Assembly (NCBI GenBank): GCA_004212075.1
Contig: RXIF01000003.1
Location: 16,073 to 48,072 of the forward strand
DNA length: 32,000 nucleotides
Reading direction: 5' to 3'
Origin: Candidatus Methanoliparum thermophilum
GTDB lineage: Archaea > Halobacteriota > Methanoliparia > Methanoliparales > Methanoliparaceae
Part shown: in pieces, positions 1-32,000 of the stretch
How the letters are laid out: every line of letters begins with the position of its first letter
Numbering within the stretch: position 1 is the stretch's first letter
Translations under genes and position numbers: made by a program
The notes under the pieces: model-generated
What the model was told of the DNA's origin: nothing
The model's input: only the letters and a program-made list of their open reading frames with translations
Databases searched by the model: none

Positions 1-64
1 ATGGGCATAAAAAATGGCGAGAAGTAACGAATAAGGTAACATCTTTATAATAATATAAAATGAG

Positions 65-871
65 CTATTTCATCAATCTTTTTACTTCTTTTACCACCCT
101 TGGCAGAACCGTACCTATCTTTCCATGAATCACTACATCCGCAACGTTATCGTATGGTGTCTTCTCGATGTTGATTATTACAAGTTTTGCTCCATGCTCT
201 TTTGCCAACCTTGGAAGGCTCGATACAGGATAGACTACTAATGAAGAACCGATAGCAAGTAACATATCACATCTGCTTACATATTCGATAGATCTTGAAA
301 GGGCTTTTTTTGGTAACATCTCGCCAAAAAATACGACATCTGGTTTTATTATGCCTCCGCAAGGGCATTTTGGTGGAATCTTCTGTTGTTCTATTGTTTC
401 TGCCAAAAATTCATCAAATTCTATCTTTTTATTGCAACGAAGACAACTTGCGGTCTTCATCGATCCATGTATCTCTATGACATTCTTGCATCCTGCTTTT
501 TGATGTAGCATATCCACGTTTTGTGTGATGATCCCCTCAAGTTTATTTATCGTTTCTAATTCTGCCAATGCTTTATGTCCTTCATTAGGTTCTGAGGTAA
601 ATATACTTGTGATATCCAGATCAGAGATAAGATTTATTAATTCATCAAGATCTAATCCTTTTATAAAAGAGTCTATACTTGCAAACTTCATTGGATCGAT
701 TTTTTCCCATATACCTGTTCCAGGGCTTCTAAAATCTGGAATTCCAGATTCTGTTGACATTCCTGCACCAGTTAGGGCAACGATAGATTTTGAATCTTTG
801 ATTAACTCTGCGGTCTTTTTTATTTTTTCATCGAGCGTTTTATCCAAAGAATTATTATTAAAATCGTTCAT
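65..871 (-). CDS. cobB: Sir2-family NAD-dependent protein deacylase
   Basis: 268 aa. Sirtuin motif GAGMSTESGIPDFRS, QNVDMLH and a CxxC...CPCGG zinc ribbon. The start overlaps the upstream gene's stop (ATGA). Confidence 0.9.
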   Translation of the reverse strand: MNDFNNNSLDKTLDEKIKKTAELIKDSKSIVALTGAGMSTESGIPDFRSPGTGIWEKIDPMKFASIDSFIKGLDLDELINLISDLDITSIFTSEPNEGHKALAELETINKLEGIITQNVDMLHQKAGCKNVIEIHGSMKTASCLRCNKKIEFDEFLAETIEQQKIPPKCPCGGIIKPDVVFFGEMLPKKALSRSIEYVSRCDMLLAIGSSLVVYPVSSLPRLAKEHGAKLVIINIEKTPYDNVADVVIHGKIGTVLPRVVKEVKRLMK

Positions 872-1326
872 AATTTGATAATATCACCTCGTATCTCACC
901 ATTATCTATGTTTAGCAATCCGTAAGATTTTCTTGCAGTTCCTGGATTGAAAAGAAGGGTATTGTTTATAATTTTGTTCATAGGTATATGGGTATGCCCA
1001 TAAATTATTACATCGACATCATCAAACCGTTTCAGTAGTTTATATTCTAATCCAAACGGTGCTCCCCAACCATGTATAACACGTATCTTCTTGCCATCTA
1101 TCTCTATTTTTTCCGTATCTGGTAAGATCTTTTTTATATCTAAAGAATCCATATTACCTTTTACCGCTACAACATCTTTTACTAATTTTAACTCATTTAA
1201 GACATCGATAGATGTTATATCCCCAGCATGAACTACCAGATCTACATCTTTCAATGCATCTATAATTCTATGATCGACATCTCTTATTGTATCCGCATGT
1301 GTATCCGATATTACACCTATAAGCAT
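868..1326 (-). CDS. MJ0936/YfcE-family metallophosphoesterase
   Basis: 152 aa. Motifs ISDTHAD, HAGD and YGHTH typical of the calcineurin-like phosphodiesterase family. GGAGG SD upstream. Confidence 0.85.
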   Translation of the reverse strand: MLIGVISDTHADTIRDVDHRIIDALKDVDLVVHAGDITSIDVLNELKLVKDVVAVKGNMDSLDIKKILPDTEKIEIDGKKIRVIHGWGAPFGLEYKLLKRFDDVDVIIYGHTHIPMNKIINNTLLFNPGTARKSYGLLNIDNGEIRGDIIKL

Positions 1327-1592
1327 AAGATACCTCCTTTATTATTTATATGAAAATTAGAGTATGTGAACTACCCCTCGCTATTGCAATTCTCGATCTC
1401 CACAAGCGTAAATTCCCTCTATCCCATCGGTACATACATAATATATTATTCTACTACTTATATACTTTTCCCTTTATTCCCAGCTTTCGCAAGGGGACTT
1501 CTCGGCGGTAAGTTAAATTTTAATATTCTTGTCTTATTAAAGGGAAAATTTATATTTAAGTCTAATGTTGATCCATATTAAAGGGGATTGAG

Positions 1593-2051
1593 ATGATAAA
1601 GAAGATAGCAGTAGTATCCTTGTTTTTGCTGTTACTGTCAGGTAGTATATTTGTCTCATCTGTGGCAGAAACAGCATCAAACAAATCAATCAATTGGTAT
1701 ACTTATGATGAAGGAATGATACTAGCTAAAAACCAAAATAAACCTGTAATGATCTATTTTACGACGGATTGGTGCCCTCATTGTAGAAATTTAGAACAGA
1801 ACGTATTTATGGATGAGAGGATGGCAGAAAAATTAGCCAATAATTTTATCTGTATCAAAGTAGATGCTGATAAAGAGAAAGATATAGTTGATAAATATAA
1901 AAAAGGTGGATTTTTAGGGAGTTTTATGTCTATGCCAGTTCCAACAGTAATATTTGCAGATTCTCAAGGCAACGAGGTATATAGAATTGAAGGGGAGAGA
2001 AGCATAGAGGATTTTAACAAAATAGTGGATGACTTACTTAACATGCTTTAA
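1593..2051 (+). CDS. secreted thioredoxin-fold protein (DsbD-gamma/Thioredoxin_7-like)
   Basis: 152 aa. N-terminal hydrophobic signal-like segment (MIKKIAVVSLFLLLLSG...). WCPHC redox motif within YFTTDWCPHCRNLE. Confidence 0.8.
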   Translation: MIKKIAVVSLFLLLLSGSIFVSSVAETASNKSINWYTYDEGMILAKNQNKPVMIYFTTDWCPHCRNLEQNVFMDERMAEKLANNFICIKVDADKEKDIVDKYKKGGFLGSFMSMPVPTVIFADSQGNEVYRIEGERSIEDFNKIVDDLLNML

Positions 2052-2113
2052 AATTTTCAAAAAATCTAAATATCGTTAAAGATCGCATGAATCTCAGCAA
2101 TAAGAGGTACTGG

Positions 2114-2230
2114 ATGGTTGGATTACCTCTATTTTTAATCTTTTTAGTATACGGAATGATTCAAGAGGAGCATATTATGGTGTTCAACCATGCCCAGGTG
2201 TTATGTACCTACTGTATCGGAATAAAGTGA
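2114..2230 (+). CDS. candidate small membrane protein with C-terminal CxxC, not in the ORF track
   Basis: My translation: MVGLPLFLIFLVYGMIQEEHIMVFNHAQVLCTYCIGIK, 38 aa. AAGAGGT lies 5 nt upstream of this ATG, and an in-frame upstream ATG at 2087 lacks an SD. One TM helix plus CTYC. Confidence 0.35.
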   Translation: MVGLPLFLIFLVYGMIQEEHIMVFNHAQVLCTYCIGIK

Positions 2231-2281
2231 TTTCTATACGACAGATCATAAGATAACAATAAAATTATAATATGTGAAGAA

Positions 2282-3097
2282 ATGTTAAAAAATATCGGGA
2301 AGAAGATCGGTTCGCTAAGAACAAAAGTGCAGATATCCTTCATGATATTGGCGAACTCTTTGTTTCTAAAACACCTCATGTTCTTTCCGTTTCCTATAAT
2401 GAACTGTTATTCATGCCCATTAGCCGTTTTTTCCTGCCCGATCGGGACTCTCCAATATTTTATAGGTATTGGTGCAATCCCTTTCTATACAGTAGGCGTT
2501 TTAGGAAGCATTGGCTCATTGTTTGGCAGATTTAGTTGTGGATGGGCATGTCCTTTTGGATTTATCCAAGATTTATTATATAAGATAAAGATACCTTTCT
2601 TTAAAAAAAGGGTTATTCCTGAGAGATACGGTATTATAAAATATATATTCTTAGGAATTGTTATTTTGCTGCCTATTTTTATGGCTGTACCATTTTTCTG
2701 TATGATCTGCCCTGTAGGAACATTAGAGGCTGGAATACCAACAGTCCTGTTATTGAACCTCGATATAAACCTCTTCTTCTGGATAAAGATAGGTATTTTA
2801 ATTGCAATAATTTTAACGATGTTCATATTTAGTAGGCCTTTCTGCAAACTTTTTTGTCCACTTGGAGCTATTTTAGGTCTTTTTAATAAGATAAGTGGTT
2901 TCAGATTAAGGGTGGATGATAGTTGTACAAAGTGTGGCAGATGTGAAAGAGTCTGTCCGATGAATATAAAAGTATACAAAAGCCCTAATTCTCCCAATTG
3001 TATAAGATGTCTTAAATGTGTAGAAGAGTGCAATAAGATATCTATTGAGAGACCATTAACCAATGATAAATCAAATAAAGCAGGTGACAATATTTAA
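2282..3097 (+). CDS. integral-membrane polyferredoxin (NapH/MauN/YccM-like 4Fe-4S binding protein)
   Basis: 271 aa. Four CxxxCP(x)G motifs (SCPLAVFSCPIG, SCGWACPFG, FCMICPVG, FCKLFCPLG). C-terminal CxxCxxCxxxCP ferredoxin motif (CTKCGRCERVCP) and CIRCLKCVEEC. Multiple hydrophobic segments. Confidence 0.8.
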   Translation: MLKNIGKKIGSLRTKVQISFMILANSLFLKHLMFFPFPIMNCYSCPLAVFSCPIGTLQYFIGIGAIPFYTVGVLGSIGSLFGRFSCGWACPFGFIQDLLYKIKIPFFKKRVIPERYGIIKYIFLGIVILLPIFMAVPFFCMICPVGTLEAGIPTVLLLNLDINLFFWIKIGILIAIILTMFIFSRPFCKLFCPLGAILGLFNKISGFRLRVDDSCTKCGRCERVCPMNIKVYKSPNSPNCIRCLKCVEECNKISIERPLTNDKSNKAGDNI

Positions 3098-3164
3098 AGG
3101 TCTAAAAAATATAGAAACTTATTTAAATATCGGTCATAATAAGATTAAAGGAGGTTTTAATTGA

Positions 3165-3692
3165 ATGATGATAGAGAGAGAGATGACAAAAAAGTTTATA
3201 GAAGAGGCATTTGCGGGAGAATCGATGGCACATATGAAGTACCAGATCTTTTCCGAGGTTGCAGAGAAGGAAGGTTTTCCGAATATTGCTAATCTGTTCA
3301 GAGCTATATCTTTTGCAGAACTGGTTCATGCCAGAAATCATTATAAATCCCTTGGCAATGTGAAAAAGACAGAAGAAAACTTACAGGAATGTATCAACGG
3401 TGAAAATTATGAAGTAAACGAGATGTATCCTGTATTCAACAATACAGCAAAATTACAAAACGAGAAAGATGCCGAAAAAAATACCTATTATGCGCTTGAG
3501 GCGGAAAAAATTCATGAAATAATATATAAAGAGTCTAAAGATTCAGTAAAACAGAATAAAGATATAGACGTGGATACGATATCTATCTGTCCTGTTTGTG
3601 GTTATACCGTCAAAGGAGAGCCCGTAGACCGTTGTCCAATCTGTGGCACATCTGGCAAAAAATTTGCCGTTTTTAAAACAACGTTAAAATAG
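3165..3692 (+). CDS. rbr: rubrerythrin
   Basis: 175 aa. Diiron four-helix motifs (FAGESMAHMKY, ELVHARNH). C-terminal rubredoxin-like CPVCG...CPICG. GGAGG SD upstream. Confidence 0.9.
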   Translation: MMIEREMTKKFIEEAFAGESMAHMKYQIFSEVAEKEGFPNIANLFRAISFAELVHARNHYKSLGNVKKTEENLQECINGENYEVNEMYPVFNNTAKLQNEKDAEKNTYYALEAEKIHEIIYKESKDSVKQNKDIDVDTISICPVCGYTVKGEPVDRCPICGTSGKKFAVFKTTLK

Positions 3693-3782
3693 AATACCAA
3701 CTTATTTTTTCCAATTTTTAATAAATTTAATTAAAACATATCAAAAACTAAGAATAAGATTCAACATAAAAAGGATGTATAA

Positions 3783-5288
3783 ATGAAGTTTATTGGAATA
3801 GATGTCGGCGGGACAAATACTGATGCGGTCAAGATAGAGGATGGAATTATAGACTATTTTAAAATTCCAAACGAGTGGGACAGTATAATAGAAGCATTGA
3901 AGAAGCTGGGTGATGCTAAAACGAGTAGAACGGTGGTTAGTTCGTCTCTATCACTGAATTTGTTGTACGAAGAAAAAGGAGGAGAGACAAAGACTCTTAT
4001 CATGGCAGGCCCTGGTTTAAATTTTTCAAATTTCGGTACCAATATAGAAGGATGCATAAACCACCGTGGTGATATCGTCGAGGATATCGTGGTAGAAGAG
4101 GTCGTAGGAAAACTTTTGGATAAAAAAGACAATCTTGCAGTAGTAGGAAAATTTTCGAATAGAAACCCTTCATTGGAGGAAAAAATTCTAAATATTGCAT
4201 TAAACTATTATGATAGTACAAATATTGCTCTTGGGAGCGATATTCAAGGATTGTCATTTCCAAGACGTATAAACACGACTATATTGAGCGCGAAGGTTAA
4301 AAGATCTATCGTAGACCTTACCAAAGCTATAGAAAATTATTCGTCATCCTTTTATTATTTCAAAGGAGATGGTGGCATCGTTCCTCATAATTTAGCGATC
4401 AAAAACCCTTTGGATCTCGTAAATTCAAGCCCTGCAACAGCTGCATTGGGAGCATACTATCTAACAGGGGAGAAAAATGGATTGGTTATAGATATAGGCG
4501 GAACAACTACGGATTTTATTGAATTAGTCGATGGAAAACCAAAATTAGTAGAAAATATAGAATTATGTGGGTACAAGACGCTTATAAGGAGCGTAGATAC
4601 ATGGGTAGTACCTATCGGTGGTGATTCGTATATAGATTTTAGCTCGAATAGTATAGGTCTAAAGAGAAAAGGGAACGCAGTAGCGTTTAAGGGGGAGTAT
4701 ATAACCTTGACCGATCTTTTAAACTGTATAGGTGAAAAGATAGGTGATTATAATCGATCTATATCCGCTATGAAGATGATCTCTAACAATTATAGAAACC
4801 TTGCAGAGAGTTTGGTAGAAAAAGCCATCGATCTGATATCTAAAAAATCTGGAAATCCGTCTAAGATCATCTGTACAGGTTATCTTGGAAAATATCTGGC
4901 ACCAATGATAAGTGAGAGACTTAATTGTAGTTATATCGTTCCTAAATTTGCAGAAGTTGCTAACGCGATCGGTGCCGCTGTATCTAGGATATCTCTTATG
5001 CTATATCAGCGGATAGATACAGAAAGAGGGAGAATAATCTGGAACGGTACGGTTGAGAGGATAAAAGACGATGCCAGATCTTTATCTAGAGAAGAGATTA
5101 TAGATATTGCGAAGAATAAAGTCAGATCTCTAGCGCTAAGATACGGAGCGGTTGAAGAGGATGTTAAAGACGTAGATCTTCTCTACTTTAATTCTTATAA
5201 TATAATTAGAGGATGGTATAAATCTGGTCAGATATCAGATTGTATAGTCCAAATAAACCCTGGAATATCGAGCGAGGTCAAATCATGA
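3783..5288 (+). CDS. hydantoinase/oxoprolinase (HyuA-like, ASKHA fold) family protein
   Basis: 501 aa. N-terminal FIGIDVGGTNTDAV and a second phosphate motif VIDIGGTTTD. Confidence 0.7.
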   Translation: MKFIGIDVGGTNTDAVKIEDGIIDYFKIPNEWDSIIEALKKLGDAKTSRTVVSSSLSLNLLYEEKGGETKTLIMAGPGLNFSNFGTNIEGCINHRGDIVEDIVVEEVVGKLLDKKDNLAVVGKFSNRNPSLEEKILNIALNYYDSTNIALGSDIQGLSFPRRINTTILSAKVKRSIVDLTKAIENYSSSFYYFKGDGGIVPHNLAIKNPLDLVNSSPATAALGAYYLTGEKNGLVIDIGGTTTDFIELVDGKPKLVENIELCGYKTLIRSVDTWVVPIGGDSYIDFSSNSIGLKRKGNAVAFKGEYITLTDLLNCIGEKIGDYNRSISAMKMISNNYRNLAESLVEKAIDLISKKSGNPSKIICTGYLGKYLAPMISERLNCSYIVPKFAEVANAIGAAVSRISLMLYQRIDTERGRIIWNGTVERIKDDARSLSREEIIDIAKNKVRSLALRYGAVEEDVKDVDLLYFNSYNIIRGWYKSGQISDCIVQINPGISSEVKS

Positions 5289-6370
5289 AGACAGGAATCG
5301 TCTATCACGATTATTATTTAAAGCACGAACAGGGTCCTACACATCCCGAAAGACGTGAAAGATTGGAGTATACTATAGATCAACTGAGAGAAGAAGGAAT
5401 CTTAGAAGACCCAAAAATAGAAATTATAAACCCGAGAAGAGCAACTTTGGAAGAGATACTCTCCGTTCATACAACAAGATACATAGAAAGATTGAAGAGT
5501 ATGTCTGAGAAGGGAGGAATAATAGATCTCGATACTAGTGTTCCTGTTGGGTCATACGATAGTGCGATCTGGTCTGCTGGTGGAGCACTAACCGCCGCGG
5601 AGAAAGTATTTAATGGGAGCGTAAAAAATTCTTTTGCATTGATAAGGCCCCCAGGACATCATGCAAAGCCTGATAACGGAGCAGGATTCTGTTATTTGAA
5701 CAATATGGCGATTATGATAAAGAATATGATAAAGAGAAGAACGATTAAAAGAGCCGCTATATTAGATTGGGATGCACATCATGGGGATGGCACTCAAGCG
5801 ATCTTTTATGATGACCCAAACGTCTTGTATATATCGATCCATCAGGATGGCAGGACTCTATATCCTGGTAGCGGGTTTATAGATGAGATAGGTGTAGGTG
5901 AAGGAAAAGGATACAATATATGTATTCCAGTCCTCCCTGGCGCATCGGATGATGTATACAGATTAGCCCTCGACGAGATCTATATCCCTCTCGTGGAAGA
6001 GTTCAGACCAGATTTTATTGCTATATCTGCAGGGCAGGATAATCATTTTACAGACCCTTTGACAAATTTAGCGCTTACATCGAGAGGTTATGCAGAAATG
6101 ATGAAAGATGCTGTTATATTATCAGATAAATTATGCAAAGGTAGATTAGTTGCTCTTTTAGAGGGAGGATATGGAGTAGAGGGAGGATTACCGTATGTAA
6201 ATCTTGGCATCATAGCTGCGATGGCCGATATAGATATAACGAATATACGAGAACCGAAGATATACGAAGAAGTTTTAAGACGAAGGAGAAGAGACGTGCT
6301 GGATAGTGCAAAAGAGACTGTAAGAGGATTAAAACGTATATTAAAAGATTATTGGAGCTGTTTTAGATAA
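5285..6370 (+). CDS. histone deacetylase-family deacetylase (AcuC/acetylpolyamine amidohydrolase-like)
   Basis: Motifs RPPGHHA, DWDAHHGDGTQ and EGGY. Start placed at ATG 5285 (MKTGIVYHD), which overlaps the upstream stop as ATGA. The ORF-track start at 5240 lies inside the previous gene. Confidence 0.88.
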   Translation: MKTGIVYHDYYLKHEQGPTHPERRERLEYTIDQLREEGILEDPKIEIINPRRATLEEILSVHTTRYIERLKSMSEKGGIIDLDTSVPVGSYDSAIWSAGGALTAAEKVFNGSVKNSFALIRPPGHHAKPDNGAGFCYLNNMAIMIKNMIKRRTIKRAAILDWDAHHGDGTQAIFYDDPNVLYISIHQDGRTLYPGSGFIDEIGVGEGKGYNICIPVLPGASDDVYRLALDEIYIPLVEEFRPDFIAISAGQDNHFTDPLTNLALTSRGYAEMMKDAVILSDKLCKGRLVALLEGGYGVEGGLPYVNLGIIAAMADIDITNIREPKIYEEVLRRRRRDVLDSAKETVRGLKRILKDYWSCFR

Positions 6371-6395
6371 GAATAGTACAAACAAATATAACGTT

Positions 6396-7199
6396 ATGAT
6401 TTTAGGGATTGATATAGGCGGAACTAATACAAGACTTGTTTTATACGATTGTGAGGACTTTAGAGTTTTGGATAAAATTTTATCAAGCCAGAAGAACATA
6501 GAAGGATTATCTGGAAGAATAAATAGGATAGTTGAATCTTACGGTATAAACGCGATAGGTATAGGAATAGCCGGTTGGGTTAAAGATGGTAGAATTATAA
6601 AAACACCTAATATAAACGGTACGATTAAATTTGATCTTACAGCTCCTTATATATTGGAAAACGATGCAAATTGTTTTGCATACGGTTTTTATAAGTTATT
6701 GGCAGATAGTAAAATAAAAAATATCGTATGTATAACTGTAGGGACAGGAATAGGCTGTGGAATCGTAATAGATGGAAAGATATATAGAGGTAAAGGATTG
6801 GCGGGAGAACTAGCACATATAGTCATTGAAAAAGGGAGAATCTGCTCTTGCGGAGGAAGAGGACATCTTGAATCTTATTTTTCAGGCTGGTCTTTAGAAG
6901 AACAATTTAAAAAACCGATTAAAGAGGTAATGAGAGAGAATATAGAAGAATTTTATAGATTGAGAGAGGTCGATATCTTTATAAAGAGTATTGCAAATCT
7001 CATACTGGTTCTCGATCCGAATGCAATCGTTTTTGGTGGGGGTATCGGCATGAACTTCGATAAAAAAGTTGTTGAAGAGATGTTGAGGGATTATATCTTG
7101 CCAGAGTTTGATACCGAAGTGATAATTTTAAAAGATGAAGATATGGTGGCAAAAGGTGCAATCTTTCTAGCAAAGGAGACTTTTTATTGGCTGATATAA
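6396..7199 (+). CDS. ROK-family sugar kinase (glucokinase-like)
   Basis: 267 aa. ILGIDIGGTNTR, GTGIGCGIV and the ROK zinc motif CSCGGRGHLE. Confidence 0.85.
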   Translation: MILGIDIGGTNTRLVLYDCEDFRVLDKILSSQKNIEGLSGRINRIVESYGINAIGIGIAGWVKDGRIIKTPNINGTIKFDLTAPYILENDANCFAYGFYKLLADSKIKNIVCITVGTGIGCGIVIDGKIYRGKGLAGELAHIVIEKGRICSCGGRGHLESYFSGWSLEEQFKKPIKEVMRENIEEFYRLREVDIFIKSIANLILVLDPNAIVFGGGIGMNFDKKVVEEMLRDYILPEFDTEVIILKDEDMVAKGAIFLAKETFYWLI

Positions 7200-7786
7200 A
7201 TTTGTATCAGGTTGGATTTGGCAGACCGAGAAGATTGTTTATAGCTGGATTGCATGGTGACGAATGGAGATATACATCCGATCTTCTCTTTCGTTTAAGC
7301 AATCCTGATATTGGATCTGTATATAAAGTTCCTGTAATAAGCAAAGGCAGATATATTAGTACTCTAAATCATAGATACTACGAATCGGAAGGTTCGATAG
7401 TTATAGAACTGATCAAAAAGATTAAACCAGACATATATATCGAATTACATTCTTATAAAAGAGAATATTTCAAAAATTTGGTAAGTAAAGATAGATTATC
7501 AGAAAAAGGTGTTCCTTCTTATGTAGAACTTGGAAACGGTCTATTAATAGGATCCGTTTCGCCATATTTAATCGATCATCTTTCTGATAAATCTCTTCAT
7601 CTATCTTTTGAGGTGGCAAAAAACAGCAGAGAGTCGAGAAGAGAACTCTTAGAGGTATTAAATGCGGTTAATAACTCGACAGCGAATGATTTTCTTATAT
7701 ACCTATCAAAAAAATATCCTTCTGCATTAAAAAAAGCCGTCGAAGGATATATTTTATACCACAAGATGATTAGTTTTATATCTTGA
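7187..7786 (+). CDS. small M14/AstE-like zinc-hydrolase-fold protein (hypothetical)
   Basis: 199 aa with a TTG start overlapping the ROK gene's end. AGLHGDEW matches the carboxypeptidase HxxE(W) zinc motif. ELHSY matches the distal His (HSY) motif. Much shorter than canonical M14 enzymes. Confidence 0.45.
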   Translation: MADINLYQVGFGRPRRLFIAGLHGDEWRYTSDLLFRLSNPDIGSVYKVPVISKGRYISTLNHRYYESEGSIVIELIKKIKPDIYIELHSYKREYFKNLVSKDRLSEKGVPSYVELGNGLLIGSVSPYLIDHLSDKSLHLSFEVAKNSRESRRELLEVLNAVNNSTANDFLIYLSKKYPSALKKAVEGYILYHKMISFIS

Positions 7787-7807
7787 AACTTGAATAAGAG
7801 GGATCAT

Positions 7808-8194
7808 ATGGATAAAAGACAGACAGAGGTAAGAACATTAAAAAAAGGTGGATACGTGATAGTGGATGACGAACCTTGTGTTATTATGAATATAACATCA
7901 TCTAAACCTGGAAAACACGGTGCTGCAAAGGCAAGAATGGATGTTATTGGAATATTCGACGGTCAAAAAAGATCGATTGTTCAACCAGTAACTGCTAAAA
8001 TATATGTACCGATCGTTGAAAGAAAGACTGCACAGGTTTTATCCGTAACTAAGGATACGGTCCAGCTGATGGACATGGAAACCTATGAGACGTTCGAATT
8101 ACCATTAAAAGATGAATATAAAGAGAAGATTGAGCAAGGAAAAGAGGTTATGTATCTAGAATCCTTAGGAAAACGCAAATTGGATATTCAATAA
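7808..8194 (+). CDS. eif5a: translation initiation factor 5A (aIF5A)
   Basis: Hypusination loop SKPGKHGAAKAR. Start placed at ATG 7808 (MDKRQTEV); the ORF-track TTG at 7790 is also possible. Confidence 0.93.
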   Translation: MDKRQTEVRTLKKGGYVIVDDEPCVIMNITSSKPGKHGAAKARMDVIGIFDGQKRSIVQPVTAKIYVPIVERKTAQVLSVTKDTVQLMDMETYETFELPLKDEYKEKIEQGKEVMYLESLGKRKLDIQ

Positions 8195-8195
8195 A

Positions 8196-9056
8196 GTGGT
8201 AACTATGAACTTTGCAGATGCGGATCACAAGTATGAAGATGCAGATGTCGTAATAATAGGTGTTCCTTTTGATAAGACTGTCTCTTTCAGAGATGGTACA
8301 AGAGAAGCACCAGTCTACATAAGAGAGGCAAGTTATAACTTCGAGACGTATTATCTTGAGTACGATTCAGAGATCACAGAGGTATCTTTATGTGATCTGG
8401 GAGATCTAAATGTATCTACGGTAGAAGATGTCGCAAGAGAGGTTAGAAAATCTACAAACCAGATTTTATATGACGATAAACTTCCTATAATAATAGGAGG
8501 AGAACATTCTATAACAATCTACTCTTCTGGCGTATTTAAAGAAAAATTCAAAGATGACACCTTTTTTATAGTGGTCGATGCTCACTTAGATATGAGAGAT
8601 CGATATAAAGATAACAAGTTTAGCCATGCTTGTGTATCTAGGCGAGTATTCGAGAAGTTTAATAATGATATCGCACTCATAGGACAGAGAAGCGGATCAA
8701 AAGATGAATACAAGTTTATACAAAAGAATAACATACCATTATATTCTTCTGACGATCTAAAGAATGGTGATCTAAAAGAGATTGTATCGGATATCAAAGA
8801 TAAGGCTGAAGGAAAGAAGATATATTTGTCGCTCGATATGGATGCGTTAGATTGTATGCTGGCGCCAGGTGTGGGGAATCCAGAACCTTATGGGCTTAAT
8901 CCGAACCAAGTAAGAGAGATAGTCTCGAGTTTCTCTAAAGATGTCTATCTATTTGATATAGTGGAAGTGTCTCCTAAATACGATTCTAATGGTGAGACAG
9001 CAATGTTAGCCGCTAAAATAATAAGGGATTTTATAATGGAAAAATATTTTGGATAA
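8196..9056 (+). CDS. speB: agmatinase (ureohydrolase family)
   Basis: 286 aa. Arginase-fold Mn motifs GGEHS, DAHLD and SLDMDALD. GTG start at 8196 or ATG at 8205. Confidence 0.88.
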   Translation: MVTMNFADADHKYEDADVVIIGVPFDKTVSFRDGTREAPVYIREASYNFETYYLEYDSEITEVSLCDLGDLNVSTVEDVAREVRKSTNQILYDDKLPIIIGGEHSITIYSSGVFKEKFKDDTFFIVVDAHLDMRDRYKDNKFSHACVSRRVFEKFNNDIALIGQRSGSKDEYKFIQKNNIPLYSSDDLKNGDLKEIVSDIKDKAEGKKIYLSLDMDALDCMLAPGVGNPEPYGLNPNQVREIVSSFSKDVYLFDIVEVSPKYDSNGETAMLAAKIIRDFIMEKYFG

Positions 9057-9173
9057 TTTTTGCATAGGCTGTGCCATAATATCGAAATTGCTAAAAACAT
9101 CTTTTTTTTGAAGAATGGGCAAATAATATAAAAACCATCTATCTTTCTTTTGTCATCCTTTTTGAATAAACTT

Positions 9174-9461
9174 TTATTTTGATATAATATCTATCTTTAT
9201 ATCATCTTCACCGTTCTCTTTTTTCAATACAACAATAGGCTGCCTTCCATCTGCAAATATTTTCTCTGTTACAGATCTTAGATGTCCTATATCTGCAGTC
9301 TCTAAAAATTTTTCTAGTAATTCTATCCTCCTTTCGATATATGGATCGTCTATTTCGGATAAAATATACTCATCTACGATCTTCCAATAGATCTTTTTTG
9401 CCATACATTCGATACAACAATCCCGATTAGGTTTTAACTCGATTCTTATAGCATCATCCAT
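9174..9461 (-). CDS. hypothetical protein
   Basis: 95-aa ORF at the tail of the minus-strand beta-oxidation cluster. CCIEC motif and acidic helical composition. No family recognised and no close SD. Confidence 0.4.
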   Translation of the reverse strand: MDDAIRIELKPNRDCCIECMAKKIYWKIVDEYILSEIDDPYIERRIELLEKFLETADIGHLRSVTEKIFADGRQPIVVLKKENGEDDIKIDIISK

Positions 9462-9657
9462 ACGATCATCTTAATTTTTGATTTTTAACCTCCCAATATT
9501 TTTAACTTTCTAATTTTTATATTTTATATTCAAATATTTAAATTTTATCGATATAAAACAATATATTGATAAACAAAAAATAGAAAGAGTGGAAGATTAC
9601 CGTTTACCATGCTTCGGTATCAACCTAAATCCGATTTAAGTTTAACAAAAGATTATC

Positions 9658-10494
9658 TTACCATAATTCTACCATAGCATTCGAGAGAACAACGACGCCG
9701 TCTTGATTTTTGGTCTGAATTATATACTCTTTATCACTTACCTTCCAGCCTTCAGTTACGATCGTATCGCCAGGATAAACTACATTCGAGAACCTCACTT
9801 CAAACGACTTAAATCTATTAGGATCGTTATCACAAAGGTGTTTAAGAACAGCTCTTCCTGCAAAGCCATATGTACATAATCCATGTAATATCGGCCTATC
9901 GTATCCAGCTGCCTTTGCAAACTCCGGATCTATATGTAATGGATTAAGATCTCCAGATAGACGATATATCAAATTCTGATTCGGTGGTATATGCATCTCT
10001 TCTCTGAAATCAGGCTCAACTCCTTCTGGTGGAATATTACCAGCTTTTGGTGGTTTTTTACCGCCAAATCCCCCATCACCTCGAACTAAGATGGAGAATG
10101 TGTTTGTAAAGATAAGATCGCCATTACTATCTCTTGTCTCTGCATCAGCATATGTTATAGAGTGTCTTCCTGTATCGTATATATTAGAGATCTTAGCAAT
10201 CGTAGTAAGTCTACCTTCCGTTGGGATCTCCTTGTGAAGCACGATCTTCTGTCCTGCATGAAGAAGCATAACAAGATTCAAGTCTGCCTCGCCAAAACAC
10301 CATGCCATTGCAGGAAATGGCGGTATCACTGCGAATGTCGGATAAACCTTTAGATCTGTCTCATAGACAAAATTTAGATCTTCGTTGCCAGCACCGATTC
10401 CGAGAGCGTAGAGAACCACATCCTTCCATGTATATTCATACTCGATAGGTTCGGACTCTCTTCCAAGAGCATCTAAATTTACCATTTTTATCAC
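9658..10494 (-). CDS. MaoC-like double-hotdog (R)-specific enoyl-CoA hydratase (hydratase 2)
   Basis: 278 aa. YRLSGDLNPLHIDPEFA hydratase-2 motif. Length fits an N- plus C-hotdog pair as in the MFE-2 hydratase domain. Confidence 0.85.
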   Translation of the reverse strand: MIKMVNLDALGRESEPIEYEYTWKDVVLYALGIGAGNEDLNFVYETDLKVYPTFAVIPPFPAMAWCFGEADLNLVMLLHAGQKIVLHKEIPTEGRLTTIAKISNIYDTGRHSITYADAETRDSNGDLIFTNTFSILVRGDGGFGGKKPPKAGNIPPEGVEPDFREEMHIPPNQNLIYRLSGDLNPLHIDPEFAKAAGYDRPILHGLCTYGFAGRAVLKHLCDNDPNRFKSFEVRFSNVVYPGDTIVTEGWKVSDKEYIIQTKNQDGVVVLSNAMVELW

Positions 10495-10535
10495 ACTATC
10501 TTCTTTTATATCTAAATACTTATTCTTTTGAGATC

Positions 10536-11471
10536 TTACATTAAGAACATTGCCATCTTCGTTCCAAGATCCTCTGGCTCTACTCCTTCCATAAGTTCTT
10601 TCATTCTGGATAGCATATCTTTAACGTTCCAATTTGTATCTTCTTTCCTTATAGTCTTTATTGGATGCCATCCTTCCAACAGATCTATCCTTCCTCCCAT
10701 CACATGAAAGACTCGGCCTGTTATATCCTTTGCCTCATCACTTGCCAGATAAACAACCAAGGCAGCTACGTTCTCAGGACCGAATATATCCAGTTTTCCC
10801 TCCTCCGGTTTTTCTGCCATCATTGCACCTATAACCCCGGGTGTCTCCACTGTAAGCCTTGTTCTTGCCTGAGGAACGATACAATTTACTCTTACTCCAT
10901 ATCTTCCAAGTTCCGCCGCGGCTATTATAGAGAAAGCAGCAATACCAGCTTTTGCAGACCCATAGTTTGTCTGTCCTGGATTTCCTATTAATCCTGCATC
11001 AGATGCAGTATTGATCACGCTTGCAGATACCTGTCTTCCTGCTTTGGATTCTTCTCTCCAATAAGCTGCAGCATGTCTAGTACAATTGAACGTCCCTTTT
11101 AAATGGACTGCTATAACAGCATCCCATTCTTCCTCGCTCATATTAACCAGCATTCTATCTCTTAATATTCCTGCATTATTGACAAGAATATCCAATCTAC
11201 CGAATGTAGCAATAGTGTTATCGATCATCTTTTTAACAGCGTTATAATCTGCCACGTTTGTATAATCTGGTACGGCATCACTACCGATCTTTTTTATCTC
11301 ATTTACAACTTCTTCTGCAGGCGTTTTATCTTCCGTCATCTTATCTCTCGCCGTGCCAACATCGTTAATTACTATCTTTGCCCCCTCTTTCGCCAAAGCC
11401 AGTGCGTGTTCTCTTCCAATACCTCTTCCTGCACCTGTCACAATGGCAACCTTTCCATCTAATAAACCCAT
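10536..11471 (-). CDS. SDR-family (3R)-hydroxyacyl-CoA dehydrogenase-like oxidoreductase (MFE-2 N-terminal-domain type)
   Basis: 311 aa. TGAGRGIG Rossmann motif, NNAG and YGSAK catalytic Y/K. GGAGG SD. Confidence 0.85.
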   Translation of the reverse strand: MGLLDGKVAIVTGAGRGIGREHALALAKEGAKIVINDVGTARDKMTEDKTPAEEVVNEIKKIGSDAVPDYTNVADYNAVKKMIDNTIATFGRLDILVNNAGILRDRMLVNMSEEEWDAVIAVHLKGTFNCTRHAAAYWREESKAGRQVSASVINTASDAGLIGNPGQTNYGSAKAGIAAFSIIAAAELGRYGVRVNCIVPQARTRLTVETPGVIGAMMAEKPEEGKLDIFGPENVAALVVYLASDEAKDITGRVFHVMGGRIDLLEGWHPIKTIRKEDTNWNVKDMLSRMKELMEGVEPEDLGTKMAMFLM

Positions 11472-11505
11472 TATCTATCCTCCTTTATTTTTTATTTATA
11501 TGTTA

Positions 11506-11547
11506 TATAAAAATTTCGTTATTTTATATAAAGATTTCGTTATTTAT
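11506..11547. repeat. tandem 21-bp duplication in the SDR promoter region
   Basis: atataaaaatttcgttatttt / atataaagatttcgttattta. Each copy carries a TATA-like tttatat on the minus strand. It lies 35-76 nt upstream of the SDR ATG. Confidence 0.7.
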
Positions 11548-11806
11548 AATAATAAAATCTTTATATTTTAATGAATATAGACGCAAATCTTCTATTTTTG
11601 AGCACAGCGAGCAAGCTAAGGATAAATGCTGTATTGAATATTCATGGAAAACCTAAAGAAACATGCTTAGAGAAGCATTTTATATACCTTTGATTATAAA
11701 AAGGAGAAAAATAACGATCTTTAAAATTGATTATTAAAATACAGCATCAAATCTCAAATTTAAAATATAAAAAAGGAAATAATACTATAATAGATATTGA
11801 TGTATA

Positions 11807-12094
11807 TTAGAGAATTCCTTTCGATGGTGCTAGATTATTGAATGCAAGGATTACTATATGGAGTATATCATCCATTACCTTATCATAATCTGGGGAATCC
11901 AGCCATTCAAGCAGATATCCTACTGTTTCCGGTGATAAGATTGCTTCTATGAATGGAACGAGCAATTCGAGTACTGGTTCTAGTGCTTTTTGTGTCAGAC
12001 TTGTCTTATATATAGCACCCACGAGATCCATCAATTGCTGACTATTCAAAAAAGGAACGACCAACTCATCCCTTAACAAATTCTCATCTCTCAT
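11807..12094 (-). CDS. small helical protein of unknown function
   Basis: 95 aa with a GAGGTG SD. It starts 10 nt after the ALDH stop. Leu/Ile/Asp-rich with no recognised family. Confidence 0.5.
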   Translation of the reverse strand: MRDENLLRDELVVPFLNSQQLMDLVGAIYKTSLTQKALEPVLELLVPFIEAILSPETVGYLLEWLDSPDYDKVMDDILHIVILAFNNLAPSKGIL

Positions 12095-12104
12095 TTAGAT
12101 CACC

Positions 12105-13614
12105 TCAATGCAGTAACATCGCCTTCATAAGCCATTTTGTCAGACCGTGCCAATCGGCATATATGCTCTTTATCTGCGTGAACTCTTTAATGCCTTCCTC
12201 AGATGCCAATCTTCCCCATCCACTCTGCTTATATCCTCCAAAAGGCATATCAGAAGATGTCATGTGCCACGTATTCACGAATATGTTACCTGCCTTTATT
12301 CTTCTGGCGACTCTTATCGCTCTCTCTTTATCTTTAGTCATTACTCCACCAGCAAGACCGTATATCGTATCGTTCGCAATCTTTATCGCCTCTTCTTCGG
12401 TCGAGAAAGGTATTATCGATATGACAGGACCAAATATCTCTTCTCTTGCAATCTTCATATCGTTCCTAACGTCGCTGAATACCGTCGGGGCAATAAAGAA
12501 TCCGTCTTTCAATTCTTCCTCTTTTAACCTATAACCACCACACAATAAGGTCGCACCTTCTTCTTTACCTGATTCTATGTATCCAAGAACCTTATTCATC
12601 TGTTCTTCCGTAACGAGTGGTCCTATGTTCGTCTTTAAGGAGAGGGCATTACCGACGTTCAAAGACCCATATATCTCTGCAGTCTTCTTTGCAACCTCTT
12701 TGTATATTTTATCCTGTACAAGGACTCTAGTTCCTGCAAAACATTCTTCACCGTTTGCAAGAGATACGCCCATCGCTGCCATTCTTGCCGCCTCTTCAAC
12801 CGGAAAGTCGTCGAAGATTATATTTGGAGACTTTCCTCCAAGCTCCAACGTCACCTTCTTAAGATTACCGATCGCGTTTTTTACGATATCCTTTCCAGTT
12901 GTTGTCTCACCAGTGAATGCTATATGATCTACCTTCTCGCTCTTAGCCATTTCAGCTCCTACTACAGATCCCGGACCTGTAACCACGTTCGAATACACCT
13001 TTCGGCAGACCCGCCCTCTCGAACATTCTTGCGATCTCTATGGCAGATAAAGGAGTCTGGCTTGCTGGTTTGAAGACAACAGTGTTTCCGCTTATCAATG
13101 CCGCCGGCAATTTCAGTGCCATCTGCCAAAATGGAACGTTCCAAGGTGTTATTAGAGCTACAACTCCATCTTGTTCCCTCAAAACTATCTGATCGATCGG
13201 AAATTCGCCATATATTCTATTCGGCTTAGCTAGATCTTCTGCCCTTGTGCAGACGTACTTGAAATTTGGACTCATATCCAAAATCGTTACGATGTGTTGC
13301 AATACAGGAACTCCGTTGCAACAAGCATCCATTTTGGAAAGATCCCAAGTCTTCTTTGCTACCATATCAGATACCTTATAGAGAATCTCACTCCTTTCCT
13401 TAATCGACATGTTTGGCCATGGTCCGTTGTCGAAAGCATCCCTTGCTGCGTCTATCGCTCTTTTTGTATCCTCAACATCACATTTCTGGCACTCTACGAA
13501 CGTTTTTCCGGTAGACGGGTTTATTATGCTATAAGTATCTCCTTTAGAAGCAGTCGTCCATTCCCCATCGATGAATACCTTTTGTTCCTCTAATCTTTCT
13601 TTATATTTTACCAT
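12105..13614 (-). pseudogene. NAD(P)-dependent aldehyde dehydrogenase interrupted by a single-base frameshift
   Basis: Two overlapping ORFs, 13614-12952 and 12998-12105, together make one full-length ALDH. The N-terminal part ends ...AGLPKGVF, then an out-of-frame tail. The C-terminal frame resumes NVVTGPGSVVG. ELGGKSP and the catalytic Cys context (GEECFAGTR) are intact. The shift maps to about 12987-12996 (GTATTCGAAC on the coding strand). Confidence 0.85.
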
Positions 13615-13666
13615 CTTATTACCTCATGTTTTTACTTCTCTTTTACTTTCAAGATTAAAATTTGCA

Positions 13667-13861
13667 TTACAGATTTACCCCCATCAATCCACCCAAAGAG
13701 TTCACAACCCTTCTTGTCAAACTGATCGGGCAGAGTCCAGCCTCCACCAAGGATTTCAGCAGATCTTTAAGCATAGGCGGAAGCAAATCTATCAACATGT
13801 CTCTTATCCTCTCTGCGATCTCTAAAATCTTGTCCAATACTGATATAAGACTTTTTGACAT
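13667..13861 (-). CDS. small amphipathic helical protein of unknown function
   Basis: 64 aa with a GGAGGTG SD 5 nt upstream of the ATG. Sequence SLISVLDKILEIAERIRDMLIDLLPPMLKDLLKSLVEAGL. Confidence 0.55.
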   Translation of the reverse strand: MSKSLISVLDKILEIAERIRDMLIDLLPPMLKDLLKSLVEAGLCPISLTRRVVNSLGGLMGVNL

Positions 13862-13876
13862 CTTATCACCTCCTAT

Positions 13877-14590
13877 TTAAGTGGGAGTGCCGAATAAAGA
13901 ATCAAACATCTTGGTTAGAGCCTCAAGTAAAGGACTGAATCCTTTGTCCTTTGGAAGAACTGACTCTATAAGACCGGATAGTAGATCACCTATCTTCACA
14001 CTCTCAAGCAATCCTTTTATTAATTTTAAGAGATTATTAAATAATAAACCTATCATTTTCGGATTAACCAGAGCAGGAATTCCAATTTTTATAATATCTC
14101 CGATCGTTCTTCCCAATGTTTCATCATCTATTGAAGATAGAAGATCATAAACAAAACCAGATATAATATCAGAAAGCATTTTTGTATCTTTTTCGAGAAG
14201 AGATGAAAGGAAAGTCAATATGCTATTTATACCTTCAACGATTGTGTCTATATCTATTTCCCTTATTATACTTCCTATATCTATACTTGAAAGTATCGTA
14301 GTAGGAAGACTTCTTTGTAGAGTTTTACCTAATTCATTGAGTACCTCACCGATAGTATTTACAAGCGGGATAATCGCTCCTCCTATATCCGCAAGAACCT
14401 CTATATCTCCCCATATAAGTGTTCTAATCAATTTTGATGCGGATTTTGGATCTATCTCACTTAAAATCTCTCTTAATATCTGTTTTACGAAAGGCGTAGC
14501 TATTATATCTGCTAAAATTCTGTCTACCAAATCGATAATCCCTTTCTCTCCTTTTTTTATTTCTATCTCTTTTTCATCCATTTTTATCAC
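13877..14590 (-). CDS. Ile/Leu/Asp/Ser-rich low-complexity helical protein of unknown function
   Basis: 237 aa. A GTG at 14590 abuts the ACAD stop, and the ATG at 14581 is an alternative start. No motif recognised. Composition resembles the neighbouring small proteins. Confidence 0.6.
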   Translation of the reverse strand: MIKMDEKEIEIKKGEKGIIDLVDRILADIIATPFVKQILREILSEIDPKSASKLIRTLIWGDIEVLADIGGAIIPLVNTIGEVLNELGKTLQRSLPTTILSSIDIGSIIREIDIDTIVEGINSILTFLSSLLEKDTKMLSDIISGFVYDLLSSIDDETLGRTIGDIIKIGIPALVNPKMIGLLFNNLLKLIKGLLESVKIGDLLSGLIESVLPKDKGFSPLLEALTKMFDSLFGTPT

Positions 14591-15865
14591 TTACAAAGTC
14601 TCACACTCATAGAACCATCTTGCAGTCTCCATCTCACAAATTTGTTTGCCCCCCATCCAGAGCTGTATCATTTTTACATCTCTCCATTGTTTTTCTATAT
14701 CATGATCTCTATCGTATCCGTGTATCCCTAAAATATCCATAGCTTCGCTACAAACTTCGTTACATCTCTCACATACGAAAAGTTTTGTTGCTCTTGATTT
14801 TGCACGGATCTCTGAACTAAAATAAGACCCATATTGATCAGGTCTATCGATCATTCGGGCAAATTGGCGAGCCATTAAATGGGATGCCTCTATTTTTGCT
14901 GTAATATCTGACAAGACGCCTGCAATCGCATCATTCTCTTTCAACGGTCTTCCATGATACGTCTTTTTAGAAACGTACTCTTTCAAAATCTCATAAACAT
15001 TCTTCATTGCTCCTACACAATAACTTATAGATCCAAGGACGCCTATATTATCTAAAGTAGACTTGAAGAATACCATATCCTCTCCAGGTCCACAAGCTCT
15101 ATAATAATCAGGAACTCTTACATTATCAAACCAGATATCTGTATTCAAATCAGCCGCCATACCAGCTTTATGATATGGTTCTCCCCTTTTAACCCCCGGT
15201 TTATCTGCCGGAACCATTATTACAGCTAAATCACGATCGTCCGTCGATCCTCTTTTTGTTGTACAGATAACACCATAGAGATCTGCTTCTGCAGAGTTTG
15301 TAGGCCAGAGCTTATGCCCGTTTATTACCCATTCGTTACCATCCAATTCTGCTGTCGTCTGTATGGTTCTTCCATGTTCTATCTCAGTATTTTCTATATC
15401 AGATCCTCCTTGTGGCTCGGTCATGGCCATACAAGCTATTACAGGTTTATCGCTTTTTGTATATAGATTAGAGATCTCTTCAAGCAACCTCTCGTTCCTT
15501 CTCATCGGCAAGAATGCTATCATAAAATTTGACCAACCAATTCCACAACCAAATGCGACAGCTAATCCGGTATCAGCTCTAGCTATTTCTTCCATTACCA
15601 CATAAGCCGCAGTACCTATCCAATTTGATCCGCCAACATTCCATCCTCCATACTCTGCTGGCCATAGAAACCTTTGCGCACCTATATCTACAAACAACTT
15701 CTGATAAAAGGATTCTATACGTGGGTTATGTCTCCATTCTTCGTCGAACGTTCTTCTATAAGGCATAATCTCTTTATCTACAAGGCTTCTAACTATTTTT
15801 TTCAACAATTTTTCAATAGGTGCCTCATATTCTTTAGGAACTGTAAAATCGTCTATCGTTCTCAT
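14591..15865 (-). CDS. acyl-CoA dehydrogenase-fold protein (atypical)
   Basis: 424 aa. ACAD signature-1-like AMTEPQGGSD and C-terminal EKQWRDVKMIQLWMGG. Met occupies the MCAD-type catalytic Glu position. Confidence 0.8.
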   Translation of the reverse strand: MRTIDDFTVPKEYEAPIEKLLKKIVRSLVDKEIMPYRRTFDEEWRHNPRIESFYQKLFVDIGAQRFLWPAEYGGWNVGGSNWIGTAAYVVMEEIARADTGLAVAFGCGIGWSNFMIAFLPMRRNERLLEEISNLYTKSDKPVIACMAMTEPQGGSDIENTEIEHGRTIQTTAELDGNEWVINGHKLWPTNSAEADLYGVICTTKRGSTDDRDLAVIMVPADKPGVKRGEPYHKAGMAADLNTDIWFDNVRVPDYYRACGPGEDMVFFKSTLDNIGVLGSISYCVGAMKNVYEILKEYVSKKTYHGRPLKENDAIAGVLSDITAKIEASHLMARQFARMIDRPDQYGSYFSSEIRAKSRATKLFVCERCNEVCSEAMDILGIHGYDRDHDIEKQWRDVKMIQLWMGGKQICEMETARWFYECETL

Positions 15866-15872
15866 TTATCAC

Positions 15873-17117
15873 CTATATGTTTTTACATTCAAAAAAGTAT
15901 CTCGTAACATCCATCTTTGCGGGTATTTCTCCCCCAATCATATTTTTTATAGATTTAACATCTCTCCAATGTTTCTCAATATTTCCCTCTCTTGCATAGC
16001 CTTCCGATGCCATGGTCTCCATTGCTTTATTTATTGCTTCACATGAAGCATTCATAACCGTTAAAGATATCGACCTTGCAGTCGAAAAGACATCATCATT
16101 CCAGCTTTCTCCATAAATTTCAGGCTTAGCTAAAATTCTGGCAAGGTTATGTGTTAATAATCTGGAAGATACGATATCTTTCGACACATCAGCATAGACA
16201 GCAGCAACCAAAGGGTTCTCTTTCAAAGTTTGATCATAATGAATCACTCTATCGGTTCCCCATCTTTTAGCTGTCTCGTATACATCCATTATAGAACCAA
16301 CGCACAAAGCGCTATCACATAGTGCCTTCCATGACAATATCTCTTTGATAACTTTCATATCGGATCCTTTCCATACTACATACTTCTTCGGAAGTTTTAT
16401 CTTATCAAACGAAAGATCTGCATTCTTATCCGAATTTAAACCCGTCTTAAAAAATGTTTTGCCACGCTTGATTCCTGAAGTATTTTCTGGAACCAGTACA
16501 TAGAGTAAATCTCCATCGCCTGCTGAAGATATAACGCCAAACATATTTGCCGTACTACCAGAATTTATTGGACGTACATTCCTACCATTTAGGATAACTC
16601 CATCATCTCTCAATTCAGCAGTTACTTGTGCGGTCAAACCATAAAAATCATCATCCGTTCTTATTTCAGGATCACCAAAATCAGGCAAAATTAATGATAC
16701 CGTCTTAATATCATTTGATTTACAAAACAACGGTGCAAGCTCCGAACAAAGCTCATCATTGATATCTGGCTCCAATATTATAGGCAAAAGAGAGCAAAAA
16801 GTATTGGCAAAAATGAATCCTATCCCAGAATCTGCTCTTGATATCTCTTCTAGTACCCTGACTAACATACTCGAGACAGCAGGAGTATTCAATCCTTCTC
16901 CACCATACTTCTCGGGCCACACCATCTTCTGGAGCCCAATTTCTACGAATAGCTTCTTCATCGCAGGTCCGACGAGCTTGTCTTCATAATCTTCATCGAA
17001 CTCCTGCCTATTCGGCATTACTTCCTTATCCGCCCAATCCCTGACACTATCGGCAAGCGTCTCGTCCTCCTCGGTCACCCACTCCTTTGGATAAAGGAAA
17101 ACATCTTTTTTTACCAT
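15873..17117 (-). CDS. acyl-CoA dehydrogenase-fold paralog (degenerate)
   Basis: 414 aa and colinear with the neighbouring ACAD (EKHWRDVKSIKNMIGG). Signature 1 is degenerate (SLILPDFGDPE). Ile occupies the catalytic Glu position. Confidence 0.7.
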   Translation of the reverse strand: MVKKDVFLYPKEWVTEEDETLADSVRDWADKEVMPNRQEFDEDYEDKLVGPAMKKLFVEIGLQKMVWPEKYGGEGLNTPAVSSMLVRVLEEISRADSGIGFIFANTFCSLLPIILEPDINDELCSELAPLFCKSNDIKTVSLILPDFGDPEIRTDDDFYGLTAQVTAELRDDGVILNGRNVRPINSGSTANMFGVISSAGDGDLLYVLVPENTSGIKRGKTFFKTGLNSDKNADLSFDKIKLPKKYVVWKGSDMKVIKEILSWKALCDSALCVGSIMDVYETAKRWGTDRVIHYDQTLKENPLVAAVYADVSKDIVSSRLLTHNLARILAKPEIYGESWNDDVFSTARSISLTVMNASCEAINKAMETMASEGYAREGNIEKHWRDVKSIKNMIGGEIPAKMDVTRYFFECKNI

Positions 17118-17139
17118 CTTATTGCCTCTTTATCTTTAA

Positions 17140-17346
17140 TTACGCTGATGTGAATCTAGCAATTATATCGAAAAATGTTTTTACTATTGTCTCAAGAAAA
17201 GTGCCTTTAAACAAAGATTCCATAGAAGATCTGAAAGTACTTATTAACGCGTTAATTATCGGTTTTATCATGGACCAAACCGCTTTAAGCAGATTTATCA
17301 CTGTTTGTATGATGTTTCCTCCGGAAAAACCTTCTTCTTCACTCAT
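17140..17346 (-). CDS. small amphipathic helical protein of unknown function
   Basis: 68 aa from ATG 17346 (MSEEEGFSGGNIIQTVINLLKAVW...), preceded by GGAGGAGGAG. The ORF-track TTG start at 17364 would translate that SD. First gene of the ACAD operon. Confidence 0.55.
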   Translation of the reverse strand: MSEEEGFSGGNIIQTVINLLKAVWSMIKPIINALISTFRSSMESLFKGTFLETIVKTFFDIIARFTSA

Positions 17347-17806
17347 TTTAATCTCCTCCTCCAAAATTTATATTTTTATTTTTGACCAGTTCATTCTTAA
17401 TTTACCTATGTTTTTTAGTATATTTTCTAATATTTAAATATATTCATTAATATCTCATTTTATAATGTCAAATTAAGAATAGGAATGCTAAGCAATTCTA
17501 TAAAACAAAAGCCTACTTTATCTCCTCGACCCAGTACCTTTAACCGGATAACAGTTTAGGGCAACATTACGACCCCTCTCTTTTATCCTGCTGTCGAATC
17601 CTTCGTTGAATGCATCCTTTATGTACTCCATAATGTGCAGTAATTCACGGTTTGTATCCATTACAGAAGAACCGAGTACGTGGCATCTACGTTCAACTTC
17701 TTCTCTACCTTTATCTTCTTAAGAATGAAATCCAGCACTATACTTTTATTTTTAGCATACTCATAAAACGAAAAGATTATAGCATAGAATTTACTTTATC
17801 ATCACG

Positions 17807-18475
17807 ATGGAGAAATTAAAATTAGGAGTACTTGTTTCTGGACGAGGGACTGATCTACAATCGATATTGGATGCGTCTGAAGAAGGGAAGATAAACGCAG
17901 AGGTAAGAGTAGTTATAAGTAATAACAAAGATGCTTATGCATTAGAGAGAGCAAAAAAACATAATATCGACGGAATATATATAGAGACTAAAGGAAGAGA
18001 GAGAGAGGATTACGAGAAAGATATTGATTTAATCTTAAAAAATTATGGAGCAGATTTGGTAATAGGTGCAGGATGGATGAAAATTCTCACTCCATTCTTT
18101 GTAAGAAGATGGAGAGGAAGATTGATAAACATACATCCTTCGTTATTGCCATCTTTTCCCGGTACTTCAGGTCAAAAGGATTCGTTGGAGTATGGAGTGA
18201 AAATAACTGGATGCACTACTCATTTTATGAGTGAGACCGTGGATAGTGGGCCTATAATATTACAAGCGGCTGTATTGGTAAGAGATGATGATACGATAGA
18301 GACATTGACTCAACGAATTTTAGAAGTTGAGCATCAGATACTACCACGAACGATAGACCTCTTCGAACAGAACAGAATAGTTATCGAGGGACGAAGAGTA
18401 AAAATATTGCCTGGAGATTCATGGAGACTTAAATATCCAGTAATTGATGATGTATTATATAGCTATGGATATTAG
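17807..18475 (+). CDS. purN: phosphoribosylglycinamide formyltransferase (folate-dependent)
   Basis: 222 aa. LGVLVSGRGTDLQ, INIHPSLLP and the GCTTHF motif. Confidence 0.9.
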   Translation: MEKLKLGVLVSGRGTDLQSILDASEEGKINAEVRVVISNNKDAYALERAKKHNIDGIYIETKGREREDYEKDIDLILKNYGADLVIGAGWMKILTPFFVRRWRGRLINIHPSLLPSFPGTSGQKDSLEYGVKITGCTTHFMSETVDSGPIILQAAVLVRDDDTIETLTQRILEVEHQILPRTIDLFEQNRIVIEGRRVKILPGDSWRLKYPVIDDVLYSYGY

Positions 18476-19736
18476 AGAAGATTTAGACTGGTTTCTTTCA
18501 TTAAATAAGTTTGGGACTAAATTAGGATTAGAACGGATAGAAAGATTGTTAAAATGTCTTGGTAATCCTGAAAAGAGTTACAAGATAATACATGTTGGAG
18601 GTACAAACGGAAAAGGGTCTACCTGTACTTATATAGGATCTATCCTCAAAGAGGCAGGATATAAGACAGGAATATATACCTCTCCTGATTTAGGTAGAAG
18701 GGAAGAAAGATTCTCTGTCGATGGTGAATATATCAAGCGGGATGAATTTTTAAGTTTGATACGAGAGGTAAGACCTTATGCAGAAGAGATTAATGCAACA
18801 ATATTCGAGGTTGAGACGGCTATTGCATTAAGCTATTTTCAATTTAAAAGAGTTGATTTTGCTATTTTAGAGGTAGGTCTTGGTGGTAGATTGGATGCTA
18901 CAAATGTGGTACTACCTGTAGTCTCGGTAATAACGAACGTTTCTAAAGATCATACCAACATTCTGGGTGATAAAATAGAGGATATAGCCTACGAAAAGGC
19001 AGGTATTATAAAAAAAGGTGTTCCTATCGTTACAGGATGCACAGGAAAGGCTTTATCGGTTGTAGAGAGAGTAGCATCTGAAAAAGGCGCTCAAGTAGTG
19101 AAGAGAGCAAAATATAAAAGGATATCATTAAACAAAGACTATCAGACCTTCTTAATCGATAACTATATATTGAATACAAGACTAATGGGTAGATACCAAG
19201 GAGAAAACTTATCCGTGGTAATAGCTGTTATCAATTGTTTAAGAGATTTGGGATATAACATCTCTGATAAAAATATATTGGAAGGAGTTTTTAAATCTGA
19301 TATAAAAGGAAGAATGGAGTTTATTGAGGATAATATCATTCTTGATGGAGCACATAATGTAAAAGGAATAGAATATCTGTTTAAATCTTTAAGAGATTAT
19401 AGATACGATAAGCTTATTCTGGTTATAGGGATATTGGGAGATAAAGATATAGACGGTATGATTGAGAGGATGAAAGCAGATTTAGCGATAATAACACGAT
19501 CAAAAAATCCGAGAAGCGAGAATCCTAAAGATCTATCAAAAAAATTTAAAAACATTCATAAGGATACAAGATTGTTTGTTATGGAAGACCTTAAGAATGC
19601 AATATATATGGCAAAAAAAATTGCGTCTAAAAGGGATATTATATGTATTACAGGATCGCTTTATCTGGTAGGAGAGGCGAGAGAGATATTGATACAGAGA
19701 CGAACCAAGGATACTCTCTTGTCTATAAACGGTTAA
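18465..19736 (+). CDS. folC: folylpolyglutamate synthase/dihydrofolate synthase
   Basis: Mur-ligase P-loop HVGGTNGKGST and DGAHN. Start chosen at ATG 18465 (MDIREDL); the ORF-track start 18444 lies deeper inside purN. Confidence 0.88.
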   Translation: MDIREDLDWFLSLNKFGTKLGLERIERLLKCLGNPEKSYKIIHVGGTNGKGSTCTYIGSILKEAGYKTGIYTSPDLGRREERFSVDGEYIKRDEFLSLIREVRPYAEEINATIFEVETAIALSYFQFKRVDFAILEVGLGGRLDATNVVLPVVSVITNVSKDHTNILGDKIEDIAYEKAGIIKKGVPIVTGCTGKALSVVERVASEKGAQVVKRAKYKRISLNKDYQTFLIDNYILNTRLMGRYQGENLSVVIAVINCLRDLGYNISDKNILEGVFKSDIKGRMEFIEDNIILDGAHNVKGIEYLFKSLRDYRYDKLILVIGILGDKDIDGMIERMKADLAIITRSKNPRSENPKDLSKKFKNIHKDTRLFVMEDLKNAIYMAKKIASKRDIICITGSLYLVGEAREILIQRRTKDTLLSING

Positions 19737-20587
19737 TGAGGACTTTAGATATCTGTTCGCATGAAAATCACGAAAGGAGCAAGACCGCTATTATGGGAGT
19801 ATTGAATGTGACACCAGACTCGTTTTATGATGGAGGAAGATTTTTCAATGTCGATCTGGCTGTTATGCATGGTTTGGAACTCATCGATGCAGGTGCAGAT
19901 ATATTGGATATTGGTGGAGAATCTACCCGCCCAGGATCGATACCTATAGATGCAAAAGAAGAGATCGATCGGGTTATTCCTGTTATAAAGATTCTTGGTG
20001 AGATAACAGATATACCGATCTCTATCGATACTTATAAGAGCGAGGTTGCCGAGACAGCGATAAAATACGGTGCAACGATGATAAACGATATAAGTGCTCT
20101 TCGTTTTGATGAAGATATGGGAGATATCGCGGCAGAATACGACCTTCCAATATCTCTAATGCATATGCAAGGAATACCGAGAGATATGCAGGTAAATCCA
20201 CAGTATAGAGATATTATGCAGGAGATAATCTATTTTTTTAAAGAAAGAATGGATTTTGCAATTGAAAAAGGAATATCTGAAGATAAGATTATCATAGACC
20301 CCGGAATAGGTTTTGGAAAGAGAACTGGGGATGGAATAGAAGATAACTGTACCATTCTCAAGAGATTAAGAGAGCTTAAATCTTTGAATAAGCCTATATT
20401 GGTTGGTACATCCAGAAAAACGTTTATCAGCAATATATGCAATGAATCATCACCTGAAGATCGGTTAATAGGCAGTCTTGCCACAGTAGCAATAGCAGTG
20501 GCGAATGGGGCTGACATAGTGAGAGTTCATGATGTAAGAGAGACGAAAGACGTTGTCGATGTGGTATCCAACATCTGTCGAAGATAG
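19736..20587 (+). CDS. folP: dihydropteroate synthase
   Basis: IMGVLNVTPDSFYDGG, DIGGESTRPG and VHDV. Start at ATG 19736 overlaps the folC stop (TAATG). Confidence 0.9.
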   Translation: MRTLDICSHENHERSKTAIMGVLNVTPDSFYDGGRFFNVDLAVMHGLELIDAGADILDIGGESTRPGSIPIDAKEEIDRVIPVIKILGEITDIPISIDTYKSEVAETAIKYGATMINDISALRFDEDMGDIAAEYDLPISLMHMQGIPRDMQVNPQYRDIMQEIIYFFKERMDFAIEKGISEDKIIIDPGIGFGKRTGDGIEDNCTILKRLRELKSLNKPILVGTSRKTFISNICNESSPEDRLIGSLATVAIAVANGADIVRVHDVRETKDVVDVVSNICRR

Positions 20588-20595
20588 TGGAGATC

Positions 20596-21576
20596 ATGAA
20601 TATTGTTTTAGGGATAGAAGGGACTGCATGGAATTTGAGTGCAGCCATCGTCGAGGAAGATAAAATCTTATCCGAGTATAGTCTACCATATCAACCTGTA
20701 GGGGGTGGGATTCATCCAAGAGATGCTGCTCAAAGCCATGCTACTAACATCAAGAAGGTAATCTCTACCGTGTTAGATAAGGCAGATATCGACCCAAAAA
20801 ATATAAACGGTGTTGCTTTCTCTATAGGACCTGGAATGGGACCTTGTTTAAGAACTGTTGCCACAGCGGCAAGAGCGTTGTCTTTACTATTAGATATTCC
20901 TTTAATCGGTGTAAATCATTGTATAGCCCATATAGAGATTGGAAAATGGCTTACCGGTGCAAAAAATCCGTTGATACTCTATGTGAGTGGGGCTAACTCC
21001 CAAGTTATTGGACTTAGAGGCAGACGATATAATATCTATGGTGAGACTTTAGATATTGGTATAGGTAACGCCATAGATAAATTTTCAAGAGCCTTCAATA
21101 TAAGACATCCTGGTGGCCCAAAGATAGAAGAATTGGCTAAAAAAGGAGAAAGGTATATAAAACTGCCTTATGTCGTTAAAGGAATGGATTTTTCGTTTTC
21201 AGGTCTTGTAACCGCTGCTATAAATGCCGTTAATAGAGAGGAATTTTCGATCTATGATGTCTCATTTAGTTTGCAAGAGAACGCATTTTCTATGCTTGTA
21301 GAGGTTACGGAGAGAGCCCTTGCGTATACCGATACACATGAACTTTTATTAACCGGTGGCGTTGGGGCAAATTCTCGGTTGAGAGAGATGTTAAAGATCA
21401 TGTGCGAAGATAGAGATGTGAAATTTTTTGCTCCAGATAAGAAGTATATGGGAGATAATGGAGTAATGATCGCTTATACTGGTCTTTTAATGTTAAAAAG
21501 CGGTATTACAATAAAAGTAGAAGATTCCACGGTCAGACCTAATTTTAGACCTGATGAGGTTGAGATAAAGTGGTAA
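20596..21576 (+). CDS. kae1: tRNA N6-adenosine threonylcarbamoyltransferase Kae1
   Basis: GIEGTAWN, the metal site NHCIAHIE and GGVGANSRLR. ATG at 20596; GTG at 20587 is an alternative. Confidence 0.92.
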   Translation: MNIVLGIEGTAWNLSAAIVEEDKILSEYSLPYQPVGGGIHPRDAAQSHATNIKKVISTVLDKADIDPKNINGVAFSIGPGMGPCLRTVATAARALSLLLDIPLIGVNHCIAHIEIGKWLTGAKNPLILYVSGANSQVIGLRGRRYNIYGETLDIGIGNAIDKFSRAFNIRHPGGPKIEELAKKGERYIKLPYVVKGMDFSFSGLVTAAINAVNREEFSIYDVSFSLQENAFSMLVEVTERALAYTDTHELLLTGGVGANSRLREMLKIMCEDRDVKFFAPDKKYMGDNGVMIAYTGLLMLKSGITIKVEDSTVRPNFRPDEVEIKW

Positions 21577-22154
21577 TAAAGGGTGCCGAGGCAGATGTAG
21601 AATTTGATGAAGATAACGGTATAGTCATTAAAAAACGTCTTCCTAAACGATATAGGATAAAACAACTCGATGATATCATAAGGCGAGAGCGAACAAAGAT
21701 AGAGGCAAAAATAATGGCAGACGCTCGAAAAGTAGGAGTTCCCACACCTATAATACTTGATATAACCTATGATACGATAAAGATGGAACTTATCAATGGA
21801 GTTACTCTCAAAGAGGTGATAGATGAAAGGCTTATAGAGAGGGTTGGTGAACATGTTGGCAAGATGCACAAGAGAGGGATCGTACATGGTGATCTTACAA
21901 CAGCAAACATGATCTATTCCTCAGAAGAGGACGTGATATACCTGATAGATTTTGGACTGTCAAGATACGATGAAGAGATGGAAGGGCGTGGAGTAGATAT
22001 CCATGTCCTATTTCAAATGTTGCATATCTATGATAATTATGATAAACTCGAAGAGTCTTTTATTAAAGGGTATAAAAAAGTCTTTGATAAGGCAGAGGAA
22101 GTACTCGATAGAGTAAAAAAGATAGAAAAAAGAGGCAGATATAAGCATGAGTAG
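21570..22154 (+). CDS. bud32: KEOPS Bud32 kinase (Kae1-associated, unfused)
   Basis: 194 aa. IKGAEADV, HGDLTTANMI and LIDFGLS. GTG start overlaps the kae1 stop by 7 nt. Confidence 0.88.
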   Translation: MVIKGAEADVEFDEDNGIVIKKRLPKRYRIKQLDDIIRRERTKIEAKIMADARKVGVPTPIILDITYDTIKMELINGVTLKEVIDERLIERVGEHVGKMHKRGIVHGDLTTANMIYSSEEDVIYLIDFGLSRYDEEMEGRGVDIHVLFQMLHIYDNYDKLEESFIKGYKKVFDKAEEVLDRVKKIEKRGRYKHE

Positions 22155-22707
22155 ATTACGGTTTGCTACATCTAACAAGGGAAAATTCTACGAGGTTAAA
22201 GATCTATTAAGCGAGTATGATATAGAGATGTTTAACGTGGGTTATCCAGAGATACAAGCATCCGATTTGGAGGATGTGGCATACTATGGGATAACGTATC
22301 TCTGGAATAATTATGGAGGGGATATCTTTTTAGAAGATTCTGGTCTATTTATACATAAATTAAATGGATTTCCTGGAGTTTTCTCCTCTTACGTCCACGA
22401 TACAATAGGAAATAAAGGAATTCTAAGATTGTTATCCGGTGAAAAAGACAGAAGAGCTTATTTTAAATCGGTTATATCTTATTGTAACAAGAAAGGAGAT
22501 ATAAAATTATTCAGTGGAAGAGTAGATGGATTTATATTCCATGAAGAGAGGGGGAAGAATGGGTTTGGTTTCGATCCAATATTTTTATATAATGGAAGGA
22601 CGTTTGGAGAGATACCACTCGATGATAAGAATAAAAAATCACATAGAGGATCTGCTGTGAGTGAATTTAAAAAATTTTTAGAGAATAATTTTAAAGAGGT
22701 GTTATAA
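22147..22707 (+). CDS. rdgB: non-canonical purine NTP pyrophosphatase (HAM1/RdgB)
   Basis: 186 aa. FATSNKGK, DSGLFI and GFGFDPIF. Confidence 0.9.
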   Translation: MSRLRFATSNKGKFYEVKDLLSEYDIEMFNVGYPEIQASDLEDVAYYGITYLWNNYGGDIFLEDSGLFIHKLNGFPGVFSSYVHDTIGNKGILRLLSGEKDRRAYFKSVISYCNKKGDIKLFSGRVDGFIFHEERGKNGFGFDPIFLYNGRTFGEIPLDDKNKKSHRGSAVSEFKKFLENNFKEVL

Positions 22708-22709
22708 AA

Positions 22710-23168
22710 ATGGCAAGAATGTATGCACGGAGAAAGGGATCGGCTGGTTCTACACATCCATACAGAACAAGCGCTCCTGAATGGTCTTTAAGAGATAAAG
22801 AGGAGATCAAAGAGATTATATTAAATCTAGCATCGAAAGGATTGTCCACCTCAGAGATCGGTATGATCTTAAGAGATTCTTATGGCGTGCCAAGTACTAA
22901 ACTTATACTTAATAAAAAGATAAAAAAGGTTTTAAAAGAGGAAAATAAAGCTCCAAATATTCCTGAAGATTTAGAAAACCTTATAAAAAAGGCAATTAGA
23001 TTAAAAAAGCATTTGGATGCTAATGAGAAAGATTTACATAATAGACGCGCCTTGCAATTGACTGAATCTAAGATAAGACGACTTATGAGGTATTATAAAC
23101 GAGAGAAAGTTCTGCCAGAGACATGGGTTTACGATAGGGAGAAGGCAGAGATGATGGTCTCCAAGTAG
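22710..23168 (+). CDS. rps15: 30S ribosomal protein uS15 (S15P/S13e)
   Basis: 152 aa. MARMYARRKGSAGS N-terminus and LHNRRALQLTESKIRRL. Confidence 0.93.
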   Translation: MARMYARRKGSAGSTHPYRTSAPEWSLRDKEEIKEIILNLASKGLSTSEIGMILRDSYGVPSTKLILNKKIKKVLKEENKAPNIPEDLENLIKKAIRLKKHLDANEKDLHNRRALQLTESKIRRLMRYYKREKVLPETWVYDREKAEMMVSK

Positions 23169-23175
23169 GTTTTAA

Positions 23176-24534
23176 ATGTTAGCAAAAGATCTGGATAATG
23201 CAGTGGAGTTTATAAAACTGGCTGAGAGGATACGTATCTTTTCTCATAACGATGCTGATGGTATATCTGCTGCAGGGATACTATGCAACGCTCTTTTAAG
23301 AAAAAATAAACGGTGTCAGATTACAATAATTAAATCTTTCGATAAAAATATCTTAAACGGCGTTTCAAAAGACGAGTTAGTAGTTTTCTGTGATATGGGA
23401 AGCAACGATATTGAAGATATTTCATCAACCGGTTTGAAGGCTGTTATCCTGGATCATCATATCTTCGATAAGAAAGACGATTACGATAACATAGTTCATA
23501 TAAATCCCTATTTTTATGGTATAGATGGAAGTAAAGAGTTATCTGCATCGGGTGTCTCTTATTTTCTATCTAAAAAATTAGGTAAAAATGAGGATTTGTC
23601 ATATCTTGCGATTGTAGGAGCTATTGGAGATAAACAAGACTTAGAAAAGGCAAACGAGATTATCTTGAACGAGGCATTAAAACACAACCTTATCGAGAAG
23701 AGGAGAAACATCAAGCTTAGTGGAGAAGATCTTTTAACCGGACTGGTTCATTCTATCGATCCTTATTTTGACTTTTCAGGTGATGAGACTGGTGTTAAAT
23801 CTTTTTTGGATCGATTAAATATAAAACACGATAAAAAAATTTATAATCTATCCGAGGAAGAGATAGAGCTCTTATTTAAGTCCTTGATTAAGATGTTGCC
23901 GGATAATCTGCCTGATGAGGTTAAAAATTGCATTGTTGGAGATGCTTTCTTTATGACGGATGGACATATCAAAAATCTTTTATTCCTGGTGGATATTTTA
24001 AACTCTTGCGGAAAGATGGGTAAATCAGGATTAGCTTTATCTTTATGCTTGAAAGGGAAATATAAATCTAAAGATGAAACTATCATACCATACCATAATT
24101 CAGAAGAGTTTTTAAATAATTTAAAAGAGGCGGAAAGATATACATCAGATTTTAAAATTAGCGTTATAAAAGAGGTCAAAAACGCCGAGACGAGATTAAA
24201 AAAGAGAAAAAATTTGCAATATATCGAGATAGATAAGGAAGGGATAACTGGAGAAGTTGCAAGCACTATTATAAGGTATATCTCTCCAGATTTACCTATT
24301 TTTGTTATTAATAAAGCAAACGGCGATGGTGAGATAAAGATATCTACCAGAGGGACAAGATCTCTGGTTAAAAAAGGGGTCGACCTGGCAAAAGTAACGA
24401 AAATATCAGCCAAAAAAGTTGGTGGACGTGGCGGCGGGCATAATATTGCATCCGGGGCAAGTATTCCTTTGGATAAAGAAGATCTGTTTTTGGACATTGC
24501 TGACGATATTATAAAAAGGCAGATGGGCTTGTAG
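23176..24534 (+). CDS. DHH/DHHA1 phosphoesterase, archaeal RecJ/GAN (Cdc45-like) family
   Basis: 452 aa. SHNDADGISAA, DHH (ILDHHI) and the DHHA1 motif GGRGGGHNIASGA. Conserved rps15-adjacent position in Euryarchaeota. Confidence 0.8.
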   Translation: MLAKDLDNAVEFIKLAERIRIFSHNDADGISAAGILCNALLRKNKRCQITIIKSFDKNILNGVSKDELVVFCDMGSNDIEDISSTGLKAVILDHHIFDKKDDYDNIVHINPYFYGIDGSKELSASGVSYFLSKKLGKNEDLSYLAIVGAIGDKQDLEKANEIILNEALKHNLIEKRRNIKLSGEDLLTGLVHSIDPYFDFSGDETGVKSFLDRLNIKHDKKIYNLSEEEIELLFKSLIKMLPDNLPDEVKNCIVGDAFFMTDGHIKNLLFLVDILNSCGKMGKSGLALSLCLKGKYKSKDETIIPYHNSEEFLNNLKEAERYTSDFKISVIKEVKNAETRLKKRKNLQYIEIDKEGITGEVASTIIRYISPDLPIFVINKANGDGEIKISTRGTRSLVKKGVDLAKVTKISAKKVGGRGGGHNIASGASIPLDKEDLFLDIADDIIKRQMGL

Positions 24535-24535
24535 T

Positions 24536-24763
24536 ATGAAGATTAAAGGAAGAATTTATATACGAGATAAGTATTCATCCCTCATTGATAAGGCGATATC
24601 TCCGGATAACATACCCAGCATCAAGAGATATATAGACGATGAAGGATTAGAGATCTCGGTTGATTCTTCCAGTATCGGATCTCTCTTACTTACTTTAGAT
24701 GATCTATTGATAAACATAAAGGTTACAATGGATATATATAACATTCTCGATACTAAAATATGA
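24536..24763 (+). CDS. KEOPS Pcc1-like subunit (tentative)
   Basis: 75 aa. Size and pattern (...AISPDN...L.ISVDSSSIGSLLLTLDDLLINIKV) resemble the Pcc1/CTAG family. It lies near kae1/bud32. Confidence 0.5.
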   Translation: MKIKGRIYIRDKYSSLIDKAISPDNIPSIKRYIDDEGLEISVDSSSIGSLLLTLDDLLINIKVTMDIYNILDTKI

Positions 24764-24779
24764 AAAATGGGATTTTAAG

Positions 24780-26330
24780 ATGAACGATTTAGAGTTTCAT
24801 TTGAAAGGGACAATTAAAACGAATAGAAATGTAGAACATGCAAAAGAGGATATATATAATCTTATAAAAGAGGCAAACGAGAGTTTGTTGGTGAAAGGTG
24901 CACCAAAGGGCAAAGGTGCAAAAGTATCGAATATCAACGTCTCGAACGATAGGATCTCGTTAGAAATTTTTTCAGATAGATATGTACGGGCGCATGATGC
25001 ACTCATACGACTTTACAATCCATTGAGAGAGTTGCTCGGAAAAAAATATCAGATAGGACTTAGAGGGATAAGCACCGAGTATTACTGTATTAAACTCGAT
25101 AAAAATGTAGATTTAGATGATATAAAGATTGTTCTCAATGATATACCCGAGATCAAGGATGTTAACAATAATGAAGGAAAAATAGAGATTTATCTTAAAG
25201 AGCTCTCTGAGAGCGATCTTAGGTCTCATTCTATCGATAGAATAATAGGACTATTAAAAGATGAATCGCTTAAAACTGATAAAGATTATCTGGTTTATAA
25301 GATTGCAAAGATCGAGCCTGGAACAATCCTTTACAGATGTAAGAATAGGGTAAAACTGGCTTTAGATAGGGATCCAACCGAGATAGCAGAAGAAATCGGT
25401 TGGATTAAACGATTTCCAGGAAAAGGACAATGGATATATCTGCCACCGTATGCCAAGTTGTTTCGAGCGATATCAGATATAATAGTCGAAGAGGTGCCTG
25501 AAAAATTAGGTTTTTCGGAAGCGTTATTTCCAAAATTGATACCTCTCGAGATTATGAAGAAGATGAGGTATCTGGAAGGATTGCCTGAAGGGATGTATTA
25601 TGTATCCCCGCCGAAAAGGGATCCTAATATCTATGAACGATTCAAGAAAGAACTGGCTATCAGAGATGAGATACCTATTGAGATATTAAAAGAGGGGCTT
25701 AAAGATCCGTCTTATGTCTTAGCACCCGCACAATGCGAACCTTTTTATCAAATATTCTCACACGAGATGGTAGATCTTGATGAACTACCGATAAAGATGT
25801 TTGATCGATCTGGGTTTACGTATAGATGGGAAGGCGGAGCTACAAAAGGGTTGGATAGAGTAAACGAGTTTCAAAGGATCGAGATGGTCTTTTTAGGTAC
25901 GTTAGATCAAGTTAAGGAGATCGCAGATGATTGTCTTAAGGCATATATGGATGTTATGGATTTGATGGGATTGAATTGGCATGTAGAGGTTGGTGACGAT
26001 CCATTTTATTTAGAAGGGTTGAGAGAGGAGAAAAGAGATATAGAGTATCCAGAGATCCCTAAATTTGAGGTTCGAGTGGAGACTGTTGGAGGAAGGACGG
26101 TATCTATCGGATCTGTAAACATACATGGTACGCATTTTGTTACAGGTTTCTCTATCCGCTCACCAAAGCCTATATGGACAGGTTGTATAGGGCTTGGCAT
26201 ATCAAGGTGGGTAGCTGTATTCTTGTCTCATTATGGGTTTGATATTGAAAAATGGCCCTCTATAATTAAAGAGAGGGTTAGAGAATTACCTAAAGTTCCA
26301 AAAACATTAGAATGGCCTAAAAAGAGGTGA
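24780..26330 (+). CDS. serS: serine--tRNA ligase, type 2 (methanogen type)
   Basis: 516 aa. The N-terminal domain pattern (LVKGAPKGKGAKV...RYVRAHDALIRL...GKKYQIGLRGI) matches my recollection of methanogen-type SerRS. Putative zinc ligand contexts are APAQCEPF and TGCIGLGISRW. Confidence 0.72.
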   Translation: MNDLEFHLKGTIKTNRNVEHAKEDIYNLIKEANESLLVKGAPKGKGAKVSNINVSNDRISLEIFSDRYVRAHDALIRLYNPLRELLGKKYQIGLRGISTEYYCIKLDKNVDLDDIKIVLNDIPEIKDVNNNEGKIEIYLKELSESDLRSHSIDRIIGLLKDESLKTDKDYLVYKIAKIEPGTILYRCKNRVKLALDRDPTEIAEEIGWIKRFPGKGQWIYLPPYAKLFRAISDIIVEEVPEKLGFSEALFPKLIPLEIMKKMRYLEGLPEGMYYVSPPKRDPNIYERFKKELAIRDEIPIEILKEGLKDPSYVLAPAQCEPFYQIFSHEMVDLDELPIKMFDRSGFTYRWEGGATKGLDRVNEFQRIEMVFLGTLDQVKEIADDCLKAYMDVMDLMGLNWHVEVGDDPFYLEGLREEKRDIEYPEIPKFEVRVETVGGRTVSIGSVNIHGTHFVTGFSIRSPKPIWTGCIGLGISRWVAVFLSHYGFDIEKWPSIIKERVRELPKVPKTLEWPKKR

Positions 26331-26334
26331 TATC

Positions 26335-26970
26335 ATGGCTAAAAAAGTTAGAAAATCTATCGATAAATGGAAACAAAAAAAGTGGTACACGTTAGTAGCT
26401 CCTGAAGCGTTCGGCAAGACCGAGCTGAAGGAGACTTTAGCAGACGATCAAACCAAACTTATAGGAAGAAAGGTTAAAATAACCTTGGCTGATATAATAA
26501 ATGATTGGAGCAAGCAGAATATTAAATTATTCTTTAAAATAGATAGAATTGAGGGAGATAAGGCTTATACTAGGTTTGATTCTCACGAATTAACCAGAGA
26601 TTATCTAAGAAGTCTTGTAAGGCGAAGGACATCTATAATAGCAAGTAATTTTGTGGTAACGACGAGTGATGGATATAAGATCAGGATAAAACCTTGTGCT
26701 TTTACATTAAAAAGGATACAAACAACAAAAAAGAAAAAAATTAGGTCGATCATGGAAAATATAACCGAAAACACCGCAAAAAAATTGGAATTCAATCAAT
26801 TTATCCAGGCAGTTGTTTTAGGAAAGCTTGCATCTGATATATATAAAGAGGCGAGATTTATATCTCCATTAAGACGAGTAGATATTGGAAAGACTCAGTT
26901 AATCTCTATGCCTATGGGTAATTTAAACCAAGACACATATTCAGAAGACGTTAAAGGTATAACCGTTTAA
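26335..26970 (+). CDS. rps3ae: 30S ribosomal protein eS1 (S3Ae)
   Basis: 211 aa. DKWKQKKWYTLVAPEAFG N-terminal hallmark. Confidence 0.92.
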   Translation: MAKKVRKSIDKWKQKKWYTLVAPEAFGKTELKETLADDQTKLIGRKVKITLADIINDWSKQNIKLFFKIDRIEGDKAYTRFDSHELTRDYLRSLVRRRTSIIASNFVVTTSDGYKIRIKPCAFTLKRIQTTKKKKIRSIMENITENTAKKLEFNQFIQAVVLGKLASDIYKEARFISPLRRVDIGKTQLISMPMGNLNQDTYSEDVKGITV

Positions 26971-26973
26971 TAT

Positions 26974-28176
26974 ATGAAGAAAAAGATACTGTTTATCGTT
27001 TTAGACGGTGCTGCCGATCGGCCTGTTTTAATCGATGGAGAAAAAAAGACGCCGTTTAGCGACGCTAATCTTAGGAATATAAACCAGATAGCAAGAGATG
27101 GCATAAACGGTATTATGGATGTAATATCTCCTGGAATACCTCCAGGATCAGATGTTGGGCATTTATCCCTTCTTGGATACGATCCTTATCGGATTTATAC
27201 CGGTCGTGGACCATTAGAGGCTATAGGTGCCGGAATAAGCGTTAAAAAAGGAGATTTAGCGTTTAGATGCAATTTTGCTACGTATAAAGATGGTATAATC
27301 TTAGATAGGCGGGCAGGAAGGATCAACGATACCGACGGGTTGGCAGAAGCTATAGAACAGAATGTAAAACTAAAGGTTGATTTTTTGTTTAAAAGATCGG
27401 CGGGTCATAGGGCTGCATTGGTTCTTAGAGGTGATGGATTGAGTTATAAAATTACAGACGTCGATCCTGGGAGTGATAATCTACCGTTAAAAAAGGCTGA
27501 ACCTTTGGATGAGACGGCAGAAAAAACAGCTGAGATTTTGAACGATTTTGTCGAGCAGAGCATCAAGATTTTATCCAACCATCCGATAAACGAGGAGAGA
27601 AAGAAGAGAGGACTGCCAATAGCAAACGTGATTCTTCCGCGTGGTGCTGGTATTGTGCCTGTTGTTGAAAAATTCGAAGAAAAATATGGATTAAAAGGTG
27701 CTGCAGTTGCCGCAACAGGATTGGTCATAGGCATATCGAGATTATGTGGGCTTGATTTTACTTATACGGAGGGTGCAACAGGAAGTATCGATACCAACAT
27801 AGATAACAAGGTGAAGAACGCACTTGAGTTACTGGACACCCATGATTTTGTACTGATGAATATAAAAGGTACCGATGAGGCAGGACACGATAGAGATTTT
27901 TTAAAAAAGAAAAGATTTTTAGAGAGGATAGACGCCGCATTCGAAAGGCTGGTTGGATTGAAGGACACGATTATCGTTATTACTTCGGATCATGCTACTC
28001 CTGTATCGGTAGGAGATCATACAGGCGATCCTGTGCCGATCTGTATATCTGGTGAAGGCGTGCGGGCTGATAAGGTAAAGAGGTTTAACGAGTTTGAATG
28101 TGCAAATGGTGGATTGGGCAGGATTAGAGGAAAAGATCTGATGCCCATCTTATTAAGGTATCAAGTTATCGATTAG
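26974..28176 (+). CDS. apgM: 2,3-bisphosphoglycerate-independent phosphoglycerate mutase, archaeal type
   Basis: 400 aa. ILFIVLDGAADRP, KGTDEAGHD and ITSDHATP. Confidence 0.9.
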   Translation: MKKKILFIVLDGAADRPVLIDGEKKTPFSDANLRNINQIARDGINGIMDVISPGIPPGSDVGHLSLLGYDPYRIYTGRGPLEAIGAGISVKKGDLAFRCNFATYKDGIILDRRAGRINDTDGLAEAIEQNVKLKVDFLFKRSAGHRAALVLRGDGLSYKITDVDPGSDNLPLKKAEPLDETAEKTAEILNDFVEQSIKILSNHPINEERKKRGLPIANVILPRGAGIVPVVEKFEEKYGLKGAAVAATGLVIGISRLCGLDFTYTEGATGSIDTNIDNKVKNALELLDTHDFVLMNIKGTDEAGHDRDFLKKKRFLERIDAAFERLVGLKDTIIVITSDHATPVSVGDHTGDPVPICISGEGVRADKVKRFNEFECANGGLGRIRGKDLMPILLRYQVID

Positions 28177-28542
28177 CTTCCAAGCCGCATCTAAAAACGC
28201 CTTTGTAGATCCATCAACGTACGCCGCGTTGACTTCAACAGGACCGAGGATAATCAAAACTATCTCTGTTATGTTGTGGGAAAGACTCTTCCAAAAAGAA
28301 CAAAAATTAGCAGTAAAGAAGCCGGCTAAAAATTCAGTAACTAAAGCGCCTATGGGGATAGTTATAACTTCTCCTAGTCCCACCGTCACCGGGATCGTCG
28401 GGAGCCCTAGTATGGCTCCTATGCCTCCTCCTGGTAACCATCCAAGCAAAAGAGCAAGAAGTTCAGTAACTAAACCGCCTATAATGCCTGGGAAACCCAA
28501 GAAGCAAGAACTACAGCCTATGATACATTTGAGAATGTCCAT
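28153..28542 (-). CDS. Gly-rich hydrophobic membrane protein, last gene of the small-peptide array
   Basis: 129 aa. N-terminus MDILKCIIGCSSCFLG resembles those of the upstream peptides. Glycine-zipper-like GGIGAILGLPTIPVTVGLG. The ATG lies 6 nt after the upstream stop. The 3' end overlaps the apgM 3' end convergently by 24 nt. Confidence 0.6.
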   Translation of the reverse strand: MDILKCIIGCSSCFLGFPGIIGGLVTELLALLLGWLPGGGIGAILGLPTIPVTVGLGEVITIPIGALVTEFLAGFFTANFCSFWKSLSHNITEIVLIILGPVEVNAAYVDGSTKAFLDAAWKLIDNLIP

Positions 28543-28548
28543 TTTTTA

Positions 28549-28710
28549 TCAATGAAACACATAAAATAAATCTAATATCTTCCCAATCGGACCACAGATA
28601 CATCCGATGCATGTCAGCACTGCAGAGCCACAGAACATTGTAATATTAGGACAGATTACTAAGATATCCTCTTCTATTACATGTACGATACAGCCTGCCA
28701 TTATGTTCAT
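28549..28710 (-). CDS. small Cys-rich hydrophobic peptide F, not in the ORF track
   Basis: My translation: MNIMAGCIVHVIEEDILVICPNITMFCGSAVLTCIGCICGPIGKILDLFYVFH, 53 aa with 6 Cys. AAGAGGT precedes it. The second ATG at 28701 (MAGC...) has the better SD spacing, about 10 nt. Confidence 0.55.
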   Translation of the reverse strand: MNIMAGCIVHVIEEDILVICPNITMFCGSAVLTCIGCICGPIGKILDLFYVFH

Positions 28711-28723
28711 TACCTCTTAATCC

Positions 28724-28846
28724 TTACCAACCCATCAGCTTCCAGATCTCCTCTGCATAAGAATGAAAGAACTCGCCTAATCCTCCGTCTACAAAAGATA
28801 CAGGAACGCCAATGAACGTCTCTACACAATCAAATGTGATATCCAT
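28724..28846 (-). CDS. small peptide E, not in the ORF track
   Basis: My translation: MDITFDCVETFIGVPVSFVDGGLGEFFHSYAEEIWKLMGW, 40 aa. GGAGG lies 7 nt upstream of the ATG, and that SD overlaps the stop of peptide D. Confidence 0.55.
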   Translation of the reverse strand: MDITFDCVETFIGVPVSFVDGGLGEFFHSYAEEIWKLMGW

Positions 28847-28849
28847 TTA

Positions 28850-28942
28850 TTAACCTCCTATATAAGGTAGTATCTGTTCTAAAATAGCACCCATTACTCC
28901 TTCTCCTCCTAATATTCCGCAAAAACTCATCTCTACAGACAT
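28850..28942 (-). CDS. small peptide D, not in the ORF track
   Basis: My translation: MSVEMSFCGILGGEGVMGAILEQILPYIGG, 30 aa. GGGAGG lies 6 nt upstream of the ATG. Confidence 0.5.
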   Translation of the reverse strand: MSVEMSFCGILGGEGVMGAILEQILPYIGG

Positions 28943-28954
28943 TTTTATCCTCCC

Positions 28955-29134
28955 TTACATTCCGCAACATAACTGGAAGCATTTTCCACAACATCCAAAG
29001 CAGATTCCACCGAGGGTTTCCAACATCCATCCCCATGCCATCCAACACATCGGCATACAAAAATTGGTAACCATCGGCATACAAATAAACGCATCTTCAT
29101 TTTTTATAAATTTTTTTATCTTTTTGAAACTCAT
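28955..29134 (-). CDS. small Cys/Met/Trp-rich peptide C, not in the ORF track
   Basis: My translation: MSFKKIKKFIKNEDAFICMPMVTNFCMPMCWMAWGWMLETLGGICFGCCGKCFQLCCGM, 59 aa with 9 Cys and 8 Met. GGAGG lies 5 nt upstream of the ATG. An internal 14-nt direct repeat encodes the (F)CMPM duplication. Confidence 0.6.
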   Translation of the reverse strand: MSFKKIKKFIKNEDAFICMPMVTNFCMPMCWMAWGWMLETLGGICFGCCGKCFQLCCGM

Positions 29135-29173
29135 TTTAACCTCCTTATTTGTTTCTTACCTTATTTGTTTTCA

Positions 29174-29332
29174 TCACTTCCCAGTGTATAACGTTGAACA
29201 AATTGCATCTATAATCGGTTGGTACATTGGAGCGCCGAATGTACTACAGAAAACTGTTTCACACGCATCTGTCATTATAGTGATAACCGTGCCAACCGTC
29301 TGTTCCATACATGTCTCAAATACAGATGTCAT
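29174..29332 (-). CDS. small peptide B, a distant paralog of peptide A, not in the ORF track
   Basis: My translation: MTSVFETCMEQTVGTVITIMTDACETVFCSTFGAPMYQPIIDAICSTLYTGK, 52 aa. GGAGG lies 10 nt upstream of the ATG. It shares C[IM]EQxxGT and ET(V)FC...FG with peptide A. Confidence 0.6.
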   Translation of the reverse strand: MTSVFETCMEQTVGTVITIMTDACETVFCSTFGAPMYQPIIDAICSTLYTGK

Positions 29333-29359
29333 ATTCTTTTCACCTCCTTATTTTTGTTA

Positions 29360-29527
29360 CTAAAGTTTTCCAAGCATTGCTAAACACAAATTTTCAAGAT
29401 TTTCGCCAAACAAAGGTAGGCAAAATGTCTCCGCACCATGCGGAAACCACGTACAAAACGCTTCACAACATCCTTGGATGCATGTTCCGCAACATTGCTC
29501 TATACATACATTAATCCATGCTGCCAT
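29360..29527 (-). CDS. small Cys-rich peptide A, first gene of the array, not in the ORF track
   Basis: My translation: MAAWINVCIEQCCGTCIQGCCEAFCTWFPHGAETFCLPLFGENLENLCLAMLGKL, 55 aa with 9 Cys. GGAGG lies 9 nt upstream of the ATG. It is a clear paralog of the 61-aa ORF at 29735-29920. Confidence 0.7.
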   Translation of the reverse strand: MAAWINVCIEQCCGTCIQGCCEAFCTWFPHGAETFCLPLFGENLENLCLAMLGKL

Positions 29528-29584
29528 TTTTTATTACCTCCTTTTTTTTATTTCTATCTTTCATACTATACCATTAATCACTGG

Positions 29585-29624
29585 GTATATAAACTTTTGC
29601 TTTTTATCCGTATATAAACTTTTT
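29585..29624 (-). promoter_or_regulatory. duplicated TATA-box-like element upstream of peptide A
   Basis: gtatataaactttt occurs twice, at 29585-29598 and 29610-29623 (period 25). On the minus strand each reads aaaagtttatatac, an archaeal BRE/TATA-like sequence. They lie about 60-95 nt upstream of the peptide A ATG. Confidence 0.45.
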
Positions 29625-29730
29625 GTATATATTAACAATTCATAATATATATGAAAAATTCATAACATCTTGCTATGTGATAACGTCTCGCCGCTTAACA
29701 GGGATAAAGATAGCAATGTAAAGACCAATT

Positions 29731-29787
29731 AATATTACTTACAAGTAATTTTTAAAGAGCAACGAATATTACTTACAAGTAATTTTT
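29731..29787. repeat. two perfect 23-nt direct repeats, each containing a 7-bp-arm palindrome
   Basis: aatattacttacaagtaattttt occurs at 29731-29753 and 29765-29787 with an 11-nt spacer. The core ATTACTT-ac-AAGTAAT is an inverted repeat followed by T5 on the plus strand. It sits at the left boundary of the A/A-prime duplication. Confidence 0.8.
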
Positions 29788-29920
29788 CAAGATTTTCGCC
29801 AACCAAAGGTGTGCAAAATGTCTCCGCACAATGCGGACCCCACGCACATATCGCTTTAGTACATCCTTGGAAAAATGTTCCGCAAATCTGCTCTATGCAT
29901 ATATTAAGATATGCTGCCAT
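29735..29920 (-). CDS. small Cys-rich peptide A-prime, a solo paralog of peptide A
   Basis: 61 aa in the ORF track: MAAYLNICIEQICGTFFQGCTKAICAWGPHCAETFCTPLVGENLEKL... It aligns colinearly with peptide A over about 47 residues. The C-terminal 14 residues are read from a palindromic repeat. Only a weak SD (AGGA). Confidence 0.6.
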   Translation of the reverse strand: MAAYLNICIEQICGTFFQGCTKAICAWGPHCAETFCTPLVGENLEKLLVSNIRCSLKITCK

Positions 29921-30300
29921 CTTTCTATCCTTTCTTTTTTAATTTTTATCTTTCATACTATTTATAAATCTTTCCAATTTTTTCTTCGTGCTAATATAAA
30001 CAGGTTTATCGAAATCTATTGACAAAAAATCTCCTTTTTCTCTGTCCTCATTTGCCGTTTTCTTTTGCTGATTTTCGTTATATTTCTCATCTTATTGTAA
30101 AATATGGTTTTTATCGTCATCAGGGAGTTTAGATAATATATTTGTCAAATTCCTATTATAATTTGTTTCAAAATTCCATAAGCTGTTTTACTCTTTTTCC
30201 TTATCGTTTAAGGACATTTTTTATAATTGTATTTTATTTTCTGTATTATAAATTTTCTCAATTTTGCTAACCGATGGTTATACACGATCCTTTTATGCGT

Positions 30301-30436
30301 GTCCAAAGTTGTCCCAATTGCTGGGACACTGAATAAGAAGAGGAGGAGGGTCTACTTGTCCCAGCAATACGATTTATGGGTCAACAATTAGCCCAAGAAT
30401 TGGGTCAAGTGGGCTAACGTTGGGTCAAGTATGGAC
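30301..30436. promoter_or_regulatory. GC-rich island with TGGGWC hexamer array and competing inverted repeats (regulatory array or ncRNA candidate)
   Basis: GTCCCA(30311-16)-ATTGC-TGGGAC(30322-27). ATTGCTGGGAC (30317-27) is the exact reverse complement of GTCCCAGCAAT (30358-68). TGGGTCAA occurs at 30377, 30401 and 30421, and the last two are 11-mers (TTGGGTCAAGT) 20 bp apart. A TATA-like tttatatata at about 30456-65 follows. Confidence 0.5.
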
Positions 30437-30542
30437 CACCTATTAAAAAGAGAAGATTTATATATAGTATTACAAATTTTGTTATTAGTAACACAAAATC
30501 AGAAAAATTAATAAAAAAGTAACAATATTGGAAGGGGGCAAG

Positions 30543-31787
30543 ATGGATAAAAAAAGAGGGTTGTTTACATTTATTATCGTATCGGTTATGGTATCTTCTT
30601 TTTTGTTGCCAACGGTATCCTATGCAAACGCTGAGATAAAAGTGGTCGACTCAACGGGCAATATTAAAACTATCACTAAACCTGTAAATCGGATCGTAGT
30701 GTTAAACCCGGATGCTGCCCAAGCTGTGAAGGTTTTAGGTAGAGAAGATAGAATCGTTGGTATAGATGCTAGTATTGAGATGCAACCTACATTATTTCCC
30801 AATATATCAAAACTACCCTCAATAGGATTAGCAGCCCCTGTTATGATAAATATTGAGGCTATAAAGCGACTAAATCCAGATTTGGTTGTTGCTTATTCTC
30901 CTGGTATATACAATCCCGGATACGATAGTTTAGAAGCAAAATTAGAGCCGGAGATACAGGTTATTAGGCTTGATCTATACTCGTTACCAGATTTGAAAGA
31001 TGAGATGCTAACTTTAGGTAAGATATTGGATGCGGAAGAAGAAGCAGAGGAGTACGTCAAATGGTGCGAAGAGTGGATGGAGAAGATCGAGCATAATCTA
31101 AGCTATATCTCTTATGACAAACAACCGAGAGTTTATATGGAGATGGGAACTCTACCGCCTTCGTTTATTAGAGGAATGAGTACATTTCAGATACCTGGTA
31201 GGTTTGTTTTCAATGGAGATAACGAGATGGTTTCCTACTTTGATAAGATTAAAGTAAAAAATATTGCTGATGATCTCTCCTCTTTAAAATTTTATAATAT
31301 AGGCGGAGAACCTATCGAGATAATGAAGGGTTACTCTACGGTTGATTCGAAATGGATAGTAATGAAAGATCCAGATATTATAATTGGTGGAGCACTAGGT
31401 TTCAATATGAGAGTAGGCGGGTATGAAACGGATGATGCCGAAGAAAACGATGTTAAAAAATTTTATCTACCGGAAAGCATAAAAACAATGGGTAATTCGA
31501 TGTTAGATCCAAAAAAAATATCTATGAAGTCTTATTATGATGAAATCATCGGTTTAAACGGATTCAATCATATAACTGCGGTAAAGAATGGTCAAGTTCA
31601 TGTGATACATCACACGATTGCATGCGGTCCGGCGTCTCCTGTTGCGGTAGCGTATTATGCCAAATGGGCATATCCTCATGAAATGAAAGATATAGATCCT
31701 GAAGTTATGCATCAAGAGTATATAGACAGATTTATGAAGATAGATTTTGATGTAAAAGAGCAAGGTGTCTTTGTTTATCCAAATTAA
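30543..31787 (+). CDS. ABC transporter substrate-binding protein, Fe3+-siderophore/cobalamin (FecB/BtuF, PF01497-like) type
   Basis: Start at ATG 30543 (MDKKRGLF...) after GGAAGGGGG. Signal-like hydrophobic N-terminus. RIVVLNPDAAQAVKVLG....IVGI and NPDLVVAY are typical of periplasmic binding protein type 2. Followed by a FecCD-like permease. Confidence 0.75.
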   Translation: MDKKRGLFTFIIVSVMVSSFLLPTVSYANAEIKVVDSTGNIKTITKPVNRIVVLNPDAAQAVKVLGREDRIVGIDASIEMQPTLFPNISKLPSIGLAAPVMINIEAIKRLNPDLVVAYSPGIYNPGYDSLEAKLEPEIQVIRLDLYSLPDLKDEMLTLGKILDAEEEAEEYVKWCEEWMEKIEHNLSYISYDKQPRVYMEMGTLPPSFIRGMSTFQIPGRFVFNGDNEMVSYFDKIKVKNIADDLSSLKFYNIGGEPIEIMKGYSTVDSKWIVMKDPDIIIGGALGFNMRVGGYETDDAEENDVKKFYLPESIKTMGNSMLDPKKISMKSYYDEIIGLNGFNHITAVKNGQVHVIHHTIACGPASPVAVAYYAKWAYPHEMKDIDPEVMHQEYIDRFMKIDFDVKEQGVFVYPN

Positions 31788-31804
31788 TAATTAGGTGGTA
31801 TGGA

Positions 31805-32000
31805 TTGAAAAAAGAATCTGGTGATCAGATTAAGAAAGAATATAAGAAGAAGAACAAGATAAAAGTTATATTCCTTCTATTATCCATAATTGTAACTGTA
31901 ATCTTGATCAGCGTTTATCCAACCATCGGTACTGTGGATGTATCGGTATCCGACATATATACGGTTATTTTAAACAAAATTTCTCCAGAAGAAGACGAGC
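31805..32000 (+). CDS. ABC transporter permease (FecCD/BtuC-like), 5' partial at window edge
   Basis: TTG start after TAGGTGG. My translation: (M)KKESGDQIKKEYKKKNKIKVIFLLLSIIVTVILISVYPTIGTVDVSVSDIYTVILNKI... This N-terminal TM helix plus the G..D.S..D pattern is typical of FecCD permeases. It runs off the window. Confidence 0.55.
   Translation, partial: MKKESGDQIKKEYKKKNKIKVIFLLLSIIVTVILISVYPTIGTVDVSVSDIYTVILNKISPEEDE

Follow-up and report, generated by a model that had tools for sequence, protein, structure and literature searches.

A putative helical partner subunit encoded beside an acyl-CoA dehydrogenase-like pair in Candidatus Methanoliparum and in other archaea and bacteria

Introduction

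FadE26-FadE27/ChsE4-ChsE5 and ChsE1-ChsE2 of Mycobacterium tuberculosis cholesterol catabolism are alpha2beta2 acyl-CoA dehydrogenases (ACADs) encoded by adjacent paralogous genes, one of them more degenerate, near genes of MaoC-type hydratases. We know of no third, non-ACAD helical subunit in these heterotetramers. The window analysed here, a stretch of 32,000 nucleotides taken at its full length, belongs to Candidatus Methanoliparum, an alkane- and alkyl-hydrocarbon-degrading methanogen; an earlier reading of the sequence alone had correctly guessed an alkane- or fatty-acid-oxidising archaeal host. Like M. tuberculosis, it has two adjacent paralogous ACAD genes, of which ACAD2 is degenerate (middle domain below the Pfam threshold), with a MaoC-type hydratase nearby. 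Unlike the mycobacterial enzymes, the pair is accompanied by a helical protein, designated HEL, and both subunits are without a recognisable catalytic Glu; their sequence similarity to any characterised ACAD is low.

The folds of Etf and CarE partners are known, and these proteins bind FAD or Fe-S clusters. The locus resembles butyryl-CoA dehydrogenase-EtfAB (PDB 5ol2), caffeyl-CoA reductase CarCDE (6fah), and ACAD9 (8phe) in combining an ACAD-fold protein with a separately encoded partner, a putative one here. Unlike EtfAB and CarE, HEL shows no cofactor motif, Pfam domain, or fold match, and no etf genes were found within the window.

A further comparison is with the clostridial 2-hydroxyacyl-CoA dehydratase operons (hadAIBC-acdB-etfBA, fldAIBC) and with class I benzoyl-CoA reductase clusters. 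Most relatives of the locus resemble these in that HEL is followed by a pair of HGD-D-family genes and by one or two ATPase genes of the BcrAD/BadFG type, whereas the window has an aldehyde dehydrogenase (ALDH) gene and a small gene, p95, in their place. Further differences are the absence of CoA-transferase and Etf genes and the addition of genes for a CdhC-like protein, a CooC-like ATPase, and Ni/Co uptake (the last in loci L010 and L013). To our knowledge, nothing corresponding to HEL is encoded in the clostridial operons or in those of benzoyl-CoA reductases. Phasins, apolipoproteins, and perilipins are similar to HEL in being all-alpha, with repetitive amphipathic helices in variable number, and the host lives on oil; unlike them, HEL has an acidic body predicted to be folded and a strict link to one enzyme pair, and it shares no sequence, profile, or structural similarity with them.

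Results

Organization of the operon

Seven genes form an operon on the minus strand, in the order p68, ACAD2, ACAD1, the 237-aa ORF (HEL), p64, ALDH, and p95. The features are as follows.

17140-17346, minus strand: p68, 68 aa, ATG start; Shine-Dalgarno (SD) sequence GGAGGAGG 5-8 nt before the start
15873-17117, minus strand: ACAD2, divergent ACAD-like subunit, 414 aa (Pfam; PDB alignment)
14591-15865, minus strand: ACAD1, well-conserved ACAD-like subunit, 424 aa (Pfam; alignment to PDB 3pfd)
13877-14581 (ORF 13877-14590), minus strand: HEL, 234 aa from the likely start ATG at 14581 (homology, synteny, AF2 model)
13667-13861, minus strand: p64, 64 aa, in frame with HEL; SD AGGAGGTGA 5-8 nt before the start
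12105-13614, minus strand: ALDH (PF00171), frameshifted; N part 12952-13614, C part 12105-12998
12989-12991, minus strand: ALDH frameshift site GTATTCGAACGTG, one extra base (+1)
11807-12094, minus strand: p95, 95 aa, acidic helical, pI 3.9; SD GAGGTGAT 5-8 nt before the start
10536-11471, minus strand: SDR, PRK07791-type, 311 aa (NF005861, 404 bits vs. a cut-off of 373)
9658-10494, minus strand: MFE-2-type (R)-specific enoyl-CoA hydratase (MFE-2_hydrat-2_N and MaoC domains; beta-oxidation context)

The intergenic gaps along the operon are 22, 7, 0-9, 15, 52, and 10 nt. These ORF coordinates agree with the gene order, strand, lengths, and spacing given by the sequence-only reading, as well as with its assignment of separate SD sequences to three small genes; its intact ALDH ORF did not hold up, the gene being split by a frameshift near 12990. 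Pfam matches were obtained for both ACADs and ALDH and for none of the four proteins p68, HEL, p64, and p95. The neighbouring SDR, probably a 3-hydroxyacyl-CoA dehydrogenase, is separated from p95 by an AT-rich gap of 335 nt.

The ACAD-like pair

In ACAD2, the N and C domains were recognised by Pfam with 52 and 34 bits, and the middle domain scored 23.9 bits vs. a cut-off of 33.3. In the PDB alignment, ACAD2 has 'KNMIGGEI' where the catalytic 'YEGT' stands, and ACAD1 has 'QLWMGGKQ' in place of 'IYEGT', with Met for the canonical catalytic Glu in each of the nine aligned orthologues. Neither subunit retains this Glu. The best score of an ACAD subunit to characterised ACADs was at most 128 bits vs. 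NCBIfam cut-offs of 470-650; the PDB matches of ACAD1 include 5ol2, 6fah, and 8phe. ACAD1 orthologues with 48-56% identity occur in about 30 GTDB species, and for ACAD2 only 29 homologue clusters were obtained from 5.8 billion proteins at E<1e-20. By analogy with other paired ACADs, the two proteins probably form a heteromer.

ALDH and p95

Of the 461 positions of the Pfam model, the two ALDH fragments cover 1-186 and 187-461, one directly after the other, and the motifs 'ELGGKSP' and 'EECFAG' are present. Strains L016 (VFDVV) and L174 (VLNVV), 99.2-99.9% identical to the window, have one base fewer at GTATTCGAACGTG and an ALDH in frame; the L017 contig, 100% identical, retains the frameshift. 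A homologue of p95 with 42-44% identity (Smith-Waterman score 190, z 27) was found in Ca. Methanolliviera hydrocarbonicum (L101:2698-3030, RZN71973.1), where it also stands behind ALDH in the same ACAD1-HEL-ALDH arrangement. ALDH orthologues outside the ACAD-HEL module are without p95. No Pfam match was obtained for p95 even at E<=10, and no relation to HEL was found. Judged by this synteny, p95 is conserved in Methanoliparia as a candidate partner of the module with ALDH.

The HEL family

All HEL homologues begin with MDEK or MGE, and the true start is therefore likely the ATG at 14581, giving 234 rather than 237 aa. The conserved body spans residues 1-195, and the tail repeats ('KIGDLLSGLIES...') set in with residues 196-234. 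At E<=1e-3, the family comprises 542 representative clusters, of which 338 remain at E<=1e-10; no Pfam domain was found in any of 57 members, and searches of HEL against PDB sequences and with Foldseek gave no match. The AF2 model consists of 12 helices (pLDDT 77). HEL represents a real but unannotated family, predicted to be all-alpha. No cofactor, nucleotide-binding, or metal-binding motif was found in HEL.

The body is acidic (pI 4.3), and HEL-type tails are basic and hydrophobic (pI 10.4-11.2, GRAVY 0.9-1.2). The maximum 19-residue hydropathy is 1.6-1.8 in the tails of relatives vs. 1.0-1.5 in p64, p68, and the 237-aa protein, so that a predicted role of the tails in membrane binding is borderline. 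Loci contain one to four HEL-matching ORFs of 140-600 aa with internal repeats, a variation in copy number and length that would be expected of a scaffold.

Synteny of HEL with the ACAD pair

An adjacent ACAD2+ACAD1 pair, which allowed the position of HEL to be checked, was present in 34 loci, and in 33 of them HEL directly follows the pair. The trio occurs in Actinomycetota, Bacillota, Syntrophaceae/Smithella, Dehalococcoidales, Archaeoglobi, and Methanoliparia, thus from bacteria to archaea, at GC contents of 31-55% and ACAD2 identities down to 33%. Apparent distances between ORFs at HEL loci are mostly small, ranging from overlaps of a few tens of nt to gaps of about 50 nt. In 12 ACAD1-like loci without ACAD2, HEL was not found. 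In locus L012, a truncated HEL start lies beside a transposase gene, which indicates that the gene was ancestrally present there.

In most lineages, the core is followed by genes for a benzoyl-CoA-reductase/2-hydroxyacyl-CoA-dehydratase-like enzyme (two HGD-D genes, with one or two ATPase genes of the BcrAD/BadFG type) and for CdhC-like (~240 aa) and CooC-like proteins; the Methanoliparia paralogue in the window has ALDH and p95 instead. Loci L014, L015, L039, and L040, as well as the window, contain the trio without HGD-type genes within 6-10 kb. HEL therefore tracks the ACAD pair and not the reductase, and the link holds with and without other neighbouring enzymes. A protein with four transmembrane segments (4-TM) is encoded among the HEL genes in L014, L025, L026, L032, and L043; on the short contig L052, its gene comes immediately behind ACAD1.

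Origin of p64 and p68

The four small proteins had been proposed as one class of enzyme partners rather than random insertions. Their common composition was confirmed, and profile and pairwise comparisons spoke against a common ancestry. The partner idea is strongly supported for HEL (33 of 34 loci), a member of a large family, and supported for p95 by its conserved place behind ALDH in Ca. Methanolliviera. The case for p64 and p68 was weakened: both are confined to strains sharing 99% identity or more with the window, and no p68-like ORF was found upstream of ACAD2 in more distant loci.

In Smith-Waterman comparisons with the C-terminal tails of the HEL relatives P0002 and P0003, p68 reached z 5.5-6.2 (0 of 1000 shuffles reached the score), and with the L101 tail z 4.6. 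Significant similarity was limited to the tails of close HEL relatives, and searches of Pfam and NCBIfam gave no match. By these alignments, p68 resembles a free-standing copy of the hydrophobic, proline-punctuated HEL tail module. The p64 ATG lies 15 nt downstream of the TAA that ends the 237-aa ORF, and in the same frame; at this position, the tail of relatives is fused to HEL and 40-110 aa long. Similarity of p64 to P0002/P0003 was no better than that of shuffles (z 0.7-1.4), that to the Methanolliviera (L101) tail was marginal (z 4.2, 2 of 500 shuffles), and the similarity given by hhalign was weak (P 0.006). From its frame and position, p64 most likely continues the HEL tail as a piece split off from it.

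Both genes might be decaying or neutral tail fragments in an eroding locus, p64 as part of a split ORF and p68 as a stray duplicate, and only HEL and p95 would then be real accessory genes. We consider this possible, although at less than even odds. It is favoured by the frameshifted ALDH in the same operon, the position of p64 behind the TAA, the narrow strain range, and the lack of p68 in distant loci. In addition, p64 in L018 and L174 (~99% identical) has three nonsynonymous and no synonymous differences and a C-terminal frameshift leaving 61 aa; in L001, the nearest divergent locus, the p68 counterpart is frame-disrupted and shortened with its middle gone, an observation that the sequence-only reading had named as counting against its proposal. 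However, strong SD sequences stand at the correct distance before p64 and p68, and several independent assemblies contain both genes intact; exact p68 occurs on six contigs, including a 1.25-Mb contig that also carries the S3Ae of Ca. Methanoliparum sp. LAM-1. Moreover, the contig of L174 (99.2% identical) covers 131 nt of p68 without a single difference, the similarity of p68 to the tail is still statistically clear, and multi-gene and split HEL arrangements are normal in other lineages.

Discussion

We propose, with a probability of about 0.5, that HEL serves a heteromeric ACAD-like flavoenzyme as a structural subunit without catalytic activity (scaffold, adaptor, or tether). The operon core is a conserved three-part module of the flavoprotein subunits ACAD2 and ACAD1 and the acidic all-alpha HEL, which would associate physically with the pair as its scaffold or adaptor. 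In Methanoliparia, the C-terminal tail of HEL consists of amphipathic repeats and is basic, hydrophobic, and punctuated by proline or glycine; this tail may keep the complex at a membrane or another hydrophobic interface; in several Actinomycetota-type loci, the separate 4-TM protein could take its role. In the present strain, the tail would be fragmented by the in-frame TAA, with p64 restarting behind it and p68 encoding a second tail-like module apart; both may retain a function. The search for a structural analogue gave none, and the suggested scaffold role is based on genomic context and composition.

HEL, and possibly p68, p64, and p95, could instead be amphipathic helical carriers in the manner of phasins, apolipoproteins, or lipid-droplet coat proteins; they would take up or solubilise very hydrophobic substrates with long acyl or alkyl chains and pass them to the enzyme. 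We regard this reading, which takes up the solubilising role suggested from the sequence alone, as unlikely. In its favour are high hydrophobic moments (muH 0.5-0.75), an all-alpha make-up, and richness in Ile and Leu, as well as the variable number of HEL repeats. Ca. Methanoliparum grows on C13+ alkanes and long-chain alkyl hydrocarbons (PMC11376074), and cells of Ca. Methanoliparia are associated with oil droplets (PMC6703427). Many other carriers of HEL are MAGs of Syntrophaceae/Smithella, Archaeoglobi, or Dehalococcoidales. Against substrate binding, HEL matches no lipid-binding family in sequence, profile, or fold, its strongly acidic body is predicted to be a folded helical domain and not long uninterrupted amphipathic helices, and strict 1:1 synteny with one enzyme pair suits a subunit better than a general carrier.

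A role of HEL in serving the downstream enzymes or in assembly, chaperoning, or regulation (e.g., as an adaptor of a BCR/HGD-like reductase or in flavin or metal-centre maturation) is improbable: most loci do continue with the reductase, CdhC-like, and CooC-like genes, and ACAD-fold proteins with adaptor partners exist, the complex I assembly factor ACAD9 being among the PDB matches, but HEL adjoins the ACAD genes and not the HGD genes, persists where HGD-type genes are lacking, and is without nucleotide- or metal-binding motifs and Pfam matches.

The preferred reading is thus that of a subunit. At least 33 genomes of bacteria and archaea encode HEL together with the ACAD pair, so that this putative partner subunit is very likely genuine, though uncharacterised.

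Operon layout and genomic surroundings

Seven closely packed ORFs, separated by gaps of 0–52 nt, were found on the minus strand from position 17346 to position 11807:

17140–17346, minus strand: p68, ORF with a strong Shine-Dalgarno sequence
15873–17117, minus strand: ACAD2, acyl-CoA-dehydrogenase-like subunit (ORF, Pfam/NCBIfam)
14591–15865, minus strand: ACAD1, acyl-CoA-dehydrogenase-like subunit (ORF, Pfam/NCBIfam)
13877–14590, minus strand: HEL, the 237-aa ORF (p237); the ATG at 14581, a start point common to all homologues, gives 234 aa
13667–13861, minus strand: p64, ORF with a strong Shine-Dalgarno sequence
12105–13614, minus strand: aldehyde dehydrogenase, ALDH (Pfam/NCBIfam), frame broken
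11807–12094, minus strand: p95, ORF with a strong Shine-Dalgarno sequence

The gene order, the small gaps, and the Shine-Dalgarno sequences of three small genes proposed by the sequence-only reading agreed with this ORF analysis. Searches of Pfam and NCBIfam revealed no family match for p237, p68, p64, or p95. An AT-rich gap of ~440 nt lies between the operon and the divergent purN/folC genes, and a 335-nt gap precedes the downstream genes of an SDR and an MFE-2-type (R)-hydratase. The divergent string (17807–20587, plus strand) comprises overlapping genes of a PurN-like formyltransferase, a FolC-like Mur-ligase-family protein, and a pterin-binding (DHPS-type) protein; it represents folate/pterin-type metabolism of an archaeon related to methanogens. 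Two more ORFs without a Pfam match were noted on the minus strand, at 9174–9461 (95 aa, directly downstream of a MaoC-type hydratase gene) and at 28153–28542 (129 aa); neither resembled HEL above chance. Scans for tRNA, Rfam families, and sigma-70 promoters/terminators were uninformative.

Identity of the host

Archaeal markers encoded in the window were aIF5A, DUF2119, Kae1, a RIO-type (Bud32-like) kinase, S15 with an S13_N domain, and S3Ae. At 90%, the S3Ae protein clusters with BDC36578.1, a protein of Candidatus Methanoliparum sp. LAM-1, and the exact p68, p64, p95, ACAD1, ACAD2, and SDR proteins are also present on a 1,254,503-bp NCBI contig that carries the LAM-1 S3Ae. The conditional guess of an alkane-oxidising host was right: the S3Ae and the shared exact proteins are those of Methanoliparum, an alkylotrophic methanogen according to two publications (PMC11376074; PMC6703427).

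The HEL family

A word-indexed search with p237 returned two homologues only, of 302 and 304 aa. On the contigs of ACAD2 homologues, a protein of 302–557 aa without a Pfam match was located directly behind ACAD1 in every case. Homology of p237 to these proteins (compared for loci L009, L014, L015, and L101) extended over an N-terminal module of ~110–150 aa with 30–42% identity and E-values of 1e-15 to 1e-22. The module has the consensus 'KG[IV]ID..DR[IV]L....TP..K..L...L..IDPKSA..L..TL.W.D.E', which p237 matches, and the long forms contain internal repeats. A profile search against 1.84 billion representatives yielded 542 clusters at E≤1e-3, with 338 remaining at the stricter E≤1e-10. None of 57 HEL members matched any Pfam family, the PDB sequence search gave no match (best E 0.19), and databases annotate proteins of this type as hypothetical. 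The AF2 model based on the 57-sequence alignment consisted of 12 helices with a mean pLDDT of 77; a 10-sequence alignment resulted in an unusable model (pLDDT 36). A Foldseek search of the HEL model against PDB found no analogue at E≤10. HEL is a sizeable unannotated family of more than 500 clusters, and its gene neighbourhood hardly varies among the anaerobic bacteria and archaea that carry it.

Synteny of HEL with the ACAD pair

The scan of genome contigs with ACAD2 patterns gave no match; scanning GTDB species genomes with the ACAD1 alignment instead revealed ~40 orthologous loci. They belonged to Geothermincolia/Anoxymicrobiaceae and other Actinomycetota, Bacillota/Syntrophomonadaceae, Dehalococcoidales, Syntrophaceae/Smithella and other Thermodesulfobacteriota, Archaeoglobi, and uncultured archaea. 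Besides the window, 35 related loci have ACAD2 and ACAD1 side by side. HEL was detected by phmmer on six-frame ORFs of all loci. Of the loci in which ACAD2 and ACAD1 are adjacent, 34 extend for at least 600 nt downstream of them; in 33 of these, one to four HEL-matching ORFs lie directly behind the pair. In the window this distance is 0–9 nt. The co-occurrence with ACAD genes that was to be expected of a partner protein therefore holds for the 237-aa protein in bacteria as well as archaea. The sole exception, locus L012 (ACAD2 identity 61%), retains a HEL stub of 38 codons (2609–2725) still starting with 'TDEKDIETKRGKS'. A DDE transposase gene (3838–4452) is located ~1.1 kb downstream of the stub, which is probably the result of an IS-mediated truncation. 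HEL was absent from 12 of 13 ACAD1-like loci without ACAD2, and in the thirteenth, L020, ACAD2 is cut by the contig edge.

A 4-TM protein of ~140 aa without a Pfam match recurs among tandem HEL genes (L014:13766–14170, L025, L026, L032, L043), mostly in Actinomycetota, and on the short contig L052 it is encoded directly behind ACAD1. Its recurrence hints at a membrane-associated complex.

The best-supported reading of HEL is a non-catalytic scaffold or adaptor subunit that would bind the paired ACAD-like proteins in a heteromeric flavoenzyme. Alternatively, HEL could be a substrate carrier, as in the solubilising role suggested earlier; no likeness to proteins of the phasin, apolipoprotein, or perilipin type was detected by Pfam, NCBIfam, PDB sequence, or Foldseek searches.

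Atypical features of the ACAD pair

In ACAD1, all three ACAD domains (PF02771/PF02770/PF00441) scored above Pfam cut-offs, and its identity between archaea and bacteria was 50–56%. ACAD2 is highly divergent (29 clusters at E<1e-20 among 5.8 billion proteins); its N- and C-terminal domains exceeded the cut-offs, and the middle domain, at 23.9 bits, fell short of its cut-off of 33.3. The best NCBIfam score of the pair, 128 bits, was far under every equivalog cut-off.

The catalytic Glu of canonical ACADs occupies either the MCAD E376 'YEGT' position or the helix-G position of IVD/LCAD. In ACAD1, 'QLWMGGKQ' aligned to 'QIYEGTNQ' of PDB 3pfd, placing Met at the catalytic Glu position. Replacement of this Glu was seen in nine of nine bacterial and archaeal orthologues of the ACAD1 alignment, among which no conserved acidic residue was found at the IVD/LCAD helix-G position. 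ACAD2 has 'KNMIGGEI' at the 'IYEGT' position of the PDB alignment. Conservation of the motifs 'AMTEPQGGSD' and 'NGHKLWPTNS' in ACAD1 is at most suggestive of FAD binding and acyl-CoA dehydrogenation. Judging from these alignments, ACAD1/ACAD2 may catalyse something other than the classical dehydrogenation of acyl-CoA.

Precedents exist both for paired ACADs and for ACAD complexes that include accessory subunits. As in the α2β2 ACADs of the FadE26/27 type, which are obligate heterotetramers with one catalytically silent subunit, adjacent paralogous ACAD genes are kept as a pair in the window and its relatives. According to the Pfam, NCBIfam, and PDB alignments, ACAD2 is the more divergent subunit of the pair.

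Small proteins of the operon

The sequence-only reading regarded p237, p68, p64, and p95 as four alike helical proteins. Pairwise BLASTP, phmmer with shuffles, and hhalign did not bear this out: the likeness is compositional only, except for that of p68 to the C-terminal tail of HEL relatives, with p64 marginal and p95 unrelated to HEL. The tails are basic (pI 10–11) and hydrophobic (GRAVY 0.9–1.2) vs. an acidic HEL body (pI 4.3). Against the fused tails of the close HEL relatives P0002 and P0003, p68 reached z of 5.5–6.2, a score attained by 0 of 1000 shuffles, and against the Methanolliviera tail z was 4.6; p68 did not match the HEL family profile. In the Methanoliparum-like contig L001 (87–291), the p68 counterpart upstream of ACAD2 is frame-disrupted and shortened, with the N-terminal part in one frame, the conserved C-terminal part 'KGTFLEPIVRMGLNMIDRFTAA*' in another, and the middle gone. 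No p68-like ORF was found in distant loci.

The TAA stop codon of HEL is in frame with the ATG of p64, located 15 nt downstream (13862–13879), with AGGAGGTGA in between. The same arrangement is present in L016, L017, L018, and L174 and looks like a split of a once longer HEL tail. p64 occupies the site of the fused tail of the relatives and starts with a tail-like unit ('KSLISVLDKIL' vs. 'IGDLLSGLIES'), a similarity of weak statistical support; it is a probable continuation of the HEL tail. The idea that p237 and p64 together are a simple nonsense-split orthologue of the 302/304-aa relatives was rejected: the lengths fit (237+5+64), but the match of p64 to their C-termini was not significant. 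No signal supported stop-codon read-through at the HEL TAA or programmed frameshifting in ALDH.

A rival explanation for p64 and p68 is that both are decaying fragments. Strains with ~99% identity showed three nonsynonymous and no synonymous differences in p64 and a frameshift resulting in 61 aa. Loss or disruption of the small ORFs in relatives, which would speak against partner roles, was seen for p68, broken in L001 and absent from distant loci; p95 is kept in Methanolliviera.

The homologue of p95 in Ca. Methanolliviera hydrocarbonicum is RZN71973.1 (110 aa; L101:2698–3030; SW score 190, z 27, 42–44% identity). The gene order there is ACAD1–HEL (281 aa)–ALDH–p95, with an intact ALDH. This homologue was reached via ALDH orthologues, the scan of metagenome contigs with p95 having given no match; p95 is missing beside closer orthologues of ALDH that lie in different gene contexts (L099, L100). 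No relation of p95 to HEL, Pfam, or PDB entries was found. The UniRef label of RZN71973.1, DUF1641, could not be reproduced with Pfam: at E≤10, neither p95 nor RZN71973.1 matched PF07849 or any other family. Over-annotation, or derivation from a different signature database, probably accounts for the label. From its gene context, p95 may be an accessory protein particular to the ALDH-type module.

Frameshift in the aldehyde dehydrogenase gene

ALDH (PF00171), previously given as a single gene, is broken by a +1 frameshift due to an extra base in 'GTATTCGAACGTG' (12989–12991). The two fragments cover model positions 1–186 and 187–461, and the translation shows both motifs with catalytic residues, 'ELGGKSP' for the Glu and 'EECFAG' for the Cys. 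The 100% identical contig L017 retains the frameshift. In L016 (99.94% identity) the site reads GTATTCG-ACGTG (VFDVV) and is in frame; in L174, from another sample with 99.2% identity, it reads GTATT-GAACGTG (VLNVV), and ALDH is called as a single gene up to the contig end. These two contigs each lack a different single base at the site. L016, a DRR326763 contig, carries four single-base deletions compared with the window (15186, 13230, 12989, and 11986). ACAD1 and p95 are broken by these deletions, and ALDH is broken at a second site. Assemblies prone to error typically show such a pattern, and the gene calls of L016 should hence not be counted as pseudogenes. Since ALDH is in frame in L174 and, at this site, in L016, and is intact in Methanolliviera, the break is not a feature of the module. 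The site seems to vary within the population, or else to be easily misassembled; we take the break for a mutation that arose recently among strains, or possibly for a difference between assemblies.

Module variants and downstream genes

In most lineages, two HGD-D genes (2-hydroxyacyl-CoA-dehydratase-like) and one or two genes for BcrAD/BadFG ATPases come after ACAD2–ACAD1–HEL, together with genes for a CooC-like ATPase and for a CdhC-like protein of ~240 aa. The stand-alone CdhC-like protein resembles the A-cluster part of acetyl-CoA synthase. Examples of these downstream clusters are as follows:

L010, 9708–16717: downstream cluster, additionally with FUR, DUF8180, CooT, and CbiM
L013, 14204–21242: downstream cluster, additionally with FUR, DUF8180, CooT, and CbiM
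L009, 10929–18147: downstream cluster
L001, 3781–8621: downstream cluster

The cluster looks like an uncharacterised anaerobic pathway, possibly nickel-dependent. No description of an ACAD–HGD–CdhC–CooC cluster, of HEL, or of a helical third partner of paired ACADs was found in the literature searched. No HGD-D or BcrAD_BadFG genes are present within the 32-kb window. Methanolliviera-like contigs harbour both ACAD2–ACAD1–HEL (321 aa)–HGD (L175) and ACAD1–HEL (281 aa)–ALDH–p95 (L101), and Methanoliparum-like contigs both ACAD2–ACAD1–HEL (302/304 aa)–HGD–BcrAD–CdhC–CooC (L001, L007) and the ALDH type of the window. Within Methanoliparia, the ALDH type therefore represents a derived variant that has been conserved.

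Another rival explanation is that HEL serves the downstream enzymes or enzyme assembly; four loci (L014, L015, L039, L040) contain the ACAD2–ACAD1–HEL trio alone, without reductase-like genes, so that HEL goes with the ACAD pair and not with those genes.

Proposed function and significance

With HEL as a scaffold or adaptor of the ACAD pair, its basic amphipathic tail would anchor the complex at a membrane or another hydrophobic interface. In the window, this tail may have been partly split off as p64 and duplicated as p68. In other lineages, the separate 4-TM protein might act as the anchor.

In Candidatus Methanoliparum, a single cell turns long-chain alkanes and alkyl-substituted hydrocarbons into methane. 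The steps from alkyl-CoM to acyl-CoA in this organism are an acknowledged gap (PMC10322722), and PMC6703427 proposes alcohol and aldehyde dehydrogenases for them. The operon joins ALDH, a Glu-less ACAD-like pair, and two conserved function-unassigned proteins in one putative transcription unit. That this ALDH-type module takes part in the conversion of alkyl-CoM to fatty acid or acyl-CoA in Methanoliparia is an idea to which we give very little credence. HEL would then hold long-chain alkyl-CoM at the membrane/oil interface, and the flavoenzyme, incapable of classical α,β-dehydrogenation of thioesters, would oxidise the carbon beside the thioether sulfur; the aldehyde thus freed would be oxidised by the co-encoded ALDH. 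Such a role is unlikely as the general function of the trio, because the core trio is widespread in bacteria.

In a broader version of this low-probability idea, the ACAD-like/HEL/BCR-like/CdhC-like/CooC cluster, carried by Syntrophaceae, Actinomycetota, Bacillota, Archaeoglobi, and Methanoliparia, could represent an undescribed anaerobic pathway with a nickel enzyme. HEL is a candidate new accessory subunit of flavin enzymes and also points to this larger uncharacterised cluster of BCR-like, CdhC-like, and CooC proteins.

What the first reader, a model, noticed from the sequence alone, without database searches (positions are those of the whole stretch)
28153..29920. Hidden array of SD-led small ORFs encoding a diverged family of Cys-rich hydrophobic peptides
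The ORF track shows only antisense or out-of-frame ORFs between apgM and the ABC transporter. Translating the minus strand by hand gives a head-to-tail series of ORFs of 30-61 aa: A-prime, A, B, C, D, E and F, followed by a 129-aa Gly-rich membrane protein.

Evidence for real translation:
- A, B, C, D and E each have a perfect GGAGG 5-10 nt upstream of the ATG. This is the same SD used by rubrerythrin, the SDR gene and the phosphodiesterase in this window.
- Stops and SDs of successive genes overlap or lie 3-40 nt apart, as expected for translational coupling.

The peptides look like one diverged family:
- A, A-prime and B share C[IM]EQxxGT and ETFC/ETVFC...FG.
- Seven of the eight products have a Cys at residue 6-8 followed by a hydrophobic residue: MAAWINVC, MAAYLNIC, MTSVFETC, MSVEMSFC, MDITFDC, MNIMAGC and MDILKC. 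Peptide C is the exception: its first Cys is at residue 18, after a Lys-rich N-terminal extension (MSFKKIKKFIKNEDAFIC).
- A and C carry 9 Cys each in under 60 residues.

I see no signal peptide or lipobox. No radical-SAM, lanthipeptide or peptidase-ABC maturase is present in the window. I recognise no described family. Candidate roles, all speculative, are metal-binding or metallothionein-like peptides, archaeocin-like (halocin C8-style Cys-rich) peptides with a membrane immunity partner, or small membrane-complex subunits.
Basis: partly seen in the sequence, partly recalled or inferred. Interest (0 to 1): 0.85.

Follow-up and report, generated by a model that had tools for sequence, protein, structure and literature searches.

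The report
Hypervariable small-protein operon shared with virus
The eight back-to-back mini-genes are real: they form a fast-evolving operon of tiny, cysteine-rich, greasy helical proteins that turned up only in the oil-degrading methanogen Candidatus Methanoliparum and close relatives, and part of it also occurs in a tailed archaeal virus from the same cultures, so it probably belongs to a virus-host conflict rather than to metal handling or antibiotic production.

Summary
**Observation: confirmed.**
- The eight minus-strand ORFs exist: A', A, B, C, D, E, F, G.
- A–E each have GGAGG 5–10 nt before the ATG.
- All eight frames are kept in six diverged alleles.

**What it is.**
- The window is Ca. 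Methanoliparum thermophilum.
- The array lies between an ABC-importer/CobN cluster and apgM.
- It is a replacement-type hypervariable island. Flanks are 96–99% identical between strains. The array is 82–87% identical in one strain and almost wholly exchanged in another.
- dN/dS is 0.29 for E and about 2 for A and B.
- No Cys is invariant in A/B. Invariant residues are E10, Q11, G14, A23, P38, K54.
- There are no hits in Pfam, NCBIfam, PHROGs, PADLOC, Rfam or PDB.

**Unexpected result.**
- Y–C–E–F–G homologues, in the same order, lie inside a head-tailed archaeal virus, between MuF/CapC/CapB-like genes and the prohead protease.
- The virus comes from the same sample series.

**Interpretation.**
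- Most likely this is a membrane- or envelope-associated small-protein assembly under virus-driven diversification. This mechanism is inferred, not shown.
- The metal-binding and archaeocin readings are disfavoured.
- It is a new family set of unknown biochemical function.

The parts
29735..29920 (-). A' (61 aa). It is a paralogue of A with its own TATA-like upstream element and a weaker SD (AAGGA). Its odd C-terminal tail comes from a 34-nt tandem duplication.
   Evidence: ORF. It is 58% identical to A. The A/A' duplication covers 160 nt at 81% identity (D1). Its orthologue in L003 is 90% identical with dN/dS 0.45.
29719..29786 (.). Tandem duplication of 34 nt (2 copies, 91% identical) that covers the 3' end of A'.
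   Evidence: Repeat family D4.
29585..29632 (-). Two copies of an archaeal BRE/TATA-like box (AAAAGTTTATATAC), about 70 and 95 nt upstream of the ATG of A. This is the likely promoter of the A-G operon. That it acts as a promoter is inferred.
   Evidence: Repeat D8; sequence. The roughly 50-nt block is identical in L003 (L003 1431-1480), although the neighbouring coding DNA has diverged.
29360..29527 (-). A (55 aa, 9 Cys, net charge -4). It is predicted to be mostly one long helix.
   Evidence: GGAGG at 29541-29537, 9 nt before the ATG. AF2 gives a helix over residues 2-42 with pLDDT 73.5. dN/dS 2.03 against L003. Family members P0021-P0024 came from the exhaustive search.
29174..29332 (-). 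B (52 aa), a diverged member of the A family.
   Evidence: GGAGG at 29347-29343, 10 nt before the ATG. A vs B has E=9e-5. dN/dS 1.90. Orthologues occur in L003, L008, L010, L011 and L012.
28955..29134 (-). C (59 aa, 9 Cys). It has a Lys-rich amphipathic N-terminus ending in the KNEDA motif, then a Met/Trp/Cys-rich hydrophobic segment and a G..FG..GK..LC tail. It is the only array peptide that NCBI annotated in full (RZN65240.1).
   Evidence: GGAGG at 29144-29140, 5 nt before the ATG. Name. dN/dS 0.61. The viral homologue L014 9733-9897 matches at E=2e-10; that viral protein matches L011 C at E=4e-14.
28850..28942 (-). D (30 aa, Gly-rich). Its last codons (IGG) overlap the SD of E.
   Evidence: GGAGG at 28953-28949, 6 nt before the ATG. 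Orthologues of 32-39 aa occur in L003, L008, L011 and L017.
28724..28846 (-). E (40 aa, net charge -6). It is the most conserved member and is predicted to be a helical hairpin. Its sequence also recurs as a C-terminal module in G and in many paralogues.
   Evidence: GGAGG at 28858-28854, 7 nt before the ATG. dN/dS 0.29. 31 clusters found. AF2 gives helices 2-21 and 23-37 with pLDDT 78. E profile vs G profile gives P=1.8e-4. Viral homologue P0040.
28549..28710 (-). F (53 aa, or more likely 50 aa starting at 28701). It has one strongly hydrophobic, TM-like helix, CGSAVLTCIGCICGPIGK.
   Evidence: 19-residue hydropathy maximum 1.88. Start discussion. The viral 42-aa homologue matches L011 F at E=3e-9.
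28153..28542 (-). G (129 aa). It is a Gly-rich hydrophobic protein with a conserved N-terminus (MDIxxC), a variable-length middle that contains an in-frame 129-nt-spaced internal duplication (28325-28353 and 28454-28482), and a conserved E-like C-terminal helix. Its last 24 nt overlap the 3' end of apgM.
   Evidence: (D5). Orthologues are 68 aa (L003), 174 aa (L011), 184 aa (L017) and 125 aa (virus). Window G vs L017 G has E=4e-9. Virus G vs L011 G has E=2e-11.

Best explanation
**What it is (shown).**
- The locus is a polycistronic operon of leaderless small helical proteins. They are hydrophobic, acidic, Cys/Gly-rich and very poor in Lys and Arg.
- It occupies a replacement-type hypervariable island in Ca. 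Methanoliparum chromosomes.
- Its core, Y-C-E-F-G, is shared in the same order with a head-tailed archaeal virus found in the same cultures.

**How it most likely works (inferred).**
- The products probably assemble at the cytoplasmic membrane or cell envelope.
- G would be the hydrophobic core. C and F would be single-pass or tail-anchored partners.
- E, A, B and D would be small acidic helical hairpins that dock through the shared E-type helix.
- In most alleles a signal-anchored coiled-coil protein would reach outward from the membrane.
- This assembly would be a point of contact with the virus. It could block or mediate genome entry or exit, as a superinfection-exclusion or receptor-like function.
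- That role would explain the exchange of alleles between strains, the excess amino-acid change in A and B, and the virus carrying its own copy.
For: **Real genes.**
- Frames, order, SDs and in-frame indels are conserved across six host alleles.
- ORF retention is unlikely under random substitution: 0.078, 0.158, 0.28 and 0.29 for A, B, F and C.
- E is under purifying selection, dN/dS 0.29.

**Hypervariable island.**

| Comparison with the window | Flanks | Array |
|---|---|---|
| L003 | 96.3% and 98.6% identical | 82-87% identical |
| L017 | 98.95% over 8 kb | almost no nucleotide similarity |

- L003 figures. L017 figures.
- apgM has dS 0.040. The array genes have dS 0.11-0.86.
- dN exceeds dS in A plus B (Fisher p=0.029).
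- Three alleles co-occur in one sample, 3300006094.

**Virus link.**
- L014, L015, L016, L023 and L024 carry Y, C, E, F and G. They lie between Portal_Mu/Phage_Mu_F/CapC/Mur-ligase genes and an S78-like prohead protease.
- IMG/VR lists the same virus as UViGs.
- Its terminase is closest to that of ANMV-1.
- Pairwise E-values run from 1e-11 to 3e-9 for Y, F and G; C reaches 4e-14. The E profile hit has E=2.4e-14.
- Cassette GC matches its own genome in both cases: 30.1% in a 30% virus, and 39.6% in a 36.5% host. The sharing is therefore old.

**Envelope link.**
- F and G reach TM-like hydropathy.
- Four alleles insert a signal-anchored protein with a Pro-rich spacer and a coiled coil between E and F. 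L011 adds a signal-peptide protein.
Against: - There is no experimental or expression evidence of any kind.
- No hit in PADLOC or PHROGs, and no similarity to any known exclusion protein.
- The proteins have very few Lys or Arg and carry Glu or Asp inside their hydrophobic stretches. That is atypical for ordinary membrane proteins. A', A, C, D, E and the window copy of B fall below the usual TM hydropathy threshold.
- In the virus the cassette sits where head-core or scaffold proteins are usually encoded. This fits a virion-assembly role as well as a membrane role.
- The three to five viral contigs are about 99% identical, so no diversification is seen on the viral side.
- That the virus infects Methanoliparum rests only on co-occurrence and on these shared families.
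Confidence: 0.4

Rival explanations
1. Virion-assembly reading. In the virus, Y-C-E-F-G would be small acidic helical prohead-core or scaffold-like proteins. The chromosomal cassette would be a captured copy that interferes with, or assists, capsid assembly, as satellite-encoded capsid-redirecting proteins do.
For: - In the virus the cassette lies between portal/MuF and the prohead protease. From my own knowledge, T4 encodes the small acidic core proteins gp67 and gp68 at the equivalent position.
- E and A are predicted to be short acidic helical hairpins or helices (charges).
- Scarce Lys and Arg fits soluble acidic proteins better than membrane proteins.
Against: - Extreme hydrophobicity and Cys content are not features of known scaffold or core proteins.
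- Host alleles include signal-anchored and signal-peptide proteins.
- No other virion gene accompanies the host cassette.
- CapC (a membrane protein) and a ligase separate the cassette from MuF.
- The genes after the protease are not a capsid gene.
Confidence: 0.15
2. Leaderless multi-peptide antagonistic peptides (archaeocin-like), with G as a membrane immunity protein. Strain-specific alleles would mediate competition between Methanoliparum strains.
For: - The array consists of tandem SD-led 30-60 aa helical hydrophobic peptides without leaders.
- Alleles are replaced between strains and several alleles coexist.
- dN exceeds dS in A and B.
Against: - The peptides are acidic (-3 to -6) rather than cationic.
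- No exporter, peptidase or immunity family is present in any of three genomic contexts.
- The neighbouring ABC system is an importer type (Peripla_BP_2/FecCD).
- A and B are dispensable, being disrupted in L017.
- Homologues lie inside a virus head module.
Confidence: 0.12
3. Housekeeping small subunits or hydrophobic-interface proteins. Examples would be proteins that handle alkane or oil droplets, or accessory subunits of a membrane complex. The fast evolution would then reflect only weak constraint.
For: - The composition is hydrophobic and Cys-rich.
- Within what these searches reached, the families are restricted to an alkane-degrading lineage.
- The chromosomal position is stable in several lineages.
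Against: - Whole-allele replacement next to 99%-identical flanks, together with loss of A and B in L017, is not expected for housekeeping subunits.
- Viral homologues exist.
- The site is occupied by a different gene in Ca. Methanolliviera.
Confidence: 0.1
4. Thiol-rich metal-binding or metallochaperone peptides that serve the adjacent PBP-FecCD-ABC importer and the CobN/ChlID-type chelatase cluster.
For: - Cys is 8.8% of residues.
- The array is divergently adjacent to Peripla_BP_2/FecCD/ABC/CobN/VWA-AAA genes in the window, L011 and L017.
- L012 is flanked by an AAA_5 ATPase.
Against: - No Cys column is invariant in the A/B family, whereas E10, Q11, G14, A23, P38 and K54 are.
- Cys positions shift between orthologues.
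- The L013 locus type and the virus have no linked transporter or chelatase.
- Hypervariability is unexpected for a metallochaperone.
Confidence: 0.08
5. Precursors of ribosomally made, post-translationally modified peptides. Their maturases would be encoded elsewhere. In the virus the adjacent CapB-like amide ligase and CapC might modify them.
For: - Cores rich in Cys, Gly, Ser and Thr sit behind conserved N-terminal segments, such as the [KR][DN]E[DE]A motif in C and Y.
- A, B and X end in GK.
- The CapC and Mur-ligase genes lie directly upstream of the cassette in every viral contig that reaches that far upstream.
- The virus encodes a radical SAM protein.
Against: - No maturase, protease or exporter lies within 10 kb in any host context.
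- The most conserved parts are often C-terminal (C, F, E), not leader-like.
- E is conserved over its whole length.
Confidence: 0.07
6. The ORFs are chance reading frames in non-coding or decaying DNA.
For: - For A and B, substitutions are no rarer at codon positions 1 and 2 than at position 3 (17/16/11 and 18/15/11).
- Their dN/dS is about 2.
Against: - Frames, order, starts and SDs are kept in six alleles and in a virus.
- E, C and A' are under purifying selection.
- Indels are in-frame, and ORF retention is unlikely by chance.
- Family members were recovered by exhaustive HMMER at E values of 1e-8 to 1e-24.
Confidence: 0.02

Closest known systems
Prophage 'moron' and superinfection-exclusion small membrane proteins (for example T4 Imm/Sp, HK97 gp15, P22 SieA). 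Comparison from my own knowledge.
   Same: - They are small hydrophobic virus-encoded proteins.
- They are inserted within morphogenetic modules.
- They act at the membrane in virus-virus or virus-host conflict.
- They evolve fast and vary from strain to strain.
   Different: - There is no sequence or profile similarity (PHROGs and PADLOC negative).
- Here the unit is a cassette of 5-15 genes, not one protein.
- The host copy lies in a fixed chromosomal island without any prophage.
- The proteins are acidic and Cys-rich.
- No function has been tested.
Replacement flexible genomic islands of prokaryotic populations, such as O-antigen, S-layer-glycosylation or pilin islands that are thought to be maintained by phage predation. 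Comparison from my own knowledge.
   Same: - The chromosomal site is the same across strains and the flanks are 96-99% identical.
- The contents are exchanged for divergent or non-homologous alleles.
- Several alleles coexist in one sample.
   Different: - Those islands usually encode glycosyltransferases or large surface proteins.
- This one encodes only tiny leaderless proteins.
- Part of this island is shared with a virus.
Leaderless multi-peptide bacteriocins (aureocin A70, enterocin L50A/B, garvicin KS). Comparison from my own knowledge.
   Same: - They are tandem, separately translated ORFs of 30-55 aa.
- They lack a leader, are helical and hydrophobic, and occur as paralogous sets.
   Different: - Those peptides are cationic, rich in Lys and Trp, and poor in Cys.
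- They are linked to ABC exporters or immunity genes, and they are bacterial.
- The peptides here are acidic, Cys-rich and archaeal, have no linked exporter, and have viral homologues.
Halocin C8 (a Cys-rich archaeocin processed from ProC8, with the HalI immunity part). Comparison from my own knowledge.
   Same: - It is archaeal.
- It is a small, hydrophobic, Cys-rich peptide associated with an immunity function.
   Different: - HalC8 is cut from a Tat-signal precursor of about 283 aa that also supplies the immunity protein.
- No signal peptide, precursor architecture or similarity is present here.
T4 prohead core proteins gp67/gp68 and internal peptides. Comparison from my own knowledge.
   Same: - They are small acidic proteins.
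- They are encoded between the portal gene and the prohead protease gene, which is where the cassette sits in the virus.
   Different: - They are not hydrophobic or Cys-rich.
- They have no chromosomal host homologues.
- No similarity was detected.

Membership tests
Leaderless or class II bacteriocins and archaeocins | The mature peptide is cationic and amphipathic. | tested here: not met
   Net charges are -3 to -6 for A, B, D, E, F and G. Only C (+3) and A' (+1) are positive.
Leaderless or class II bacteriocins and archaeocins | A dedicated exporter and/or immunity gene is linked to the peptide genes. | tested here: not met
   No exporter or C39 peptidase was found in the window or within 10 kb in L001, L011, L013 or L017. 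The adjacent ABC system is a PBP-dependent importer type.
Leaderless or class II bacteriocins and archaeocins | The secreted peptide has antagonistic activity. | not testable with these tools
   This needs peptide synthesis or expression followed by inhibition assays.
Halocin C8-type archaeocin | A Tat-signal precursor is processed into an immunity part and a Cys-rich peptide. | tested here: not met
   The ORFs are 30-129 aa, each with its own start and SD. There is no twin-arginine motif and no Pfam or NCBIfam hit.
Metallothionein / Csp-type thiolate metal storage | Cys positions are conserved (CxC, CxxC or helix-face ladders) across homologues. | tested here: not met
   No Cys column is invariant among 10 A/B members, while six non-Cys columns are. 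Cys positions move between the window and L003 orthologues.
Metallothionein / Csp-type thiolate metal storage | Metal is bound stoichiometrically. | not testable with these tools
   This needs purified protein and metal analysis.
RiPP precursor peptides (lanthipeptide, sactipeptide/SCIFF, TOMM) | A maturase (LanM/LanBC, radical SAM with SPASM domain, or YcaO) is co-localised. | tested here: not met
   None was found in the window or in the flanks of four host contexts. In the virus a CapB-like ligase and CapC are adjacent, and a small radical SAM gene lies about 9 kb away. Their relevance is unknown.
RiPP precursor peptides (lanthipeptide, sactipeptide/SCIFF, TOMM) | The leader is conserved and the core is variable. 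| tested here: inconclusive
   N-termini are better conserved than C-termini in A, B, D, C and Y. The reverse holds, or conservation is full-length, in F, E and the tail of C.
Phage superinfection-exclusion / moron membrane proteins | The protein is encoded by a virus or prophage. | tested here: met
   Y, C, E, F and G homologues lie inside a terminase/portal/MuF/protease-bearing viral contig that is also listed in IMG/VR.
Phage superinfection-exclusion / moron membrane proteins | The protein is an integral membrane protein. | tested here: inconclusive
   F and G reach TM-like hydropathy (1.88 and 1.95). The other window peptides, C included (1.40), fall below the 1.6 threshold. Lys and Arg are scarce and acidic residues lie within hydrophobic stretches.
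Phage superinfection-exclusion / moron membrane proteins | The protein blocks infection or DNA entry. | not testable with these tools
   This needs a host-virus culture system.
Replacement flexible genomic island | The same site with near-identical flanks carries divergent or non-homologous contents in co-occurring strains. | tested here: met
   Flanks are 96-99% identical. The array is 82-87% identical in L003 and essentially replaced in L017. L003, L011 and L017 all come from sample 3300006094.
Any curated protein or RNA family (Pfam, NCBIfam, PHROGs, PADLOC, Rfam, PDB) | A profile or structure match is significant. | tested here: not met
   Searches gave nothing below E=0.01 for any window peptide.

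The most novel reading that the evidence does not exclude
The cassette would be a previously unrecognised kind of virus-host conflict system built entirely from tandem micro-proteins. An alkane-degrading methanogen would keep a hypervariable chromosomal set of them. A tailed archaeal virus would carry its own matched Y-C-E-F-G set inside its head-morphogenesis region. The host set could act as a decoy or exclusion complex against the viral set, or the viral set as a mimic of the host complex. Alleles would turn over by negative frequency-dependent selection.
Probability: 0.3. Interest if true: 0.8.

Novelty: categorically new. Interest (0 to 1): 0.66.

Why it matters
- **Annotation gap.** Small proteins are systematically under-annotated. 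NCBI kept only one and a half of these eight genes, yet comparative data show that all are maintained.
- **Why the locus is unusual.** Several features coincide here: micro-protein families with no known relatives, whole-allele replacement between strains that are otherwise about 99% identical, dN exceeding dS in two members, and an ordered homologous cassette in a tailed archaeal virus.
- **What it offers if the link is functional.**
  - It would give a first handle on how viruses interact with Ca. Methanoliparum. This organism matters for methane formation from crude oil.
  - It would provide a marker locus for tracking strains and virus pressure in oil-reservoir metagenomes.
  - It would add a micro-protein-only module to the known repertoire of virus-host interfaces.
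- **What it tells annotators now.** Cys-richness is not evidence of metal binding when the Cys positions are not conserved.

Tried and rejected
**Family libraries.** Pfam, NCBIfam, PHROGs and PADLOC scans of all eight peptides gave nothing.

**Word-indexed protein search.**
- G and the A/B profile returned only self hits.
- This negative was shown to be unreliable. The L003 orthologues are in the collection but were not retrieved.
- The exhaustive HMMER search was therefore used.

**Collection scans.**
- Genome contigs with apgM returned only Ca. Methanolliviera NM1b at 69% identity. A different gene lies downstream of apgM there and no array is present.
- Metagenome contigs found nothing with E orthologues or with apgM, not even the window's own contig. 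That collection evidently lacks these samples, and both scans are spent.
- Viral contigs found no cassette with the A/B profile, the E profile, viral G or the viral CapB-like protein. Only MuF found the same virus.
- tblastn of C and E against 50,697 phage genomes gave no match.

**RNA and structure.**
- Rfam on 28000-30600 gave nothing.
- No tRNA or att-like feature was found near any locus.
- PDB sequence search and Foldseek on the E model gave nothing meaningful.

**Ideas considered and dropped.**
- A double-glycine leader. The GG endings of D come from overlap with the next gene's SD, and no C39 transporter is present.
- WXG100-like hairpins. Neither the length nor any profile supports this.
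- A lipobox or signal peptide on the eight window products. None is present.

**Literature.** Full-text searches on Methanoliparum or Methanoliparia combined with small proteins, virus or provirus found nothing on this locus.

Full report
**1. The observation**

| ORF | Coordinates | Length (aa) |
|---|---|---|
| A' | 29735-29920 | 61 |
| A | 29360-29527 | 55 |
| B | 29174-29332 | 52 |
| C | 28955-29134 | 59 |
| D | 28850-28942 | 30 |
| E | 28724-28846 | 40 |
| F | 28549-28710 | 53 |
| G | 28153-28542 | 129 |

- Successive genes are separated by 27, 39, 12, 3, 13 and 6 nt.
- A perfect GGAGG lies 9, 10, 5, 6 and 7 nt before the ATG of A, B, C, D and E. The same motif precedes rubrerythrin, the SDR gene and the metallophosphoesterase.
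- The window holds 46 GGAGG on both strands. Nine lie on the minus strand within these 1.8 kb, about seven times the density elsewhere on that strand. Five of the nine are correctly placed for initiation.
- GC skew, which follows the coding strand throughout the window, turns negative across the array.
- The products have 8.8% Cys against 1.3% in 30 reference genes. They have 4% Lys+Arg against 13%.
- F more probably starts at its second ATG (28701), which has AAGAGGT 8 nt upstream. JGI chose that start in the orthologue.
- The array is not invisible to gene callers. JGI called all eight genes on the source contig. NCBI kept only C (RZN65240.1) and a 78-aa piece of G (RZN65239.1).

**2. Source and surroundings**

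- The window is identical to JGI contig Ga0181301_100006.
- NCBI names the two annotated products as Candidatus Methanoliparum thermophilum.
- On one side of the array lie apgM, S3Ae, an aminoacyl-tRNA synthetase (tRNA-synt_2b) and other housekeeping genes.
- On the other side, divergently transcribed, lie a Peripla_BP_2/FecCD/ABC importer, CobN and a VWA-AAA chelatase subunit.
- The rest of the window encodes beta-oxidation and housekeeping functions. It has no maturase, peptidase or exporter.
- Rfam finds nothing in the region, and there is no tRNA.
- Two copies of AAAAGTTTATATAC lie 70-95 nt upstream of A (D8). This block is identical in a diverged strain, which fits a promoter. That it is a promoter is inferred.

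**3. Are they genes?**

The decisive evidence is comparative. Cluster look-up revealed variants of A' and E on other contigs, which led to L003. L003 is the orthologous locus of another strain.

*Divergence from the flanks.*
- The flanks are 96.3% (PBP) and 98.6% (apgM) identical to the window. The array is only 82-87% identical.
- Even so, all eight frames, starts and SDs persist, and every indel is a multiple of three.

*Selection.*

| Gene | dN/dS (window vs L003) |
|---|---|
| A' | 0.45 |
| A | 2.03 |
| B | 1.90 |
| C | 0.61 |
| D | 0.53 |
| E | 0.29 |
| F | 0.75 |
| G | 0.59 |
| apgM (flank) | 0.16 |

- apgM has dS 0.040. The array genes have dS 0.11-0.86.
- For A and B, substitutions are no rarer at codon positions 1 and 2.
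- Two results point the other way. Random substitution at the observed density would leave A open in only 7.8% of trials and B in 15.8%. The excess of dN over dS in A plus B is significant (Fisher p=0.029). Diversifying selection on real proteins is the better reading.

*More alleles.*
- The word-indexed protein search returned only self hits. It demonstrably misses orthologues that are in its collection.
- An exhaustive HMMER search with an A/B profile found four more members.
- Their contigs carry the same gene order, A-B-(X)-C-D-E-(coiled coil)-F-G.
- L011 repeats the whole synteny (ABC-FecCD-PBP | array | apgM-S3Ae) in a relative whose flanks are only 77-81% identical.

Chance ORFs are excluded.

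**4. Family structure**

- A', A and B form one family. A' and A are 58% identical. A vs B has E=9e-5.
- Across ten members the invariant residues are E10, Q11, G14, A23, P38 and K54. No Cys column is invariant.
- E is the most conserved member. A profile search found 31 clusters, including longer paralogues in which the E sequence is a C-terminal module behind variable hydrophobic N-terminal parts.
- The same module ends G (hhalign of the E profile against the G profile, P=1.8e-4). E, F and G also share an N-terminal M[DEQ]I..[DN]C[IV] motif.
- G keeps its two ends and varies in the middle:

| G copy | Length (aa) |
|---|---|
| L003 | 68 |
| Virus | 125 |
| Window | 129 |
| L011 | 174 |
| L017 | 184 |

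- The window copy of G carries an in-frame internal duplication (D5).
- C and F share a G..FG..GK..LC tail. C and Y share a [KR][DN]E[DE]A motif. Both are read by eye.
- 'One diverged family' is therefore an overstatement, but the members are not unrelated either.
- AF2 predicts E as a helical hairpin (pLDDT 78) and A as mostly one long helix (pLDDT 73.5).
- No solved structure or fold match is meaningful.

**5. A hypervariable island**

- L017 shares 98.95% identity with the window over 8 kb of the left flank and 92% over apgM. Between them almost nothing aligns.
- Its contents are, in order:
  - a PBP paralogue fragment fused to the 3' half of A';
  - Y, X, C, D and E;
  - a signal-anchored coiled-coil protein;
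  - F, and a 184-aa G.
- L017 has no intact A or B.
- L003, L011 and L017 all come from one sample, 3300006094.
- A second locus type (L012, L013) holds up to 15 such genes. These include a 305-310-aa Cys-rich polytopic protein and an IS240 transposase. This locus sits between an AAA_5 ATPase and HAD/POR genes.
- In Ca. Methanolliviera NM1b the site downstream of apgM holds an unrelated 196-aa gene.

**6. The virus**

The E-like protein P0040 lies on contigs L014, L015 and L016, and the same cassette is on L023 and L024.

| Position relative to the cassette | Genes |
|---|---|
| Further upstream | PCNA, dCTP deaminase, two DNA methylases |
| Upstream | Alba, a large terminase, a Mu-type portal, an intein-containing MuF protein |
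| Immediately upstream | CapC and a CapB-like Mur ligase |
| Cassette | Y (65 aa), C (54), E (40), F (42), G (125) |
| Downstream | An S78-like prohead protease, then a DNA ligase |

- IMG/VR lists the same sequence as UViGs.
- The closest named terminase is that of the ANME-1 virus ANMV-1, at 29% identity.

| Family | Viral copy compared with | E-value |
|---|---|---|
| C | L011 C | 4e-14 |
| C | Window C | 2e-10 |
| G | L011 G | 2e-11 |
| Y | L017 Y | 1e-11 |
| F | L011 F | 3e-9 |
| E | E profile | 2.4e-14 |

- Cassette GC equals that of its resident genome in both cases: 30.1% in the virus and 39.6% in the host. The sharing is therefore not a recent transfer or a chimeric assembly.
- Host alleles and the virus co-occur in two independent data series, JGI 33000138xx and SRR252938xx.

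**7. Interpretation**

*Shown.*
- A conserved operon of leaderless small helical proteins.
- Strain-level allele replacement.
- Mixed purifying and diversifying selection.
- An ordered homologous cassette in a tailed archaeal virus.
- No relation to any curated family.

*Inferred.*
- The products act together at the membrane or envelope.
- They form an interface with the virus, through exclusion, receptor modification, or entry and egress.

*For the membrane reading.*
- F and G have TM-like hydropathy.
- C looks like an N-in signal anchor.
- Four alleles carry a signal-anchored coiled-coil protein, and L011 adds a signal-peptide protein.

*Against it.*
- Lys and Arg are scarce.
- Acidic residues lie inside the hydrophobic stretches.
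- In the virus the cassette sits next to the prohead protease, which fits a virion-core or scaffold role equally well.

*Other readings.*
- Metal binding is disfavoured. Cys positions are not conserved, and the link to the transporter is not general.
- The archaeocin reading is disfavoured by the acidic charge, the lack of an exporter, the dispensability of A and B, and the viral copies.
- A RiPP role cannot be excluded, but no linked maturase supports it.

**8. Novelty and limits**

- Nothing comparable is in Pfam, NCBIfam, PHROGs, PADLOC or the PDB.
- No paper found in the library mentions the locus.
- As far as these searches reach, the families are confined to Methanoliparum-like archaea and one virus.
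- Function is unknown. The mechanism offered is a hypothesis at about 0.4 confidence.
- The host assignment of the virus rests on co-occurrence and shared families only.
- The two metagenome scans and the genome scan could not sample more relatives.

Noticed in passing
window 28153-28176 (and L003 2730-2775): In the window strain a deletion of about 42 nt joins the 3' end of G to the 3' end of apgM. The two genes now overlap by 24 nt. As a result apgM ends in ...LLRYQVID instead of the ancestral ...LLDLAGRSKKFGA, which is kept in L003, L011, L017 and Ca. Methanolliviera.
   Followed up: partly
window 12105-13614 (minus strand): An aldehyde dehydrogenase is split into two overlapping ORFs. ORF 12952-13614 covers Aldedh profile positions 1-186, and ORF 12105-12998 covers positions 187-461. 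This is a frameshift, from either a pseudogene or an assembly error.
   Followed up: no
L003 543-651; window about 30340-30400: The intergenic region between the PBP gene and the array holds a variable tandem repeat of ACTTGACCCA. L003 has about 8 copies and the window has essentially one. The repeat creates a spurious 107-aa ORF in L003. It may be a regulatory site in the divergent promoter region.
   Followed up: partly
window 13667-13861 (-), 17140-17346 (-), 13877-14590 (-): Two further SD-led (perfect GGAGG) small ORFs of 64 and 68 aa, and a 237-aa protein without Pfam hits, sit among the acyl-CoA dehydrogenase genes. All three look like hydrophobic, amphipathic helical proteins. They may be other unannotated small proteins of the beta-oxidation region.
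   Followed up: no
L014 7555-9060 (also L015, L016, L023, L024): The virus encodes a CapC homologue and a CapB-like Mur-ligase-domain protein directly upstream of the small-protein cassette. Together they resemble a poly-gamma-glutamate synthase. I know of no precedent for such a pair in a tailed archaeal virus.
   Followed up: no
L014 5637-7322: The viral MuF-family head protein contains an intein (PT-HINT and Intein_splicing hits).
   Followed up: no
L014 603-644, 7519-7548, 9451-9497: A conserved intergenic motif of 27-42 nt recurs at three places in the virus: before the HTH gene, before CapC, and before Y. It probably marks promoters. If so, Y-C-E-F-G begins its own transcription unit.
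   Followed up: no
L017 8389-9141: A 250-aa paralogue of the periplasmic binding protein is fused in frame to the 3' half of A' (...KTFCTPLVGENLEKLLVSNI...). This is a recombination scar that destroyed the A-type gene in this allele.
   Followed up: partly
L013 1051-1689: An IS240-family transposase is inserted inside the second-type array.
   Followed up: no
L012 1288-1413 and L008 554-646: The 43-aa X peptide (MECIMAC...ACCGK) is intact in L010, L011 and L017. It is frameshifted or truncated in L012 and L008, and it is absent from the window.
   Followed up: no
tool behaviour: The word-indexed protein search failed to return the orthologues P0013, P0014 and P0020, although they are representatives in its collection. 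Its negatives for peptides under 70 aa should therefore not be trusted.
   Followed up: yes
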